A stretch of 64,000 nucleotides of DNA, taken from assembly GCA_965262915.1 (NCBI GenBank), contig OZ253564.1, forward strand, positions 4,224,001-4,288,000, in the 5' to 3' direction. This stretch comes from Candidatus Spongiisociaceae bacterium (lineage in GTDB: Bacteria; Actinomycetota; Acidimicrobiia; Spongiisociales; Spongiisociaceae). The notes beneath the pieces were generated by a model. The model saw only the letters and a program-made list of their open reading frames with translations. It ran no database searches and was not told the DNA's origin. The translations under genes were made by a program, and so were the position numbers. Below are positions 1-64,000 of this stretch, one piece after another. Position 1 is the stretch's first letter; each line of letters begins with the position of its first letter.

Positions 1-2
1 CG

Positions 3-374
3 GGACCCGGTGTGCCAATCGGGGAGGGTCTGCAGAGGATGGAAGGAGCCGGTGTCCAGCCCGGCTTCGCGCAAGGGACCCAGCGCCCCGACCGGCGCCA
101 GACCCGACAGATGGACGGCTCGCGGGACGCCGACCGCTCTCCCTGCGAGCGCCCGTGCGGTGTCGAAGATCACATCGTCGCGGACCGCCACCACGAGGAG
201 ATCGGCCTCGGGCATGGGGTCACCGATCAGGCGGGCCTCTCGACCGAGATGGCGGGCCACACCCTGGTCGTCCTTCCGCCGGGCGAAGACGCCGACGATG
301 TCGTGACCCGCAGAGTGGGCCGCGACCGCCAACGATCCACCTGCCCTGCCGGGCCCGACAACGATGATGCGCAC
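3..374 (-). CDS. Rossmann-like / DUF2520-family oxidoreductase, N-terminal part (runs off the left edge)
   Basis: Manual translation from GTG at 374: VRIIVVGPGRAGGSLAVAAH...LLVVAVRDD...HLSG...GSFHPLQT. Has a Rossmann GxGxxG and the HPLQT motif, and lies downstream of folK. Absent from the ORF track because it has no stop in the window. Confidence 0.8.
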   Translation of the reverse strand, partial: MRIIVVGPGRAGGSLAVAAHSAGHDIVGVFARRKDDQGVARHLGREARLIGDPMPEADLLVVAVRDDVIFDTARALAGRAVGVPRAVHLSGLAPVGALGPLREAGLDTGSFHPLQTLPDWHTGS

Positions 375-422
375 TTCTACTCCCGGTTGCGGTCCGTGTA
401 TCGGTACCGATCCGAGATCAGA

Positions 423-953
423 TTAGGAGAGTCCCGGCCGATCCACCAGCGGCCGAGCCTCGTCTCCCCGCCAGCCGAGTCCCTCGATCCTGCGGAGAGG
501 CTGGTCAGCCACGCCGGGCAGCAGGTCCGCCACGAGGGTGCCGTCCGGATCACGGATGCCGGGCCAGACCTCCACCAGCGGCTCCAGCACGAAGCGGCGT
601 TCCCGGTAGCGGGGATGCGGTACCGTGACCGCGGCCGTGCGGATCGACGTGTCGCCGTGAAGTATCAGATCGAGGTCGATCAAGCGCGGACCCCACCGTC
701 GGCCCCGCACGCGGCCCAGCGCGGTCTCTATCGACAGCAGGCGACCCACCATTGCCTCCGCTCCCAGCGGGGTTTCCACGACCGCTACCGCGTTGTAGAA
801 CGGATCCTGGGGTACTCCACCCACGGGTTCGGTCTCGTAGAGACGGGACAGGGCAACCAAGTTGCCCAAGCCCTCCAGCCGGACCGCCGCCGAGTAGAGA
901 TTGGCCAACCGGTCGCCCATGTTGGAACCCAGGGATATGACAGCCGGCGGCAT
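423..953 (-). CDS. folK: 2-amino-4-hydroxy-6-hydroxymethyldihydropteridine pyrophosphokinase
   Basis: ISLGSNMGDR, YETEPVG, FYNAVA, WGPRLIDLDLI, VPHPR, RRFVLEPL motifs. Start placed at ATG 953 (MPPAVIS). Confidence 0.95.
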   Translation of the reverse strand: MPPAVISLGSNMGDRLANLYSAAVRLEGLGNLVALSRLYETEPVGGVPQDPFYNAVAVVETPLGAEAMVGRLLSIETALGRVRGRRWGPRLIDLDLILHGDTSIRTAAVTVPHPRYRERRFVLEPLVEVWPGIRDPDGTLVADLLPGVADQPLRRIEGLGWRGDEARPLVDRPGLS

Positions 954-958
954 GCGGG

Positions 959-1807
959 TCAGGTATGAGGGGAATGCCGGACGACCGTCACCGCCACGTC
1001 CTCGAACCCCACCCTGATCGGCGCCTCCGGTTTGTGCACCGTCACCTCCACCCGGATGACCCGCCTGTTCTCGAGAACCAGGTCCGCCACCCGCTCGGCG
1101 ACCGTCTCGATCAGGTTCCACTGCTCGCCCGACACCCGGCGGTGGATCGCCTCCGCCACAAGCCCGTAGTCGAGTGTGTTGGAGAGGTCGTCGGTGCGGG
1201 CCGCCGCCGACACGTCCAGCCGGGCCATCACATCCACGACGAAGGTCTGGCCCTCCGCCCGCTCCTCCTCGGTCACTCCGTGGCGGGCCGGTATGCGAAG
1301 ACCCTTCAACGTGATCGAGTCGACCGGAGCGCGGGCGTAAACCGGACCCGACCCGGGTGGGTCCTCGCCCGCACCTCCGGACAGTAACCGGAGGACCGAA
1401 TGGCGAATCTCGGAAAGGTCAGCGCCGATCTCATCCAAGACCTGAGCGGCGACACCGTCCCCTTCCCGAATCAGGCCCAGCAGGATGTGCTCGGTACCGA
1501 TGTAGTTGTGCCCCAACTGCAGAGCTTCGCGCAAGCTCAACTCCAGTACCTTCTTGGCCCGGGGGGTGAACGGTATGTGCCCGGAGAGGGACTGGTGACC
1601 CTTGCCGGTTTTCTCCAGCACCTGGCTGCGCACCGAATCGAAGCGAATGCCGAGACTCTGGAGACCGCGGGCCGCCACGCCCTCTCCCTCGTGGATCAGG
1701 CCCAACAGGATGTGCTCGGTACCGATGTAGTGGTGGTTGAGCAGCCCGGCCTCTTCCTGTGCCAGCACCACCACCCGGCGGGCGGGGTCGGTGAAACGTT
1801 CAAACAC
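959..1807 (-). CDS. folB: Fusion of ClpC N-terminal double Clp-repeat domain and dihydroneopterin aldolase
   Basis: aa 1-145: MFERFTD...YIGTEHILLGL (twice), PFTPRAKKVLELSLREAL. aa ~163-282: HGVTEEER, TLDYG, LIETVAE, VHKP (FolB). One continuous ORF between folP and folK. Confidence 0.93.
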   Translation of the reverse strand: MFERFTDPARRVVVLAQEEAGLLNHHYIGTEHILLGLIHEGEGVAARGLQSLGIRFDSVRSQVLEKTGKGHQSLSGHIPFTPRAKKVLELSLREALQLGHNYIGTEHILLGLIREGDGVAAQVLDEIGADLSEIRHSVLRLLSGGAGEDPPGSGPVYARAPVDSITLKGLRIPARHGVTEEERAEGQTFVVDVMARLDVSAAARTDDLSNTLDYGLVAEAIHRRVSGEQWNLIETVAERVADLVLENRRVIRVEVTVHKPEAPIRVGFEDVAVTVVRHSPHT

Positions 1808-1858
1808 GGCCGGCCCGACTCTCCGAGCTCAACCGGATCGCACCCGCCGGAGCCGCAT

Positions 1859-2338
1859 TCAACCCCCCGCCGCCGGAATCAGCGCCCGGGCGCGGGGACC
1901 GAGCGGTCTCCCGATGATCTCCTGTATGACCATGGCGGCGATCCGTTGGTCCTTCACCAGGCCCGCGAACACCACGTACCCGGCCAGGATCCCCGCCACC
2001 GCATCGTCCACGAAGTCGCGGTGGACCAGTACCCGGGCGTCCGGGCGGGCCAACGCATCGTGGATGGTGGCGAAGGCCAGGTCGACGGCGGACCGGTCGG
2101 AATCGAGATCGACCGGCGCCACGTGCACCTCAAGGCCCGCCCCCTCGTAGCTGTTGACGTTCTGGGCTCCCGGAAGCAGCGACACCACCGTCGTGAACTC
2201 CTCCTCCACCAGCCAGGCGATCTCCTCCTCGCGGCGCACCCGACGGTGCTGGAATCCCTGACCCCCGATCCGCGCCGAAGTGGCCAGCCGACTCCCGATC
2301 ACCCAGGCAAAATCACGCGGCTTCAGTCCTGTCTTCAT
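1859..2338 (-). CDS. Hypothetical protein with a tyrosine/dual-specificity phosphatase-like pattern lacking the catalytic Cys
   Basis: FAWV..LA...R.GG, TTVVSL and VLVHRDFVDD in place of VLVHCxxGxxR, followed by AGY. Overlaps the folP 3' end. Confidence 0.65.
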   Translation of the reverse strand: MKTGLKPRDFAWVIGSRLATSARIGGQGFQHRRVRREEEIAWLVEEEFTTVVSLLPGAQNVNSYEGAGLEVHVAPVDLDSDRSAVDLAFATIHDALARPDARVLVHRDFVDDAVAGILAGYVVFAGLVKDQRIAAMVIQEIIGRPLGPRARALIPAAGG

Positions 2339-3185
2339 CACCATCACCCATCTGACGCACCATAGCGTCAGCCAGAGCCAACGCGTCGCGGGTTGTTGCA
2401 ACATCGTGAACTCTCACGATCGAGGCGCCGTTCATGGCACAGATCCCGGACGAGACGGCTGTCACCACGTCCCGCTCCTCGACGGACCGCCCGGTGAGCG
2501 CACCGAGAAAGGCCTTCCGGGAGGTCCCCACCAGGACGGGCACGCCGTCGGCGGCCAGCACCGGCAACCCGTTCAGCAGGGCCAGGTTGTGCGCGATCGT
2601 CTTGCCGAATCCGATGCCGGGATCGATCGCCATCGCCCGCCGGTCGACCCCCGCTGCTTCCCCCGCCTCGATCCTGTGCCGGAGGTATCGGCGGATCTCC
2701 CCGACCACGTCGTCATAGGTGGGATCCTTCTGCATGGTGCGCGGGTTGCCGCGCATGTGCATCAGGACGACGCCTACCCTCGACGAGGCACACACCTCGG
2801 CCATTCCCTCGGCTTCGAAGGCGGTCACGTCGTTGACCACCACCGCTCCCGCCGCGACGGCCTCCGCCGCCACCTTCGGCTTCGAGGTGTTGATCGATAC
2901 CCGGACGTCGCGGGCGGCCAAGCGTTCCACCACGCCCACGACCCGCCGCAACTCCTCCGCCTCCTCCACCTCATCGGCGCCGGGCCGGGTGGACTCACCG
3001 CCCACATCCACCAGATGGGCGCCCTGGTCCCGGAGGCGGAGACCGTGGGCGACGGCGCGGTCCTCGTGGAGGAAGCGCCCCCCGTCCGAAAAGGAATCGG
3101 GCGTGGCATTGACCACCCCCATCACCAGCGTGCCCTCGTTGGGATCGAGGACCGCCCCCCGAACGTGCCATGTCGGTCGTTTCAA
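2313..3185 (-). CDS. folP: Dihydropteroate synthase
   Basis: [47 protein letters not shown]. The TTG start at 3185 overlaps the folE TGA. Confidence 0.95.
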
Positions 3186-3763
3186 GCGCAGACCCGGTTG
3201 ATAAGCGCGAGAGCTTCGGCCCGCGTGGCGGGGTTGCTGCGGAACTGGCCCCTGACCGCCGAGGTCTGGGTCACCGTGCCTGGTTTGCCGACACCACGCA
3301 TCTCCATGCAGAGATGCCGGGCCTCCACCACGACGAGCGCGCCCCGGGGCTCCAGCACCTCCATGAGCGAATCCGCCACCTGGGTGGTGAACCGTTCCTG
3401 CATCTGCGGTCGGCGGGCGAACCCCTCCACCAGGCGGGCCAGTTTGGAGAGACCCGTGACCTTCCCGTCCGGGACGTACGCCACATGGGCCTTGCCATGG
3501 AAGGGTAAAAAGTGGTGCTCGCACATCGAATAGAAGGGAATGTCACGCACCAGCACCATCTCCTGATGGCCATCGGCCACGAACACCCGGTACAGATCCT
3601 CTCGCGGATCACGGTGCATTCCCTCGAATACCTCGGCAAACATGCGGGCGACGCGGGCGGGCGTATCGATCAGACCCTCCCGGCCGGGGTCCTCGCCGAT
3701 CGCCTTGAGTATCTGACGCATGGCGTCTTCGATCGCCTGCTGATCGATCACCCAGCCCGACAT
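3182..3763 (-). CDS. folE: GTP cyclohydrolase I
   Basis: [48 protein letters not shown]. Confidence 0.96.
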
Positions 3764-3768
3764 GGGTT

Positions 3769-3936
3769 CTAGTGGTCCGTCTGTGAGACGGAGGCGTGGC
3801 ATGCGCCGCCGACGGGGTACCGCGCCAGGCCCGCCGACGATGGCGTACCCGCAGCATACGTCGAGGAGGCGGAACGCAGCGAAGGGCGTCGCCGGCGTGC
3901 AGGGCATGGTGTGTTGTCTTCCAGGCAGACCACTAG
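3769..3936. mobile_element. MITE-like element (family B), 168 bp, ~21-bp imperfect terminal inverted repeats with CTAG at both ends
   Basis: Left end ctagtggtccgtctgtgagac (3769-3789). Right end gtcttccaggcagaccactag (3916-3936). Homologous to 29482-29557. Confidence 0.7.
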
Positions 3937-3974
3937 AGGGTGCGCGCATGGGCGGACGCGGCCGCCCCTATCCA

Positions 3975-4008
3975 TAAGAGGGTGCGCGGGTAGGTGCTCA
4001 CCCTCTTA
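3975..4008 (-). terminator. Hairpin overlapping the ftsH stop codon
   Basis: taagagggtg (3975-3984) and caccctctta (3999-4008) form a perfect 10-bp inverted repeat. No U-tract. Confidence 0.4.
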
Positions 4009-5937
4009 GCCGGAGACCGTGGAGTCCGCTGCCCGAGCCGCCGCCACCCCCTCGGCCAGGGCCGGACCGCTCACCAGGGGAGCCTGGATCCGGGGACCGG
4101 CACCCTCGACCGTCTCCCACTTGGGAACGTCATGGAGAACGGCGGTGATATCCTCCGCTCGCAGGGTCTCCATCTCGAGGAGCCGATCCGCCAGCCGGTG
4201 CAGGGCATCGATGTGGGTGGTGAGAATCCGGTTCGCCTCGTCATGCGCCTGGCCCAGCAAGGCCCGCACCTCGTCGTCGATGGCTGCCGCCACCTCGTCG
4301 GAGTAGTCCTGCTGGCTGGAGTAATCGCGCCCGAGAAACACCTCCCCATGGTTCTTCCCGAACTTCATCGGGCCCAGGTTGTCGCTCATCCCGTATTCCA
4401 TGACCATGCGGCGGGCCTGCTCGGTGGCCTTCTCGATGTCGTTGGACGCGCCGGTGGTCGGATCGCAGAAGATCAGATCCTCGGCGGCCCGGCCGCCCAT
4501 GAGCATGGCGAGTTGGTCGGTCAGCTCCGAGCGCCGCATGTAGTTGCGGTCCTCCGTCGGGAGAGCGAGCGTGTAGCCCCCTGCGCGACCCCGCGGGATG
4601 ATGGTGACCTTGTGGATCGGATCGGCGTTGGGCAGCGCGAACCCCACGAGGGCGTGACCCCCCTCGTGGTACGCGGTGATCTTCCTCTCCCGATCGGTCA
4701 TGACCCGGCTCTTGCGCTCCGGGCCGGCGATCACCCGATCGATCGCCTCCTCCAACTCGGCGGGTCCCACGCTGGCCCTGTCGCGGCGGGCGGCCAGCAG
4801 GGCGGCCTCGTTGATCAGGTTGGCCAGGTCGGCGCCGGTGAAGCCGGGGGTCTGGCGGGCGATCGTCTCCATGTCAACGTCGTCGGATATGGGCTTGCCC
4901 TTGGCATGCACGCCGAGGATGGCCCGCCGTCCCCTGAGATCGGGGCGGTCGACCACGATCTGGCGGTCGAAGCGTCCCGGCCGGAGCAGGGCAGGATCGA
5001 GGATGTCGGGCCGGTTGGTACCGGCGATGACGATCACCCCGCTCGCCACGTCGAACCCGTCCAACTCGACCAGCAGCTGGTTGAGGGTCTGTTCCCGCTC
5101 GTCGTGACCGCCCCCCAGACCGGCCCCGCGATGCCGTCCCACGGCGTCGATCTCATCGATGAAGATGATGGCCGGCGCCGCCGACTTGGCCTGGCTGAAC
5201 AGGTCACGTACGCGGCTGGCGCCCACCCCCACGAACATCTCCACGAAGTCGGAGCCGGAGATCGAGAAGAAGGGCACCTCGGCCTCACCGGACACCGCCC
5301 TCGCCAGGAGCGTCTTGCCGGTGCCTGGGGAACCGTACAGGAGGACTCCCTTGGGGATCTTGGCCCCCATCGCCCTGAACTTCTGGGGAGCCTCGAGGAA
5401 GTCCTTGATCTCACTGAGCTCCTCGATAGCCTCCTCGAGCCCGGCCACGTCCTCGAAGGTCACCTTGGGCTGGTCCTTGGTCACCTGCTTGGCCTTGGCC
5501 TTGCCGAACTGCATTATCCGGCTTCCCCCGCTCTGCATCTGCATGATCACGAAGATCATGAAGCCGAAGATGAGCAGCCACGGCAGTATGCCGAGTATCA
5601 GGTCCCAGAACCCGGGGGGCTCGGGATCGATGACCACCTTGACCTCGTTGGCCAGCAGTATCTCGGTGAGGGTTCCCTCGTACTCCGCCGGGTACAGGAC
5701 ACGGAAGTCGCCGGGGACCTCCGGCGAGGCAGCCCCGGGCTCGAGGGTCCCTTCTATGGCGTTGGACCGCTCGAGGATGGTCACCTCGGCCACCGCGCCG
5801 CTCTTCACCACCGCATCGAACACGGTCAGGTCGATTTCCTCGACCCGCGCGGCCCCGTTCAAGAGACGCTGCCCCATCAATACGAGCGCCATGACCACGA
5901 GACCGTATACGAAGATGGTGCGGGTGGTCCTACTCAC
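4006..5937 (-). CDS. ftsH: ATP-dependent zinc metalloprotease FtsH
   Basis: Two TM helices, [32 protein letters not shown]. Confidence 0.98.
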
Positions 5938-6145
5938 TGTCTTTCTTCCCCATGCTGTTGCCCTGCTAAGCCCTGGTGGTTGGCGAGACCCGGCTTTGTG
6001 CTCGTACGAGGGGGTTCTGTCCGGCCCATCCTAAGAGACTGGCGGGAATATCATGCTAAAACCTCACCACCGGCGGGGGAAGCTCGAAACAGGTGGACCA
6101 TCTTCCACCGGAGCGCCCCGGAGGCGAACCTCGGTTGACCGAGTT

Positions 6146-6186
6146 CTCCGACTATCCATGCAACCTCCGACTATCCATGCAACCTC
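6146..6186. repeat. 19-bp tandem duplication (about 2.2 copies)
   Basis: ctccgactatccatgcaac at 6146-6164 and 6165-6183, followed by ctc. Confidence 0.9.
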
Positions 6187-6243
6187 TCGTGCGGACCTCT
6201 CCCGATTATGCCCTACCGCGCCCGCCGCTCCAAGAGGTTCGTC

Positions 6244-6391
6244 CCAGGAGGGTGGTGCAAGACCCCTTCACGGCCCGTCGGTCGATGACACAACGTCTGT
6301 TGAGAAGAAGACGGGCGTTGCTCCCCACCGTCTTACAGCACACTCCTCGGAGGGTACTGAGAAACCCCCGTTGGCCCGACGGTCGATGACA
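6244..6391. mobile_element. MITE-like element (family A): one full ~107-bp copy plus an abutting partial copy
   Basis: Terminal inverted repeats ccaggagggtggtgcaagac / gtcttacagcacactcctcgg (6244-6350). A second left half, ggagggtactgagaaac...ggtcgatgaca, spans 6349-6391. Homologous to 19663-19770. Confidence 0.7.
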
Positions 6392-6424
6392 GGATGCCGG
6401 GTCAGCGAACGACAGGCCGACTAC

Positions 6425-6973
6425 TTACCCTTCTTGAGCACCCTCCTCCAGGGAGTGCTGTTCGAGCACCCCGATGTAGGGGAGGTTCCGGTACAGCTGG
6501 TCGAAGTCGAGTCCGTAACCGACCACGAACTCGGGACCGATCGTGAAGCCGACGTAGCGGGCTTCCACAGGTACCCGTTGCATGCCTTCCTTGAGCAGGA
6601 GGGTGGCCAACTCGATCGAGGCCGGCTTGCGCAATCTCAAGGTCTTGAGCAGGTAGTCGAGGGTGAGGCCCGAATCGACGATGTCCTCCACCAGCAGAAC
6701 GTGCCGCCCCGCGATCTCCTCGTCCAGATCCTTGAGGATACGAACCACCCCCGAGGTCTTGGCAGCCGATCCGTACGACGACACCGCCATGAAGTCGAAC
6801 TCGACCGGGACCCTTATGTGCCGGGCCAGGTCGGCCATCACCATGAAGGCCCCCCGGAGAATGCCCACCAGGAGCAAGGCCTGGCCTTCGTAGTCCCGGG
6901 TGATCTCCTCGCCCAGCTCGCGCAGCCGCGCGGCGATCTCCTCCTCGCTGATCAGCACCCTACCGGCTTCCAC
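6425..6973 (-). CDS. hpt: Hypoxanthine phosphoribosyltransferase
   Basis: VGILRGA, AVSSYG, VLLVEDIVDSGLTL, FVVGYGLD. GTG start at 6973 with an aggag RBS. Confidence 0.96.
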   Translation of the reverse strand: MEAGRVLISEEEIAARLRELGEEITRDYEGQALLLVGILRGAFMVMADLARHIRVPVEFDFMAVSSYGSAAKTSGVVRILKDLDEEIAGRHVLLVEDIVDSGLTLDYLLKTLRLRKPASIELATLLLKEGMQRVPVEARYVGFTIGPEFVVGYGLDFDQLYRNLPYIGVLEQHSLEEGAQEG

Positions 6974-8304
6974 GTCTCCTCCCGGGTCGCAGACACCAGA
7001 ACGTAGCCCATCGTACCGCCGGTCACCCAACCCACGTAGGCTCTCCGTACGCCGGGAATCCAGGTCGCCCGGCCATCCACCTCCAGAACCGGCCAGTTGT
7101 CCCGGTCGCGCTGCGGGATCCCGGCCTCCGCCATGGCGTCCGAGGCCCGCTTGCGCCCCCGGCGCATGGCGAGGCGATCATCGGGCGCCACTCTCCTGAC
7201 AACCGCCTCCCGCCCCCCGAACACAGCGAGGTCGAACACCTGACACCACGCGGAGAACGGGTACGCATCGGGCCGGCCTGCGCATTCCCGGGCCTTCCAG
7301 GTCCATGTTCCCCAACGGAGAGGCCTCTTGATGTCCCACAGAAGGCCGGGAGCCTCTGGCTGCCGTGACCCGGCGCCGATCCGTACGTGGGCGCCGATCC
7401 GTGCTACGGGGTGTCCTCCGGTGACAAGCGTCGGCGCCCCCCCGTCCGCTACTGCCAGGACCCGCTCGACGTCCCGCCTCGTGCCCGGGTAACCGCTGCC
7501 CACCACCCGCAAGGCCCGGCGCGCCACCCGACCGGCTACCGCCCGGGGCAGGGTCCGGAGCACGGCGGCGGGAACCCGCACCGAACCCTCGCTCTTCTCG
7601 ACCCTCACCTCGGCGCCCAGCGCGTCGAGGAAGCCGACATCGGTCTCCACCAGGCGGGCCAGATCCGCCAGCCGCACACCGATACCGGGAGCGAGGGCGC
7701 CTTCCCAGAGAGCCAGCGCACGGCGGATCCGGACCCGGCGGAAGGAATCGTCGTCGTTGGCCGGATCATCTACGAACGGAAGCCGCAACAGGGTGGCCAA
7801 CTCCCGTGTCTCGTCACGGGTCACGTCCAGCATCGGGCGGATCAGAGCATTCCGATAACGCCGGATCCCCCTCAGCCCGTCGAGGCCGGCGCCCCATACC
7901 AGGTTGCCGAGCACCGTCTCCGCCTGGTCGGTCTGCGTGTGGCCAGTGACGATCCGCTCCCCGGTCCGCACCTGTTCCTCGAGCGCCCGGTAGCGTGCCG
8001 CCCGAGCCACCGCTTCGGCCGAACCCGGGCCGGAGGTATCCACCCGTACGCGCTCCAGATCCATGTCGAGCCGGCCTGCCACCGCGATCGCGGCGGCCTC
8101 CATGCGATCCGAACCGGGCCAGCCGTGATGGACATGAACCGCCCTGGCCTCCCGCCCGTACTGCCGGACGGCCCAGGCCAGAACGGCGCTGTCCGCTCCC
8201 CCGCTCAGCGCCACTACCAGGGGGCATCCCGTGTTTTCCAGGGAGTGCCCCACCCTGGCGACCACCGTCGACCCGAGCCGGTTCAGCCTACGCGAGCCAG
8301 CCAC
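6952..8304 (-). CDS. tilS: tRNA(Ile)-lysidine synthetase
   Basis: VALSGGADS, HVHHG, EAVARAARY, TGHTQTDQAET, RPML. Start is approximate. Confidence 0.93.
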   Translation of the reverse strand: MAGSRRLNRLGSTVVARVGHSLENTGCPLVVALSGGADSAVLAWAVRQYGREARAVHVHHGWPGSDRMEAAAIAVAGRLDMDLERVRVDTSGPGSAEAVARAARYRALEEQVRTGERIVTGHTQTDQAETVLGNLVWGAGLDGLRGIRRYRNALIRPMLDVTRDETRELATLLRLPFVDDPANDDDSFRRVRIRRALALWEGALAPGIGVRLADLARLVETDVGFLDALGAEVRVEKSEGSVRVPAAVLRTLPRAVAGRVARRALRVVGSGYPGTRRDVERVLAVADGGAPTLVTGGHPVARIGAHVRIGAGSRQPEAPGLLWDIKRPLRWGTWTWKARECAGRPDAYPFSAWCQVFDLAVFGGREAVVRRVAPDDRLAMRRGRKRASDAMAEAGIPQRDRDNWPVLEVDGRATWIPGVRRAYVGWVTGGTMGYVLVSATREETWKPVGC

Positions 8305-9320
8305 GATTCGGGGGCCTTGATCTCCTGGCGGGTAGGCAAGGTATCGGGCGACTCCCATGCCCGGTCGACCGCCGACCAACCGGCCCGCTCCGCCACATGG
8401 AGGATGAAGTCCCTGCCCTCCTCATACTGGCGCATCTTCATCTCCAAGCCGGTGAGCCTCAACAGCGCCGCCACCCGCGGGTTGTCGCGGCGCCGTGCGA
8501 CCAGGGAGGACATCCGCCGCCAGGTGACCAGATGCCGGGCCCCGATCCGATCCATCACCACATGGCCGTGGCCCTCCAGCAAGGACATCAGTGCTTGGAC
8601 CTTGTCGAGTTGCCGACGCTCGGCCGGAGTGGCCACCAGGCCGGGGAGCCCGGCCTCGTCCAGCCGGAACCGACCCTCCGCGCCGGCCCGCCGGATCTCC
8701 GACACCACGACCGACAGCCGCGATTCATCGGTCTTGGAGAGGGACACGAGAGTCGTGGCCAGATCGAGGAAGTATTCCCCGAGCCACGGCACGCCGACGA
8801 ACTGAAACCGGTGGGTTGCCTCGTGAAGCGCCACCCAGAACCGGAACTCGGCCGGACGGAACTGGTGCTTGCGCTCGAACTCCAGAATGTTGGGCGCCGG
8901 CAGGCAGATCTCGTCGCCGCCCTCAGCCGAGGGAAGGACCAGCTCGTACTGACCGAGCACCCGGCGGGACAGCACCCCCAGCAGAGCGCCCATCTCGATG
9001 GCCATCATCCGTCGCGAGAGACTGCCGTCGACGCCTGCCTCCACCAACCGTCCTTCCACCTCCTCCTCGACCGGTCTCATCAACGTCGAGAAGAAGGCCA
9101 GGTTCCGCTCCACCCATGCGATGCGATCGATGACCGCCACCGACGGGTCACCATCCCCGGAGAGCCCGGTCTCCTCCTCCACCAGGGCACAGGCCCGGTG
9201 GACCAGTCCGGGCGCCATCTCCTCGAGAGCACGCCGGTGGTAGCTCTCCGCCGGAGGGTAGGAACCGGCCAGCCGGGCGGCGACACGGACCGCCAGCTCC
9301 AAATGCAACCCTTCGGTCAT
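8283..9320 (-). CDS. Zinc-dependent metalloprotease (DUF2342 / Zincin_2)
   Basis: RRVLGQYE, WVALHEATHRFQF, MSLLEGH, KMRQYEEG. This gene usually sits upstream of tilS in actinobacteria. Confidence 0.88.
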   Translation of the reverse strand: MTEGLHLELAVRVAARLAGSYPPAESYHRRALEEMAPGLVHRACALVEEETGLSGDGDPSVAVIDRIAWVERNLAFFSTLMRPVEEEVEGRLVEAGVDGSLSRRMMAIEMGALLGVLSRRVLGQYELVLPSAEGGDEICLPAPNILEFERKHQFRPAEFRFWVALHEATHRFQFVGVPWLGEYFLDLATTLVSLSKTDESRLSVVVSEIRRAGAEGRFRLDEAGLPGLVATPAERRQLDKVQALMSLLEGHGHVVMDRIGARHLVTWRRMSSLVARRRDNPRVAALLRLTGLEMKMRQYEEGRDFILHVAERAGWSAVDRAWESPDTLPTRQEIKAPESWLARVG

Positions 9321-9372
9321 ATGGCGACCCCGATAGCCAACCGGAACCGATGGTGACCCGGTCTCGCGGACC

Positions 9373-9693
9373 TCACCTGATCACACGGTACCGGTTCTTG
9401 GTGACCCTGACGAAGTACATGATGATGGCCCCCACGACCGCCACCGTGCCCAGCAGCATGGTGGCCGGTACGAGGAACCGGTACGACCACTCCGGCTCGG
9501 GTTCGGCCGTGTCCTCGTCCGGTACAGGTATGGCGGGCTCGGGGACCTCGGCGGCCGGGGCCTCGGCCGGGTCGCCCTCCTGGGCCGCTGCCGGAGCGAC
9601 CACTAGGACCCCCACCGACACGCACAGCAGCGCTGCCAGCAGTGCCAACGGGATGGCCGCGGCGGACACCCCCGATCGGACGACGCGTGACAT
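9373..9693 (-). CDS. Small secreted or membrane protein
   Basis: Signal-like N-terminus ending AAAQE, acidic Pro-rich linker, C-terminal TM helix and basic tail. Confidence 0.65.
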   Translation of the reverse strand: MSRVVRSGVSAAAIPLALLAALLCVSVGVLVVAPAAAQEGDPAEAPAAEVPEPAIPVPDEDTAEPEPEWSYRFLVPATMLLGTVAVVGAIIMYFVRVTKNRYRVIR

Positions 9694-9832
9694 GGCGGCG
9701 ATTGTACCAGCCCCCACGGGCCGCTCCCTCGCCCGCATCCCGTGGTCGGCGGGCAGGAAAACCTGCCGCACCCCGGCGCACCGGCGACGCCGGCGCGGAG
9801 AGCCGCCGTCCCGCCACACCGGAGGCGGACCG

Positions 9833-10768
9833 CTACCGCCTCCCATGAGACCAGTCGGGGGGTAGCTCGACGGGGAGCGGCTGGCGGAACACGCCGTCCG
9901 GTACGGGAGAACCGGTACGGATCAGCGCCAGGTTCCAGGACGGTGACGAACCTAGCGCCCAGCGGAGCAAGGACACCGCCGCGCGACCCGTCGAGCGGGC
10001 GCCCCGAACCTCCCTAACACCGAGGACGCGGCGAACCCGAGGGGGTGTGACCGCCACCGCAGCCCGGTACAGGAAGCCGTACCCGATCTTCTGGGCCGGG
10101 TCGAGGGGCGGGTCGGCCAGGAACGCCAGCGCGTTCCTCATGCCGGGCGACGGTCCCAGGTCGGGATGCTCCTCGATCCATCGGCTCAACGAGGCGGCAT
10201 CGTCGGGAACGGGATCGGCGTCCAGCATCCGGCCGATCCTGGCCTGCTCCCGGACGAACCGGTCGGCCTCGTCCGACGAGACAGGACGGGGGCCGTAGGC
10301 CTGGTGGGCAGCCAGGAAAGAGTCGGTCAACACGTTGTGGACCCAGGCCGACAGGGCAGGAACCCCTGCCGAATAGGCCCGCCCCCGGTGGGATCTCCCC
10401 ACCACCGTGGCGTGGGCCCTCCGGACCAGGCTCACCGCGCGTTCCACCTCGCGGACCGCGCCGAAGGTGGTGGCCGTGACATAGGCCGAGGTACGTGACA
10501 GGCGACCCAGGGGATCCTCCCTGTACCGCGAGTGGTCCGCCACCCCCGCCACCACCTCGGGGTGGGCGGTCTGGACCAGCAAGGCGCGGATGCCGCCCAC
10601 GAAGGCTGCTATATCACCGATCAGAGGCCACGACACGGCGCCGGGACCGCATACCCCGGGGTCGCCGGGATACTGCAGGGTGTTGGCAAGCGGGTATTCA
10701 GCATGGCGGAAGGGGCCGGTGGCCGAGGCCCGTACCCGCTTCCGGAAGGATTCCGTTGCCCCTCTCAC
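9833..10768 (-). CDS. MpaB/DUF2236-family oxygenase-like protein
   Basis: GPGAVSW, GGIRALLVQTAHPEVVAGVADHS, RLSRT, Y(S)A...WVH. Start is approximate. Confidence 0.85.
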   Translation of the reverse strand: MRGATESFRKRVRASATGPFRHAEYPLANTLQYPGDPGVCGPGAVSWPLIGDIAAFVGGIRALLVQTAHPEVVAGVADHSRYREDPLGRLSRTSAYVTATTFGAVREVERAVSLVRRAHATVVGRSHRGRAYSAGVPALSAWVHNVLTDSFLAAHQAYGPRPVSSDEADRFVREQARIGRMLDADPVPDDAASLSRWIEEHPDLGPSPGMRNALAFLADPPLDPAQKIGYGFLYRAAVAVTPPRVRRVLGVREVRGARSTGRAAVSLLRWALGSSPSWNLALIRTGSPVPDGVFRQPLPVELPPDWSHGRR

Positions 10769-10781
10769 AGGCCCGATCCGG

Positions 10782-11030
10782 TCAGTGGCGGGTGAGATCC
10801 CGGATGGAGCGGCGGATGCGCTCGACCATGTCGGGGGGGGCCTCGATGTGGGCTCGCTCACGGATGAAACGCAGCAGTCGCTGTTCGAACTCGTAGGCGC
10901 GCTCGCAGTTCAGGCACCTGCGCAGGTGCAGGCGGATCCGCACCTTGCGTACCGCCCGGATCTCCCCGTCGAGATACGAATAGACCCGGGAGAGCGCCCG
11001 GACACATGTGTCTCTACGTATCATTCTCAT
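10782..11030 (-). CDS. Zinc-binding anti-sigma factor (RsrA/RshA-like)
   Basis: C...YLDGE...HLRRCLNC (HxxxCxxC). Overlaps the sigma gene stop. Confidence 0.88.
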
Positions 11031-11598
11031 CTCCGGTCGCGCGGGTGAACCCCTGCTCCCTCGCCGTGGCCCACAATAGCTTCTGCAGAGCCTTCCGACC
11101 GCGATGAAGGCGGGACATCACCGTCCCGATCGGGATACCGAGCATCGCAGCGATCTCCTTGTAGGAAAAACCTTGGAGGTCGGCCAGCAGCACCGGCATC
11201 CGGAAGGGCTCGGGGAGCCTGTCTATCGCCCGCCGCACATCCGCCCCCTCCAACGCCTCGAACACCTGATCCTCCGCCGACCGCGCCAACCGGTTGGCCT
11301 CGGCCGGCGCGAGCCTGCGGTACAGGTACAGGTCTTCAACCTCTCCCAGATCCACCTCGTGAGGACGGCGCTGCTGCCTGCGGTACCGGTTGATGAAGGT
11401 ATTGGTGAGGATCCGGTAGAGCCATGCCCGCAGGTTGGTACCTTCGGCAAAGCCGGCGTAGCCGCGGTAGGCCTTCAGGAAGGTCTCCTGAACCAGGTCC
11501 TCGGCGTCGGCCGGATTGCGGGTCATACGAAGTGCTGCCGAATAGAGACGGTGGGCGTACACCAGCGCATCGCGCTCGAAGTTTACCCTATCCGCCAT
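11014..11598 (-). CDS. ECF sigma factor, SigR/SigH-like
   Basis: [53 protein letters not shown]. Confidence 0.92.
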
Positions 11599-11699
11599 CT
11601 CCCCTGCCCTGCTCGACTGCCGTCCGGTCTCCGGCCTGTACACCCCCGCCCATCGAAGGACACCGGACATCCGGCGACGGGAGCGGCGGCGCGCCCCGG

Positions 11700-11772
11700 A
11701 GCCGGAGAGGGGAATCGAACCCCTGACCTGCTCATTACGAGTGAGCCGCTCTGCCGACTGAGCTACTCCGGC
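11700..11772 (-). tRNA. tRNA-Thr (anticodon CGT)
   Basis: gccggagtagctcagtcggcagagcggctcactCGTaatgagcaggtcaggggttcgattcccctctccggct folds as a cloverleaf with a GGTTCGA T-loop. CCA is not encoded. Confidence 0.95.
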
Positions 11773-11922
11773 GCGGCGACCGATGTTAGTAGGGTGCCGG
11801 ACAACTCGACCGACCAGGCCGGGGATCGGTGGTCGGCGATGGGTGGTCGGCGATCGGTCGCTCACATACCTGCATCGTAACAGTAGCTAGTGATGTATTG
11901 CCTGTGCTGCGCTTGCTGCCGC

Positions 11923-12549
11923 TCACCGGTCACCGGACAGCAACCCGATCTCATAGTCAAGAGCAGACCGCAGGGCCTCGGTCAAGGCGCTCACCGGGTC
12001 CGGCCGGTCGACGAACCCGGCGGGTTCGATGGCGCAGCCCACCACCACCCGGATGGGCGCCCGGCTGATCCGCATGGTGTCGGCCGGCATGGCATGCTGG
12101 CTTCCCCACACCACCACGGGTACCGCGGGAACACCTGCCCGTAACGCCAGCCAGGCGGCCCCTCGGTTGAGCGGGGAGTCTCCCCAGCGCCGGACCCTGC
12201 GGCCCTCGGGGAACACGCCGACTATCCCGCCCGATGCCAGGTGCCGGAGCGCGGTCTTCAAGGGCCCGGTCGGGTACCGACCCTCTCTGGGCAGTGGCAC
12301 GGCGCCGAAGACCCGAAAGATCGCATCGAGGACGGCGGAGTTTCCCCATAGTTCGTCGAGGGCCAGGAAACGTACCGGGCGCCGGATCGCCAACCCCGCG
12401 AGCGGTGGATCGAGGTGAGAGAAGTGGTTGATCACCGCCAGGTAGGGACCTTTCGGAGGTGGGCACCTCCGTACCACGGAATAGGGAAACCACGCGGCCA
12501 GCACCCTGGCCACCGGCCAGCAAAGGGTCCAGAGTGCTCGGCGCGGCAA
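11923..12549 (-). CDS. Lysophospholipid acyltransferase (PlsC family)
   Basis: NHFSHLD (HX4D) and VFPEGRR motifs. Confidence 0.88.
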   Translation of the reverse strand: MPRRALWTLCWPVARVLAAWFPYSVVRRCPPPKGPYLAVINHFSHLDPPLAGLAIRRPVRFLALDELWGNSAVLDAIFRVFGAVPLPREGRYPTGPLKTALRHLASGGIVGVFPEGRRVRRWGDSPLNRGAAWLALRAGVPAVPVVVWGSQHAMPADTMRISRAPIRVVVGCAIEPAGFVDRPDPVSALTEALRSALDYEIGLLSGDR

Positions 12550-12577
12550 TCCGGCCGCGGCCCTCAGCGCGATGCTG

Positions 12578-13651
12578 TCACCCCTCCCTGGCTCGAACCC
12601 AGAGTGCCGCCAGCTGATCCTCCGTTCCCAAGGAGATGAGGAGATCCTCCGGCAACAGGACGAAGTGACGCGACGGGTTGGTCACGAACGACCCGCCCCG
12701 GCGCACCGCCAGCACGGTCGCCCCGGTCGTGCTCCTGATGGCGCAGTCCGCCAAGGACCGATCGGCGAACGGCGATCCGCCGGGGATGTTGGTCTCCGCT
12801 AATCGCACTTCCAGCTCGGCGTGCTGCATCACGACGTCGAGGAACTCGGAGACGTCGGGATGGGACACCAGGGCGGCCATGCGGGCTCCACCGATCTGCT
12901 GGGGATTGACCACGCGGTCTGCCCCGGCCTGGCGCAGCTTGGGGGCGGTGGCCGACTCGTTGGCCCGCGCCACGATGAAGACATCGGGATTGATGGAGCG
13001 GGCGGTGAGCGCTATGAACAGGTTGTCCACATCGGAGTCGAGAGCGATGACCAGGGTCTTGGCTCGTTCCAGACCGGCCTGGACGAGGACGTCGTCCTCC
13101 GTGGCATCCCCGACCACCACCTGGTGTTCGTCGGCGGCTTGACTGTATTCCGGCTCCTGCTGGTCGATGATGACCACACTCTCTCCGGCCCTGATCAGCT
13201 CCCCCTCGATGGCCCGGCCCACCTGCCCGTACCCGCACAGGACCACATGGCCTCTCAGCCGATCGATTCTTCGTTGCATACGCCGCCTCCGGAATTGGCC
13301 GTCGAGCCGGCCCTCGAACATCGTCTCGATCAGTACACCCAGCGTATAGAGCGACGTGCCCGTGCCGAACAGGATGAGAAAGACCGTGAACACCTTATAG
13401 CGCTCCGCGACCTCACCGACCTCACGGTATCCCACGGTCGAGATGGTGATCACCGTCTGGTACACGGCATCGAGCAGATCGAGTCCGAGCGCCACGTAGC
13501 CGCCTGTCCCCGCCGCGAGAACGAGAGCAAGCACTCCGATTCCGGCCCGGAACCGCCCCCAGGGATCCCCGGGGACACGCTCGAGAGGCCGTCTTCGGGA
13601 TATGAACTTCACGGTCCCCGAGGATAGGTGGTCGTCCGGCGCAGCCGCCAC
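12578..13651 (-). CDS. Potassium channel protein with TrkA-N/TrkA-C (RCK) domains
   Basis: TISTVGY pore motif, VLCGYGQVG, GDAT, and a C-terminal RCK_C domain. The true start may be the GTG near 13612. Confidence 0.9.
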   Translation of the reverse strand: MAAAPDDHLSSGTVKFISRRRPLERVPGDPWGRFRAGIGVLALVLAAGTGGYVALGLDLLDAVYQTVITISTVGYREVGEVAERYKVFTVFLILFGTGTSLYTLGVLIETMFEGRLDGQFRRRRMQRRIDRLRGHVVLCGYGQVGRAIEGELIRAGESVVIIDQQEPEYSQAADEHQVVVGDATEDDVLVQAGLERAKTLVIALDSDVDNLFIALTARSINPDVFIVARANESATAPKLRQAGADRVVNPQQIGGARMAALVSHPDVSEFLDVVMQHAELEVRLAETNIPGGSPFADRSLADCAIRSTTGATVLAVRRGGSFVTNPSRHFVLLPEDLLISLGTEDQLAALWVRAREG

Positions 13652-13814
13652 GGATCAGGACGCCCGGTCGGATGCCGCAGGCGGCTGTTCCCCGGCCCCC
13701 TCGTAGACCTACCGGGCGGGACCGGACGGCCTCTTCCTGCCCGGGTCCCCCACGGCCGGACGCCGGTCTCAGGACCGACCCGATCCCTTCGACGAAGGCA
13801 CCCCTCGGAAGGAA

Positions 13815-15062
13815 TCAGACCGAGGCCAGCAGGCCTGCGCCTGCCGCGGTGAGCACCACGACCAACCAGGAGGGAAGCTTCCAGAACGCCAGCATCCCGA
13901 AAGCGACCACCGCCAGTCCGAAGTCTTCCGGACCGAGGATCGCGCTCGACCAGAGCGGGTCGTACAGAGCCGAGAGCAATATCCCCACCACGACCGCGTT
14001 GACCCCGCGCAGCACCGCCTGTACCTCCACGCGCGAGCGCAGCGCCCCGAAGGACGGCAGAGTGGCGACCACGATCAGGAGGGACGGCAGGTAGAGGGCG
14101 GTCATCGCGAGCGCCGCGCCGGCCAATCCGTTCGGCTCCGGACCCATCGAGGCTCCGAGATAGGCCGCAAAGGTGAAGATCGGCCCGGGGATCGCCTGAG
14201 CGGCGCCGAAACCAGCCAGGAAAACCTCTTGGCCGACCCACCCGGACCCCACGACCTCTCTCTCGAGGAGAGGAAGGACCACCGGCCCGCCGCCGAACAC
14301 CAGGGCGCCGGAGCCGTAGAAGGCATCGGCTGTCTCGACGGCGTGGGAATCGAACGCGGCTCGAGCTGCCGGCAGGAGAGCCAGGAGAGCGAAGAAGAGG
14401 ACGGTGCTCACCAGTGCCGCCCTCCGGCCTGTACCCAGGCGGTGTGAGCGGGCAACGGCCGTCTCCTCACGCAGAAAGAACCAACCCAGGATCCCGCCGA
14501 TAGCGATCACGACCAGGATGGTCGTCCGTGTCGACGAAGGGAACGCGATGAGGGCCGTCGTGGACAGCAGCGCCATCGAACTCCGGATCCTGTCAGGAGC
14601 CAGTCGGCGCCACAGCTTCCAGACCGCGAGCGCCACCACCGGCACCGCCACGACCACCAGGCCATGGATCCATCCGGCGGCTTGCTCCGTCAGCCGGGAA
14701 GCCGTCAACCCGAGCGCGGTGAGCAAGACTGCCGAAGGCAGCGTGAACCCGATCCACGCCGCGAACCCGCCCGGAAGCCCGCCCCGGATGATCCCGATGG
14801 CCATGCCGAGCTTGCTGCTCCCAGCCCCCGGAAAGACCTGCGAAAGGGCGACGAGATCAGCGAACGTCTCCTCGTCCACCCATCGCCGGCGCTCGACGTA
14901 CTCTTCCTCGAAGTAGGCGAAGTGGGCGATCGGACCACCGAAGGAGGTCAACCCGAGCCGGAGCGCCACCAGGAAGATCCGGATGACGGAACTCCGCTCA
15001 GGGTCCAGGGTTCCAGAACCTGAAGCGTTGCCCGGTTCGGCATGGATGCCGGCGCCCGTCAC
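13815..15062 (-). CDS. chrA: Chromate efflux transporter (long-chain CHR family)
   Basis: GLTSFGGPIAH...VERRRW, GALVFGGG, AQAIPGPIFT. Confidence 0.88.
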   Translation of the reverse strand: MTGAGIHAEPGNASGSGTLDPERSSVIRIFLVALRLGLTSFGGPIAHFAYFEEEYVERRRWVDEETFADLVALSQVFPGAGSSKLGMAIGIIRGGLPGGFAAWIGFTLPSAVLLTALGLTASRLTEQAAGWIHGLVVVAVPVVALAVWKLWRRLAPDRIRSSMALLSTTALIAFPSSTRTTILVVIAIGGILGWFFLREETAVARSHRLGTGRRAALVSTVLFFALLALLPAARAAFDSHAVETADAFYGSGALVFGGGPVVLPLLEREVVGSGWVGQEVFLAGFGAAQAIPGPIFTFAAYLGASMGPEPNGLAGAALAMTALYLPSLLIVVATLPSFGALRSRVEVQAVLRGVNAVVVGILLSALYDPLWSSAILGPEDFGLAVVAFGMLAFWKLPSWLVVVLTAAGAGLLASV

Positions 15063-15164
15063 AGAGTTCCCTCGTATAGCTGTCGGTAGCGCGCAACGAT
15101 ACCCACACCCCTGGGTCCTCAGCCGGGGGAAGCCATCCTCCCGCAGCCCGGGTTGTGTAGGGGC

Positions 15165-16280
15165 TCAGCTCTCCAGTACTTCTATGACGGCCGCCATGAA
15201 CCGCCGGCCGGTGGCGCCGTCGATGATTCGATGATCGTAGGAGAGGCTCAGAGGGAACTGCCTGCCGATCTCCATCCTGTTCCCCCTCACCACCGGACGC
15301 CGTTCGGAGCGCCCCACCGACAGGATGGCGGAAGTACCGTACGGGATTATCGGGGTACCCCAGCCTCCGCCGACCGCGCCGATGTTCGAGACCGTGAAGG
15401 TCTGACCACGGAGTTCGTCGATCTGCAAGGTCCGGGCCTTCGCGCCGGCCGCCAACCTTCGAACCTCGCCGGCGAGTTCTTCCATTGACAGGGTGTCGGC
15501 GTCGCGGACCACAGCGACCATGAGGCCGTCGGGAGTGTCGACCGCGAATCCGATGTCGTAGAAACGGCGCTCGAGGATGTCGTCGCCCTCCACTGCGGCA
15601 TTGAAGACCGGGAACCGAACCAGGACGGGACCGAGGCGGGCGATCAGGAGAGCCTCCACCGGTGGTTTACCCAGTCGTTCCCGCTCGGCCAGTAACGGGT
15701 CCGAGTCGGCGTATCCGTAGGTGGTGACGTGGGGTATCTCCCGCCAGGAGCGGGACAGGTTCTCCGAGATGATCCTACGGAGACGGGACATCGGTACCCG
15801 TACGGTCGGACGGGTGGAGGCGGCACCCCTGACATCCTGTTCCGTGATGCGTCCTAGCGGGCCCGTGCCCGAGATGATCGACAGATCCACCCCCAGTTCG
15901 TCGGCCAGCCTGCGGACGAGCGGCAAAGCAAGGGGTCGGCGGGAGGCGGCCGTGCCGGCCTCCGGCAGAACACCTATCACGGGCGCCGAGGGCTCTTCGA
16001 CCTCGGACCGTGCCGGTTTGGATTCCTCCCGCCAGCGCTCGCCGGGCTCTCCGACAACCGCGAGGAGAGAATCGACCTCTACCGTGTCACCGTTCTCCCC
16101 GCCACGGTGCAGCAACACCCCTGCGAAGGGTGAAGGAATGTCGATGATCGCCTTGTCGGTCTCCACCTCCACAAGGGGCTCGTCAAGACCGACGGTGTCA
16201 CCCACATCGACGTACCAGGAGACGATTGTTGCCTCGACAAGTCCTTCTCCGATATCCGGAAGGTGAAATTGGTGCACCAT
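15165..16280 (-). CDS. 2-oxoacid dehydrogenase E2 (dihydrolipoamide acyltransferase)
   Basis: Lipoyl domain VETDKA, E3-binding GTGPLGRIT, catalytic DHRIIDG. Confidence 0.94.
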   Translation of the reverse strand: MVHQFHLPDIGEGLVEATIVSWYVDVGDTVGLDEPLVEVETDKAIIDIPSPFAGVLLHRGGENGDTVEVDSLLAVVGEPGERWREESKPARSEVEEPSAPVIGVLPEAGTAASRRPLALPLVRRLADELGVDLSIISGTGPLGRITEQDVRGAASTRPTVRVPMSRLRRIISENLSRSWREIPHVTTYGYADSDPLLAERERLGKPPVEALLIARLGPVLVRFPVFNAAVEGDDILERRFYDIGFAVDTPDGLMVAVVRDADTLSMEELAGEVRRLAAGAKARTLQIDELRGQTFTVSNIGAVGGGWGTPIIPYGTSAILSVGRSERRPVVRGNRMEIGRQFPLSLSYDHRIIDGATGRRFMAAVIEVLES

Positions 16281-16281
16281 C

Positions 16282-17256
16282 TCAATCCTCCAAAGTGGAG
16301 CGGGCGGCGGAAACGATTCGACCGACCGAAGGCATGTAGTGGCGTTCGGCTAGCCGCAGGGGAACCACGACATCCCATCCTGTCACCCGCTGCACGGGAG
16401 CCCGGAGCGAGTACAGCGCTTTCTCCTGTATCAATGCCACTATCTCAGCGGCAAAGCCCCCGGTGAGCGGGGCTTCATGGACTATGACGGCCCGGCCCGT
16501 CTTCACCACCGACGAGACGACCGTGTCCACGTCGAGCGGAACGAGAGTTCCGAGATCTATCACCTCGGCGGAGACTCCGTACACGGCCAGCCGGGCGGCG
16601 GCCTCAATGGTCTCCCGCATCATCGCTCCGTAGGCGATGAGCGACACGTCGGAACCCCGTCGCTCGACCATTGCCGAACCGATGGACGTCGCGTACCGGC
16701 CGTCGGGTACCTCACCACGAGCCGCGCGATACAGCCGGATGGGCTCCATGTAGATCACCGGATCGGGATCCTCGACCGCCGCCAAGAGAAGGCCCTTGGC
16801 GTTTTCGGGGGTGGAAGCGACGACCACCTTGAGTCCGGGTATGTGGGTGTAGATGGCCTCGGTGGACTCGCTGTGATGTTCAGCGGCGCCGATTCCCCCG
16901 CCATAGGGGAGGCGGATCACCATCGGGGCCGTGAATCGGTGCCGAGACCGGTTGCGGATCCTGGCGACGTGATTGATTACCTGGTCATAGGCAGGGTAGG
17001 AGAATCCCATGAACTGGATCTCGACGATAGGTCGCATGCCGGCAACCGCCATGCCGAACGCCGCCCCGACAATTCCCGACTCGGCAACCGGCGTATCGAT
17101 CACCCGCTCGGGGCCATACTTCCGCTGTAGCCCGTCGGTTATACGGAAGACGCCCCCGGTCATCCCGATGTCCTCACCGATGATGACCACCCGGGGATCT
17201 TCGAGCGCAAGGTCGAGAGCCGAGTTGAGAGCCTGAGCCAGGGTCATGACGCTCAT
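16282..17256 (-). CDS. 2-oxoacid dehydrogenase E1 beta subunit
   Basis: GEDIG..GGVFRIT, DTPVAESG, EIQFMGF, EHHSES. ATGA overlap with the E1 alpha stop. Confidence 0.94.
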   Translation of the reverse strand: MSVMTLAQALNSALDLALEDPRVVIIGEDIGMTGGVFRITDGLQRKYGPERVIDTPVAESGIVGAAFGMAVAGMRPIVEIQFMGFSYPAYDQVINHVARIRNRSRHRFTAPMVIRLPYGGGIGAAEHHSESTEAIYTHIPGLKVVVASTPENAKGLLLAAVEDPDPVIYMEPIRLYRAARGEVPDGRYATSIGSAMVERRGSDVSLIAYGAMMRETIEAAARLAVYGVSAEVIDLGTLVPLDVDTVVSSVVKTGRAVIVHEAPLTGGFAAEIVALIQEKALYSLRAPVQRVTGWDVVVPLRLAERHYMPSVGRIVSAARSTLED

Positions 17257-18293
17257 CGCGAGAACCGCTGTGCCAAGATCCGCTGAACGACCAGGGGGGC
17301 CGTCGGCTCCTCGTACATGGCGTCGAATATCTCTCCGGCAGTGAATGACTCGATGGATTCGGCCTCGGCCACCGCCGCCTCGATTCGCCGCGATGACCGG
17401 TCCTCCAGTTCGGCCTGCCATCGGTCGTCCCAGGCACCCTGTATCTCCAGCCAGAGGCGAACCCGCTCCAGGGGGTCCCTGCCTTGCCATGCGACCAGAT
17501 CCTCCTCCCGGCGGTAGCGCCGGTGGTCATCCGCGGTGGTATGGCCGTGGATCCGGTATGTGAGGGCCTCGATCAGGGTCGGGCCTTCCGCGGCGCGGGC
17601 CCTGTCGACCGCCTCGGTAACCACCTGTTCCACCGCCAGTACATCGTTCCCATCGACGACAACTCCTGGTAAGCCGTAGGCAGTCGCTTTCTGGGCTATG
17701 GTCTCCGACGCTGTCTGGCCGGCGCGAGGCATCGAAATGGCCCAACCGTTGTTCTGGCAGAAGAAAACCGTGGGCGTGCGGTAAACCCCTGCGAAGTTCA
17801 TGGCTTCGTGGAAGTCGCCCTCCGAAGTGGCTCCATCCCCGAACATCGTCAGGGCTACGGCATCGGTTCCTTTCATCTTCTCCGCCCAGGAGATACCGAC
17901 CGCGTGGATCATGTGTCCGCCCACTGTTACCGACGGCGGTAGCACCCTGACTCCCTCGGGTGGACGGCCTCCCCGCTCGTCACCCATTCTCGCCAGAAGC
18001 AGGTTGCTCCACGGATAGCCGTGGAAGTGCATGGCCGCCGCGTCCCGGTAGCTGGCAACCAGCCAGTCTTTAGGCATCAGCGGTGCGACTGCTCCGATCT
18101 GGGCCGCTTCCTGACCCTCGTACGGGGCGTAGGTAGCCAGCCGACCCTGGCGCTGGAGGGCCGACGCCTTGTGATCGTAGAGACGCGCCTCCACCAGTGC
18201 GGCGTACCTCTTGCGGACGGTCCGGAGATCGGGCGCTGTCCGATCGGAGTGAATACCGTCCGAGGTGAGTATCTGGCGAGGATTGAGATGCAT
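17253..18293 (-). CDS. 2-oxoacid dehydrogenase E1 alpha subunit (pyruvate or branched-chain)
   Basis: LQRQGRL, GQEAAQ, TPP-binding GDGATSEG...NN, HTTADD. Confidence 0.94.
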   Translation of the reverse strand: MHLNPRQILTSDGIHSDRTAPDLRTVRKRYAALVEARLYDHKASALQRQGRLATYAPYEGQEAAQIGAVAPLMPKDWLVASYRDAAAMHFHGYPWSNLLLARMGDERGGRPPEGVRVLPPSVTVGGHMIHAVGISWAEKMKGTDAVALTMFGDGATSEGDFHEAMNFAGVYRTPTVFFCQNNGWAISMPRAGQTASETIAQKATAYGLPGVVVDGNDVLAVEQVVTEAVDRARAAEGPTLIEALTYRIHGHTTADDHRRYRREEDLVAWQGRDPLERVRLWLEIQGAWDDRWQAELEDRSSRRIEAAVAEAESIESFTAGEIFDAMYEEPTAPLVVQRILAQRFSR

Positions 18294-18419
18294 GGTGCGA
18301 GAGGCTACAACTCCGAAGGAACCAACTGGTTCCGCGAGCCTGGCGTGGACATGCCGGGCGGGGGACCGAGAGGAAGACGACGCGTAGCATTGTCGGCACG
18401 ACCTACAGAAGGGGCAGGC

Positions 18420-18746
18420 ATGAGCAGCGAGACATTGGTGGAGTTGACTCCGGCCGCAGCCGGGAAAGTCATCGAGCTCGGGGCAGGCGGGCCGGACCGA
18501 GCTTACCTGCATGTCTACCCGGCAGGACAGGGATGCTGCCGCACGGTCTACGGCCTGGCCTTCCTACGCAAGGTCGACGACGAATTCGAGGTGATGGAGA
18601 GCCACGGGGTCAAGGTGGCGGTGGCAAACGCGGCTCGCGACACGATCCGGGGCGTGGAGATCGACTTTGTCCAGACGCCTCAAGGCGAAGGCTTCACCGT
18701 CATCAACCAGACTCCGACCGCCGGTGGCGGCTGCGCGTGCCACTGA
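18420..18746 (+). CDS. HesB/IscA-family Fe-S cluster carrier protein
   Basis: ELTPAAA.K, GQGCC..YGL, IDF, GF...N, C-terminal GCAC. Confidence 0.82.
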   Translation: MSSETLVELTPAAAGKVIELGAGGPDRAYLHVYPAGQGCCRTVYGLAFLRKVDDEFEVMESHGVKVAVANAARDTIRGVEIDFVQTPQGEGFTVINQTPTAGGGCACH

Positions 18747-18973
18747 ACTAGACCCATCCGACCTGTCGGGCAGTGAGCCAACAGGTTAGGTACACAACGG
18801 TGTGTGACCAGGCTTTTGGCTTCTCCCGATCAACCGAGTGGAGCCATCGGTCACATGCCCCGGTCACGCATCGCAGGCCAATATCGGACTACGATACCAG
18901 GGGCACCGAAGGGCATACCGCTCCACCCACGATCACCCACGGCTTCCTGCCAGCCTCATGCGTGGGGGAAAGC

Positions 18974-19636
18974 TCAGACTTTGCGGGCAAATAGCAGGCC
19001 ATCGCCGATCGGAACGAGTGACACCTCGACCCGGCTGTCCCTACCCGCCAGCGTGTTGAGTTCACGCAGCGTCAAGGTGATGTCGTCAGAGCGCCCCGGG
19101 TCGGCGACGTAGCCTCCCCAGAGAGCATTGTCGACCAGTAGGAGGCCACCCTTCCGCAGGAGTTGCAAGCAGAGCTCGTAGTACCAGGGGTAGGTGCCCT
19201 TGTCGGCATCGATGAAGGCGAAGTCGTAGGTCTCCCCCTCCCCGGAGGCGATCATCCGTTCCAGCGTCTCCGCGGCTGGGCCGATCCGCAGGTCAATCCG
19301 GCCGCTAACCCCGGCTCTGTCCCAGTAACGGCGGGCAATGTCGGTGTACTCGACGCTGATGTCGCACGCGACGAGGAGACCGTCATGCGGAAGGGCCCGG
19401 GCCACGCAAAGGCTGCTGTAGCCGGTGAAGACCCCCACCTCGATGGCCCGGGTGACGCCCACCAGCTTCACGAGAAGGCCCATGAGCTGACCCTGATCGG
19501 GCGATATCTGCATCCCGCCTTCCGGAAGCCGCACGGTCTCCTCGCGTAGCTCGGCCAGAAGTGCGTCCTCCCGGAGGGTGGCCGAGAGGATGTAGTCGTA
19601 GAGCTCCGGCGCTATGAAGGCGTTGCGATTGGCCAT
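18974..19636 (-). CDS. SAM-dependent O-methyltransferase (caffeoyl-CoA OMT-like)
   Basis: MQISPDQGQ, IEVGVFTGYS, FIDADK, DNALW. Confidence 0.9.
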   Translation of the reverse strand: MANRNAFIAPELYDYILSATLREDALLAELREETVRLPEGGMQISPDQGQLMGLLVKLVGVTRAIEVGVFTGYSSLCVARALPHDGLLVACDISVEYTDIARRYWDRAGVSGRIDLRIGPAAETLERMIASGEGETYDFAFIDADKGTYPWYYELCLQLLRKGGLLLVDNALWGGYVADPGRSDDITLTLRELNTLAGRDSRVEVSLVPIGDGLLFARKV

Positions 19637-19662
19637 GGCGAATGGAACTCTAGAGCAATCGT

Positions 19663-19770
19663 CCGGGAGAGTGGCGGAAAAACCTCCTGGAGCGCGTCGG
19701 CCGATGACATGATGTCTGTTCAGAGGAAGACGGACCGTTGCTCCCCGCCGTTCTTGCAGCACCCTCCCGG
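19663..19770. mobile_element. MITE-like element (family A), 108 bp
   Basis: ccgggagagtggcggaaaaa ... ttcttgcagcaccctcccgg. The interior cgtcggccgatgacatgatgtctgttcagaggaagacggaccgttgctcccc aligns with 6244-6350. Confidence 0.7.
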
Positions 19771-19879
19771 CGCCCCGCCAAGACGGCTAGGGCGGCGGTC
19801 GGATCTCAATCACCGGACGGGTGGGGGTCAGCGACCATCCGTAGAGTCCCCGCCACCTGCCGGCGCCTTCCGACACTTG

Positions 19880-20953
19880 TCAGGAATCCGCGCCCAGGCT
19901 GGCGAACAGCCAGGCGAGGACCAGTCTCGGACGCTGGTTGCGGCGGAGTTGGACCGCGGCGTCCAGAACCAACTCGGCCGAGCGGATCGCCCGCCGGGGA
20001 GGTGTCCTGGCCAACTCGGTAGGTCCGAGGTCGGGATTGCGGACCGGCCCGCCGAACTGGGCGGATACCGAATCGAGATACCACGATGCCAGCATCTCCA
20101 GACCGGTCACCACCAGGGCGTTACCGGTCCGGCGAAGGGCCCGGTCGTGCCGCTCCACCAGTGCCTTGGGCACCGGAGAACCGCGGGACTCGAGCTCGTC
20201 CATCTCCTTGCGCCGACGCTGCTTGATGCCTTCCAGCAGGGGTCGGTGGGCACCCAGCATCTCCTCGGCCAGGCGGAAACCGTCGCCCGGCCGGGGCGTC
20301 ACCAGACCGGGGACCGCCAACCAGCGCCGACGGAATCCGGCGACCTCCTCGTTGGTCACCAGGTCGAGCGCCAATCCGGGACTGCCGCCGGCGATACGGG
20401 CGGTCATGGCGGCTCGGTCGGCCTCGACACCTCGATCCGCCAGGGCGTCGGCCAGGTCCGCGTCGGAGACCCGTCCGAACCTGATGATGCGGCAGCGGCT
20501 GGCGACGGTAGCCGGCAGGTCGTCCTCCGACTCGGCGACGATGATGAACACGGTTCCAGCAGGAGGCTCCTCGAGCGTCTTGAGCAGCGCGTTGGCCGCC
20601 GCCTCTGTCATCGTCGAGGCATCGTCGAAGATGAACACCTTGAACCGGCCCTCCACCGCTCGGAGGCTGGCGCCGGCGATCGCCCGGCGGGCCTGGTCGA
20701 CCCCGAGGGCGGTGCGGCCTTCCGGCCCGATGACCGTGACGTCCGGATGGCAGTGCCTCATCACCCGGCCCCGGCTCCGCTCCGACCCGCCCACCAGCGC
20801 CGCGGCGAAGGCAAGGGCCACGGTCGCCTTGCCGACATTGGACGATCCGGCGAACAGGTAGGCATGGGCGGGCGCGGGCACCTCGTGCTCCAGGTTCGCC
20901 AGCGTGGCCCGGTGTCCGATGATCCCGTCGTAGGTGTTCGTGCCCTCTTTCAC
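19880..20953 (-). CDS. holB: DNA polymerase III delta' subunit
   Basis: HAYLFAG..NVGK, HPDV, AANALLKTLEEP, TVASRC. Lies downstream of tmk. Confidence 0.9.
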   Translation of the reverse strand: MKEGTNTYDGIIGHRATLANLEHEVPAPAHAYLFAGSSNVGKATVALAFAAALVGGSERSRGRVMRHCHPDVTVIGPEGRTALGVDQARRAIAGASLRAVEGRFKVFIFDDASTMTEAAANALLKTLEEPPAGTVFIIVAESEDDLPATVASRCRIIRFGRVSDADLADALADRGVEADRAAMTARIAGGSPGLALDLVTNEEVAGFRRRWLAVPGLVTPRPGDGFRLAEEMLGAHRPLLEGIKQRRRKEMDELESRGSPVPKALVERHDRALRRTGNALVVTGLEMLASWYLDSVSAQFGGPVRNPDLGPTELARTPPRRAIRSAELVLDAAVQLRRNQRPRLVLAWLFASLGADS

Positions 20954-21549
20954 AGCCGGGCCTCCACCGCCGCCCGGACATCGGAGATGACCTGGCCGAA
21001 CGAACGCTCGCCATCCACCACCACGAAGCGCGACGGCTCCCGCCGGGCCAACTCATCGAATGCCTCCGCTACCTTGGCAAGGAGGGCGCCGCCTTCCGAC
21101 CCGATGCGATCGGCCCTTTGCTGCCGCGCCAATCCTGTGCGGGGGTCGACGGTGAGGAGAAGCACCATGTCGGGCCAGGTCCCTGCCAGACCTGGTTCGT
21201 TCACCCGGCGGATCCGGTCCACTCCGAGGCCCCGGCCGGCGCCCTGATAGGCGAGGGAGGAATACACGGACCGGTCGCTCACCACCCAGGCGCCTCGTGA
21301 CAGGGCCGGGCGAACGATCTCGTCGACCAGGTGGGCCCGATCGGCCGCGAACAACAGCGCCTCCGCCCAGGGAGCGACCACAGGACCGTCGAGCAGGACC
21401 CGGCGGATCGAGTGGCCGAGCCGAGTACCGCCGGGTTCCCGAACGCACACCACCTCATGGCCCGCCTCCTCGAGGAGGCGGCGGAGCTCCGCCTGGACGC
21501 TGGTCTTCCCGGCCCCGTCGATGCCTTCCAGCGCGATGTAGCGGCTCAC
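20950..21549 (-). CDS. tmk: Thymidylate kinase
   Basis: EGIDGAGKT, REPGGT, LFAADRA, SDRSVYSSLAYQG. Confidence 0.95.
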   Translation of the reverse strand: MSRYIALEGIDGAGKTSVQAELRRLLEEAGHEVVCVREPGGTRLGHSIRRVLLDGPVVAPWAEALLFAADRAHLVDEIVRPALSRGAWVVSDRSVYSSLAYQGAGRGLGVDRIRRVNEPGLAGTWPDMVLLLTVDPRTGLARQQRADRIGSEGGALLAKVAEAFDELARREPSRFVVVDGERSFGQVISDVRAAVEARL

Positions 21550-21580
21550 CCGAGCCCACCGTTGCGGCCGGTGGCGGCGC

Positions 21581-22948
21581 TCATTCGTCGTAGGGTGTGT
21601 CGCGACGCTTGCCCTTGATCAGGCCGAAGGCACGTGAGGTATCCCTGATCGAGTGGCGTAGCTGCGGCGGCAGATCCGGTCTGATCAGGGCGGACCGGAT
21701 CGCCACCATCGACGCGAGACCCGTTCCGAGGATCAGGGCGCCCGAGAGCGCGAACACGCTGCGGATACCGTTGTCGAGGGGAGGCGGGAAGAGCCCGTCG
21801 AGGGCGGAGGCCACCAGCACGGCCAGGGTGAAGGAGACCAGCATGCCGGTTCTCACCAGCGTGAAGAGGGCAGCGAAGGTACGCCCGCGCAAGGTGTCGT
21901 CGACGACGCCATGGAGATGGGTAAAGCCCATCACGTACGCGAATCCGGTACCCACACCCGCCACGAGCACCCAGCCGGATGCTCCCGTGACCGTACCCGC
22001 AAAGGCCGCCAGACCGATCGACAACCCGGTGACGCCGAGGCTCAGGGCATAGGTCAGGTCGTAGCGGGTCCGGTCGGTGGTGAACATGGCCACCCCTAGC
22101 ATCCCGAGACCCACCCCTACACCCAGAGCGGTTACCAGTACGCCGAAGCCCGTGTCGCCGCCGCCCAGCACATCCTGGGCGAAGGATTGTCCCAGCGGGA
22201 GGAGGGCGCTTCCCCCGAACAGGGCGACCGCCATCCCGAACACCACCCGTCGGACTGTGCGGGTCTGGGTGACGAAGGCAAATCCCTCCACCAGATCGCG
22301 CAGGGGTTGACGCCAGTCGCCCTCGTCGGCTGGCCGGTCGACGCCGCGGTCGGCCAGGGTCGGCTTAGGTATGGCGATGGTTGCCACGATCGCTCCCGAG
22401 ACCATGAAGGTCACAGCATCGAAGGCGAAGGCCAGGTCGGGAGCACGGTCGATCGGACCCAGGATTCCGATGGCGGAGAAGATGGCGGCCAGGCCTGCCC
22501 AGGTAGCGGCCCCTATGGGCGCGGTCCCGTATGCCGCGGCCGCCGAGAGACTGTTGGCCCTCACCAGTTGCTCGCGTTTGATCAGGGTGGGAACCGCGGC
22601 TTCCCGGGCGGGCTGGCGGATCATCGCCAGGATCTCGAGGATCGACGAGATGATGGCGATGGTCACCAGATCGTCGGCAAGCACGAATCCGAGCACCACC
22701 ACGCCCCGGCCCACATCCGAGAGCACCATGACCCACTTGCGGTCCAGCCGGTCGGCGACCACCCCCGCCAGGGAGCCGAGCAGGAGACCGGGTACGATCC
22801 TGCTGATGAGAGGTACGAGGACCGCGCTCCGGCCGCCGATCTGGTTGGCAAGAGCCAGGGTGGCGAAGAAGGTGATCCAGTCGCCCCAGGAAGAGGAGGC
22901 GCTGGCCCACCAGAGCCTCGAGAACGGCCCTCTGCGTAAGAGTTCTAT
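21581..22948 (-). CDS. MFS transporter
   Basis: GVVADRLDRKW motif A. The frame stays open upstream of the track start (IELLRRGPFSRLWWAS..SSWGDWI), so the start is probably non-canonical near 22948. Confidence 0.85.
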   Translation of the reverse strand: MELLRRGPFSRLWWASASSSWGDWITFFATLALANQIGGRSAVLVPLISRIVPGLLLGSLAGVVADRLDRKWVMVLSDVGRGVVVLGFVLADDLVTIAIISSILEILAMIRQPAREAAVPTLIKREQLVRANSLSAAAAYGTAPIGAATWAGLAAIFSAIGILGPIDRAPDLAFAFDAVTFMVSGAIVATIAIPKPTLADRGVDRPADEGDWRQPLRDLVEGFAFVTQTRTVRRVVFGMAVALFGGSALLPLGQSFAQDVLGGGDTGFGVLVTALGVGVGLGMLGVAMFTTDRTRYDLTYALSLGVTGLSIGLAAFAGTVTGASGWVLVAGVGTGFAYVMGFTHLHGVVDDTLRGRTFAALFTLVRTGMLVSFTLAVLVASALDGLFPPPLDNGIRSVFALSGALILGTGLASMVAIRSALIRPDLPPQLRHSIRDTSRAFGLIKGKRRDTPYDE

Positions 22949-23086
22949 TACAACCCCCGACCGGTGTCCCGCGAAGCTACCAGGCAGCCGTACCGGACCC
23001 CACAGCCCCCGCGAGCGGATTCCACCGGCGCCCGGGTGCCGTGCCCGTCTTGACAGGCTTGCCCTCTACAGATTAATCATGGCTTC

Positions 23087-25684
23087 ATGTCAAGACCTCT
23101 GATCATCGTTGAGTCGGCGACCAAAGCCCGAACCATCGCCGGCTACCTCGGCAAGGGTTACCGGGTGGAGTCCTCGCAAGGTCACATCCGCGATCTTCCC
23201 AACAACGCCAAACAGATCCCGGCCCGTTACAAGAAGGAGCAGTGGGCCAAGAACTGGGGCGTCGACGTGGACCACGACTTCCGACCGCTCTACATCGTTC
23301 CTCCCGAAAGCCGTAAGACCGTCCAGACGCTGAAGCGCCTGGTCAAGGAGGCCTCGGAACTGTATCTGGCCACCGACGAGGACCGAGAGGGGGAGGCGAT
23401 CGCCTGGCATCTGGCCGAGGTGCTCAAGCCGAAGGTGCCGATGCGCCGCATGGTGTTCCACGAGATCACCCCCGCCGCGATCCGGCGCGCCCTGGAGAAC
23501 CCGCGCTCCATCAACGACGACCTCGTCGAAGCCCAGGAAGCTCGCCGGACCCTGGACCGCCTGGTCGGCTACGGGGTGTCGCCGGTCCTATGGCGAAAGG
23601 TGAAGCGGGGTTTGTCGGCGGGCCGCGTCCAGAGCGTGGCGGTCCGGTTGGTCGTGGAGCGGGAGCGCCGACGGATCGCTTTCAGGTCGGCGGGGTTCTG
23701 GAGCATCGAAGGGATCTTCGCTACCGCGACCGGGCAGGCCTTCACCGCCGCTCTGGTGGCTGTCGACGGTACCCGCCCCGCGGCCGGCAAGGACTTCAAC
23801 CAACGGGGCGAGTTGACCACTACGAGGGTCCTGCGGCTCGACGAGACCCGGGCCACGTCCCTGGCGGCCCGGATCGAAGGCGGCCGCTACACGGTTCGAT
23901 CGGTGGAGACCAAGCCCTACACCCGCCACCCCTACGCCCCCTTCCGTACCTCGACCCTCCAGCAGGAAGCCTCCCGCAAGCTGCGGTTCGGCGCCTCCCG
24001 GACGATGATCGCCGCCCAGAGGCTCTACGAGCGCGGCCACATCACCTACATGCGGACCGACAGCACCAACCTATCGGAGACGGCCCTGAAGACCGCCCGC
24101 TCGGAGATCGCCAAGCGCTACGGATCCCAGTACCTGGCCACCAAGCCACGCCGCTACGTCAACAAGGTGAAGAACGCCCAGGAGGCCCACGAGGCCATCC
24201 GCCCGGCCGGCGATTCGTGGAGGACGCCGCAGGAGATATCCGCCCTGGTCGGCGACCGCGACCAGCAGCGCGTGTACCGCCTGATCTGGACCCGGACCCT
24301 CGCCTCCCAGATGGCGCCGGCCCGCGGCATGAGAACCCGCGTCCGGCTCGGTGGCCCGATCACCGGGGGCACCGATGTCGAGTTCGGTGCGTCGGGCCGG
24401 ACGGTGAGCTTCCCCGGATTCCTGCGGGTATACGTCGAGGGGCAGGACGATCCCAAGGCCGATGTCGACGACCGCGAGCGCCATCTCCCCTCGCTGCAGG
24501 TGGATGATCGGGTCGACGCCCGGGACATCGCGGCCAAAGGACACGAGACCCAACCACCCTATCGTTTCACCGAAGCCTCGCTCATCAAGGAACTCGAGGA
24601 CAAGGGCATCGGCCGCCCTTCCACCTACGCTTCGATCATATCCACGATCATCGGGCGCGGCTACGTCTTCAAGAAGGGGACCGCCCTGGTCCCGTCCATC
24701 ACCGGCTTCGCCACCACCCAGCTTCTCGAGCGTCACTTCGAATACCTGGTCGACTTCGGCTTCACCGCCCGGATGGAGGACGACCTCGACAAGATCGCGC
24801 GCGGCGAGGAGGACAAGGTTCCCTGGTTGCACCGTTTCTTCCACGGCAACGGAACCCGGGGACTCCACTACCTCGTGTCGAGCGAGCATGTGGACGGGAT
24901 CGATCCCCGCCAGATCAACTTCAGCGTGGGCGAGGACCCCCAGGGGGTTCCGGTGGTGGTCCGGGTGGGTAAGTACGGTCCCTACGTCGCACGGGGCGAC
25001 GACCGGGCCTCGGTGCCCGAGGACCTGGTGCCCGATGAACTGTCGCTGGAGCGGGCCATCGAGATGCTGGAGGCCCCCCAGGGGGACAAGATCCTGGGAA
25101 CCGACCCCGACTCGGGCCTCACCGTCCTGGCCCGGATCGGCCGCTACGGACCCTACGTGCAGCTCGGCGAGGATATCCAAGGGGCCGGGAAGAAGCCGAA
25201 GCGGGCTGGGCTGTTCCGCAACATGGTCATCGACGAGTTGGCCCTCGACGACGCCCTGCGGCTCCTCTCCCTCCCCCGCCGGGTCGGCAAGCACCCCGAC
25301 ACGGGTGAGGAGATCGTGGCGGGGAACGGACGATACGGGCCCTATCTGAGGATGGGCAAGACGTACCGGAACCTCGACGACCCGCGGCGGCTTTTCGATA
25401 TCACGCTCGAATCAGCGGTCAAGGTTCTCAGCGCCCCCAAACAGACCCGAGGCCGGGCGGCCGCACCCCCGCTCAAGGAACTCGGCAACGATCCGGTGTC
25501 GGGAGGAAAGGTCGTCGTCAAGACGGGCCGGTACGGACCCTACGTGACCGACGGGATCGTCAATGCGTCAGTACGCCAAGACGCTCTCGAGCAACTCGAC
25601 CTCGAGCAGGCTGCCGTCCTACTGGCCCGCCGGAGAGAGAAGCTGAAAGAACAGGGCAAGTGGCCCCCCAAGAAGCGCCGGTAG
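23087..25684 (+). CDS. topA: DNA topoisomerase I
   Basis: LIIVES..KA, ATDEDREGEAIAWH, SAGRVQS, ITYMRTDS, and C-terminal GRYGPY repeats of the actinobacterial type. Confidence 0.98.
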   Translation: MSRPLIIVESATKARTIAGYLGKGYRVESSQGHIRDLPNNAKQIPARYKKEQWAKNWGVDVDHDFRPLYIVPPESRKTVQTLKRLVKEASELYLATDEDREGEAIAWHLAEVLKPKVPMRRMVFHEITPAAIRRALENPRSINDDLVEAQEARRTLDRLVGYGVSPVLWRKVKRGLSAGRVQSVAVRLVVERERRRIAFRSAGFWSIEGIFATATGQAFTAALVAVDGTRPAAGKDFNQRGELTTTRVLRLDETRATSLAARIEGGRYTVRSVETKPYTRHPYAPFRTSTLQQEASRKLRFGASRTMIAAQRLYERGHITYMRTDSTNLSETALKTARSEIAKRYGSQYLATKPRRYVNKVKNAQEAHEAIRPAGDSWRTPQEISALVGDRDQQRVYRLIWTRTLASQMAPARGMRTRVRLGGPITGGTDVEFGASGRTVSFPGFLRVYVEGQDDPKADVDDRERHLPSLQVDDRVDARDIAAKGHETQPPYRFTEASLIKELEDKGIGRPSTYASIISTIIGRGYVFKKGTALVPSITGFATTQLLERHFEYLVDFGFTARMEDDLDKIARGEEDKVPWLHRFFHGNGTRGLHYLVSSEHVDGIDPRQINFSVGEDPQGVPVVVRVGKYGPYVARGDDRASVPEDLVPDELSLERAIEMLEAPQGDKILGTDPDSGLTVLARIGRYGPYVQLGEDIQGAGKKPKRAGLFRNMVIDELALDDALRLLSLPRRVGKHPDTGEEIVAGNGRYGPYLRMGKTYRNLDDPRRLFDITLESAVKVLSAPKQTRGRAAAPPLKELGNDPVSGGKVVVKTGRYGPYVTDGIVNASVRQDALEQLDLEQAAVLLARRREKLKEQGKWPPKKRR

Positions 25685-25759
25685 GAGAGCGGCTAGGGTT
25701 ACCGGGGAAGCAACGAGGTTCACAGTGCCGAGTCCGGTGCCTCTGGCCGGATCGGACAA

Positions 25760-26048
25760 CCGGATGACCTCGACATCGGCCCTGTGATGACGTCGGATCC
25801 TTAAGTCCCCGGAGACCAGAGGCCAACCCGGCTCCACTGCTCTCGCGTAGATCCGATGGTCGGCGGGATCGCCCGAAGACGACCGAGGCAGCGAGCACGC
25901 GGCCACTACGAGGACCGGCCGGTCCTCACGTGGGTACCAGTCGCGCCACCGTGCCACCATGCTTTGTGATCTTGATCTCCGCGCCCGTTGCTACGTCGTT
26001 AAGCAGGCTCAGGATCCGAGCCTTCGCTTGAGTAACGGTCAACTACAT
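25760..26048 (-). pseudogene. Decayed Phd/YefM antitoxin plus VapC (PIN) toxin pair with an internal deletion
   Basis: 26048-25926 reads M*LTVTQAKARILSLLNDVATGAEIKITKHGGTVARLVPT* (Phd N-terminus). It is followed directly by SLPRSSSGDPADHRIYARAVEPGWPLVSGDLRIR (VapC C-terminus). Confidence 0.75.
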
Positions 26049-26079
26049 CAACATATGTCTGTCATAGTAGGTCAGTCCG

Positions 26080-26553
26080 TTATCGACTCTGTCCAGCCTT
26101 GCATAGATCTCTTCTATCCAGGAGACGTCTGTGACTGTCCTTGAAGCTCTTATACATGAGAGTACTGTATATTCGACCTCTCCGGCCGTCAACCAGGCCC
26201 TTCTTTTTAAAATCCGTCTGTAGCGCCCTATCATTGGAGTATAGGAGCCTAGCAGGGCTGATCTGGGCTAGGGCTATAATGTGTGGATCGTCCGAGATAT
26301 AACCTCCCAAATCTTGGAGCTCTGTCGTCTTTCGATCCACTTCATCATCATCAAATGATAGGGCTTTCCCCGCAAGTAGGGCCTGTCTTATCCACTCCCA
26401 TATCGGAGTCCGGTAGAGCTCTTCACGGAGTTTCCCACCGACTACGAGCGGTAGTTTCCCAGAATCAACGCGATCAAGGAATCTCGTACCAGCCTCATGC
26501 CGATCGGTTCCTTTGAGCTCGTGAGCCACGTTCGCGTCGATAATCGCGCACAT
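26080..26553 (-). CDS. PIN-domain ribonuclease-like protein
   Basis: CAIIDANV, LREEL, SDDPHIIALA, LLYSND acidic PIN pattern. TGATG overlap with the upstream ATPase. Confidence 0.78.
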   Translation of the reverse strand: MCAIIDANVAHELKGTDRHEAGTRFLDRVDSGKLPLVVGGKLREELYRTPIWEWIRQALLAGKALSFDDDEVDRKTTELQDLGGYISDDPHIIALAQISPARLLYSNDRALQTDFKKKGLVDGRRGRIYSTLMYKSFKDSHRRLLDRRDLCKAGQSR

Positions 26554-27914
26554 CAGAGTCCGATAGACCTCCGGCTCTCCTTCATGAAGAACCGGCGATA
26601 ACCTGTCGGAGCCCCCAAAATGTTGCCTTCCTCATCGAATCTTAGCGAATGGATGCGTACGCCTGAGTCAGCGCGCTCGAAGAACAACACCGATACATCA
26701 TCAGGAGTCAACGAAGATGCCCCATCTCGCACATCCATACGGATACGATCGATAATGTGGTCGCTGTGTGTCTCGATTACCAGCTGCCTATCACGGTCGG
26801 CCTCCTGACAGAACAAGCTGCCGAGGGCAGCCTGCGCGCTGGGGTGTAGGTGAACCTCGGGTTGCTGCAACAGGAGTACGTTCGGTGCGTCCTCCCTCAA
26901 GAGCTCGGTCACCAATGGAAGTACCTGGCTTATTCCGTAGCCTACGTCGATCAGATTGTGTCGTGTCCCCTTCCTCTCCGAGGTGGACTGTCGGATCTGG
27001 ATCTGGAACGGCCCACCATCCCTCTCACCGAGTTGTTTGATAAGTATCTCATCGAATAGCCCGGCACCTCTCCCAAAGCCCTCGACCCTACTCCGGAGTT
27101 CTTCCCAGTTAGAGTTGTCCTGGGAGTAAAGGCTGGCGAGATACATCGGAATATAGTCGCCTTCTGGATCCCATGTCGGTCGGGATGGATCATAGGTTCT
27201 GTGGGGCTTAGATCGGACCGGTGCACTGGCAAAGGGGCGTCTCCAAGGAGGCCCATCACAGGAGTGAACCAGTCTCGTGATGGCATCTAGATCTCGCTCT
27301 GTGAAAGCCGGTGAGCCTGATAGGCGTTCGAGAGCACCTTCTCCCGGCACATCCTCGTGGAGATATGGGTGCAAATAGAAGAAGACCGGAGTTAGATAGT
27401 CTTCGAACTCTAACCTACCACCAACCCGTACAAACCGTGGATGTTGATTTATTCTCTGCTCCCAGCTACCTCTGGCTGTCGACAATCGGATCCGATCAAC
27501 ATGATTCCGGTTATAGATCTCCTCAATGGAGTTTTCTCCATGAGAGTAGAACCTCCGTATAGGGATCGGCCTCGTACCTATTTTCTTGAATGTAGTTTCG
27601 AAATACAGCGGGTTCTCATGGATTCCTATATCCTCATCTTTGTGGAAGACTTCAAAGCCTCCTATAAAGCTATCGGTTAGCGAACCGGACTCATTATTGT
27701 CATACGTTATTTCACGAAAGCTTCCTAGATCGTAAGGTTCCTCTTTGAAGTCCGGTATCCGCTGCCCATAGGCAACATCCCAGAGTGCCCTAATCAAGGC
27801 CAAGAAGGAGGTCTTACCTGTGCTGTTCTCACCGATGAGCAGGGTCAATGGGGCCAGACGGGCGGTCTGCTTCTCGTGAAAGCAGCGGTAATTGCCAAGC
27901 GTGATGCTGTCCAT
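26553..27914 (-). CDS. ABC/AAA_21-type ATPase with a DUF3696-like C-terminus
   Basis: NYRCF, GENSTGKTS (Walker A), DVGYGISQ (signature), LLLQQPEVHLHP (Walker B/D-loop), IETHSDH, DEEGNI...P..F. Confidence 0.88.
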   Translation of the reverse strand: MDSITLGNYRCFHEKQTARLAPLTLLIGENSTGKTSFLALIRALWDVAYGQRIPDFKEEPYDLGSFREITYDNNESGSLTDSFIGGFEVFHKDEDIGIHENPLYFETTFKKIGTRPIPIRRFYSHGENSIEEIYNRNHVDRIRLSTARGSWEQRINQHPRFVRVGGRLEFEDYLTPVFFYLHPYLHEDVPGEGALERLSGSPAFTERDLDAITRLVHSCDGPPWRRPFASAPVRSKPHRTYDPSRPTWDPEGDYIPMYLASLYSQDNSNWEELRSRVEGFGRGAGLFDEILIKQLGERDGGPFQIQIRQSTSERKGTRHNLIDVGYGISQVLPLVTELLREDAPNVLLLQQPEVHLHPSAQAALGSLFCQEADRDRQLVIETHSDHIIDRIRMDVRDGASSLTPDDVSVLFFERADSGVRIHSLRFDEEGNILGAPTGYRRFFMKESRRSIGL

Positions 27915-27980
27915 TGTTCTGCTCTCCTACGGCTCCGAGCGGCTAAGGCCGAGTCGCCCAAGCGTATCATTCCCCTGTAT

Positions 27981-28305
27981 CTACACCACAACGGTTTGTC
28001 GGGTGAGGTGTTTGGTGATCCGACCCAACACCGCGGGTAGGTCTCTGAAGAAGAGGTCGTCTGCCTTGGCAGTTGTGCATCTGGATCCGATCAGTGTCCA
28101 ATCGATTCGGTCTTTGGCTGCGATCGTCAAGGCAAGCGCTTCGTGCCAGGTTACGAACGTGCCGTCGGTGGTCTGCATGAGACGGTCCATCATGAGGTGG
28201 TTGACCGAGATGACCCGTAATATGAAACCTTCAACCTCTACCATCTCGGGTGGGTCCACACCCAACAGCGTCCGGGTCGGTACCTCGATAGCGATCTCCT
28301 CATCC
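27981..28305 (-). pseudogene. 5'-truncated remnant, possibly a nucleotidyltransferase-like protein C-terminus
   Basis: EIAIEVP...VEVEG..LRVISVNHLMMDRL...EALAL...DRIDW resembles minimal-NTase C-terminal regions. There is no room for an N-terminus. Confidence 0.35.
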
Positions 28306-28337
28306 CCGGAGCCGCAAACCCAATGCCGTCCGTCGCG

Positions 28338-29450
28338 CTACTCGACCGGCTCTCCCGAGCCTCGCGCACCTGCTCCGAGCGCAAGGACAGCCAATCCTAC
28401 GCCCGCCCCTACGTAGGGGACCAGCAACAGGACACCCAGCGGAATCGCAGGCAGGACGAACGCGCCGTAGGAACTCAACCGGCCGCGGCCGAGGAGCCGT
28501 CCCAATGTGATCAGCACCGGTACCGGTGCGGTCGACACCAGGTAGAGCAATGCCAGCAGCACCACCGGAAACACCGCCGCACCCGCCAACGCCGACCCGA
28601 TCGCCACCTTCGGTGGACCAAGTAGTACACCGGCGATCGCAACGGCTACGGGTAGTACCAGGATGCCCAGGTGGGCCACTCCGCGCAGTAGTGACCGCAC
28701 CGGGTGGTGGGCCAGGTACGTAACCGATCGTTCGACCTCCTCGGGCCGCAACCGGATCCTGAGAATGCCGTAGGCGAGCAGCAACACGAAGGCAATGAAC
28801 CCGACCATCAGTACAACAGCCCGGAACCTGAAATCAGGAGAGAGGGGAAGGCGACGGACCACGGTGCCGCCGATGACCGCATCGGAGTGGATGATCGCCT
28901 CACGGCTGCTCCTGTATCCCAGGTCCTCGGTTATCCGGGCGTCTTCGAGCACCAGCATCCTTCCCACGGTCATCTCCACATCACGCCCCACCGAACCGGC
29001 AATGGTGGTGGAACCGAACGTGCGGCCGCCCATGTCGTGGCCCACGTCACCCCAGGCGAGCAACGATCTCGACCAGATCAGGGAATCGCCGACGATAGAC
29101 CCGGCGAGGCGGATGTCCCGGCCCAGACCGACCACGTCTCCTCCCACCTCGGAGGCGATCTCGAGGTCCACCCCGGCCAACCGGACCGAACCGTCCACCA
29201 CACCCGTGATGCTTGCTGTAGTGGCGAACCCGATGACGTCGCCCTCCACCCGACCGGAGACCACCAGTCGCTCGGTGGCCAGCACGACCAGATCACCCTC
29301 GATGGTTCCCGCGATCCTCACTACGGAGCCGGCCACGTAGAGAGCCTCCTCCACCACTTCACCTTCCCGGATGAGGAAGATGCCCGCCGAAGCCGTCCGT
29401 AGGGCCTGGGGTACGTCGGCGGCCACCAGCAGCAGCAGGGCCAACCCCAT
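28338..29450 (-). CDS. Membrane protein with a bactofilin-like (polymer-forming) beta-helix repeat domain
   Basis: Repeated V.I.G.V.GD motifs followed by several TM helices. Start is uncertain because the upstream ATG lies inside a MITE. Confidence 0.75.
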   Translation of the reverse strand: MGLALLLLVAADVPQALRTASAGIFLIREGEVVEEALYVAGSVVRIAGTIEGDLVVLATERLVVSGRVEGDVIGFATTASITGVVDGSVRLAGVDLEIASEVGGDVVGLGRDIRLAGSIVGDSLIWSRSLLAWGDVGHDMGGRTFGSTTIAGSVGRDVEMTVGRMLVLEDARITEDLGYRSSREAIIHSDAVIGGTVVRRLPLSPDFRFRAVVLMVGFIAFVLLLAYGILRIRLRPEEVERSVTYLAHHPVRSLLRGVAHLGILVLPVAVAIAGVLLGPPKVAIGSALAGAAVFPVVLLALLYLVSTAPVPVLITLGRLLGRGRLSSYGAFVLPAIPLGVLLLVPYVGAGVGLAVLALGAGARGSGEPVE

Positions 29451-29481
29451 CCCGACGGGGCCGGCTACACGGCTCCGGCCA

Positions 29482-29557
29482 CTAGTGGTCTGTCTGCAAG
29501 ATGATCGAGCGCGCCCTGCCTGCATACCACGCCGCCATTTCACAGACAGACCACTAA
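29482..29557. mobile_element. MITE-like element (family B), 76 bp
   Basis: ctagtggtctgtctgcaagatg ... catttcacagacagaccactaa, with a perfect tagtggtctgtctg inverted repeat. Contains the nuoN TAG. Confidence 0.72.
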
Positions 29558-30996
29558 CCACCGGCCTGGGCCAGGAACCCGAGGAGCGGACTTGGGAAGA
29601 TCCCGAACACCACCGTGGCGGCTGCCGAGAAGAGCAGCACCCAGCGGACGTTCGCCGTCGGCACCACATCCGCCCCGCTCCCCTCGCCGGGCCGGAAGTA
29701 CATGAGCACCACCAGGCGGAGGTAGAAGAAGAAGGCGGCCACCGAGGATGCCAGCCCCACGATCACCAGCCATTCGTACCCGCCCTGCCAGGCGGCACTG
29801 AAGACCTGGAACTTTCCGATGAACCCGGTGGTGAGCGGCATCCCGGACATGGCGATCATCAGCGTGGCCAGGACGGCCGCCACCACCGGGGAGCGCCGCC
29901 CCAGCCCCCGGTAGTCCTCGAAGCGGCTACCGGACGTGGCGGGGCCGCTCACGGCGGTGACGGCGGCGAAGGCGCCCACCAGCATCACCGCGTAGGTGGC
30001 CAGGTAGAACACCACCCCGTCTCGCCCCTCGATGCCTGCTGTCATGCCCGTGAGGATGAACCCGGCGTGCGCCACACCCGAGTAGGCCAGCATCCGCCGC
30101 ACGTCGGACTGCTGGATTGCCAGGAGGGTTCCGAGCGTCACCGACACGGCGGCCATGACCGCCACGCCGTCACCCCACGGTCCCCGGAACCGATCGAATC
30201 CGATGAACAGGATGTTGATGAGCGCCGCGAAACCGCCCACCTTGGCGGCGGCCGCCATGAAACCAACCACCCCCGAGGGGGCGCCCTGGTACACGTCCGG
30301 AGCCCAGGAGTGGAACGGCGCCGCGGTCACCTTGAAACCCAACCCCACCACCAGCAACGCCATGCCGATGAGGATCACCGCCGGCCGCCACACATGGACG
30401 CTCGCCAGGAAACCCGCCGCCGCGACGATGTTGGTGGTCCCGGTTCCGGCGTAGGTGAGCGCCCCGCCGTAGATGAAGATGGCCGACGCGAAGGCGCCCA
30501 GCAGGAAGTACTTCATGGCCGCTTCGTCGCCTGCCTGGGAATCGCGCACTATGCCGGCCAGCACGTAAAGGGCGATCGATCCTATCTCCAGCGCTACGAA
30601 CACCATGACGAGATCGGCAGAGGCACCCATGAGCATGAACCCGGCGGTGGACACCAGCACCAGGCTGAGGCCTTCGGCCATCCGGCGTCCGAGCCCTACC
30701 AGCATCTCCCAGGCGGTGAGGGTCCCGAGCACCGCCACGACCAGCAGGACAACCCGCGCATGCACGGAAAGATGATGGAGGAAGAGAGTCCCGCCGAAGG
30801 ACAGCCCGGCGCCGTCCACCTCCAACCTGTACCACTGCCCCCCGATCGCCACCGCCACGGCCAGGTAGGTGACGGCGGCCAGCCATCCGTGGACCCGCGG
30901 TGACGGCCGGGCGAACACGTCGACCATCAGCACCGCTACCGCCCCCATCACCAGCAGCATCTCCGGGGCGATAGCGAGGTACGAGACGTCGGTCAC
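29554..30996 (-). CDS. nuoN: NADH-quinone oxidoreductase subunit N
   Basis: EAAMKYFLLG, FKVTAAPFHSWAPDVYQGAP, RRMLAYSGVAHAG. Confidence 0.95.
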   Translation of the reverse strand: MTDVSYLAIAPEMLLVMGAVAVLMVDVFARPSPRVHGWLAAVTYLAVAVAIGGQWYRLEVDGAGLSFGGTLFLHHLSVHARVVLLVVAVLGTLTAWEMLVGLGRRMAEGLSLVLVSTAGFMLMGASADLVMVFVALEIGSIALYVLAGIVRDSQAGDEAAMKYFLLGAFASAIFIYGGALTYAGTGTTNIVAAAGFLASVHVWRPAVILIGMALLVVGLGFKVTAAPFHSWAPDVYQGAPSGVVGFMAAAAKVGGFAALINILFIGFDRFRGPWGDGVAVMAAVSVTLGTLLAIQQSDVRRMLAYSGVAHAGFILTGMTAGIEGRDGVVFYLATYAVMLVGAFAAVTAVSGPATSGSRFEDYRGLGRRSPVVAAVLATLMIAMSGMPLTTGFIGKFQVFSAAWQGGYEWLVIVGLASSVAAFFFYLRLVVLMYFRPGEGSGADVVPTANVRWVLLFSAAATVVFGIFPSPLLGFLAQAGG

Positions 30997-32537
30997 TCGC
31001 CGCCCCCGGTGAGGATCAAGCCGGGCCCGCCCGGCTCCGGGGCCACGAAACCGGTGGTCGCCTCGATCCGGGCAAGCACCGCATCGGTGGATGGTTCGAT
31101 CACGTCCAGCGCCACCTTGGGATAGATGCCGAGCAGGATGATCAGCGCAACCAGCGGTACGAACACGAGGGTCTCACCGATCGACAGGTCCGCCACCCGC
31201 TGGTTGGCCGGGTCGGTGAGCTTGCCGGTGAAGACCCGCTCGTAGGCCCACAGCATGTAGACCGCGGCCAGGATCACGCCGACCGCAGCCAGCACCGTGT
31301 ACACGGGCAGGGTGGGGTAGCTCCCCATGAGGATCAGGAACTCACCCACGAAGCCATTGAGACCGGGAAGGCCGATGGAGGCGAACGCTATGAACAGGAA
31401 CATCCCGGCGAACACCGGCATCGAGGAGGCCAGCCCACCGAAGTCGGCGATTGCCTTGGTGTGGCGGCGCTCGTACAGGATCCCCACCAGAAGGAACAGG
31501 GCGCCGGTGGTGAGCCCGTGGTTGATCATCTGCACCACTCCCCCCTGGAGGCTCTGGGAGGTCAGGGCGAAGGTCCCCAGCACGATGAAGCCCAGGTGGC
31601 TGACCGACGAGTACGCCACCAGCTTCTTGAGGTCGGGCTGCACGATCGCCACCACCGCCCCGTAGATCACCCCCACCACGGCCAGGGTGGCCAGCAGCGG
31701 TACGAACTCCAGGGTGGCTTCCGGGAAGAGGGGCAGGTTGAACCTCAGCAACCCGTACGTACCGAGCTTCAGCAGCACCCCGGCCAGGAGCACCGAACCG
31801 GCGGTGGGAGCCTCGACATGGGCGTCCGGCAACCAGGTGTGGAAGGGGAACACCGGTACCTTGATGGCGAAGGCAAGGGCGAAGGCCCCGAACAGCCATC
31901 TCTGGGTGATGGGACCGAGTTCCAGGTCGAGCATCCCGAGGTAGGAGAAGCCCAGTTCCCCCGTCTGATCCCGGTGGATGAAGGCCAGGGCGATTATCCC
32001 CGCCAGCATCACCGCAGAGCCGAACGCGGTGTAGAGGAAGAACTTGACCGCCGCGTAGATGCGGTTCTCGCTCCCCCAGATGCCGATGATGAAGGCCATC
32101 GGGACCAGGATCACCTCGAAGAAGACGAAGAACAGGAATAGGTCGAGAGACAGGAAGACCCCTATGAGGCCGGCCTCCAGCAGCAGATTCATCGCCACGA
32201 ACAGCCTGACCCGGTGATCCACGCTCATCGACGCGCCCAGCGCCACCGGCACCAGCACGGTGGTGAGCACCACCAGGAGGAGGGAGATGCCGTCCACACC
32301 CAGGTGCCAGGCCACCCCGAGCTGGCTGATCCACACCACCCGCTCCACGAACTGGAACCCGGCCACCCCCCGCTCGAACTCCACGAACAGGAGGACCGCC
32401 AGGGGAACGGGTAGCAGGCTGAGCACCAGCCCCAGCGGGCGGACGATCTCGCGCCGCCGCTCGGGTATCAGCATCACCACCACGGCCGCCACTGCCGGCA
32501 CGACGATCAGGGCGCTGAGCGTTGAGAACCCGCTCAT
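30993..32537 (-). CDS. nuoM: NADH-quinone oxidoreductase subunit M
   Basis: LGVDGIS, KFFLYT, FPFHTWLPDAHVEAPT, KKLVAYSSVSH. Confidence 0.96.
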   Translation of the reverse strand: MSGFSTLSALIVVPAVAAVVVMLIPERRREIVRPLGLVLSLLPVPLAVLLFVEFERGVAGFQFVERVVWISQLGVAWHLGVDGISLLLVVLTTVLVPVALGASMSVDHRVRLFVAMNLLLEAGLIGVFLSLDLFLFFVFFEVILVPMAFIIGIWGSENRIYAAVKFFLYTAFGSAVMLAGIIALAFIHRDQTGELGFSYLGMLDLELGPITQRWLFGAFALAFAIKVPVFPFHTWLPDAHVEAPTAGSVLLAGVLLKLGTYGLLRFNLPLFPEATLEFVPLLATLAVVGVIYGAVVAIVQPDLKKLVAYSSVSHLGFIVLGTFALTSQSLQGGVVQMINHGLTTGALFLLVGILYERRHTKAIADFGGLASSMPVFAGMFLFIAFASIGLPGLNGFVGEFLILMGSYPTLPVYTVLAAVGVILAAVYMLWAYERVFTGKLTDPANQRVADLSIGETLVFVPLVALIILLGIYPKVALDVIEPSTDAVLARIEATTGFVAPEPGGPGLILTGGGE

Positions 32538-32992
32538 ACGTATCCGGTCCCGCCGGCCCGGGCAGTCATGGTGGCAGAGCAGTCACCGGGATAGATCTGC
32601 GTTATACGGTGAGACCGCGAAAGAAAGCCTTGAGTCCGACCAACCGAACTCCTGGTCCTGTCATATCCGCGTTGTACCTTGATCAGAGCCAAGCACCTAC
32701 GGTCCCGGAAGGGCGTCCGCGGGACCGGGAGGGAACAAATGCGCGACGCGCCTCCGCCGAGGTGACCCCACCAGGGGCCGGCAAGAGCGCATCCATCGAA
32801 CTCGGAGGTGGCGGCGGGGGTGGGCCCGGCAGCGGAACCGGGCCGGCGGTTTTTCGCGACTTCGGGGATGATTGGGGCATCCGGGGCCAGCAGAGCGCCG
32901 GAAGGTGTCCGAGGGGAGGTTCCGCTGCCCCCGGTGCCGGCGCCTTCGACGGATATCCGCTCACTGGGAGGGGGGCTCGCGTAAGGAGTCAT
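32534..32992 (-). CDS. Low-complexity ORF bridging nuoL and nuoM (may be non-coding)
   Basis: Starts 1 nt after the nuoL stop and ends in an ATGA overlap with nuoM. Pro/Gly/Ser-rich, no recognisable domain. Confidence 0.3.
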   Translation of the reverse strand: MTPYASPPPSERISVEGAGTGGSGTSPRTPSGALLAPDAPIIPEVAKNRRPGSAAGPTPAATSEFDGCALAGPWWGHLGGGASRICSLPVPRTPFRDRRCLALIKVQRGYDRTRSSVGRTQGFLSRSHRITQIYPGDCSATMTARAGGTGYV

Positions 32993-32993
32993 C

Positions 32994-34895
32994 TCACAGC
33001 CCCCGCACGACTATCCATGCCACCACGCCGACGGCCCCGGCGGCCAGGAGAGCGCCGTACGAGCGCACGTAGCCGGACTGGAGGGGCTGCAGCCGGGCGC
33101 CGGCCTGCCGGACCGCCCACCCAATCCCGTTGACCAACCCGTCGATAGTTCGCTGGTCCACGAATCCGGCGCTCCACACAGCGATACGCATACCCGGTTT
33201 GACGATCAGGCTCCCGTAGACCTCGTCCACCCAGTAGCCGTGCTCCCAGGCCCGCAAGGGCCGGCGGACCCTGGCCAGGAGACGCTCCCTCGTCTCCTCG
33301 GAAGCCTGCCGGTAGAGCAGGAAGGCGATCACGATACCCACCACTCCGGCCCCTACCGAGACGAGGGCCAGCGCGGTGAGCAGGAGACCGTCCCCGGGCG
33401 CGTGGGCCGAATCGATCCCATCGAAGGCCGGTTCCAGGAAGTGCTCGAAGCTCAGCCGGAAGGGCGTATTCACGAAACCGATCAGCACGGTTAGCACGCC
33501 GAGGATGATCAGCGGACCCGTCATCGTGCGGGGCGACTCGTGGGGCTCGACCCCGTCCCGCCAACGGGGCTCCCCGTCGAAGACCAGGAAGTACTGGCGG
33601 GCCATGTAGAAGGCCGTCAGGAGGGCGGTCAGCAGCCCCACCGCCCACAGGGCTGTGAAGTAGCCGCCCTTGGCGAACAGCACCGCCAGGATCTCGTCCT
33701 TCGACCAGAAGCCTGCCAGAGGCGGTATACCGGCGATTGAGAGGGTGGCCACCAGCATCGTGAGATGCGTGACGGGCATCTTGGCACGCAGCCCCCCCAT
33801 CCTGGTCATGTCCTGCTCATCGGCCATGGCGTGGATGACCGAGCCCGCGCCGAGAAACAGGAGGGCTTTGAACACCGCATGGGTGACCAGATGGAAGAGG
33901 CCTGCTACGTATCCGGCCACCCCCACCGCCATGAACATGTAACCGAGTTGGCTGATGGTCGAATACGCCAGCACCCGCTTGATATCACGCTGGGCGATGG
34001 CGATGGTGGCGGCGAGGAGGGCGGTCAGCGCCCCCACGGTGGCCACCACTCCACCGGCCACATCGGACAGCCCGTATATGGCGGCGGTCCGGGCCACCAT
34101 GTAGACACCGGCGGTGACCATGGTGGCGGCGTGGATGAGGGCGGAGACCGGGGTGGGACCTTCCATGGCATCCGGAAGCCACACGTACAGCGGTAGCTGC
34201 GCCGACTTGCCGGCCGCTCCCACCAGCAGCAGCAGCCCGATGGCGGTGGCCGTCGTGGCCCCGATGACCTCCCCCGGCTCGTGCAGCACCTTCGTGTACG
34301 ACAGGGTGCCGAAAGAGACGAAGATCAGCATGAGGGCCACCATGAACCCGAAGTCACCGATCCGGTTGACCACGAAGGCCTTCTTCCCGGCGGCGGCCGC
34401 CGCCGGGCGTGTGTACCAGAACGAGATCAGCAGGTACGAGCAGAGGCCGACCAGCTCCCAGCCCACGAACAGCAGGGCGAAGTTGTTGGCCAGCACCAGG
34501 ATCAGCATCGAAGCGATGAAGAGGTTCAGGTAGGTGAAGAAGCGGCTGAAGCGAGGGTCGCCGTGCATGTATCCCACCGCGTAGATGTGGATCAGGGCGC
34601 CCACCCCGGTCACCACAAGGGTCATGGTGGCCGCGAGGGGATCCCACAACAACTCGGCGGTGGCACCCAGTCCGGGGATCCAGTCGAAGAGGTGGACCAC
34701 CGTGATCGCGTCGGTCGAGGCGTGTTCGGAGATGAAGAAGTCCTTGGCCGCCACCGCCGCGTAGGCGAAGGCGCCGACCACGGACAGGATCGCGAGGCCG
34801 GCCGAGCGGGGCTCTCCGATACGCCTACCGAAAAAATGGTTGAACAGGGCCGCTCCGAGCGGCAGGGCGATGACGACCCAAAGGTAGTCAGCCAC
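32994..34895 (-). CDS. nuoL: NADH-quinone oxidoreductase subunit L
   Basis: GYMHGD, GWELVGLCSYLLI, KSAQLPL..WLPDAMEGPTPVSALIHAATMV. Confidence 0.97.
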   Translation of the reverse strand: MADYLWVVIALPLGAALFNHFFGRRIGEPRSAGLAILSVVGAFAYAAVAAKDFFISEHASTDAITVVHLFDWIPGLGATAELLWDPLAATMTLVVTGVGALIHIYAVGYMHGDPRFSRFFTYLNLFIASMLILVLANNFALLFVGWELVGLCSYLLISFWYTRPAAAAAGKKAFVVNRIGDFGFMVALMLIFVSFGTLSYTKVLHEPGEVIGATTATAIGLLLLVGAAGKSAQLPLYVWLPDAMEGPTPVSALIHAATMVTAGVYMVARTAAIYGLSDVAGGVVATVGALTALLAATIAIAQRDIKRVLAYSTISQLGYMFMAVGVAGYVAGLFHLVTHAVFKALLFLGAGSVIHAMADEQDMTRMGGLRAKMPVTHLTMLVATLSIAGIPPLAGFWSKDEILAVLFAKGGYFTALWAVGLLTALLTAFYMARQYFLVFDGEPRWRDGVEPHESPRTMTGPLIILGVLTVLIGFVNTPFRLSFEHFLEPAFDGIDSAHAPGDGLLLTALALVSVGAGVVGIVIAFLLYRQASEETRERLLARVRRPLRAWEHGYWVDEVYGSLIVKPGMRIAVWSAGFVDQRTIDGLVNGIGWAVRQAGARLQPLQSGYVRSYGALLAAGAVGVVAWIVVRGL

Positions 34896-34967
34896 TCCGC
34901 CGCCTCCCTGCGGGCAGCCTCGAGCCGCGGCGTGCGGAGGGCGGCGCGGTCATCGGGACGTCGCCGA

Positions 34968-35273
34968 TCATCCCGACAACTCCGACAGGTCGTCCACCGA
35001 GGCGGTCTGCCGGGAGCGGAAGATCGAGACGATGATCGCCAGCCCCACGGCCACCTCGGCGGCCGCCACCACCAGCACGAACAGCACCGCCATCTGGCCA
35101 CCGATGTCGCCGTGCGCCCGGGCAGCGGCCACGAAGGTCAGGTTGACGGCGTTGAGCATCAGCTCGACCGACATGAACATGACCAGGGCGTTGTTGCGGA
35201 GCAGTAGTCCGGCCGCGCCCACCAGGAACAGCACCGCCGCCAGGCTCATGTACCAATCTGCGGTGACGATCAC
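34968..35273 (-). CDS. nuoK: NADH-quinone oxidoreductase subunit K
   Basis: [24 protein letters not shown]. Confidence 0.95.
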
Positions 35274-35866
35274 GGCGAGCGCCGGTCCTGATCGGCGACG
35301 GCCCCCTCCTCGTCGGGTAGGTCCTTGCGTCGAGGGCGGTAGTAGGCCAGCGAGATCGCCCCCACCGCCGCCACGATCAGCAGGAGCGAGGTCGCCTCGA
35401 AGGGCAGGAGCCAGCGTGACGCCTCCTGCCCGGACGGAGTGTCGACCGCGATCAGGTTGGTACCGATCTCCTCGACCGTTCCCCGGATCTCCCCGGCTTC
35501 ATCGGCCGTGATCACCCAGTCGAAACGGTCCGTGACCACCAGCACACCCGCCAGCACCACCACAGCCACCAGCACCACCAGGGCTACGGGGCGCTGGACC
35601 GCCAACTTCTCGGTGAGGCGCTCGGCTCGGTCGACCCCCACGAACATGATTACGAACAGGAACAGGGTGATCACCGCCCCGGCGTACACGATCACCTGGA
35701 CCGCCGCCACGAAGTGGGCGAGGTGCACCACGTAGAAGACCGCCAAGGCAAACAGGGTCGCCATGAGCCCCATCGCCCCGTACACGGGGTTACGGGCTCT
35801 CACCACCGCTATCGCCCCGCCCAGAACCACCGACCCTACAAGAACGAAGATGACCAGCTCCACCAT
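35270..35866 (-). CDS. nuoJ: NADH-quinone oxidoreductase subunit J
   Basis: [20 protein letters not shown]. Confidence 0.94.
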
Positions 35867-36528
35867 CAGGCATCACCCGTCCCGGGCTGTTCCTCCGGTC
35901 TCTCGGGCACCGCCGCCTGGCCCGCCTCGGGCGGCCGCACGCCCACCCCGGCCGAGCCCGACCAGGCCACGTGGCCCTCGTAGGCGGCGCGGCCCTGGGG
36001 CGAGGTGGCCCGCATCCAACCATCGGCCTCGGCCAACTCCTCGAAGTCGGCAAAGCGGTCGGTGTCGAACATGTGGTTGGGACGCCCGTCCCGGTCGACC
36101 AGCAGTTCCGTTTTGGTGTAGATGGCGTCGGCCCGGTTGGTGGTGGACATCTCGAACAGCTGGGTGTGGGTGATGGCCTCGGTGGGACAGGCCTCGACGC
36201 ACAGCCCGCAGAAGATGCACCGCAGCATGTTGATCTCGTAGACGAACCCGTAGCGCTCCCCCGGGCTGACGGGCCTGTCCGCGGGGTTGTCGGCCCCGCG
36301 GACGTAGATGCAGCGGGCCGGGCAGGCGCCGGCGCACAGCTCGCAGCCGATGCACTTCTCCATCCCGTCCTCGTAGCGGTTGAGCACGTGGCGGCCGTGG
36401 AAGCGCTGCGGCTTCTCTCGCATCACCTCCGGGTACTTGATGGTCACCAGACCCTTGCCGAACACCGTGGCGATGAACTGGCGGCCCGTCACCGCCATGC
36501 CCTTCAAGAACGCCTCTACAGGTCCCAT
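35866..36528 (-). CDS. nuoI: NADH-quinone oxidoreductase subunit I
   Basis: [30 protein letters not shown]. Confidence 0.95.
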
Positions 36529-36529
36529 A

Positions 36530-37615
36530 TCAACTCCACGGGAATCCGAACTGCCGGACGGAGAGCGCCCCGCCGATGAAGAACAGCCATACCAGAGAAG
36601 CCGGGATGAGCCGCTTCCATCCGAGGGTCATGAGCTGGTCGTAGCGGAGGCGCGGGAGGGTGGCCCTCAGCCACACGTACACGAACAGGAACACCACTAC
36701 CTTGAGGAGGAACCACACGGTGGGGAGCAGGCCGCTCACCACGACGGGAAGGGACCCGTCCCACGTGGGACCCGACCAGCCCCCGAGGAACAGGGTGACG
36801 GCCAGGGCCGACATCGTGAAGATGTTGATGTACTCGGCCAGGAAGAACAGGGCGAACCGCAGACCGGAGTACTCGGTGTGGAACCCGCCCACGATCTCCT
36901 GCTCGGCCTCCACCAGGTCGAACGGCGCCCGGTTGGTCTCCGCCACCGCGGCGATGAAGAAGATGATGAACGAGGGCGCCAGCACGAACAGGTTCCAGGC
37001 CGGCAGCCCGAAGCCCATACCGAGGAAGGTCAGGGTGGAGGTCTGGGACTCCACGATCTCGGAGATGCGCAGGGACCCCGTGTAGAGCACCACCGGCACC
37101 AGGGAGAGGCCCATGGCCGCCTCGTAGGAGATGGCCTGGGCGGTGGCCCGCACGCCTCCCAGCAGGGGATACTTGGACCCGGAGGACCACCCGGCCAGCA
37201 CCACCCCGTACACGGCCACCGAGGACATGGCCAGGATGTAGAGCAACCCCACGTTCAGATCGGCGCCCTGGAGGGGCACCCTCCGCAGCTGCCCTCCCAG
37301 GGTGATCTCGAACGGCCTCCCGAAAGGGACCACCATGAACATCAGGAAGGCCGGGATGGCAGCCAGCATGGGGGCGGTCAGATACAGACCCAACTCCACC
37401 TTGCGGGGCGTCACCTGCTCCTTGAAGAACAGCTTCAGGCCGTCGGCGAGGGTCTGGAGAATGCCGTACGGTCCGGCCCGGTCCGGCCCCACCCGGTTCT
37501 GCATGTCGGCCACCACCTTGCGCTCGAACCAGATCAGCAGGATCGTCACCACCAGCAGGAGGACGAATACCACCAGCACCCGGGCGACCACCAGGACCAG
37601 ATCGATCCAGTCCAT
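36530..37615 (-). CDS. nuoH: NADH-quinone oxidoreductase subunit H
   Basis: [43 protein letters not shown]. Confidence 0.96.
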
Positions 37616-40059
37616 CAGGACCACTCCCCCATCTCGAGGCTGCCGCCGAGTCCCGCCGTACCGGGCTGGTTGAACGGGATGTAGACAGTGCCCGCATGGA
37701 GGCTCGGATCCACACGCACAGGCAGCCTCACCGGGCCACCCTCCAGCCGGATCCCGATCTCCTCGATCCTGACCTCGTCCCCGTCGGCGACCCCGAGCGA
37801 CGCGGCATGGGCGGGCGTCAGGTAGACGGCGGCGCCGGGCGCCTGCTTGGAGAGCGATGGGCTGTGCCGCAGCAGGACGCCGTCGTCGTAGAGGGTGCGG
37901 GCCAGGTGGAGCCGGTAAGCGCCGGCCTCGCCCGGAAGGTGCTGCCGGCGGGGCTCGTACCGCAGCGGTTGGGTGGCGCCCTCGAGAGGCACCACCGCCC
38001 CTTCCCGGGCATCCCATTGGAGGTACTCCCAGGAGATCCCGGCGTAGGCGGGCGCCAACCGGGCGATCTCGTCGGTGATGCCCTTCTCGGAGACCAGCCC
38101 GATCGGGCGACCCATCCGGGTGGCCAGATCGTCGAGGATAGACCAGTCGGCCCGCGCCTGTCCCGGTCCGGGCACCAGTCGGTTGACCTTCTGCACCCGG
38201 CCCTCGAGGTTGGTCACCGTGCCTTTCTTCTCCGCGAAACCCAGGGCGGGAAGCACCACATCGGCCCGGCGGGATGAGTCGGTGAGGAACAGGTCGAGCG
38301 CCACCACCAATCCGGCGCCCGACAGGGCAGCAGCGCCGTCGAAACCCACCAGGTCGCGGACCGGATCGGATCCGCACAGGATCAGGCAACCGATGTCCCC
38401 GGCGGCCGCGGCGGCCGCTATCCCGAGCGCGTCGAGGCCCGATTCTATGGGCAGGGTGCCCCACGCCTCCACCAGGTCGGGAGCCAACCCGTCGGCGACC
38501 GTGAGTACCCTGCCAGGCAGCAGGTCCGGCGCCACTCCCATGTCCAGCGCACCGAAGGTGTTGCCCCGATGGACCAGGGGAAGCAGGGTGGCGCCCAGCC
38601 GTCGGGCAAAGGCGGCGACCGACTCGGCCAGGCGCGGGTCCTCGGCCAGGCCGGGACGCCCCACCAGCGCCACCACCGGACCCTCGTCCAGAGCCTTCCG
38701 GGCGGCCTTCAACCCACCCTCGCCGGCCTCGAGACGTTCGAGCAGATCCGGGCCGGTCCCGGGGCGGTAGGTCAGCTTGTGCGTGGCGCGGTCGTCCAGG
38801 CCGGTACGCCTCGGATGCACCACCAAGAGCGTGGCGCCCAACTCCTGGGCGGCTCGCCGGACTCTCAGGTAGAGGATGGGATGCGTCTCCTTGAGGTCGG
38901 GTCCCCAGAGCAGGATCGTGCGAGCGGACTCCAGATCGTCGATCCTCCCCCGGCCGGCCAGCCCGGCCAGGAACGGTGCCCCCAGCCCGTCGCCCAGCCG
39001 GCAGTCCAGGTTGTTGGATCCGGCCGCCACCCTCATGAACTTGGAGAGTGCGTAGGCGTCCTCGTTGGTACCCCGCGCCCCGCCCAGAGCCGCCACCGAG
39101 GACCCGCCCTCCCGGGTGATCACGTCGCGGAGATGGTCCGCCACCAAGTCCAGGGCCTCTCCCCAGCCAGCCTCCCGGTGCTCTGAGCCCTCCCGGACGA
39201 GGGGGGTTGCCAGCCGGTCCGGCGAGCCGATGTACTCGAACAGGAACCGCTCCTTGTCCGACAGCCAGCCCTGGTTGGTGGCGCCGTTGTCGACGCCGAG
39301 GAGGCGCAGCACCCGGTTCTGCGAGGCGTGGACGGAGAGCCGGCTCCCCTCGGTGTGTATGACCCCGGTGCTCTCGGCGATCTGCAGGTCCCAGGGACGG
39401 GCCCGGAACCGGTAGGGGGTGGCGGTGAGCGCCCCTACCGGGCAGATCTGCACGGTGTTGCCGGAGAAGTAGGAGTTGAACGGCTCGCCCGGGAAGGTGA
39501 GCACCTGGGTGTAGTTACCGCGGTTCTGGAACTCGATGAGCGGATCGCCCGAAACCTCGTCCGAGAACCTGGTGCAGCGGGCGCAGAGGATGCACCGCTC
39601 CCGGTCCAGCAGGACCAGGTCACTGATCGGTATGGGTTTCTCGAAGTGGCGCTTCTCCTCCACGAAACGGCTCTCCCCGGGCCCGTAGGACATGGTCTGA
39701 TCCTGGAGGGGGCACTCGCCGCCCTTGTCGCACACCGGACAGTCGAGGGGATGGTTGAGTAGCAGGAACTCGAGCACCCCTTCCTGGGCCTTCCGGGCCG
39801 CCTCTGATTCGGTGTGGGCCACCATGCCGTCGTTGACGGGCTGCGTGCACGACGGGATTATCAGCCTGCCGCGGGGGGTCTCGATCTCGACCAGGCACAT
39901 GCGGCACATTCCCACCGGGTTCATCCGCGGGTGCCAGCAGAAGCGGGGAATGTAGGTGCCGCTGTCCTCGGCCGCCTTTATGAGGAGTTCCCCGGCCCGC
40001 GCCTCGACCTCTTCCCCGTCGATGGTCAGGCGAACCATGGGGCGGTCGGGCGCGCTCAT
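37615..40059 (-). CDS. nuoG: NADH-quinone oxidoreductase subunit G
   Basis: IPRFCWH, GMCRMCLVE, NHPLDCPVCDKGGEC, RCILCARC, ICPVGAL. Confidence 0.95.
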   Translation of the reverse strand: MSAPDRPMVRLTIDGEEVEARAGELLIKAAEDSGTYIPRFCWHPRMNPVGMCRMCLVEIETPRGRLIIPSCTQPVNDGMVAHTESEAARKAQEGVLEFLLLNHPLDCPVCDKGGECPLQDQTMSYGPGESRFVEEKRHFEKPIPISDLVLLDRERCILCARCTRFSDEVSGDPLIEFQNRGNYTQVLTFPGEPFNSYFSGNTVQICPVGALTATPYRFRARPWDLQIAESTGVIHTEGSRLSVHASQNRVLRLLGVDNGATNQGWLSDKERFLFEYIGSPDRLATPLVREGSEHREAGWGEALDLVADHLRDVITREGGSSVAALGGARGTNEDAYALSKFMRVAAGSNNLDCRLGDGLGAPFLAGLAGRGRIDDLESARTILLWGPDLKETHPILYLRVRRAAQELGATLLVVHPRRTGLDDRATHKLTYRPGTGPDLLERLEAGEGGLKAARKALDEGPVVALVGRPGLAEDPRLAESVAAFARRLGATLLPLVHRGNTFGALDMGVAPDLLPGRVLTVADGLAPDLVEAWGTLPIESGLDALGIAAAAAAGDIGCLILCGSDPVRDLVGFDGAAALSGAGLVVALDLFLTDSSRRADVVLPALGFAEKKGTVTNLEGRVQKVNRLVPGPGQARADWSILDDLATRMGRPIGLVSEKGITDEIARLAPAYAGISWEYLQWDAREGAVVPLEGATQPLRYEPRRQHLPGEAGAYRLHLARTLYDDGVLLRHSPSLSKQAPGAAVYLTPAHAASLGVADGDEVRIEEIGIRLEGGPVRLPVRVDPSLHAGTVYIPFNQPGTAGLGGSLEMGEWS

Positions 40060-42059
40060 CTCACACCTCCGATGGCCACCGGGACCAGGTTGGCCCGCCG
40101 GAGGTGGCTGTCCACCTCGTCCCGGAAGTACTTGAGCAGAGAGACCACGGGCGAGACGGCCGATGGACCGAGCGGGCAGATCGTGGTCATGGCGGGGGGC
40201 CACCGCAGACCCGGGGAAATGTTGTCGGACACGTCGAGCAGCAGGTCGGCGTCCACCGCACGCCCCTGGCCGTCCATGATGCGGCGCAGGATCAGGTCCA
40301 GCCAGACAGTGCCCTCCCGGCACGGGGTGCACTGGCCGCAGGACTCGTGGGCGAAGAAACGAACCAGACGCTCCGCCACCGCCACCACGTCGGTGGTGTG
40401 GTCCATGACGATCACCGCCCCCGAACCCGTCATCGAACCGTGGCCGTCGATGGCCTCCTTGGTCACCTCGGTGTCGAGGTGCAGTTCGGGAACGAACCAG
40501 GGCGACGAGGCCCCGCCCGGAACCCACGCCTTGAGGCGGTTGCCGTTGCGTATCCCACCGGCCAGGTCGAAGATCAGGTCCCGCCAGGTGAGGCCCTCCA
40601 CGATCTCGTAGTTGCCGGGGCGGTTCACGTGGCCCGAGATCGAGCACATGCGCCGTCCGGGTGAACCGGGCGGGCCGATGGCCGCGTAGGCGGCCCCGCC
40701 GTGGTTGATGATCCACGGGATGTTGGCGAGGGTCTCCACGTTGTTGACGATGGTGGGCATCATGTAGAGGCCTTTGGCGGCGGGGAAGTAGGGGGGCTTG
40801 AGGCGGGGTTCGCCCCGCCGGCCTTCCAGGCTGTTGAGCAGACCGGTCTCCTCCCCGCAAATGTAAGCGCCTGCACCCAGGTGAACGGTTACGTCGAGGT
40901 CGTACCCGGAGCCGAGGATGTCCCGGCCCAGGTAGCCGGCCGCGTAGGCCTCCTCGACGGCGGCCTGCACCCGCCGGGCGGCCTTCGGGTACTCCCCCCT
41001 GATGTATACGAAGGCGTGGTGCGCCTCGCTGGCGTAGGAGGAGATCACCACCCCCTCGATCATCTGGTGGGGATCCCGCTCCATCAGCTGGCGGTCCTTG
41101 AAGGTACCCGGCTCGGACTCGTCGGCGTTAACCACCAGGTAGGAGGGCCGGGCCGGCGCCAGGAACCCCCACTTGACCCCGGCGGGGAATCCGGCCCCTC
41201 CCCGGCCCCGGAGCATCGACCCCTTGACCTCGGCGGTGATCTCCCCGGGCGACATTCCGGGTGCGCCCAGGACCTTCCGCAACGCCGAGTACCCGCCGGT
41301 GGCCTCGTAGGTGGCGAGGGCGTGGCTGGTACGGGGGTGATCGTTCATCCTCGCGGTGAGGATCATCGGGGCGTCCCCGTTCCCCGTCGTCGGGGACGGC
41401 TCCCGGACACGACCGTCCGCCCCGTCCGGGGACGCGGCGGCGGTCCCGAGCGGGGAGAAGGCGGGTACCGGGCCGGTTGCGCCCACCGGGTCGGGTACGC
41501 CCCAGGGGAAGGACGTATCACCTCCGAAGCGGGCCTGGAGCTCGTCGCCGGTGACCTGTTCGGGGCGCTCGGACCGCAGCCATCTGACCATCTCCCGGGC
41601 TCTGTCGGGGGTGACCCCCTCGACGAACTCGTAGTTCACCTGGACCGTCGGCGCGGCCCCGCAGGCGCCGATGCACTCGACATGCTCGGGGGACACCAGG
41701 CCCTCTCCGTCGACGTGGCCCGATGGCGCCCCCACCTCGTCCTCGATGGCGTGGAGAACGTCGTCGGCGCCCCCCAGCCAGCAGGAGAGGGAGGTGCAGA
41801 CCGACACCAGGTAGCGGCCGACCGGCGAGCGCTTGTACATCGTATAGAAACTGGCGACCGCAACAACCTGGGCCGGCGTGACGCCCGCCAGATCGGCCAC
41901 CTTGCGCATACCGTCGTCGGTCAGGCGGTCTTTGCCCCGGTCGAGGTCCTCCTGCATGGCGATGTAGAGGAGTGCCATGATGGCGGAACGCCGCTGCGGA
42001 TAGGCGGCAATCAGCTTGCGGGCACGCTCCTCCGCTCCGGCCGACCAGGTGTAGGACAT
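40056..42059 (-). CDS. nuoEF: Fused NADH-quinone oxidoreductase subunits E and F
   Basis: N-part VCTSLSC...ECIGAC (NuoE). C-part GRGGAGFPAGVKW, NADESEPGTFKDR, ESCGQCTPCREG (NuoF). Single 667-aa ORF. Confidence 0.92.
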   Translation of the reverse strand: MSYTWSAGAEERARKLIAAYPQRRSAIMALLYIAMQEDLDRGKDRLTDDGMRKVADLAGVTPAQVVAVASFYTMYKRSPVGRYLVSVCTSLSCWLGGADDVLHAIEDEVGAPSGHVDGEGLVSPEHVECIGACGAAPTVQVNYEFVEGVTPDRAREMVRWLRSERPEQVTGDELQARFGGDTSFPWGVPDPVGATGPVPAFSPLGTAAASPDGADGRVREPSPTTGNGDAPMILTARMNDHPRTSHALATYEATGGYSALRKVLGAPGMSPGEITAEVKGSMLRGRGGAGFPAGVKWGFLAPARPSYLVVNADESEPGTFKDRQLMERDPHQMIEGVVISSYASEAHHAFVYIRGEYPKAARRVQAAVEEAYAAGYLGRDILGSGYDLDVTVHLGAGAYICGEETGLLNSLEGRRGEPRLKPPYFPAAKGLYMMPTIVNNVETLANIPWIINHGGAAYAAIGPPGSPGRRMCSISGHVNRPGNYEIVEGLTWRDLIFDLAGGIRNGNRLKAWVPGGASSPWFVPELHLDTEVTKEAIDGHGSMTGSGAVIVMDHTTDVVAVAERLVRFFAHESCGQCTPCREGTVWLDLILRRIMDGQGRAVDADLLLDVSDNISPGLRWPPAMTTICPLGPSAVSPVVSLLKYFRDEVDSHLRRANLVPVAIGGVR

Positions 42060-42065
42060 ACCCGC

Positions 42066-43421
42066 CTACCGGTCCACGTCGCCCATGACGGGATCGAGGG
42101 AGGCGATGCAGGCGACGGAGTCCGCCACCAGGGAACCGGCCATCATGATGGGCAGGGCCTGGAGGTTCGAGAACGAGGGCGCCCTGGTGTGCATCCGCAG
42201 CGGCATGCCGCCGCCGTCGGAGACTAGGTAGCAACCCAGCTCGCCGCGGGGGGACTCGATGGCCACGTAGGTCTCGCCGGCCGGGACCTTGAAACCCTCC
42301 GTGTAGATCTTGAAATGGTGGATCAGCGCCTCCATCGACTCGTTGATCCGCCGTCGGGGAGGGGGCGACACCTTGCGGTCACCGGTCTTGTAGTCACCGC
42401 GGGGCATGGCATCGGCGACCTGGGAGACGATGCGCAGCGACTGCCGCATCTCCCCTATACGTACCCGGTACCGGTCGTAGACATCCCCGTAGCTCCCCGT
42501 CACCACGTCGAAGTCGTAGGAGTCGATCCCCGAATAAGGCTGGGAGCGGCGGAGATCCCAGCCCACACCCGCGGCGCGGAGCGTGGGGCCGGTGATCCCG
42601 TACGCCAGGCACTCCTCGGCGGTGATGATGCCGACGCCCTGGGTGCGGCCCTTCCAGATCGAGTTCTCCTTGAGCAGGTCCTCGTAGTCCCGCATCGCCA
42701 CCGGTATCTTCTCGAGGATCAGCGCCACGTCGTCCTCCCACCCGTCGGGCAGGTCGGCGGCCACGCCTCCGGGACGGATGTAGTTGTGGTTCATGCGCAG
42801 TCCGGTGGTCTTCTCGAAGAAGGCGAGGATCAGCTCCCGTTCCCGGAACCCGTACATCATCATCGACAGAGCCCCGATGTCCATACCGTTGGTGGCGGTG
42901 GCGACCAGGTGGGACGACACCCGGTTGAGTTCGGTCATCAGCACCCGGATCGCCCGCGCACGAGGCGGGATCTCGACCCCCAGCAACTTCTCTACCGCCA
43001 GCGAATAGCACAACTCGTTGTGCAGGGGGGCCAGGTAGTCCATACGGGTGACGTTGGTCCCGCCCTGGAAGAAGGTCAGCGTCTCGGCGGTCTTCTCCAT
43101 GCCGGTGTGCAGGTAGCCGATGACCGGTTTGATGCGACGGACGATCTCGCCCTCGAGTTCCAGGTTGAGGCGCAGCACGCCGTGGGTGGAGGGGTGCTGC
43201 GGTCCCATGTTGATGATCATCCGCTCGTCGTCGGCCACCGTGTCGTCGATCACCCAGTCGTCGACGACCCGGCTGCCCCGTTGCTCGAGGGCGCGGTGCG
43301 TGGTCTCGTCACGGCCCATCTCCTGGGCGCCCTCGTCGGTACCGGCCACCATCCATTCGGCCACCTCGGGGACTTCGGTGCCGGATACCCAGATGTCGGT
43401 GGTGGCGGTCGTCTCGGCCAT
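42066..43421 (-). CDS. nuoD: NADH-quinone oxidoreductase subunit D
   Basis: NMGPQHPSTHGVLRL, GYLHTGMEK, ESPRGELG, GDVDR. Confidence 0.96.
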   Translation of the reverse strand: MAETTATTDIWVSGTEVPEVAEWMVAGTDEGAQEMGRDETTHRALEQRGSRVVDDWVIDDTVADDERMIINMGPQHPSTHGVLRLNLELEGEIVRRIKPVIGYLHTGMEKTAETLTFFQGGTNVTRMDYLAPLHNELCYSLAVEKLLGVEIPPRARAIRVLMTELNRVSSHLVATATNGMDIGALSMMMYGFRERELILAFFEKTTGLRMNHNYIRPGGVAADLPDGWEDDVALILEKIPVAMRDYEDLLKENSIWKGRTQGVGIITAEECLAYGITGPTLRAAGVGWDLRRSQPYSGIDSYDFDVVTGSYGDVYDRYRVRIGEMRQSLRIVSQVADAMPRGDYKTGDRKVSPPPRRRINESMEALIHHFKIYTEGFKVPAGETYVAIESPRGELGCYLVSDGGGMPLRMHTRAPSFSNLQALPIMMAGSLVADSVACIASLDPVMGDVDR

Positions 43422-43927
43422 CACACCACCTGGTGGGCTTCCTTGAACTGGACCGGAACCGCCCCTACACCGAAGTCCCGCCGCAACGGATGGCCCTCCC
43501 AGTCGTCGGGCATCAGAATCCGGGTGAGGTCCGGGTGACCGTCGAACCGGATGCCGAACATGTCGTAGACCTCTCGCTCCAGGAAGTTGGCACCCGGGTA
43601 GACGGGCACCAGCGACGGCGCCACCGGCGCGTCCTCGGTCACCGGGACGAGTATCCGGAGGCGGCGGTTGTGCCGCAGGGACAGGAGGTGGACGACCAGC
43701 TCGAAACGGGTGCGGCGGATTCCCTGGTAGTCGACCGCGGTGATGTCCGAGCACATCTCGAAACCGGCCGCCCTGGCCGCCGCGGCCAGCCTCGCCAGGC
43801 CGGCGGCCGGGACCCTGATGATGTCGTCGCCGGCGGCCCTCCCGGCTTCCGCGCCGGGGACCGCCTCGACGAGGCCCGCCACCAAGTCATCGGAGTGAGG
43901 AGTAGCAGCGGCCCGGTCGCCGGCCAT
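43421..43927 (-). CDS. nuoC: NADH-quinone oxidoreductase subunit C
   Basis: TAVDY, EREVYDMFGI.F.GHPDL.RILMP, GHPLRRD. Confidence 0.95.
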   Translation of the reverse strand: MAGDRAAATPHSDDLVAGLVEAVPGAEAGRAAGDDIIRVPAAGLARLAAAARAAGFEMCSDITAVDYQGIRRTRFELVVHLLSLRHNRRLRILVPVTEDAPVAPSLVPVYPGANFLEREVYDMFGIRFDGHPDLTRILMPDDWEGHPLRRDFGVGAVPVQFKEAHQVV

Positions 43928-44397
43928 CAGCGGGCCAACTCCCCGGACATCACCTTGTCCTGGAGGGTGAGGATTCCGTGCATCAGGGATTGGGGACCGG
44001 GCGGGCACCCCGGCACGTAGATGTCGACCGGCACGATCTGGTCGACCCCCTGAACCAGGGCATAATTGTTGAACATACCGCCGGTGGATGCGCAGGCGCC
44101 CATCGAGATGACCCATTTGGGATCGGCCATCTGGTCGTAGACCTGGCGCAGAACCGGCGCCATCTTCTGGGAAACCCGTCCCGCCACCACCATCAGGTCG
44201 GCCTGGCGGGGAGAAGCCCGGAACACCTCCATCCCGAACCGCGCCAGGTCGTTGTGGGCGGTCCCGGTGGCCATCATCTCGATGGCGCAGCAGGCCAACC
44301 CGAAGGTGGCCGGCCACATGGACTGCGTCTGAGCCCAGCGCATCGCCTTGCCCAGGGTGGTGGTGAGGAGGTGTGGCGGGGTGGTCAATCGCGCCAT
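43927..44397 (-). CDS. nuoB: NADH-quinone oxidoreductase subunit B
   Basis: [28 protein letters not shown]. Confidence 0.96.
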
Positions 44398-44816
44398 CAG
44401 GTCGCGGTCTCCCCGACGGCTCGCCCCGAACCGGCGCGGTACCGGGCCCGGCGGGAGACATTCCAGTCCAGGGCGCCGCGTTTCCAGACGTAACCGAGCG
44501 TCTCCACGATCAGCAGGGTGAACACGGTGATCGCCCCCACGCCGGCCCACCCGAGATCGCCGAACACGGCCGCCCACGCGAACAGGAAGACGATCTCGAC
44601 ATCGAAGATCACGAACAGGATCGCCACCAAGTAGAACTTGACCGGGAATCGCTGGATGGGCTCCGCCTCCGTGACGATCCCGCACTCGTAGGGTTCCAGC
44701 TTCTCGGGCGTCGGACGTTTGTAGGAGATCAGGTAGGAAACGACCAGGGACACGCCCGCGAACGCCGCGGCCAGCAGGAACATCACCGCTATAGGGAGAT
44801 ACTCAGAAAGGTCCAA
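44397..44816 (-). CDS. nuoA: NADH-quinone oxidoreductase subunit A
   Basis: [21 protein letters not shown]. Confidence 0.95.
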
Positions 44817-45243
44817 CCCGTCCCTTCGTCAGGCACGTTCAGACTAGGAAGACGGTCCGTCGGTGCCAAAACGACCCGGCCGACATCCGGCCAGGGCAAC
44901 CCCGAACGGCACCCGCTCGGTCAGTACCCGGCACGATCCGCTCCTGTTATGTTTCGCGGCAAGGCTCAGGAAGGGTCGAGCCGGATGCCGAGTGGATCGA
45001 GAGGTCGCTGTGTCGCCTGGAGACGGTGGCCGGCTCTCGCCATAGCACTAGCCGCGCTCAACCGGTGAACCTCGCCGGCCCGATCCACCGATGAGTCCCC
45101 CTTGATGACTACTGCCCCGACGACGTCACCCACGCGGAGATAACCACCTTCCTCTACGGGGCACGTAACCTTCTCTGAAGCCGGCGGCCCACCCGAAGGC
45201 CAACGTCTCTTCGCTGCTCATGCGGACGGATCGCAGGTTGGGT

Positions 45244-45597
45244 CTACCCGAGCCAGTGCTCTCCCACGATCGCATCGCGTGTGCTGAGCAAGGCGTCCAA
45301 CGCCCCGACCAACCGCCCGATCGTTCGCCCATCTGCTCGCGGATAGGCTCTGTCGCTCGTCAGGATGAGCGCGGGAGAGCCATGTGCGCCCCGCAGTGCT
45401 CTGGCCGCAAGCGCTCGATAGTCCGCCGCGTTCTCGGTCACGATCGCCCGGCCTCGGGCCAGTGCCTCCTGGAAGATCGTCTCATCAGCCCACCCTCGAA
45501 GCTCGGGGCGTTCCGCCACGGCCACCACGTCGTGGCCGCGGGCCCGGAGCGCAGAGGCGATTGCCGGAGGCCACATCTCGTCGAGTAACGGCTTCAC
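45244..45597 (-). CDS. DUF5615 / VapC45-like PIN toxin
   Basis: LLDEM, LRARGHDV, ADETI, RAIVTENAADY. GTGA overlap with the antitoxin. Confidence 0.85.
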   Translation of the reverse strand: MKPLLDEMWPPAIASALRARGHDVVAVAERPELRGWADETIFQEALARGRAIVTENAADYRALAARALRGAHGSPALILTSDRAYPRADGRTIGRLVGALDALLSTRDAIVGEHWLG

Positions 45598-46016
45598 CTG
45601 GCGAGGAGTTCCTGCTCCCGCCGCCATCGGGCCTCCGCCCGGTCCGCCTCGGCTTGGACCCGACGGATCCATCCGTCGATCTCATCCCGGTAGTCCGCGT
45701 AGTAACGGAGGGCGTCCGACACCTGATCGGGCGCAAGTCCCATCCTCTCAGCGACCCCCGCCGCCCCGTCACCGTCGCCGGACCCGGCTTCGGGAAGCGC
45801 CCGTACCACCTCCCATACGTCCGGTCCGCCGATCAGCCCGGCGCGTCGCCCCGCGGGACCCGAACGGAACACGATCCGAGGATGCTCCTCCATCCGCAGC
45901 CCCTCTTGCAACAACCTCTTCGCGACTGCCGATCGCGATTGGCCACTTCTTCGGCTCTGTGTATCCAGTTGCGCCAAGAGATCCTCTCCCACCCGTACCG
46001 ATAGGTGCCGGCCCAT
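45594..46016 (-). CDS. Antitoxin: N-terminal RHH plus DUF433-like HTH (VapB45-like)
   Basis: LSVRV...SRSAVAKRLLQEGL, HPRIVFR.GPAGRRA, GPDVWEVV, ALRYYADY..EID. Confidence 0.82.
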   Translation of the reverse strand: MGRHLSVRVGEDLLAQLDTQSRRSGQSRSAVAKRLLQEGLRMEEHPRIVFRSGPAGRRAGLIGGPDVWEVVRALPEAGSGDGDGAAGVAERMGLAPDQVSDALRYYADYRDEIDGWIRRVQAEADRAEARWRREQELLAR

Positions 46017-46114
46017 GACATGACTCCTCTGGTGTACCACGTTGTCACACACCGTAACACCTACTCGAACGCTCGGGAAGCCACCCGGCCTGTGTGTGCG
46101 CGCTGCTCGGTCCG

Positions 46115-47413
46115 TTATGTGGTGTAGTCGGCGTTGATGCGGACGTAACCGGCGGTGAGGTCGCAGCCGTACACCGTGAAGGTGCCTCCTGCGGCCGGAG
46201 CCGAACCGTCCGGGGTGATGCCCAGGCTGACGTGGATCAGGATCTCCGGCGCCGCCAGGTACCGCTCCAGTTCACCGAGCAGTTCCGGAGTGGCCGGGGT
46301 CGGGTAGACCTCGGCCACTCCGAAACGGATCACTACCCGGTCGGGATCGATGTCCGAATCGTTGCACTTACCCACCGCCATCGCCACACGTCCCCAGTTC
46401 GGATCGCGACCGTGGACGGCGGTCTTGACCAGTGGGGAGTTGACGATCGCCTTGGCCACCCGCTTCGCCTGTGCGTCGTCTCGGGCCTCGTCCACCGTAA
46501 CCACGATCAGCGTCTCCGCGCCCTCCCCGTCGGCCGCCAACTGGCGGGTCAGGTCCAGGGACACCTCCTCGATGGCTGCCTCCAACTCTGCACCGTCCAC
46601 CGGGCCCGCCCGGCCCGACGCCAGGATCACCGCCATGTCGCTCGTGGAGGTGTCGGTGTCGATGCTGAGGGCGTTGAAGGTGCGGTCCACCACCCTGCGG
46701 AACATGGCGTCGAGCACCGATGCATCCACCTCGGCATCGGTCGTGACCACCGCCAGCATGGTCGCCATGTCCGGCTCGATCATCCCCACGCCCTTGGCGA
46801 TGCCAACCACCCGTGCCGCGCCCGCCCTGGCGGTGGCAACCTTCGGGTGGGTGTCGGTGGTCATCATCGCGGTGGCGGCCACGGTCGCCGAACCCGGAGT
46901 GGCGAACGGGGAACCGGCGGTTCGGAGAGCGGTCATATAGCGACGGATACGGTCCATGGGGTACCGAACCCCTATCACTCCGGTCGAGGCCACGATCACC
47001 TCGGTGGCCTCGCAGCCCACCGCCCCGGCCGTGAGCCGTGCGAGCTCGCCGGCATGGGCCGCACCCACGGCGCCGGTCGCCACATTGGCGTTCTTGGAGA
47101 TCACCACCACCGCCCGCGCCCTTCCGCCGACGAGATGGGCCCGGCTGAGCGTGACGCTGGGTCCCGAGAAACGGCTCCGGGTGAACACCCCGGCGGCGGT
47201 GGTCCCCTGCGTCGCCGACAGGATCATCACATCTCTGCTGCCATCCTTGATCCCGATGCTGCCACTGTGCAACCCGAACCCGTCCGGAAAATCGACCTCC
47301 GGTACCCCTCGCCCCCTCCCGTCCCCACCTGCCGGAGCGGTACGCCAAGGAGGGACCCCGCCGGGGCCTGCCTCGTCCGTACCCTGCCGCCGGGAATCCG
47401 CTGCTGCTGTCAC
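46115..47413 (-). CDS. argJ: Ornithine acetyltransferase / glutamate N-acetyltransferase
   Basis: NANVATG, ASTGVIG, MTTDT.PK, KGVGMIEPDMA|TML autocleavage site, DTSTSD, DGEGA, DPNWGR, INADYTT. Start is uncertain. Confidence 0.93.
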   Translation of the reverse strand: MTAAADSRRQGTDEAGPGGVPPWRTAPAGGDGRGRGVPEVDFPDGFGLHSGSIGIKDGSRDVMILSATQGTTAAGVFTRSRFSGPSVTLSRAHLVGGRARAVVVISKNANVATGAVGAAHAGELARLTAGAVGCEATEVIVASTGVIGVRYPMDRIRRYMTALRTAGSPFATPGSATVAATAMMTTDTHPKVATARAGAARVVGIAKGVGMIEPDMATMLAVVTTDAEVDASVLDAMFRRVVDRTFNALSIDTDTSTSDMAVILASGRAGPVDGAELEAAIEEVSLDLTRQLAADGEGAETLIVVTVDEARDDAQAKRVAKAIVNSPLVKTAVHGRDPNWGRVAMAVGKCNDSDIDPDRVVIRFGVAEVYPTPATPELLGELERYLAAPEILIHVSLGITPDGSAPAAGGTFTVYGCDLTAGYVRINADYTT

Positions 47414-47677
47414 ATCCACGATGTTAGAAGGTGCGCGGATAGGCGAGGCGCGATCGCCCGTGCAGTCACCCTTTGTTCGGCTGCTGCTCGCTGGACCCTG
47501 GTCATAGCGGTCGTCCCATGAGTCCCATGAAACGTTGCAAGCTAATGTCTTCCCCAGGTGAGCACGTCTTCCACACACCCCTTTCGGCTGTGACAGGCCG
47601 CCGACCGACGGGACGGTGCAGAAGATCCGGCATCGGCCGCGGTTTCGAGCCTTTCCCGGAGCGTTAACCTCACGGCG

Positions 47678-48307
47678 ATGAAGCCGGATCTCCCAGCTGC
47701 GACCGTCGAGCGGTTGCCCCGGTACCTGAGGTGTATCGAGCAACTCCCGCCCTCTCGTTTGACGATCTCGTCGAAGGACCTGGCCCGTCTCAGCAACCTC
47801 AACGCGGCCGGTGTGCGCAAGGACCTGTCCTTTCTGGGTTCTTTCGGGATACGGGGAGTGGGCTACCACGTCGACGAACTGGCCGCCCGGATCCGCAGAG
47901 CCCTGGGACTGACCGAGGACCGGGCTGTGGTGGTGATCGGGGTGGGCAATCTCGGTTCCGCTCTGGCCAACTACGGCGGCTTCGGAAACCGGGGTTTCCG
48001 GATCGTGGGGCTCTACGACGCCGACCCTGCCAAGATCGGTAAGCGGGTGGCCGGGATCGCCGTGCGCTGCATCACCATGCTGGCCGAAGATGCAGAGTCG
48101 ACCGACATCGCGGTGGGCATCATCGCAACCCCGGCCGGTGCCGCCCAGGGAGTGGCCACCCTGCTGTCGGAGGTCGGGATACCCTCGATACTGAACTTCG
48201 CTCCGGCCGTGCTGACCGTTCCGGAGGGAACCCACCTGCGGCAGGTGGATCTGGCCACCGAATTGCAGATCCTCAGCTTCTACATGTCCGGCCGGCACGC
48301 GCGATAG
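47678..48307 (+). CDS. rex: Redox-sensing transcriptional repressor Rex
   Basis: ATVERLPRYLR, RKDLSFLGSFG.RGVGY, IGVGNLGSAL, ILNFAP. Confidence 0.95.
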   Translation: MKPDLPAATVERLPRYLRCIEQLPPSRLTISSKDLARLSNLNAAGVRKDLSFLGSFGIRGVGYHVDELAARIRRALGLTEDRAVVVIGVGNLGSALANYGGFGNRGFRIVGLYDADPAKIGKRVAGIAVRCITMLAEDAESTDIAVGIIATPAGAAQGVATLLSEVGIPSILNFAPAVLTVPEGTHLRQVDLATELQILSFYMSGRHAR

Positions 48308-48467
48308 CCGGTTGCCGGATCCGCCGCCGTAGGAGGCCGGCGAAGAGCACCTTCGATTGCGCCTCACCGCCGCATCGCGGTAGCTTGATCCCCTGAGTCA
48401 CCCGTTGCTATGGGATGCGTGGCGACGTTACGACCCCGACCGACTGCTACAGCAAGGTTGAAGCCAG

Positions 48468-50423
48468 TTGAGTGCTCTGAACATCAGCAGCTTCATATGG
48501 GGTATCGCGGACGATGTGCTGCGCGATATCTACGTGCGGGGAAAGTACCGCGACGTCATCCTGCCCATGACGGTCATCCGCCGCCTCGACGCGGTGCTAG
48601 AACCGACGAAGCACAAGGTGCTCCGTATGAAAGCCCAGCTAGACGACGCGGGCATAGCGAACCAGGACGCCGCGCTGCGCGAGGCGTCCGGCGAAGCCTT
48701 CTACAACACGTCTCCCTTCAGGCTTCGCGACCTCACCGCCCGGGGACGGCAGCAGCAGTTGCGAGCCGACTTCGAGGCATATCTAGACGGCTTCTCGCCC
48801 AACATCCAGTAAGTCTTGGAGAAGTTCAAGTTCCGCAACCAGATTCCCACGCTGGTGGAAGCGGATGCGCTGGGGTTCCTGTTGGAGAAGTTCCTCGACA
48901 GCTCGGTCAACCTCAGCCCACGCCCCGTTCTGAATGGGGACGGCTCCGTGCGGCTGGAGGGCCTGGACAACCACAGCATGGGCACCGTCTTCGAGGAGCT
49001 CATCCGCCGCTTCAACGAGGAGAACAACGAGGAGGCCGGGGAGCACTTCACCCCTAGGGACGTTGTACGACTCATGGCTCGGCTCGTCTTCCTGCCGGTA
49101 GCCGAGGAGGTCAAGTCCGGCACCTACCTGGTCTACGACGGTGCGTGCGGAACAGGTGGGATGCTGACAGTCGCGGAAGAGTCGCTGACCCAACTGGCCA
49201 GCGATAGGGGCAAGGAAGTATCCGTCCACCTGTACGGCCAGGAGGTCAACCCGGAGACCTATGCCATCAGCAAGGCGGATCTCATCCTGAAGGGAGAGGG
49301 CGCCGGGGCCGACAATTTACAGTACGGCTCCACCCTCTCCGCCGACGCCTTCCCAGCCGGCGAGTTCGACTTCATGCTCTCCAATCCGCCCTACGGCAAG
49401 AGCTGGAAGACTGACCTGGAGCGCATGGGTGGCAAATCCGGCATCAGGGACCTGCGTTTCGTCGTCGAGCATGGCGGCGTACCGGACCATTCGCTCATCA
49501 CCCGCTCCAGCGATGGCCAGATGATGTTCCTGGCCAACATGCTGAGCAAGATGAAGCAGGAGACGGAGCTGGGCAGCCGCATCGCCGAGGTCCACAACGG
49601 AAGTTCCCTCTTCACCGGCGACGCCGGGCAGGGGGAGAGCAACATCCGCCGCTGGATAATCGAGAACGACTGGTTGGAGGCCATCGTCGCGCTACCGCTG
49701 AACATGTTCTACAACACCGGCATCGCCACCTACATCTGGGTGCTCAGCAACCGCAAGCCTGCCCACCGCCGTGGCTACGTCCAGCTCATCGACGCCACAC
49801 AGGAGTACAGACCGCTGCGCAAGAACCTGGGGAAGAAGAACTGCGAGTTGCCGCAGGAGAACATCGACCGCATCTGCGATGTGTTCCTGGCCTTCGAGGA
49901 GACGGAGCAGTCCAAGATATTCCCTAACGAGGCCTTCGGCTACTGGAAGGTCACCGTCGAGCGTCCCCTGAGAGTGGACGGCGCGGATCCCAAACGTCGC
50001 TACACCGCCAAGGAGATAAAGACCCTAAAGCAAACACTCAAACGGTCTGACACCGCGCCACCGGTCATCAGGAAGATACGCAAGAGGAACGTCGAGGCGG
50101 ACCCTCTGCACGGCCTCTTCGCCGCGACCGTCAACCGCAAGCCGATCGTGGTCGAGCACGAGCCGGACTCCGGCCTGCGACACACCGAGCGGGTACCTCT
50201 GCTGGAAGAGGGCGGGGTCGAGGGCTTCTTGCGCCGGGAGGTGCTTCCCTACGCGCCCAATGCCTGGTACATGCCAACGAAGGTCAAGATCGGCTACGAG
50301 ATCAGCTTCACGCGCCACTTCTACAAGCCTCAGCCTCTGAGACCTTTGGAGGAGATACGCGCCGACATCCTGGTGTTGGAGCAAACGACGGAAGGGCTGT
50401 TGGCGGAGATACTTCCCCTATGA
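48468..50423 (+). pseudogene. hsdM: Type I R-M methyltransferase HsdM interrupted by an in-frame TAA at 48810-48812
   Basis: FIWGIADD..., NIQ*VLEKF, AGEHFTPRDVV, YDGACGTGGML, SNPPYG. Confidence 0.9.
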
Positions 50424-51244
50424 AGCGTGATATATTCCGCCATCTCAAGGAGCATTACATCTCCGTTGCAAGAGAACTGAGCAGCCAAGCACGTCAAGCA
50501 GGATTGCTCACCAATCCAACGGGCGTAGGCACAGAGCGCGAGGACGTTTACAGAGCCTTTCTAGAACGCCACCTACCTAAGATGTGCGATGTATTCCTTG
50601 GTGGGTACGTCTTTGACACAAAAGGCATTTCCTCAGCTCAGATCGATGTGATCGTAACCAGCGGTAATACACCCAGGTTTCGGATGTCCAGTGGGAACCG
50701 ATATATTGCCTCACTGGAAGGGACCATCGGAGTCGTAGAAGTCAAGTCTCGGCTAAACAAAAGTACTTTGCAAGAGGCGTTGTATAACTGTGCCTCAATC
50801 CCTTCCATGCCTGATTCTAAGGGTATCATAGCACCATACCTAAGACTAAATGAAGAAAAATGGGAGGATTTGCCGTACAAAATCCTCTATGCATACGACG
50901 GCATTGCAGTAAGCACGATTTGTAGGTATCTTGCATCTTTCTACAATCAGCACCAAGGAATACCGATAGCCCGAAGGACTAATATCATTCACGTACTAGA
51001 AAAGTAGATGATCGTACGTATTACCCCTGATATGGCGGTCGTCAATCCTGATGGAAGGCCAGATCCAAACCAACCCGAGGTAGGACAATATAAGCCATTC
51101 CTCACAGGCTCGGACGCTTCGGCAATGGTATGGACGCTCATCGCTTTGCAGGAGAATTCGTTTCTGTGCAACAGCTTAATGTATAAGTATGGCGAATGGC
51201 ACAACAAGATAATGGAGCGGATACAGAAGGAATCGCCACAATGA
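50420..51244 (+). pseudogene. DUF6602-like PD-(D/E)XK nuclease interrupted by an in-frame TAG at 51005-51007
   Basis: GTERE...FLERHLP, SAQIDVIV, VEVKS. Continues in frame as VLEK*MIVRIT. ATGA overlaps at both ends. AT-richer. Confidence 0.72.
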
Positions 51245-52588
51245 ATAAGCGCTGCCTATACTCCGCCTACAAATCCTCCGGCTCCGCTTGGCTCGGTGAC
51301 TTACCAGTGCATTGGGAGGTTAGGCGGCTTCGGACTGTTGCCGAAATGCGTGTGAGCAACGTAGATAAGCGTATCAGGAAGGATGAGACACCGATTCGTC
51401 TATGTAACTACGTCGATGTCTACAAGAACGACTGGATCACTCAGTCAATGCCGTTCATGAATGCAACGGCCTCAGAGAACGAGATTAGGAGATTCCGGTT
51501 ACAACTCGGTGATGTCCTGATCACAAAAGACTCGGAGACTTGGGACGATATAGGAGTTCCGGCACTGGTAACAGAGCCCGCGGATGACCTTCGCTGGTTA
51601 TCATCTGGCCTTGCTGCGGCCATTCAAGAGCATACTAGGAGCATTCTTGGTCCGTGCTCTACAGAGCAAGGAGGTTGCATACCAGTTTCACATAAGGGCG
51701 AATGGTGTGACACGGTACGGCCTGACCCATGTGAGTATTCAATCCGTTCATGTTCCTCTCCCACCCCTCAATGAACAAGCCGCCATCGTCCGGTACTTGG
51801 ACTACGTTGACCGGAGGGTACAGCGGTACGTCGGCGCGAAGCGGAAGCTCATCGCGCTGTTGGAGGAGGAGAAGCAGGCCGTCGTGAACCGTGCCGTCAC
51901 TCGCGGCCTCAACCCCAACGTCCGCCTCAAGTCCTCCGGTGTCGAGTGGATCGGCGACGTGCCGGAGCACTGGGAAACCATACGTGTAGGATACTTCGCC
52001 AAAGTAGCGAACGGTTCCACTCCTTCACGTAGCAATGCAGCTTACTGGATTGACGGGGTAAACCCTTGGTTGAATAGTTCCAGCGTCAACCAAGGCACCA
52101 TCACGAAGGCGGAACAGTTTGTTACTGACTTAGCCTTACGTGAGTGCCACTTGCCACGCTTACGTCCGGGCAGCGTGTTGGTCGGGATTACAGGGCAGGG
52201 CAAGACCAGGGGAATGTCAGCCGTACTCTCTATAGAAGCGACGATCAACCAGCACATGGCTTCAATTACGCCGAGAACGGAACGCGTGTCGTCGCAGTAC
52301 CTCCACATGTACCTGACCGCAGCCTACAATGAGCTTCGCGCCATCAGCAGTGCTTCGGGCAGCACGAAGGCTGCGCTGACCTGTGGGGATATCAGGCACT
52401 TTATGGTTGTGCTGCCACCCATAGACGAACAAGAACAGCTACTCTCAAACGTCAGCAGGGAACTTGTAAGAGTCACGGACGCCATCGCCCGCGCTCGCCG
52501 CCAAATCGAGTTGGTTGGGGAGTACCGCACCAGGCTGATCGCCGACGTGGTGACGGGTAAGTTGGACGTGCGTGAGGCGGCGGCCTAA
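51241..52588 (+). pseudogene. hsdS: Type I R-M specificity subunit HsdS with a frameshift near 51591
   Basis: YKSSG..WLGDLP.HW, PPLNEQ, LKSSGVEWIGDVPEHW, VVTGKLDV. Frame switches from ADDL to AGYHLALLRP. Confidence 0.88.
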
Positions 52589-52646
52589 GTGGAGTGACGT
52601 TACGGAAGGGCATGAAGAACCGCGGCTTGTGAGCGTGGAGGACATT

Positions 52647-52862
52647 ATGGAAGCGCCGGAAGAGATCATATTCGAGGTGACCGAGGCCGCGGAGGGTGGT
52701 TTCGATGCTCGGGCGCTGGGCTACAGCATCTTCACGCAGGGTGAAGACTGGGCCGACCTCAAGGCGATGGTTAAGGATGCCGTTCTTTGCCATTTCGGTG
52801 ACGGGGGCGAGCAGAGGGTCGTCAGGCTGCATTTCGTAAAGGACGAAGCTATCGCGGTATGA
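52647..52862 (+). CDS. HicB-like antitoxin (short, partial RNase H fold)
   Basis: EIIFEV.EA.EGGF.ARALG.SIFTQGE.W.DL..MV.DAV..HF. ggagg RBS. ATGA overlap with hicA. Confidence 0.78.
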   Translation: MEAPEEIIFEVTEAAEGGFDARALGYSIFTQGEDWADLKAMVKDAVLCHFGDGGEQRVVRLHFVKDEAIAV

Positions 52863-53110
52863 GACTGCCCCGCGACATGTCAGGCGAAGGTCTGGCCGCG
52901 CTACTCCGGCGTCGGTACGGCTATCGCCTCGTCCGGCAAAGGGGCAGCCACATGACGTTGACCGCAACAGTCGGCGGCGTGTCGCACAGCGTGACCGTTC
53001 CACGTCATCGTGCCCTCCGAGTTGGTACGCTCGGCGGGATCGTGGCCGACGTCGCTGCGCATCTGGGCATGACTCGAGACGAAGTGCGAGCTGATCTGTT
53101 CGGGCCTTAG
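52859..53110 (+). CDS. hicA: HicA-family mRNA interferase toxin
   Basis: GY..VRQRGSH, VTVPRH..LRVGTL..I. Confidence 0.88.
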   Translation: MRLPRDMSGEGLAALLRRRYGYRLVRQRGSHMTLTATVGGVSHSVTVPRHRALRVGTLGGIVADVAAHLGMTRDEVRADLFGP

Positions 53111-53196
53111 CCCAAGACCCCATACGTTGTGGCGGCAGGCGCGAGGCGGTAGCGAACCTGTAACGGAGCAAGGCAACAGTTGACCGACCGGGAGAC

Positions 53197-56100
53197 GTGT
53201 CGGGACGTATGACCACCGACATCAGTGAGAAGGGTCTAGAGCGCCTCATCTGTACGGCGCTGACGGGCAGTCCGTGTGACACGCCTCGGCCGGACGCGAA
53301 GCATGAACGGCCGTCCAGCAACGGAGTGGGCTGGATTTGTGGAGGCCCGAAGGACTATGACCGAGAACACTGCGTCGACCTGGCCCATCTCTCCGCCTTT
53401 CTCCAAGCCACCCAGCCCGACGTTGCCGATTCGCTGAATCTCGGCCAGGACAACCCGACGCGGCGCAAGTTCCTGGCCAGGTTGCAGGGACAGATCACCA
53501 AGCGCGGCACAATCGACGTGCTGCGCAAAGGCATCAAGCACGGGCCGCATCAGATCGACCTGATGTACGGCACGCCGTCGTCGGGGAACGTGAAGGCCCA
53601 GACCCTCTACGGGCAGAACCGCTTCAGCGTGACGCGACAGCTCCGGTTCAGCAATGACAACGCCCAGCTCGCCTTGGACCTATGCCTGTTCGTCAATGGC
53701 CTGCCCGTCGCCACCTTCGAGCTGAAGAACAGCCTGACCAAACAAACGGTGGAAGACGCCGTCGAGCAGTACAGGCGGGATCGAAACCCCAGGGAGAAGC
53801 TGTTCGAGCTTGGCCGCTGCCTGGCTCACTTCTCCGTTGATGACCACGAGGTGAAGTACTGCACACACCTTCGGGGCAAGGCGTCGTGGTTCCTGCCCTT
53901 CAACAAAGGGTGGAACGACGGCGCGGGCAATCCCCCGAATCCCGATGGGCTCAAGACCGACTACTGTGGAAGAAGGTTCTCACCCCTGATGGGCTGACCG
54001 ACATCATCGAGAACTACGCCCAGATCGTGGAAACGAAGGATTATAAGACCGGGCGCAAGAAGCGGGAGCAGATATGGCCCCGCTACCACCAGTTGGAGGT
54101 AGTGCGAAAACTGTTGGCCGACGCCTCCGGTAGAGGAGTCGGTTCCCGGTACCTGATCCAGCACTCGGCGGGCAGCGGCAAGTCCAACTCCATCGCCTGA
54201 CTGGCCCACCAGTTGATCGGGCTGGAGCGGGACGGCGGGACGCTCTTCGACTCGGTGATCGTCGTCACGGACCGGAGGCTGCTGGACCAACAGATACGGG
54301 ACACCATCAAACAGTTCGCCCAGGTCGGTGCGGTCGTGGGGCATGCCGAGGACTCCCGCCACCTTCGCACCCTCCTGCAAGAGGGCAAGCGGATCGTCAT
54401 CACCACGGTCCAGAAGTTCCCGTTCATCCTCGACGCCATCGGGAAGGAGCATCGGAGGCGCAAGTTCGCCATCATCATCGATGAAGCCCATTCGAGCCAG
54501 GGAGGGAAGACATCAGCGTCGGTGTCCATGGCGTTGGGTGAGGCCGGCGCTGAGGAAGAGGACGAAACCACCGAGGACAAGATCAACCGGATAATGGAGT
54601 CCAAGAAGCTGCTGGCTAACGCGAGCTACTTCGCCTTCACCGCCACCCCCAAGAACAAGACGCTGGAGATCTTCGGCACGGCCGTTCCCGAAGGTGAGGG
54701 AAGCAAGTACGTGCCTTTTCATTCCTACACCATGAAGCAGGCCATCCAGGAGGGTTTCATCATCGACGTGCTGAAGAACTACACGTCGGTGAACACCTAC
54801 TACCGCTTGGTCAAGACGGTGGAGGGCGACCCGGAGTTCGACACCAAGCGGGCCGGTAAGAAGCTGCGCCGCTATGTGGAGGACCATGATCACGCCATCC
54901 GCCTCAAGGCGGAGATCATGGTGGACCACTTCCACGAGCAGGTGACCGGCCTGCAGAAGATAGGCGGCCAGGCGCGGGCCATGGTGGTGACGAGCAGCAT
55001 CCGGCGGGCCGTCACCTACTTCGACGCCATCCGGGGTTACCTGGCGGCGCGCAAGAGCCCCTACAAGGCCATCGCCGCCTTCTCCGGCGAGCACGAGTAC
55101 GGCGGCGCGAAGGTCACCGAGGCGTCCCTCAACGGCTTCTCGTCGAACCTGATCGGCGACAGGATCCAGGAAGACCCGTACCGCTTCCTGGTCTGCGCCG
55201 ACAAGTTCCAGACCGGCTACGACGAGCCGTTGCTGCACACGATGTACGTGGACAAGCCGCTGTCGGGCGTGAGGGCGGTCCAGACGCTGTCGCGTCTCAA
55301 CCGGGCGCACCCCAAGAAGCACGACGCCTTCGTGCTTGACTTCACGAACGACGCCGACACGATCCAGGCCGCCTTCGCCGACTACTACCGGACAACGATC
55401 CTGGCGGAGGAAACCGACCCCGACAGGCTGCATGACCTCAAGGCGACGCTCGATGGCTACCAGGTCTACAGCCCGACTCACGTGAATGAGTTGGTGAAGC
55501 GGTACCTTTCTGGAGCCGACCGCGACCGGATCGATCCCATCCTGGACGGATGCGTCTCGACCTACCAGGAGGAATTGGACGAGGATGGTCAGGTGGCATT
55601 CAAGGGCAGGGCGAAGGCGTTCCTTCGGGCCTACGGGTTCCTGGCAGCCATCCTGCCCTACACCTACGCCGAGTGGGAGAAGCTTTCGATCTTTCTGACT
55701 TTCCTCGTTCCCAGGCTGCCCGCCCCCATCGAGGACGACTTGTCGAAGGGGATCCTCGAAGCCATCGATATGGACAGCTACCGGGTGGAGAAGCAGGCGG
55801 TGCAGAACATCCAGCTTGCCGACGAAGACGCAGAGATCGGGCCGGTCCCCACCGAGGGTGGAGGGCAGAGGCCTGAACCGGAGATGGACCTGCTCTCCAA
55901 CATCGTCGAGGAATTCAACGATCAGTTCGGAGGCATCGATTGGAGGGACCACGACAGGATCGAGAAGGTAATCACCGAGGAGTTACCCGAGAAGGTCGGC
56001 GGCGACAGGGCGTATCAGAACGCGATGGCCAACTCCGACAAGCAGAACGCCCGGATCGAGCACGACAAGGCCTTGGGACTAGCCATGACCCACCTCGTAG

Positions 56101-56243
56101 CAGTCCACACCGAGTTGTTCAAGCAGTTCAGCGACAACGATTCCTTCCATAGGTGGCTCTCGGGGAGGATTTTCGATGTCACCTATCGCAGTTCAGCCCC
56201 CTACCGTCCAACGCACCATGAAGTAGGGACCGCTGACACATAA
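53197..56243 (+). pseudogene. hsdR: Type I R-M restriction subunit HsdR with a frameshift near 53964 and an in-frame TGA at 54198-54200
   Basis: LDLCLFVNGLP..TFELKN, TDY/LWKKVL, QHSAGSGKSNSIA*LAHQL, IIDEAHS, FTATP, QTLSRLNR. Confidence 0.9.
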
Positions 56244-56458
56244 GCCTATCGACACGGCGGAGCTTTCCTTGCGCCCGTCACGCGCCGACAAGCCATATCG
56301 TGGAAGGTTGCATGGTGGCCTTCCGCTACGGGGCCCTTCCCCGAGTCGCGCTCGGCCCCCTCCAGAAGCCTCCGTCCTGCAGTTTGGACAGGTTTCATCC
56401 TACAGTCTGGATGGATCTCGTCCTACAGGCTGATCGCGGCGGGCAGCCGACAGAAGGT

Positions 56459-56812
56459 CTATTCCCGCTCCTGGTCGCGTTCGTAGCGGTGTAGGGCTAC
56501 CAGGAACATGGTGAAGAGGATCGCGGAGGCCGCGGCGAAGGCGCCGGGGATGATCCGGATCTCGAAGGCGTTCAAACCCTCGAAATCGACCGGGCGGGGA
56601 CCGCGCGGGGCGTAGAGCACGAACAGGATCGAGTTGATGGTGGTCCACCCGAAGATGCCCGCCCCGGAGACCAGGATGGCCAGCCGCTTGCCCAGGTTGG
56701 TGTATTGCAGCAGGTACACGCTGCCGAAGAAGACCAGCAGGGCCGCCAGCGTGAGAACGATGCCCGTGAAGAGCAGGTTCTGCGACAGCAAGGCCCGGAA
56801 CAGCTCGCGCAC
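56459..56812 (-). CDS. Small three-TM membrane protein, last gene of the Rieske/cytb operon
   Basis: Hydrophobic ORF. Its GTG start overlaps the cytochrome c stop. Confidence 0.7.
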   Translation of the reverse strand: MRELFRALLSQNLLFTGIVLTLAALLVFFGSVYLLQYTNLGKRLAILVSGAGIFGWTTINSILFVLYAPRGPRPVDFEGLNAFEIRIIPGAFAAASAILFTMFLVALHRYERDQERE

Positions 56813-58281
56813 TACTCCTCCCCTCCTTCCGTTCCGGTACCGTCCACGTAGTCCCTTCCATCCAGCGTGGCACCCCGCAGGTACCGGACGATCAGGTTGA
56901 GGTCGTCTGCGGACAGCACCATACCGAAACCGGGCATCCGGCCCGAGCCGACCCCGTTGACGCCGTAGCCCTGCCCGGAGTCCGATCCGACCGAGATGAA
57001 GTCGTACATGTCCTCCGTTGTGAGGAACTGGGTGAGCGCCCGCCCATCACGCAGGGACGGTCCCAGCGAGCCCGACGCCTGGGACTGCTGGAAGGCGGGA
57101 CCGGCCGAATAGCCCGCGGAATGGCAGCGGGCGCAGTAGGCGTTGAACAGGCCCACCGCCCGGGAGGCCGCCTCCCCGTCACCCTCGAACGTAGCCCCGG
57201 CCACCGCGTCCGCGTCCACCCTCCAGCGGGCGCGGTGAGCGGCGCCTTCCAGGAACTCGAGACCGAACCGGGCCTGGTCTGCCAGCACGGACTGGTTCTG
57301 CGACGTGATGGTGAGGGAGGTGGCGGTCGACTCCAGGTCACCCACGGCGCGGGCCGCCGAGCGGGCATCTCCGATCCCGATCAGCGTCTCGGCGTTGCGG
57401 GGATCGAATGCCAACTCCGTCGCCACGAACCCGGCGGTTCGGGCCTGCCGGAGGACGGCGGTCAACCCGGTCTCGGACACGTCGGACAGGCCGTCACCAT
57501 CGGTGTCGATCCCCACACCGGCTCCCTCGAGGAGGTCACGGGCCCGCTCGGCGATGTCCGAGGCCACCAGCGAGGTCTCGCCCGAGGTCCGGATCGTCTC
57601 GATCAGATCCTCCTGTTCGGCGATCTGGGCGTCCACCGCGTCGGCGGCCCCCTCCAAGCGGTTGCCGGCCCCAACCACCAGACCCTCGACTTTGAGGAGG
57701 GCAGCGGTCTGGTCGACCTGGAACGACTCGATGTAGTTGAGCAGGTCGTCGATCTGCTGGCTGTTCAGGGGTCCGCCGCCGTCCAGGCCCCAGGCCGGCA
57801 TCGGCGTGTTGGCCCTGCCGTAGACGATCCAGAACCCGATCTCGTCGCGGTTGTACCGGAAGAAGATGTCGTCGAGCGCCGGAGACGCCCAGCCCGCCAC
57901 GTTGACCTGCGAGCGCTCCTCCAGGAAGGCGGCCACCCCACCTCCGCCTACCGTCCCGTGGCATCCGCCGCAGGCGAACTCCTCCCAGACCTCGTGGCCC
58001 CGCTCGAGCGACCCATCGCCGAACTCCTCGACGAAGCCTTCCTGGCGGTCCAACTCCCCGAGGTAGTAGATCGGCATGGCCAGGGTGAGGAAGGCGGCGC
58101 TGAGCACCGCCCCCACCAGGGCGCGATCGAGCCGTGTGGTCTCCATCTCGTCGTCGGTCTGGGAGACCGACAGGTTGGACGGTACGGGGTCCTTGCGATC
58201 CCGCCGGGATCCCGAGCCCACGAGGTACGCGAACCAGCCGATCGCGCCCAGCGCCACGATCGTGACAACCAGAGTCGCCAC
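56812..58281 (-). CDS. Membrane-anchored di-heme c-type cytochrome
   Basis: Two N-terminal TM helices, CGGCH ... PMPAW, CARCH ... GRMPGF. Confidence 0.88.
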   Translation of the reverse strand: MATLVVTIVALGAIGWFAYLVGSGSRRDRKDPVPSNLSVSQTDDEMETTRLDRALVGAVLSAAFLTLAMPIYYLGELDRQEGFVEEFGDGSLERGHEVWEEFACGGCHGTVGGGGVAAFLEERSQVNVAGWASPALDDIFFRYNRDEIGFWIVYGRANTPMPAWGLDGGGPLNSQQIDDLLNYIESFQVDQTAALLKVEGLVVGAGNRLEGAADAVDAQIAEQEDLIETIRTSGETSLVASDIAERARDLLEGAGVGIDTDGDGLSDVSETGLTAVLRQARTAGFVATELAFDPRNAETLIGIGDARSAARAVGDLESTATSLTITSQNQSVLADQARFGLEFLEGAAHRARWRVDADAVAGATFEGDGEAASRAVGLFNAYCARCHSAGYSAGPAFQQSQASGSLGPSLRDGRALTQFLTTEDMYDFISVGSDSGQGYGVNGVGSGRMPGFGMVLSADDLNLIVRYLRGATLDGRDYVDGTGTEGGEE

Positions 58282-58284
58282 CGG

Positions 58285-59205
58285 CTATGCCTCCTCGTCG
58301 GTCGTCGTGAGAGCGATGCACGACGGACCCTGCGGATACTGGACGGTCTTGGCGATGGCCCGGGCGGTCTGGAAGATGGTTCCGGTCTTGACGATCAGGC
58401 GTCCGTTCTCCTCGAACACCTCGAACCGATCAAGGTTGCGGGGCGCAGGACCGGCTTGGTACTCCCCCGCGTAGTTGTACTTGGACCCGTGGCACGGGCA
58501 CTCGAAACCCTGGGAGGTCTCGCACCAGGGAACCCGGCAGCCCAAGTGCACGCACCGCTGGAAGAGAACGGAAAGGCCGCCGACCACGACCGGCATTCCT
58601 TCGAACTGCGAACGGGACATGTCCGACTCCGCGAACGGCACTATGTAGGCGCGGGCCGCGGGTACGAACTTGGGGAGTACCGAACCGTCGTTGAGGACTA
58701 CCTCTGCCTGGAGATCGGCGACGGCGCCCACATCGATGTCGGATCCGAACCCGCCCGACAGGCGGGGCCAGAGGAACGCCAGGTAGGAGATGCCGTTGAG
58801 CCCCAGAAAGGCGCCGAACGTGATGCCCAGGGCACGGGTGAAGAATTGGCGCCGGTTGACGCCGGCCTCCTGGGGTGAGAGTTCCTCGACCCTCATCACC
58901 TCGACCGCCTGCATGGCTACGGGAGCCGCCTCGGCTTCGGGAGCACCCGGCGCTCTGTCCGGCGACTCCCCCGGAGCGGCCGCGACCGGAGGGGCTTCGT
59001 CGGCCGGCGCCGGACGGCTGACCACCACCGGTGACGGCACCGCCGAACGATCCGCCCTGCGCGTCTCGCGCGAGACCGCCGACCTCCATGACCTGGTGGG
59101 CCGGGGAGGAGCGGCGCTGCGCCGGTAGGCAATGACGAAGGCGCCCAGCACACCGACCACCACGACCCCGGATATCGCCACGATCAGCAACTGGAGCGCG
59201 GTCAT
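58285..59205 (-). CDS. Rieske iron-sulfur subunit
   Basis: NRRQFF twin-Arg-like motif, CVHLGC, CPCHGSKY, GPAPRNL. Confidence 0.93.
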   Translation of the reverse strand: MTALQLLIVAISGVVVVGVLGAFVIAYRRSAAPPRPTRSWRSAVSRETRRADRSAVPSPVVVSRPAPADEAPPVAAAPGESPDRAPGAPEAEAAPVAMQAVEVMRVEELSPQEAGVNRRQFFTRALGITFGAFLGLNGISYLAFLWPRLSGGFGSDIDVGAVADLQAEVVLNDGSVLPKFVPAARAYIVPFAESDMSRSQFEGMPVVVGGLSVLFQRCVHLGCRVPWCETSQGFECPCHGSKYNYAGEYQAGPAPRNLDRFEVFEENGRLIVKTGTIFQTARAIAKTVQYPQGPSCIALTTTDEEA

Positions 59206-60086
59206 TCGAAATTCACCCAGTCCTTGAGGTCGTCGAACCAGATCCCGTCGGCCCACGGGTAGGTGAAGTTGAAGCCCGGACCCCGGAACAGGGTTCCCAG
59301 CAGGGTCAGGGTGGCCGAGCCGGCCAGGAAGAGCGTGAAGAGCATGATGGCGAACTTGCGGTCCGAGGGTTTGGTGGACGGGTTGCGGTCCACGTACGGG
59401 ATGGCCATGAATCCCACCAGGCCGGTGATGGTCGGGATGATGACACCCGCGACCTGGGGGTCGTAGTAGGACAGCAGTTCCTGGAGGCCCAGGAAGTACC
59501 ACGGCGCCTTGGACGGGTTGGGGGTCTGGTTGAAGTTGGCCAGTTCCAGGAGCGGGGCCTGGAGGATCACCGAGAGCACGATCAGGAACGCGGTACACAC
59601 CATCAGGGCGGTGAACTCGGCGATCATCAAGTGGGGCCAGGTGTTGACCTTGTCGGTGGGGGTGGCCTTGACCTGCTGGATGGCCCTCGCCTTGACGACG
59701 GTGAGCAGCCGATGGGGTCTCACACCCTCGGGTATCTCCTCGGGCGGCGCCATGGGCCGGGGCGAGACGGTGGTGGCGGCCCCGTTGCCCGTCACGGGCG
59801 GCACCACCGTGGTGGCTGCCGCAACCGATGTCTCGGGCGCCGGTGGAGGTGGTGGTGCCGGAGCGGCCGCAGAAGGAGGGACGACCGGCGCGGACGGGAC
59901 CGCCCGAGGCGGAGGTGCCGGAGCGGCCGCAGAAGGAGGGGCACCCGAGGGCCTCGGGGACGCGGCCGGCTGTGCCGGGGGTCTCTCGCCCCGCATCTCG
60001 GCCAGCACCTGCTCGACCGGTACGCCGAGCGCCTTGGCCGTCGCCTCCGCCGACCGTCGTAGCAGGTGTTCGGGTATCTCGGCCAT
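59202..60086 (-). CDS. Cytochrome b C-terminal part (subunit IV-like) with a Pro/Ala-rich N-terminal extension
   Basis: WPHL, TPNPSKAPWYFLGLQELL (PEWY equivalent), PYVDRNP. Confidence 0.88.
   Translation of the reverse strand: MAEIPEHLLRRSAEATAKALGVPVEQVLAEMRGERPPAQPAASPRPSGAPPSAAAPAPPPRAVPSAPVVPPSAAAPAPPPPPAPETSVAAATTVVPPVTGNGAATTVSPRPMAPPEEIPEGVRPHRLLTVVKARAIQQVKATPTDKVNTWPHLMIAEFTALMVCTAFLIVLSVILQAPLLELANFNQTPNPSKAPWYFLGLQELLSYYDPQVAGVIIPTITGLVGFMAIPYVDRNPSTKPSDRKFAIMLFTLFLAGSATLTLLGTLFRGPGFNFTYPWADGIWFDDLKDWVNFE
59854..59940. repeat. 27-bp direct repeat with a 60-bp period, encoding PPSAAAPAP
   Basis: ggtgccggagcggccgcagaaggaggg at 59854-59880 and 59914-59940. Confidence 0.85.
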
Positions 60087-60103
60087 CGGTCCTCAGCAGT
60101 CTC

Positions 60104-60874
<771 letters not shown>

Positions 60875-60890
60875 GATGTGTACACCTCCG

Positions 60891-61346
60891 TCACCAGCGC
60901 ATCCCGTAGGTGTAGCCGTTCTTGAAGTCGCGGGCGCCCGTGTCGTGGTCCCACGGCGCCTGATCGATCAGTCCGGCGTTGAGAGCCGTGTCGGTGACCG
61001 AGCCCTCGAACTTGCCGATCGATATCACGTTGGTGGGACAGCGGTCGATGCACAGCAGGCACCGGGTGCACTCGTACTCGTCGACCACGAAGAAGCCCAT
61101 GTTGTCCGAACTCTCCAAAGGATGGTCGACCCCGTGGGCCTCGTCGATCGCGTCCAGCGACAGGTAATGGATGCATTTCCACGGGCAGATGTCCACGCAG
61201 CCCTCGCAGAGGATGCACTCCGACTGGTTGATGTGGAGGAACTGGCGGGGCCGCACCTGATCCTGGACGTAGCCGGCGTCCACCATGGCAAGCTGGTAGT
61301 CGTCCCGGAAGGGGGGTGTCTCGAACCAGACTTCCGACTTGGCCAT
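60891..61346 (-). CDS. 2x[4Fe-4S] dicluster ferredoxin
   Basis: [12 protein letters not shown] and [12 protein letters not shown]. Confidence 0.9.
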
Positions 61347-62120
61347 CTACTTGGCTCCCTTGACCAGTGGACGCCCGTATGGCGAGACCATCTCGTAAGG
61401 CTTCTCTTCGGGAATCGGCCCGCTGAAGCCTTGTATCCATCGGGCGAACAGGATGATAAAGGTGAGAGCGCCCATGTTGTAGTTGATCGAGACGAAGTCC
61501 TTGATGGCGCCCCAACTCACCCCCACATGGTTCCCGAGAACCAGAGGAGGCCAGATGCCGAAGGCGTCGTTCTGCTCGTTCCAGTTGAGGGGACCCTGCG
61601 CCAGGTTGAGCCATTCGGATGCCACCGTGCCGAGCAACAGCACCAGCTCCATCATGGCCAGGAAGGCGGCCAGGGCGGCCACGGACCAGGTCATCCTGCG
61701 GCCGAGAATGACCGCGACGGCGACACCGAGGAGCATCAACTGGCTACCGCCGAACGCCACGAGGTGTCCCAACGTCGACCAGGGCAGGCACCAGTCGCCT
61801 CCCTCGATCAGGCAGTCCCGCGGCAGCCAACCGAACACGTCCACGTCTACCGCCAGATCCACCGGGACCTGGGGAATGGCCGGATCCACCGACGGGGTGC
61901 GCGCCACCGTCCGCAACTCCCGGTCGAACGTGATCCGGTCGCCGGCCCGGACCCCGGTGGCGTCGTCCACGGAGACGGTCACCGTCTCCGCCGACGGGAA
62001 GTTGGCGTAGTGGTTGAACCAGACGCCCAAGACCAGGGTTCCCAGACCCAGGATGAACAACGCCCATCCGGCGAGCGCACGCTGGCGACCGGTCATCAGC
62101 CGAAGCCTGCGTTGCAGCAT
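61347..62120 (-). CDS. Hypothetical integral membrane protein, first gene of the Rieske/cytb operon
   Basis: About four TM helices. C-terminal SPYGRPLVKG. Stop directly abuts the ferredoxin ATG. Confidence 0.75.
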   Translation of the reverse strand: MLQRRLRLMTGRQRALAGWALFILGLGTLVLGVWFNHYANFPSAETVTVSVDDATGVRAGDRITFDRELRTVARTPSVDPAIPQVPVDLAVDVDVFGWLPRDCLIEGGDWCLPWSTLGHLVAFGGSQLMLLGVAVAVILGRRMTWSVAALAAFLAMMELVLLLGTVASEWLNLAQGPLNWNEQNDAFGIWPPLVLGNHVGVSWGAIKDFVSINYNMGALTFIILFARWIQGFSGPIPEEKPYEMVSPYGRPLVKGAK

Positions 62121-62631
62121 CTGCTAGTTCGCCTCCCTGTCGCCTCGACGTCGTCCGGCCCACGCCGACCGGGCCGGCGCTGTCCACCCGCACACGAACC
62201 CCTGCCGGACCGGACTCGGGCAGGCTCCGGGTGGTGCCGGATCGGTCGATCCCATTGAAGCAGAAACGAGGTCACTCGCTAAACCCGCCCGGCGGCAAGG
62301 CAGGGGACCGGCGGGCTTGTCCCCGGACGGACCCCGGCGACCGTTGCGGAGCGCGGCGGTTCTCGATACATCAACAGCCAACCGGCCGCTCGTGATCGCT
62401 CCCGGCAGCACCTCTACAGTGCTCATCGATAGGTATGGGATCATACCGATATTGATTACTAGATGCGATCAACAACGGCACCGGCGATTCGCAAACAGCC
62501 CGGGTTCGCTCGCCCGAGTGGCCCTCCGTTCTGTATCCGCCAACGACCGGCCGCGGCAACCCGACCGAGGGGCCTCCGCGCAACGTTAATCTACCCTGGG
62601 GCAAGCAACGGCGACGCAGGGAGCATCGGGC

Positions 62632-63999
62632 TTGGCACAGCAGAACACCGACGCCCGCATGGCGCCGGAGCGCGCGAGCGGCAGCGACCATCCGGAGATT
62701 GCCGCGTCCGGTCTCATGGTCCTGTCGTGTCTCTTTCTCCTGGCGGGAGTGGGGCTGTTCACGCTGATGCTCATGAAGCTGGCGATCCCGACCTTGTTCG
62801 CAGACACCGCCTTCCTGTCTTACGGACGGATCCGTCCCGCCGCGGTCTCGATGCTCGTCTACGGTTTCGGTGGAACGCTCGCCCAGGCTGCCGCCTACTA
62901 CCTGACGCCCAGGCTGGTCGGCGTCCCGCTGCGAAACCAGCCCGTCGCCCTCCTAGCCGGCGCGGCCTACGGCGGTCTGGTGCTGATCGGTGCCTTGGTC
63001 GTGCTGTTCCGGGGACCCTCGGGACCCGAACTGGCCGAGTTCCCCCCTCTGGTTGACTGGCCTCTGGCGGCGGTCCTGCTGGTCCCACCGATGATCGTCA
63101 CCTCGATGATCCGCGACCGCACCGACGAAGGAACCTATATCTCGCTGCTCTACGTCATCGGAGCCGTATGGTGGTTCCCCGCCCTCCACATCACCGGCAG
63201 TATCCCGGGCTTGGGGAACATCGGCTCGTTTCTGCAGACCAGCCTGGTGGCCGGGGGGATGCTGACGCTGGCGCTCCCGGCTGCCGCCCTCGGCGCGGCC
63301 TACTACGTGGCGGTGAAGGAGAGCGGCCGACCTCTCTTCTCCGGACCGCTGGCCAGGGCCGGATTCTGGACCCTGGCCGGAACCGCCCTACTGGCCACAC
63401 CGGCCCGGTTCCTCGGCGGGCCGGCTCCCGGCTGGACCGAAACCATCGCGGTGACAGCCTCCATGGGATTGGCGCTGTCCGCTGTCACGGTGATGAGCAC
63501 TGTCGGCCTGACACTGTCGGGTGATTGGGAAACGACTCGTAGCAACATCGTGCTGCGGACGCTGTTCGCGGGCACGGTCACCTACTCCCTGATCACGCTG
63601 CTGATGGGAGTGTCCGGCTTCCGTTCGGTGGCTGCGGTGGTAGGTCTCACCACCTGGTACGACGGGCTCGCCACCGGGTTGATGATCGTGGCGATTCCGC
63701 TGCTGGGGGTGGCCTTCATTTTCTACGCCTTCCCCAGGATCACCGGGCGGGAACTCTCCGGAACCGGCCCGGCCGGCCGGGGCCTCCGGCTCACGCTCTG
63801 GGGCGGTGGCGCTGCGTCCGCTTCGTTGCTCGTCACCGGCCTCGTCACCGGCCTCACCTGGAACTGGGCCAGCGCGTCGGGAGCCCGATCGAACACCGGT
63901 GCCGGGTTCTCCTCGACGCTGGAAGGCCTCGACGTGCTGTTCACTCTCGCCGCGCTGGCTTGCGTCGTCGCGCTGGTGGGTCTGGCCCTCTTGATCTGG
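62632..63999 (+). CDS. cbb3-type oxidase subunit I (CcoN)-like protein lacking the metal-ligand His residues (runs off the right edge)
   Basis: Manual translation: FLSYGRIRPAAVS, YYLTPRL, ELAEFP, YIS, YYVAVKESGRPLFS, GFW, GDWE, FRSV, FYAFPRITGREL. Start is TTG 62632 or ATG 62659. Not in the ORF track. Confidence 0.8.
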   Translation, partial: MAQQNTDARMAPERASGSDHPEIAASGLMVLSCLFLLAGVGLFTLMLMKLAIPTLFADTAFLSYGRIRPAAVSMLVYGFGGTLAQAAAYYLTPRLVGVPLRNQPVALLAGAAYGGLVLIGALVVLFRGPSGPELAEFPPLVDWPLAAVLLVPPMIVTSMIRDRTDEGTYISLLYVIGAVWWFPALHITGSIPGLGNIGSFLQTSLVAGGMLTLALPAAALGAAYYVAVKESGRPLFSGPLARAGFWTLAGTALLATPARFLGGPAPGWTETIAVTASMGLALSAVTVMSTVGLTLSGDWETTRSNIVLRTLFAGTVTYSLITLLMGVSGFRSVAAVVGLTTWYDGLATGLMIVAIPLLGVAFIFYAFPRITGRELSGTGPAGRGLRLTLWGGGAASASLLVTGLVTGLTWNWASASGARSNTGAGFSSTLEGLDVLFTLAALACVVALVGLALLIW

Positions 64000-64000
64000 A

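What the first reader, a model, noticed from the sequence alone, without database searches (positions are those of the whole stretch)
959..1807. ClpC1 N-terminal domain fused to dihydroneopterin aldolase inside the folate operon
Seen: a single ORF carries a near-canonical actinobacterial ClpC N-terminal domain (both IGTEHILLG repeats), a Gly/Pro linker, and a FolB that keeps its catalytic-motif residues (HGV..EE, DY, LIE, HKP). The codon at the usual FolB start position is GTC, so a stand-alone FolB looks unlikely. Known: FolB forms homo-octamers. The ClpC NTD binds pArg-marked or misfolded substrates and adaptors, and it is the target of cyclomarin, rufomycin and ecumicin. Free NTD proteins (mycobacterial ClpC2/ClpC3) buffer these ligands. 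The F2, F80, K85 and E89 positions I recall from the cyclomarin site appear conserved. Inference: the octamer would display eight NTDs, acting as a high-avidity decoy for ClpC1-targeting peptides or pArg proteins, or coupling folate synthesis to proteostasis. I do not know of a described Clp_N-FolB fusion.
Basis: partly seen in the sequence, partly recalled or inferred. Interest (0 to 1): 0.88.

Follow-up and report, generated by a model that had tools for sequence, protein, structure and literature searches.

The report
ClpC N-domain fused to FolB
A real gene in a few Acidimicrobiia families joins a copy of the substrate-binding head of the ClpC chaperone to the folate enzyme FolB, and the head is conserved yet often lost, so it is probably an optional binding or decoy module whose role is untested.

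Summary
Window 959-1807(-) is one 282-aa ORF: a complete ClpC-type N-terminal domain (NTD, residues 1-145), a 17-residue disordered linker, and a FolB domain with all four catalytic residues. It is the only FolB in a closed 5.05-Mb genome and sits in the ftsH-folE-folP-orf-folB-folK operon. A full-length clpC lies about 7 kb away.

The fusion is not an assembly artefact. Contigs from two other studies bridge the junction, and 15 of 401 sampled genomes of the order carry it, in three families.

New findings:
- The NTD is a mosaic. Gene-conversion tracts from the neighbouring clpC are 96-99% identical to it; the rest is 76-81% identical.
- NTD dN/dS is about 0.2, similar to the FolB domain and roughly ten times that of ClpC's own NTD.
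- The cyclic-peptide groove residues F2, F80, K85 and E89 are invariant or nearly so in 50 distinct fusions. The phosphoarginine (pArg) site residue Glu106 is lost in 17 of 50.
- The NTD was lost repeatedly; one relative keeps a deletion remnant.

Best reading: an active FolB oligomer displaying several accessory, ligand-binding NTDs, acting as a ClpC2-like sink. The function is inferred, not shown. I found no description of it in print.

The parts
959..1807 (-). Whole fusion ORF, 282 aa. GTG start at 1805-1807, TGA stop at 959-961.
1373..1807 (-). ClpC-type N-terminal domain, residues 1-145: two Clp_N repeats forming eight helices.
   Evidence: Pfam. Gapless alignment to solved ClpC1 NTD chains. 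AlphaFold2 (AF2) pLDDT 85-95.
1322..1372 (-). Linker, residues 146-162 (AGEDPPGSGPVYARAPV). Predicted disordered. No in-frame start codon.
   Evidence: Length and sequence vary among relatives.
962..1321 (-). FolB (dihydroneopterin aldolase) domain, residues 163-282. Catalytic residues E182, Y214, E234, K259.
1628..1807 (-). Gene-conversion tract 1 (ORF nt 1-180): 95.6% identical to the genome's own clpC. The run at nt 77-165 has no difference.
   Evidence: Permutation p = 0.0012.
1468..1567 (-). Gene-conversion tract 2 (ORF nt 241-340): 99% identical to own clpC.
1358..1467 (-). Old, unconverted segment (ORF nt 341-450, helices 7-8 and start of linker). 76.4% identical to own clpC. The best matches are other fusions (80.0%, 77.3%).
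1568..1627 (-). Second divergent segment (ORF nt 181-240, loop between the two repeats): 80.7% identical to own clpC.
423..953 (-). folK (HPPK), 176 aa. Probable ATG at 951-953, 5 nt after the fusion's stop.
1859..2404 (-). Conserved 181-aa ORF between folP and the fusion. It ends 51 nt before the fusion's start. No family assigned.
2313..3949 (-). folP (Pterin_bind) and folE (GTP cyclohydrolase I), upstream members of the operon. Start codons not fixed.

Best explanation
The gene encodes one polypeptide that is the cell's dihydroneopterin aldolase. It also carries, on a flexible 17-residue tether, a folded copy of the ClpC N-terminal domain.

Shown:
- The fusion is real.
- It is the sole FolB in the genome.
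- It lies inside the folate operon with no start codon of its own for FolB.
- The NTD descends from the 5' end of clpC. Homology runs from 4 nt before the start codon to about codon 150.
- The NTD still exchanges sequence with the clpC gene 7 kb away by gene conversion.
- It is under purifying selection about as strong as that on the FolB domain.
- Its peptide-binding groove residues are invariant or nearly so, while one phosphoarginine pocket decays.
- It has been deleted in several lineages.

Inferred:
- FolB assembles into its usual tetramer or octamer, so 4-8 NTDs sit on one particle.
- With no AAA+ motor the NTD can only bind. It would therefore compete with ClpC's own NTD for the same ligands, such as hydrophobic or cyclic peptides like cyclomarin and rufomycin, or unfolded segments.
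- It would act as a constitutively expressed, multivalent sink, comparable to the sponge role of mycobacterial ClpC2.
- It is an accessory trait, useful only in some settings, which would explain its frequent loss.
For: Architecture and catalytic residues.

Sole FolB: 1 match in the closed genome.

Operon: no promoter-like or minus-strand terminator-like site in 300-4200. folK starts 5 nt after the stop.

Junction:
- Contigs with 0 differences in two other studies bridge it: X3 record 17, 700-1499, and X8 record 27, 1025-1499.
- The same architecture occurs in 11 of 41 relatives, in 15 of 401 sampled genomes of the order, and in 43 of the 120 proteins listed.

Selection:
- NTD dN/dS is 0.12-0.47 for fusion pairs, against 0-0.10 for ClpC NTDs of the same genome pairs.
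- Median dN/dS is 0.21 for the NTD and 0.245 for the FolB domain. NTD exceeds FolB in 19 of 55 pairs.

Site pattern in 50 distinct fusions:
- F2 45/45, F5 45/45, F80 49/49, K85 48/49, E89 50/50, Q17 47/48.
- Neighbouring P79 is kept in 32/49 and P82 in 35/49.
- Mean identity to the ClpC consensus is 0.83.

Literature:
- F2, F80 and E89 are critical for cyclomarin binding (PMC10030653, passages).
- K85 is contacted by all the cyclic peptides (PMC12583610, passages).
- ClpC2 acts as an antibiotic sponge (PMC13345244, sections 3 and 5).

Structure prediction: AF2 gives a confident NTD, a linker with pLDDT below 50, and pTM 0.52, i.e. two independent domains.

Multivalency elsewhere: proteins made only of 4 to about 8 tandem ClpC-like NTDs exist.
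Against: - No binding, oligomeric state or enzyme activity was measured.
- Gene conversion from the highly conserved clpC lowers the apparent dN of the NTD. It could mimic part of the constraint.
- In close pairs without visible conversion, NTD dN/dS is higher than FolB's: 0.36 vs 0.24, 0.47 vs 0.21, 0.34 vs 0.18, 0.37 vs 0.15.
- Loss is frequent: 20 of 29 sampled genomes of the family lack the NTD, including 3 of 8 in the window's own genus.
- Glu106 is replaced in 17 of 50 and Glu31 in 3 of 48.
- One member carries an internal duplication inside the NTD.
- Unlike ClpC2, there is no inducible control. No operator-like site lies within 6 kb, and all 11 window matches have 3 mismatches.
- Whether an N-terminal 160-residue appendage is compatible with octamer formation was not tested.
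Confidence: 0.4

Rival explanations
1. Passenger domain. A duplicated clpC 5' end landed in front of folB and captured its translation. The NTD has no ligand function. Its frame stays open because the essential FolB is translated through it. Its sequence is kept foldable by selection against misfolding and is refreshed by gene conversion from clpC. It is being lost lineage by lineage.
For: - No start codon for FolB in codons 125-166.
- Conversion tracts 96-99% identical to own clpC.
- A deletion remnant in G013: 23 NTD codons out of frame, followed by linker-like sequence.
- At least 6 state changes on the FolB tree.
- Glu106 lost in 17 of 50.
- An internal duplication in P0044.
- NTD dN/dS is roughly ten times that of ClpC.
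Against: - Site-specific invariance of surface groove residues K85 and E89 sits next to variable P79 and P82. Tract-wise conversion does not explain this.
- dN/dS is similar to the essential FolB domain across 55 pairs.
- The fusion persists in three families although synonymous sites are near saturation (dS 0.7-2.5).
- Deletion is evidently easy, so a useless 160-residue domain should be rarer.
Confidence: 0.3
2. Regulatory tether. The NTD links FolB to the ClpC system. It might dock on ClpC's M-domain or AAA1 surface as ClpC's own NTD does in the resting state, or bind an adaptor such as ClpS or stress-marked proteins. FolB level, oligomeric state or location would then respond to proteotoxic stress.
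For: - K85, which makes a resting-state contact in S. aureus ClpC (PMC12583610, passages), is kept in 48 of 49 fusions.
- ClpS is encoded in the genome.
- Mycobacterial FolB switches between tetramer and octamer with ligand (PMC11328599 and PMC9937910, passages).
Against: - No evidence was found for any trans interaction.
- The pArg1 site is not conserved.
- Many close relatives manage with a plain FolB.
- The fusion gene did not inherit the clpC leader or promoter.
Confidence: 0.15
3. Two products. Internal initiation or proteolytic cleavage in the linker yields a normal FolB and a free NTD, so the fusion exists only at the gene level.
For: - The linker is predicted disordered.
- Some relatives have an in-frame ATG in the linker: G001, G028, G031.
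Against: - In the window there is no in-frame start between codons 125 and 166.
- The next TTG, at codon 167, lies inside the first strand and has no Shine-Dalgarno-like sequence upstream.
- No data on processing.
Confidence: 0.08
4. Assembly or annotation artefact: a chimeric join of clpC and folB, or a frameshift.
For: Short-read contigs break inside the NTD at the motifs shared with clpC.
Against: - The genome is a single closed contig.
- Contigs from two other studies cross the FolB/NTD junction with 0 differences.
- The same junction occurs in 11 of 41 relatives and in 50 distinct sequences.
- FolB-domain and NTD divergence are coherent.
Confidence: 0.01

Closest known systems
Mycobacterial ClpC2 (partial ClpC1 homologue; antibiotic sponge, autorepressor, pArg sensor)
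   Same: - A ClpC1-NTD-like domain without AAA+ modules, encoded beside a full-length ClpC.
- Residues equivalent to F2, F80 and E89 are kept.
- The proposed action is titration of NTD ligands (PMC10030653 and PMC13345244, passages and sections read).
   Different: - ClpC2's NTD-like domain is C-terminal, about 40% identical to ClpC1, and joined to a DNA-binding/dimerising N-domain. It is inducible through its own operator.
- Here the NTD is N-terminal and 85% identical to the cell's ClpC.
- It is fused to a metabolic enzyme.
- It sits in a housekeeping operon with no operator-like site nearby.
- It exchanges sequence with clpC by gene conversion.
Stand-alone FolB / dihydroneopterin aldolase (e.g. 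solved chains 1nbu, 1dhn)
   Same: - The C-terminal 120 residues align end to end.
- All four catalytic residues are present.
- Same operon position, between folP and folK.
   Different: Carries a 162-residue N-terminal extension. Close relatives have plain FolB proteins of about 120-130 aa.
Known FolB fusions: FolB-FolK (S. pneumoniae DHNA-HPPK, chain 2cg8) and eukaryotic FolB-FolK-FolP
   Same: FolB tolerates being part of a larger polypeptide (PMC9937910 passage; PMC4224340, search listing and abstract start only).
   Different: Those fusions join consecutive pathway enzymes at FolB's C-terminus. This one adds a non-pathway chaperone domain at the N-terminus.
Plant ClpT1/ClpT2 and other Clp_N-only proteins (chains 4y0b, 4y0c)
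   Same: Free double Clp_N modules that act without an ATPase (molecule names only).
   Different: Distant in sequence (E 1e-6 to 1e-8). Their role as ClpP-core assembly factors is recalled, not checked here. They have no enzyme partner.

Membership tests
FolB / dihydroneopterin aldolase (PF02152, TIGR00525) | Profile match above the curated cut-off | tested here: met
   PF02152 121.5 bits (cut-off 31.8). TIGR00525 111.6 bits (cut-off 72.15)..
FolB / dihydroneopterin aldolase (PF02152, TIGR00525) | Catalytic Glu22, Tyr54, Glu74, Lys99 (mycobacterial numbering) | tested here: met
   They correspond to E182, Y214, E234 and K259 by gapless alignment to 1nbu. Residue list from PMC11328599. All four are invariant in 34 aligned fusions.
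FolB / dihydroneopterin aldolase (PF02152, TIGR00525) | Folate-operon context | tested here: met
   folE, folP, the fusion and folK lie on one strand.
FolB / dihydroneopterin aldolase (PF02152, TIGR00525) | Aldolase activity and tetramer/octamer assembly | not testable with these tools
   Needs the purified protein. AF2 modelled a monomer only.
ClpC / Hsp100 unfoldase | Double Clp_N N-terminal domain | tested here: met
ClpC / Hsp100 unfoldase | Two AAA+ modules and an M-domain | tested here: not met
   Pfam finds only Clp_N and FolB in the 282 aa. The genome's real ClpC has AAA, UVR, AAA_2 and ClpB_D2-small.
ClpC2-type NTD paralogue | ClpC1-NTD-like domain keeping the cyclomarin-site residues | tested here: met
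   F2, F80 and E89 are present and unchanged wherever the position is covered among 50 distinct fusions (F2 45/45, F80 49/49, E89 50/50).
ClpC2-type NTD paralogue | N-terminal DNA-binding/dimerisation domain | tested here: not met
   The NTD starts at residue 1 and the only other domain is FolB.
ClpC2-type NTD paralogue | Autoregulatory operator CGTCAAC-n5-GTTGACG just upstream (motif from PMC10030653) | tested here: not met
   No match with 3 or fewer mismatches within 6 kb of the gene. The nearest is at 8469.
ClpC2-type NTD paralogue | Binding of cyclomarin, rufomycin or pArg | not testable with these tools
   Needs a binding assay.

The most novel reading that the evidence does not exclude
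The FolB oligomer is a scaffold that displays 4-8 ClpC NTDs as a constitutive, high-avidity sink for ClpC-directed natural peptides or other NTD ligands. Because decoy and target lie 7 kb apart and exchange sequence by gene conversion, the fast-evolving decoy copy could also feed variant NTD sequence into the essential clpC. In G004 both copies share residues that are unusual among the ClpC NTDs examined. Together with the tandem poly-NTD proteins and an NTD-RidA-like fusion seen in relatives, this would define a class of multivalent NTD decoys built on oligomeric or repeated scaffolds.
Probability: 0.15. Interest if true: 0.8.

Novelty: new variant of a known kind. Interest (0 to 1): 0.55.

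Why it matters
The ClpC1 NTD is the docking site for several antibacterial cyclic peptides and for degraders built on them. Free NTD paralogues such as ClpC2 blunt these compounds.

A natural protein that mounts the same domain on an oligomeric enzyme would matter in three ways:
- It would be a second, structurally different way of making an NTD sink.
- It is a convenient object for asking what the actinobacterial NTD binds in cells that have no known arginine kinase.
- It is a clear case of an essential gene and its partial paralogue kept in step by gene conversion.

If the NTD turns out to be a passenger, the locus is still a clean natural series of gain, concerted evolution and deletion of a domain on an essential enzyme.

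Tried and rejected
- **Assembly chimera:** rejected.
- **Co-duplication of the clpC promoter or leader with the NTD:** rejected. Homology begins 4 nt before the start codon, and the strong GGAGG of clpC is not copied.
- **ClpC2-like operator:** none near the gene.
- **Independent recent duplication in each genome as the sole cause of low dS to own clpC:** not favoured.
  - The window's NTD is a mosaic. In its 3' segment it is closest to other fusions.
  - Family-f1 fusions share derived states there, and the junction is of one type in all 11 genomes.
- **Complementary distribution of free NTD proteins and fusions:** too few cases to judge.
- **Second fusion type (P0084/P0091):**
  - 0 of 24 genome loci of that FolB clade have an NTD within 4 kb.
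  - Its junction peptide was not found upstream of FolB in the three closest loci read.
  - Both proteins come from contigs under 3 kb. I therefore cannot say whether it is an independent fusion or a chimera.
- **Expression:** not settled.
  - The metatranscriptome run X19 gave only pieces with differences over the conserved NTD motifs and the upstream ORF.
  - It gave nothing over the FolB part.
- **Habitat:** not claimed.
- **Supplements:** closed. The alignments of ClpC2 orthologues in the supplements of PMC10030653 and PMC13345244 might list further NTD architectures.
Full report
**What is there**

Window 959-1807 on the minus strand is a single 282-aa ORF with a GTG start.
- Pfam finds two Clp_N repeats (E 3.1e-32) and a FolB domain (E 3.1e-35, residues 165-275).
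- NCBIfam's folB equivalog scores 111.6 bits against a cut-off of 72.15.
- Residues 1-144 align without a gap to solved actinobacterial ClpC1 NTD chains (E about 1e-67). Residue numbers are therefore shared, and F2, F80, K85 and E89 are all present.
- Residues 163-277 align without a gap to the solved mycobacterial FolB chain 1nbu.
- The four residues that PMC11328599 names as catalytic or substrate-binding (Glu22, Tyr54, Glu74, Lys99; passages read) correspond to E182, Y214, E234 and K259.
- The 17 residues between the domains read AGEDPPGSGPVYARAPV.
- There is no in-frame ATG, GTG or TTG from codon 125 to codon 166. The codon before the FolB Asp is GTC.
- AlphaFold2, run on an alignment of 34 fusions, gives a confident NTD (pLDDT 85-95), a linker below 50 (residues 145-161) and a moderately confident FolB domain (about 70-80). 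pTM is 0.52, as expected for two domains that do not pack on each other.

**Context**

The minus strand carries ftsH, folE, folP, a conserved 181-aa ORF, the fusion, and folK. folK's probable ATG lies 5 nt after the fusion's stop. No sigma-70-like promoter and no minus-strand terminator-like site was found between 300 and 4200.

Beyond the window's start the same strand continues with a DUF2520 protein, panC, type III pantothenate kinase, lysS and then a full-length clpC. That clpC is 826 aa with Clp_N x2, AAA, UVR, AAA_2 and D2-small domains. A polyprenyl synthase lies on the other strand just before clpC. The clpC start is about 7 kb from the fusion.

The genome is one closed 5.05-Mb contig.
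- It has one FolB match, the fusion.
- It has three ORFs with Clp_N: clpC, the fusion and a ClpB-like 866-aa frame.
- ClpS is present.

**Is the junction real?**

Yes.
- In Logan contigs of two DNA runs from two other studies, records with 0 differences cross the FolB/linker/NTD junction: X3 record 17 (700-1499) and X8 record 27 (1025-1499).
- Contigs break further inside the NTD, at the motifs shared with clpC and with other organisms' ClpC. Depth there rises many-fold, as expected for a repeat.
- A run whose RNA label is only a guess (X17) has a 0-difference piece at 1281-1411 across the junction. I do not count this as proof of expression.
- Independently, the same architecture is present in 11 of 41 relatives.
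- It is also present in 43 of the 120 proteins listed by the homology search. NCBI names some of these 'dihydroneopterin aldolase' from Acidimicrobiia or Actinomycetota MAGs.

**Distribution**

I searched with a 136-residue probe spanning the junction.
- It matched end to end in 2 of 401 genomes sampled across the class.
- It matched end to end in 15 of 401 sampled across the order.
- Of those 15, 9 of 29 are in the window's family (5 of 8 in its genus, 1 of 3 and 3 of 12 in two other genera).
- A further 2 of 2 are in family f5 (both genomes unpublished) and 4 of 7 in family f8.
- None was found in 125, 124 and 41 genomes of the three largest families.

In relatives without the fusion, FolB is a plain protein of about 120-130 aa behind the same upstream ORF.

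On a FolB-domain tree of 31 rows, fused and plain forms are interleaved. At least 6 changes are needed, and 2 are forced by well-supported branches.

One plain form (G013) is nested among two fusions. Just upstream of its FolB it still carries 23 codons of the NTD's beginning, out of frame, followed by linker-like sequence. This is a deletion derivative, so at least some of the patchiness is loss.

**Origin and concerted evolution**

Homology to clpC starts 4 nt before the start codon and ends near codon 150. The clpC leader and its GGAGG were not copied. All 11 genome-derived fusions have the same kind of junction: NTD up to ..LLSGGxGEDP, a variable linker of 10-25 residues, then FolB from DSITL.

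ClpC NTDs of 35 relatives are almost invariant, whereas fusion NTDs differ much more. Yet synonymous divergence between a fusion NTD and the clpC of the same genome is only about 0.2 in G000, G018 and G039, and 0.31 in G004. Fusion NTDs of different genomes differ by 0.7-1.0 or more.

The window's NTD is a mosaic:
- ORF nt 1-180 are 95.6% identical to own clpC.
- nt 241-340 are 99% identical to own clpC.
- nt 181-240 are 80.7% identical.
- nt 341-450 are 76.4% identical. In this last segment the best matches are other fusions (80.0%, 77.3%).

I ran a permutation test on the longest identical run at variable sites. It gives p = 0.0012 for the window, 0.0022 for G039 and 0.038 for G004. The other 8 genomes are not significant.

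Within the fusion gene, NTD dS between the window and its three nearest fusions (0.69-0.77) is about twice the FolB dS (0.32-0.37). This fits import of clpC sequence.

I read these results as an old fusion whose NTD is repeatedly overwritten in tracts by the neighbouring clpC.

**Selection**

Nei-Gojobori dN/dS values:
- Fusion NTD pairs: 0.12-0.47.
- ClpC NTDs of the same genome pairs: 0-0.10.
- Within the fusion gene, the median is 0.21 for the NTD and 0.245 for the FolB domain. The NTD exceeds FolB in 19 of 55 pairs.
- In four close pairs the NTD is less constrained than FolB: 0.34-0.47 against 0.15-0.24.

Conversion from a conserved donor biases NTD dN downward, so these figures are upper limits on the strength of constraint. 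As a rough inference, suppose all replacement changes between the window's NTD and its clpC fell on the fusion branch and the silent changes were split evenly. The branch ratio would then be about 0.65.

**Site pattern**

Among 50 distinct fusion sequences (54 collected, 4 duplicates removed; truncated ones counted only where they have residues), mean identity to the ClpC consensus is 0.83.
- The groove residues are essentially fixed: F2 45/45, F5 45/45, Q17 47/48, F80 49/49, K85 48/49, E89 50/50.
- Positions next to them vary: P79 32/49, P82 35/49.
- F2, F80 and E89 are the residues called critical for cyclomarin binding (PMC10030653, passages).
- K85 is contacted by all the cyclic peptides and makes a resting-state contact in S. 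aureus ClpC (PMC12583610, passages).
- The glutamates that the same paper names as crucial for the two pArg sites behave differently. Glu31 (its E32) is kept in 45 of 48. Glu106 is kept in only 33 of 50 (16 Gly, 1 Ala).
- The window's protein has both glutamates.

One functional surface is therefore held while another is allowed to decay. That pattern is hard to get from tract-wise conversion or from selection for folding alone.

**How it most likely works**

Shown: one polypeptide, the only FolB, with intact catalytic residues, a flexible tether, and a folded ClpC-derived NTD with a conserved peptide groove.

Inferred:
- FolB assembles as its relatives do. [quoted passage not shown]
- Several NTDs would then sit on one particle. 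Lacking an ATPase, they can only bind.
- The simplest consequence is competition with ClpC's own NTD for groove ligands, as described for the sponge role of ClpC2 (PMC13345244, sections read).
- Here the expression would be constitutive from a housekeeping operon, with no ClpC2-type operator.
- Frequent loss marks it as accessory.

I put this reading at 0.4. The rivals are a passenger domain kept open by FolB's dependence on its start codon (0.3), a regulatory tether to the ClpC system (0.15), two separate products (0.08) and an artefact (0.01).

**Comparison and novelty**

- It is a FolB by every test I could run.
- It is not a ClpC, because it has no AAA+ modules.
- It is not a ClpC2, because it has no DNA-binding domain and no operator. 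It may, however, work like ClpC2's sponge.
- Known FolB fusions join pathway enzymes at the other end of the protein.
- Two literature searches for the combination returned nothing relevant. The ClpC2 papers I read do not mention it in the passages and sections seen. Their supplements were closed.
- Database records exist but are named only as the aldolase.

I class it as a new variant of a known kind, namely ATPase-less ClpC-NTD paralogues.

**Caveats**

- Family, genus and kinship labels are the tool's codes.
- The f5 results rest on two unpublished genomes (G028, G039).
- dN/dS values are pairwise estimates near saturation for the deeper pairs.
- The FolB tree has 120 columns.

Noticed in passing
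P0122, P0124, P0123, P0126: The best hits of the whole-library search are proteins made only of tandem ClpC-like NTDs. They have 8, 15, 9 and 8 Clp_N repeats in 1064, 1762, 776 and 665 aa, which is about 4 to 8 full NTDs in a row. I know of no description of such poly-NTD proteins. Their sources could not be looked up.
   Followed up: partly
L055 (G011:C174) 364-1116 +: A relative of the same family encodes a ClpC-like NTD (64% identical to the window's) fused to a RidA/L-PSP-like domain. The Pfam Ribonuc_L-PSP match has E 5.1e-6 and 26.9 bits, just under the cut-off. The ORF is cut by the contig end. This is another NTD joined to a small enzyme family whose members are oligomeric (oligomeric state recalled, not checked).
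   Followed up: partly
P0084, P0091: A second kind of Clp_N-FolB protein. Its NTD is almost ClpC-identical and runs further into the ClpC linker. Its junction is different, and its FolB is only 41% identical to the window's. Its FolB clade is marine Acidimicrobiales MAGs, and 0 of 24 genome loci of that clade have an NTD nearby. Both proteins come from contigs under 3 kb. It could be an independent recent fusion or a chimera.
   Followed up: partly
L060 (G013:C34) about 505-615: Upstream of a plain FolB lies a 23-codon remnant of the NTD's start, ending in a stop and out of frame with FolB. Linker-like sequence follows. This is a deletion scar showing loss of the NTD.
   Followed up: yes
window 1859-2404 (-): A 181-aa ORF sits between folP and the fusion and is conserved in the same place in distant Acidimicrobiia. 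It has no Pfam or NCBIfam family. Protein-language-model features place it with unnamed marine actinobacterial clusters (0.97) and, more weakly (0.92, a lead only), with PTP/dual-specificity-phosphatase-like families. A phosphatase-like gene just before folB could relate to the dephosphorylation step ahead of FolB. This was not tested.
   Followed up: partly
L024 and L015 (G004 clpC and fusion): In G004 the genome's ClpC NTD and its fusion NTD share residues that are unusual among the 35 ClpC NTDs: Tyr in LEYSL, and Ser and Thr in VRSTVITLL. G004's ClpC NTD also has the highest dN among the ClpC pairs. Conversion may therefore also run from the fusion into clpC. The direction is not resolved.
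   Followed up: no
P0044: One fusion has an internal partial duplication in the NTD (the GH..F.PRAKKVLE segment occurs twice). It also has Ala in place of the motif residues Glu31 and Thr105. This is a visibly degenerating NTD whose frame stays open.
   Followed up: no
L056, L057, L058, L059: Other small NTD proteins occur in relatives without the fusion. They are an NTD with a Cys-rich tail (197 aa), an NTD with a hydrophobic, membrane-like tail (250 aa), a helix-turn-helix-like N-domain plus NTD resembling ClpC2 (248 aa), and an NTD with an insertion (227 aa).
   Followed up: partly
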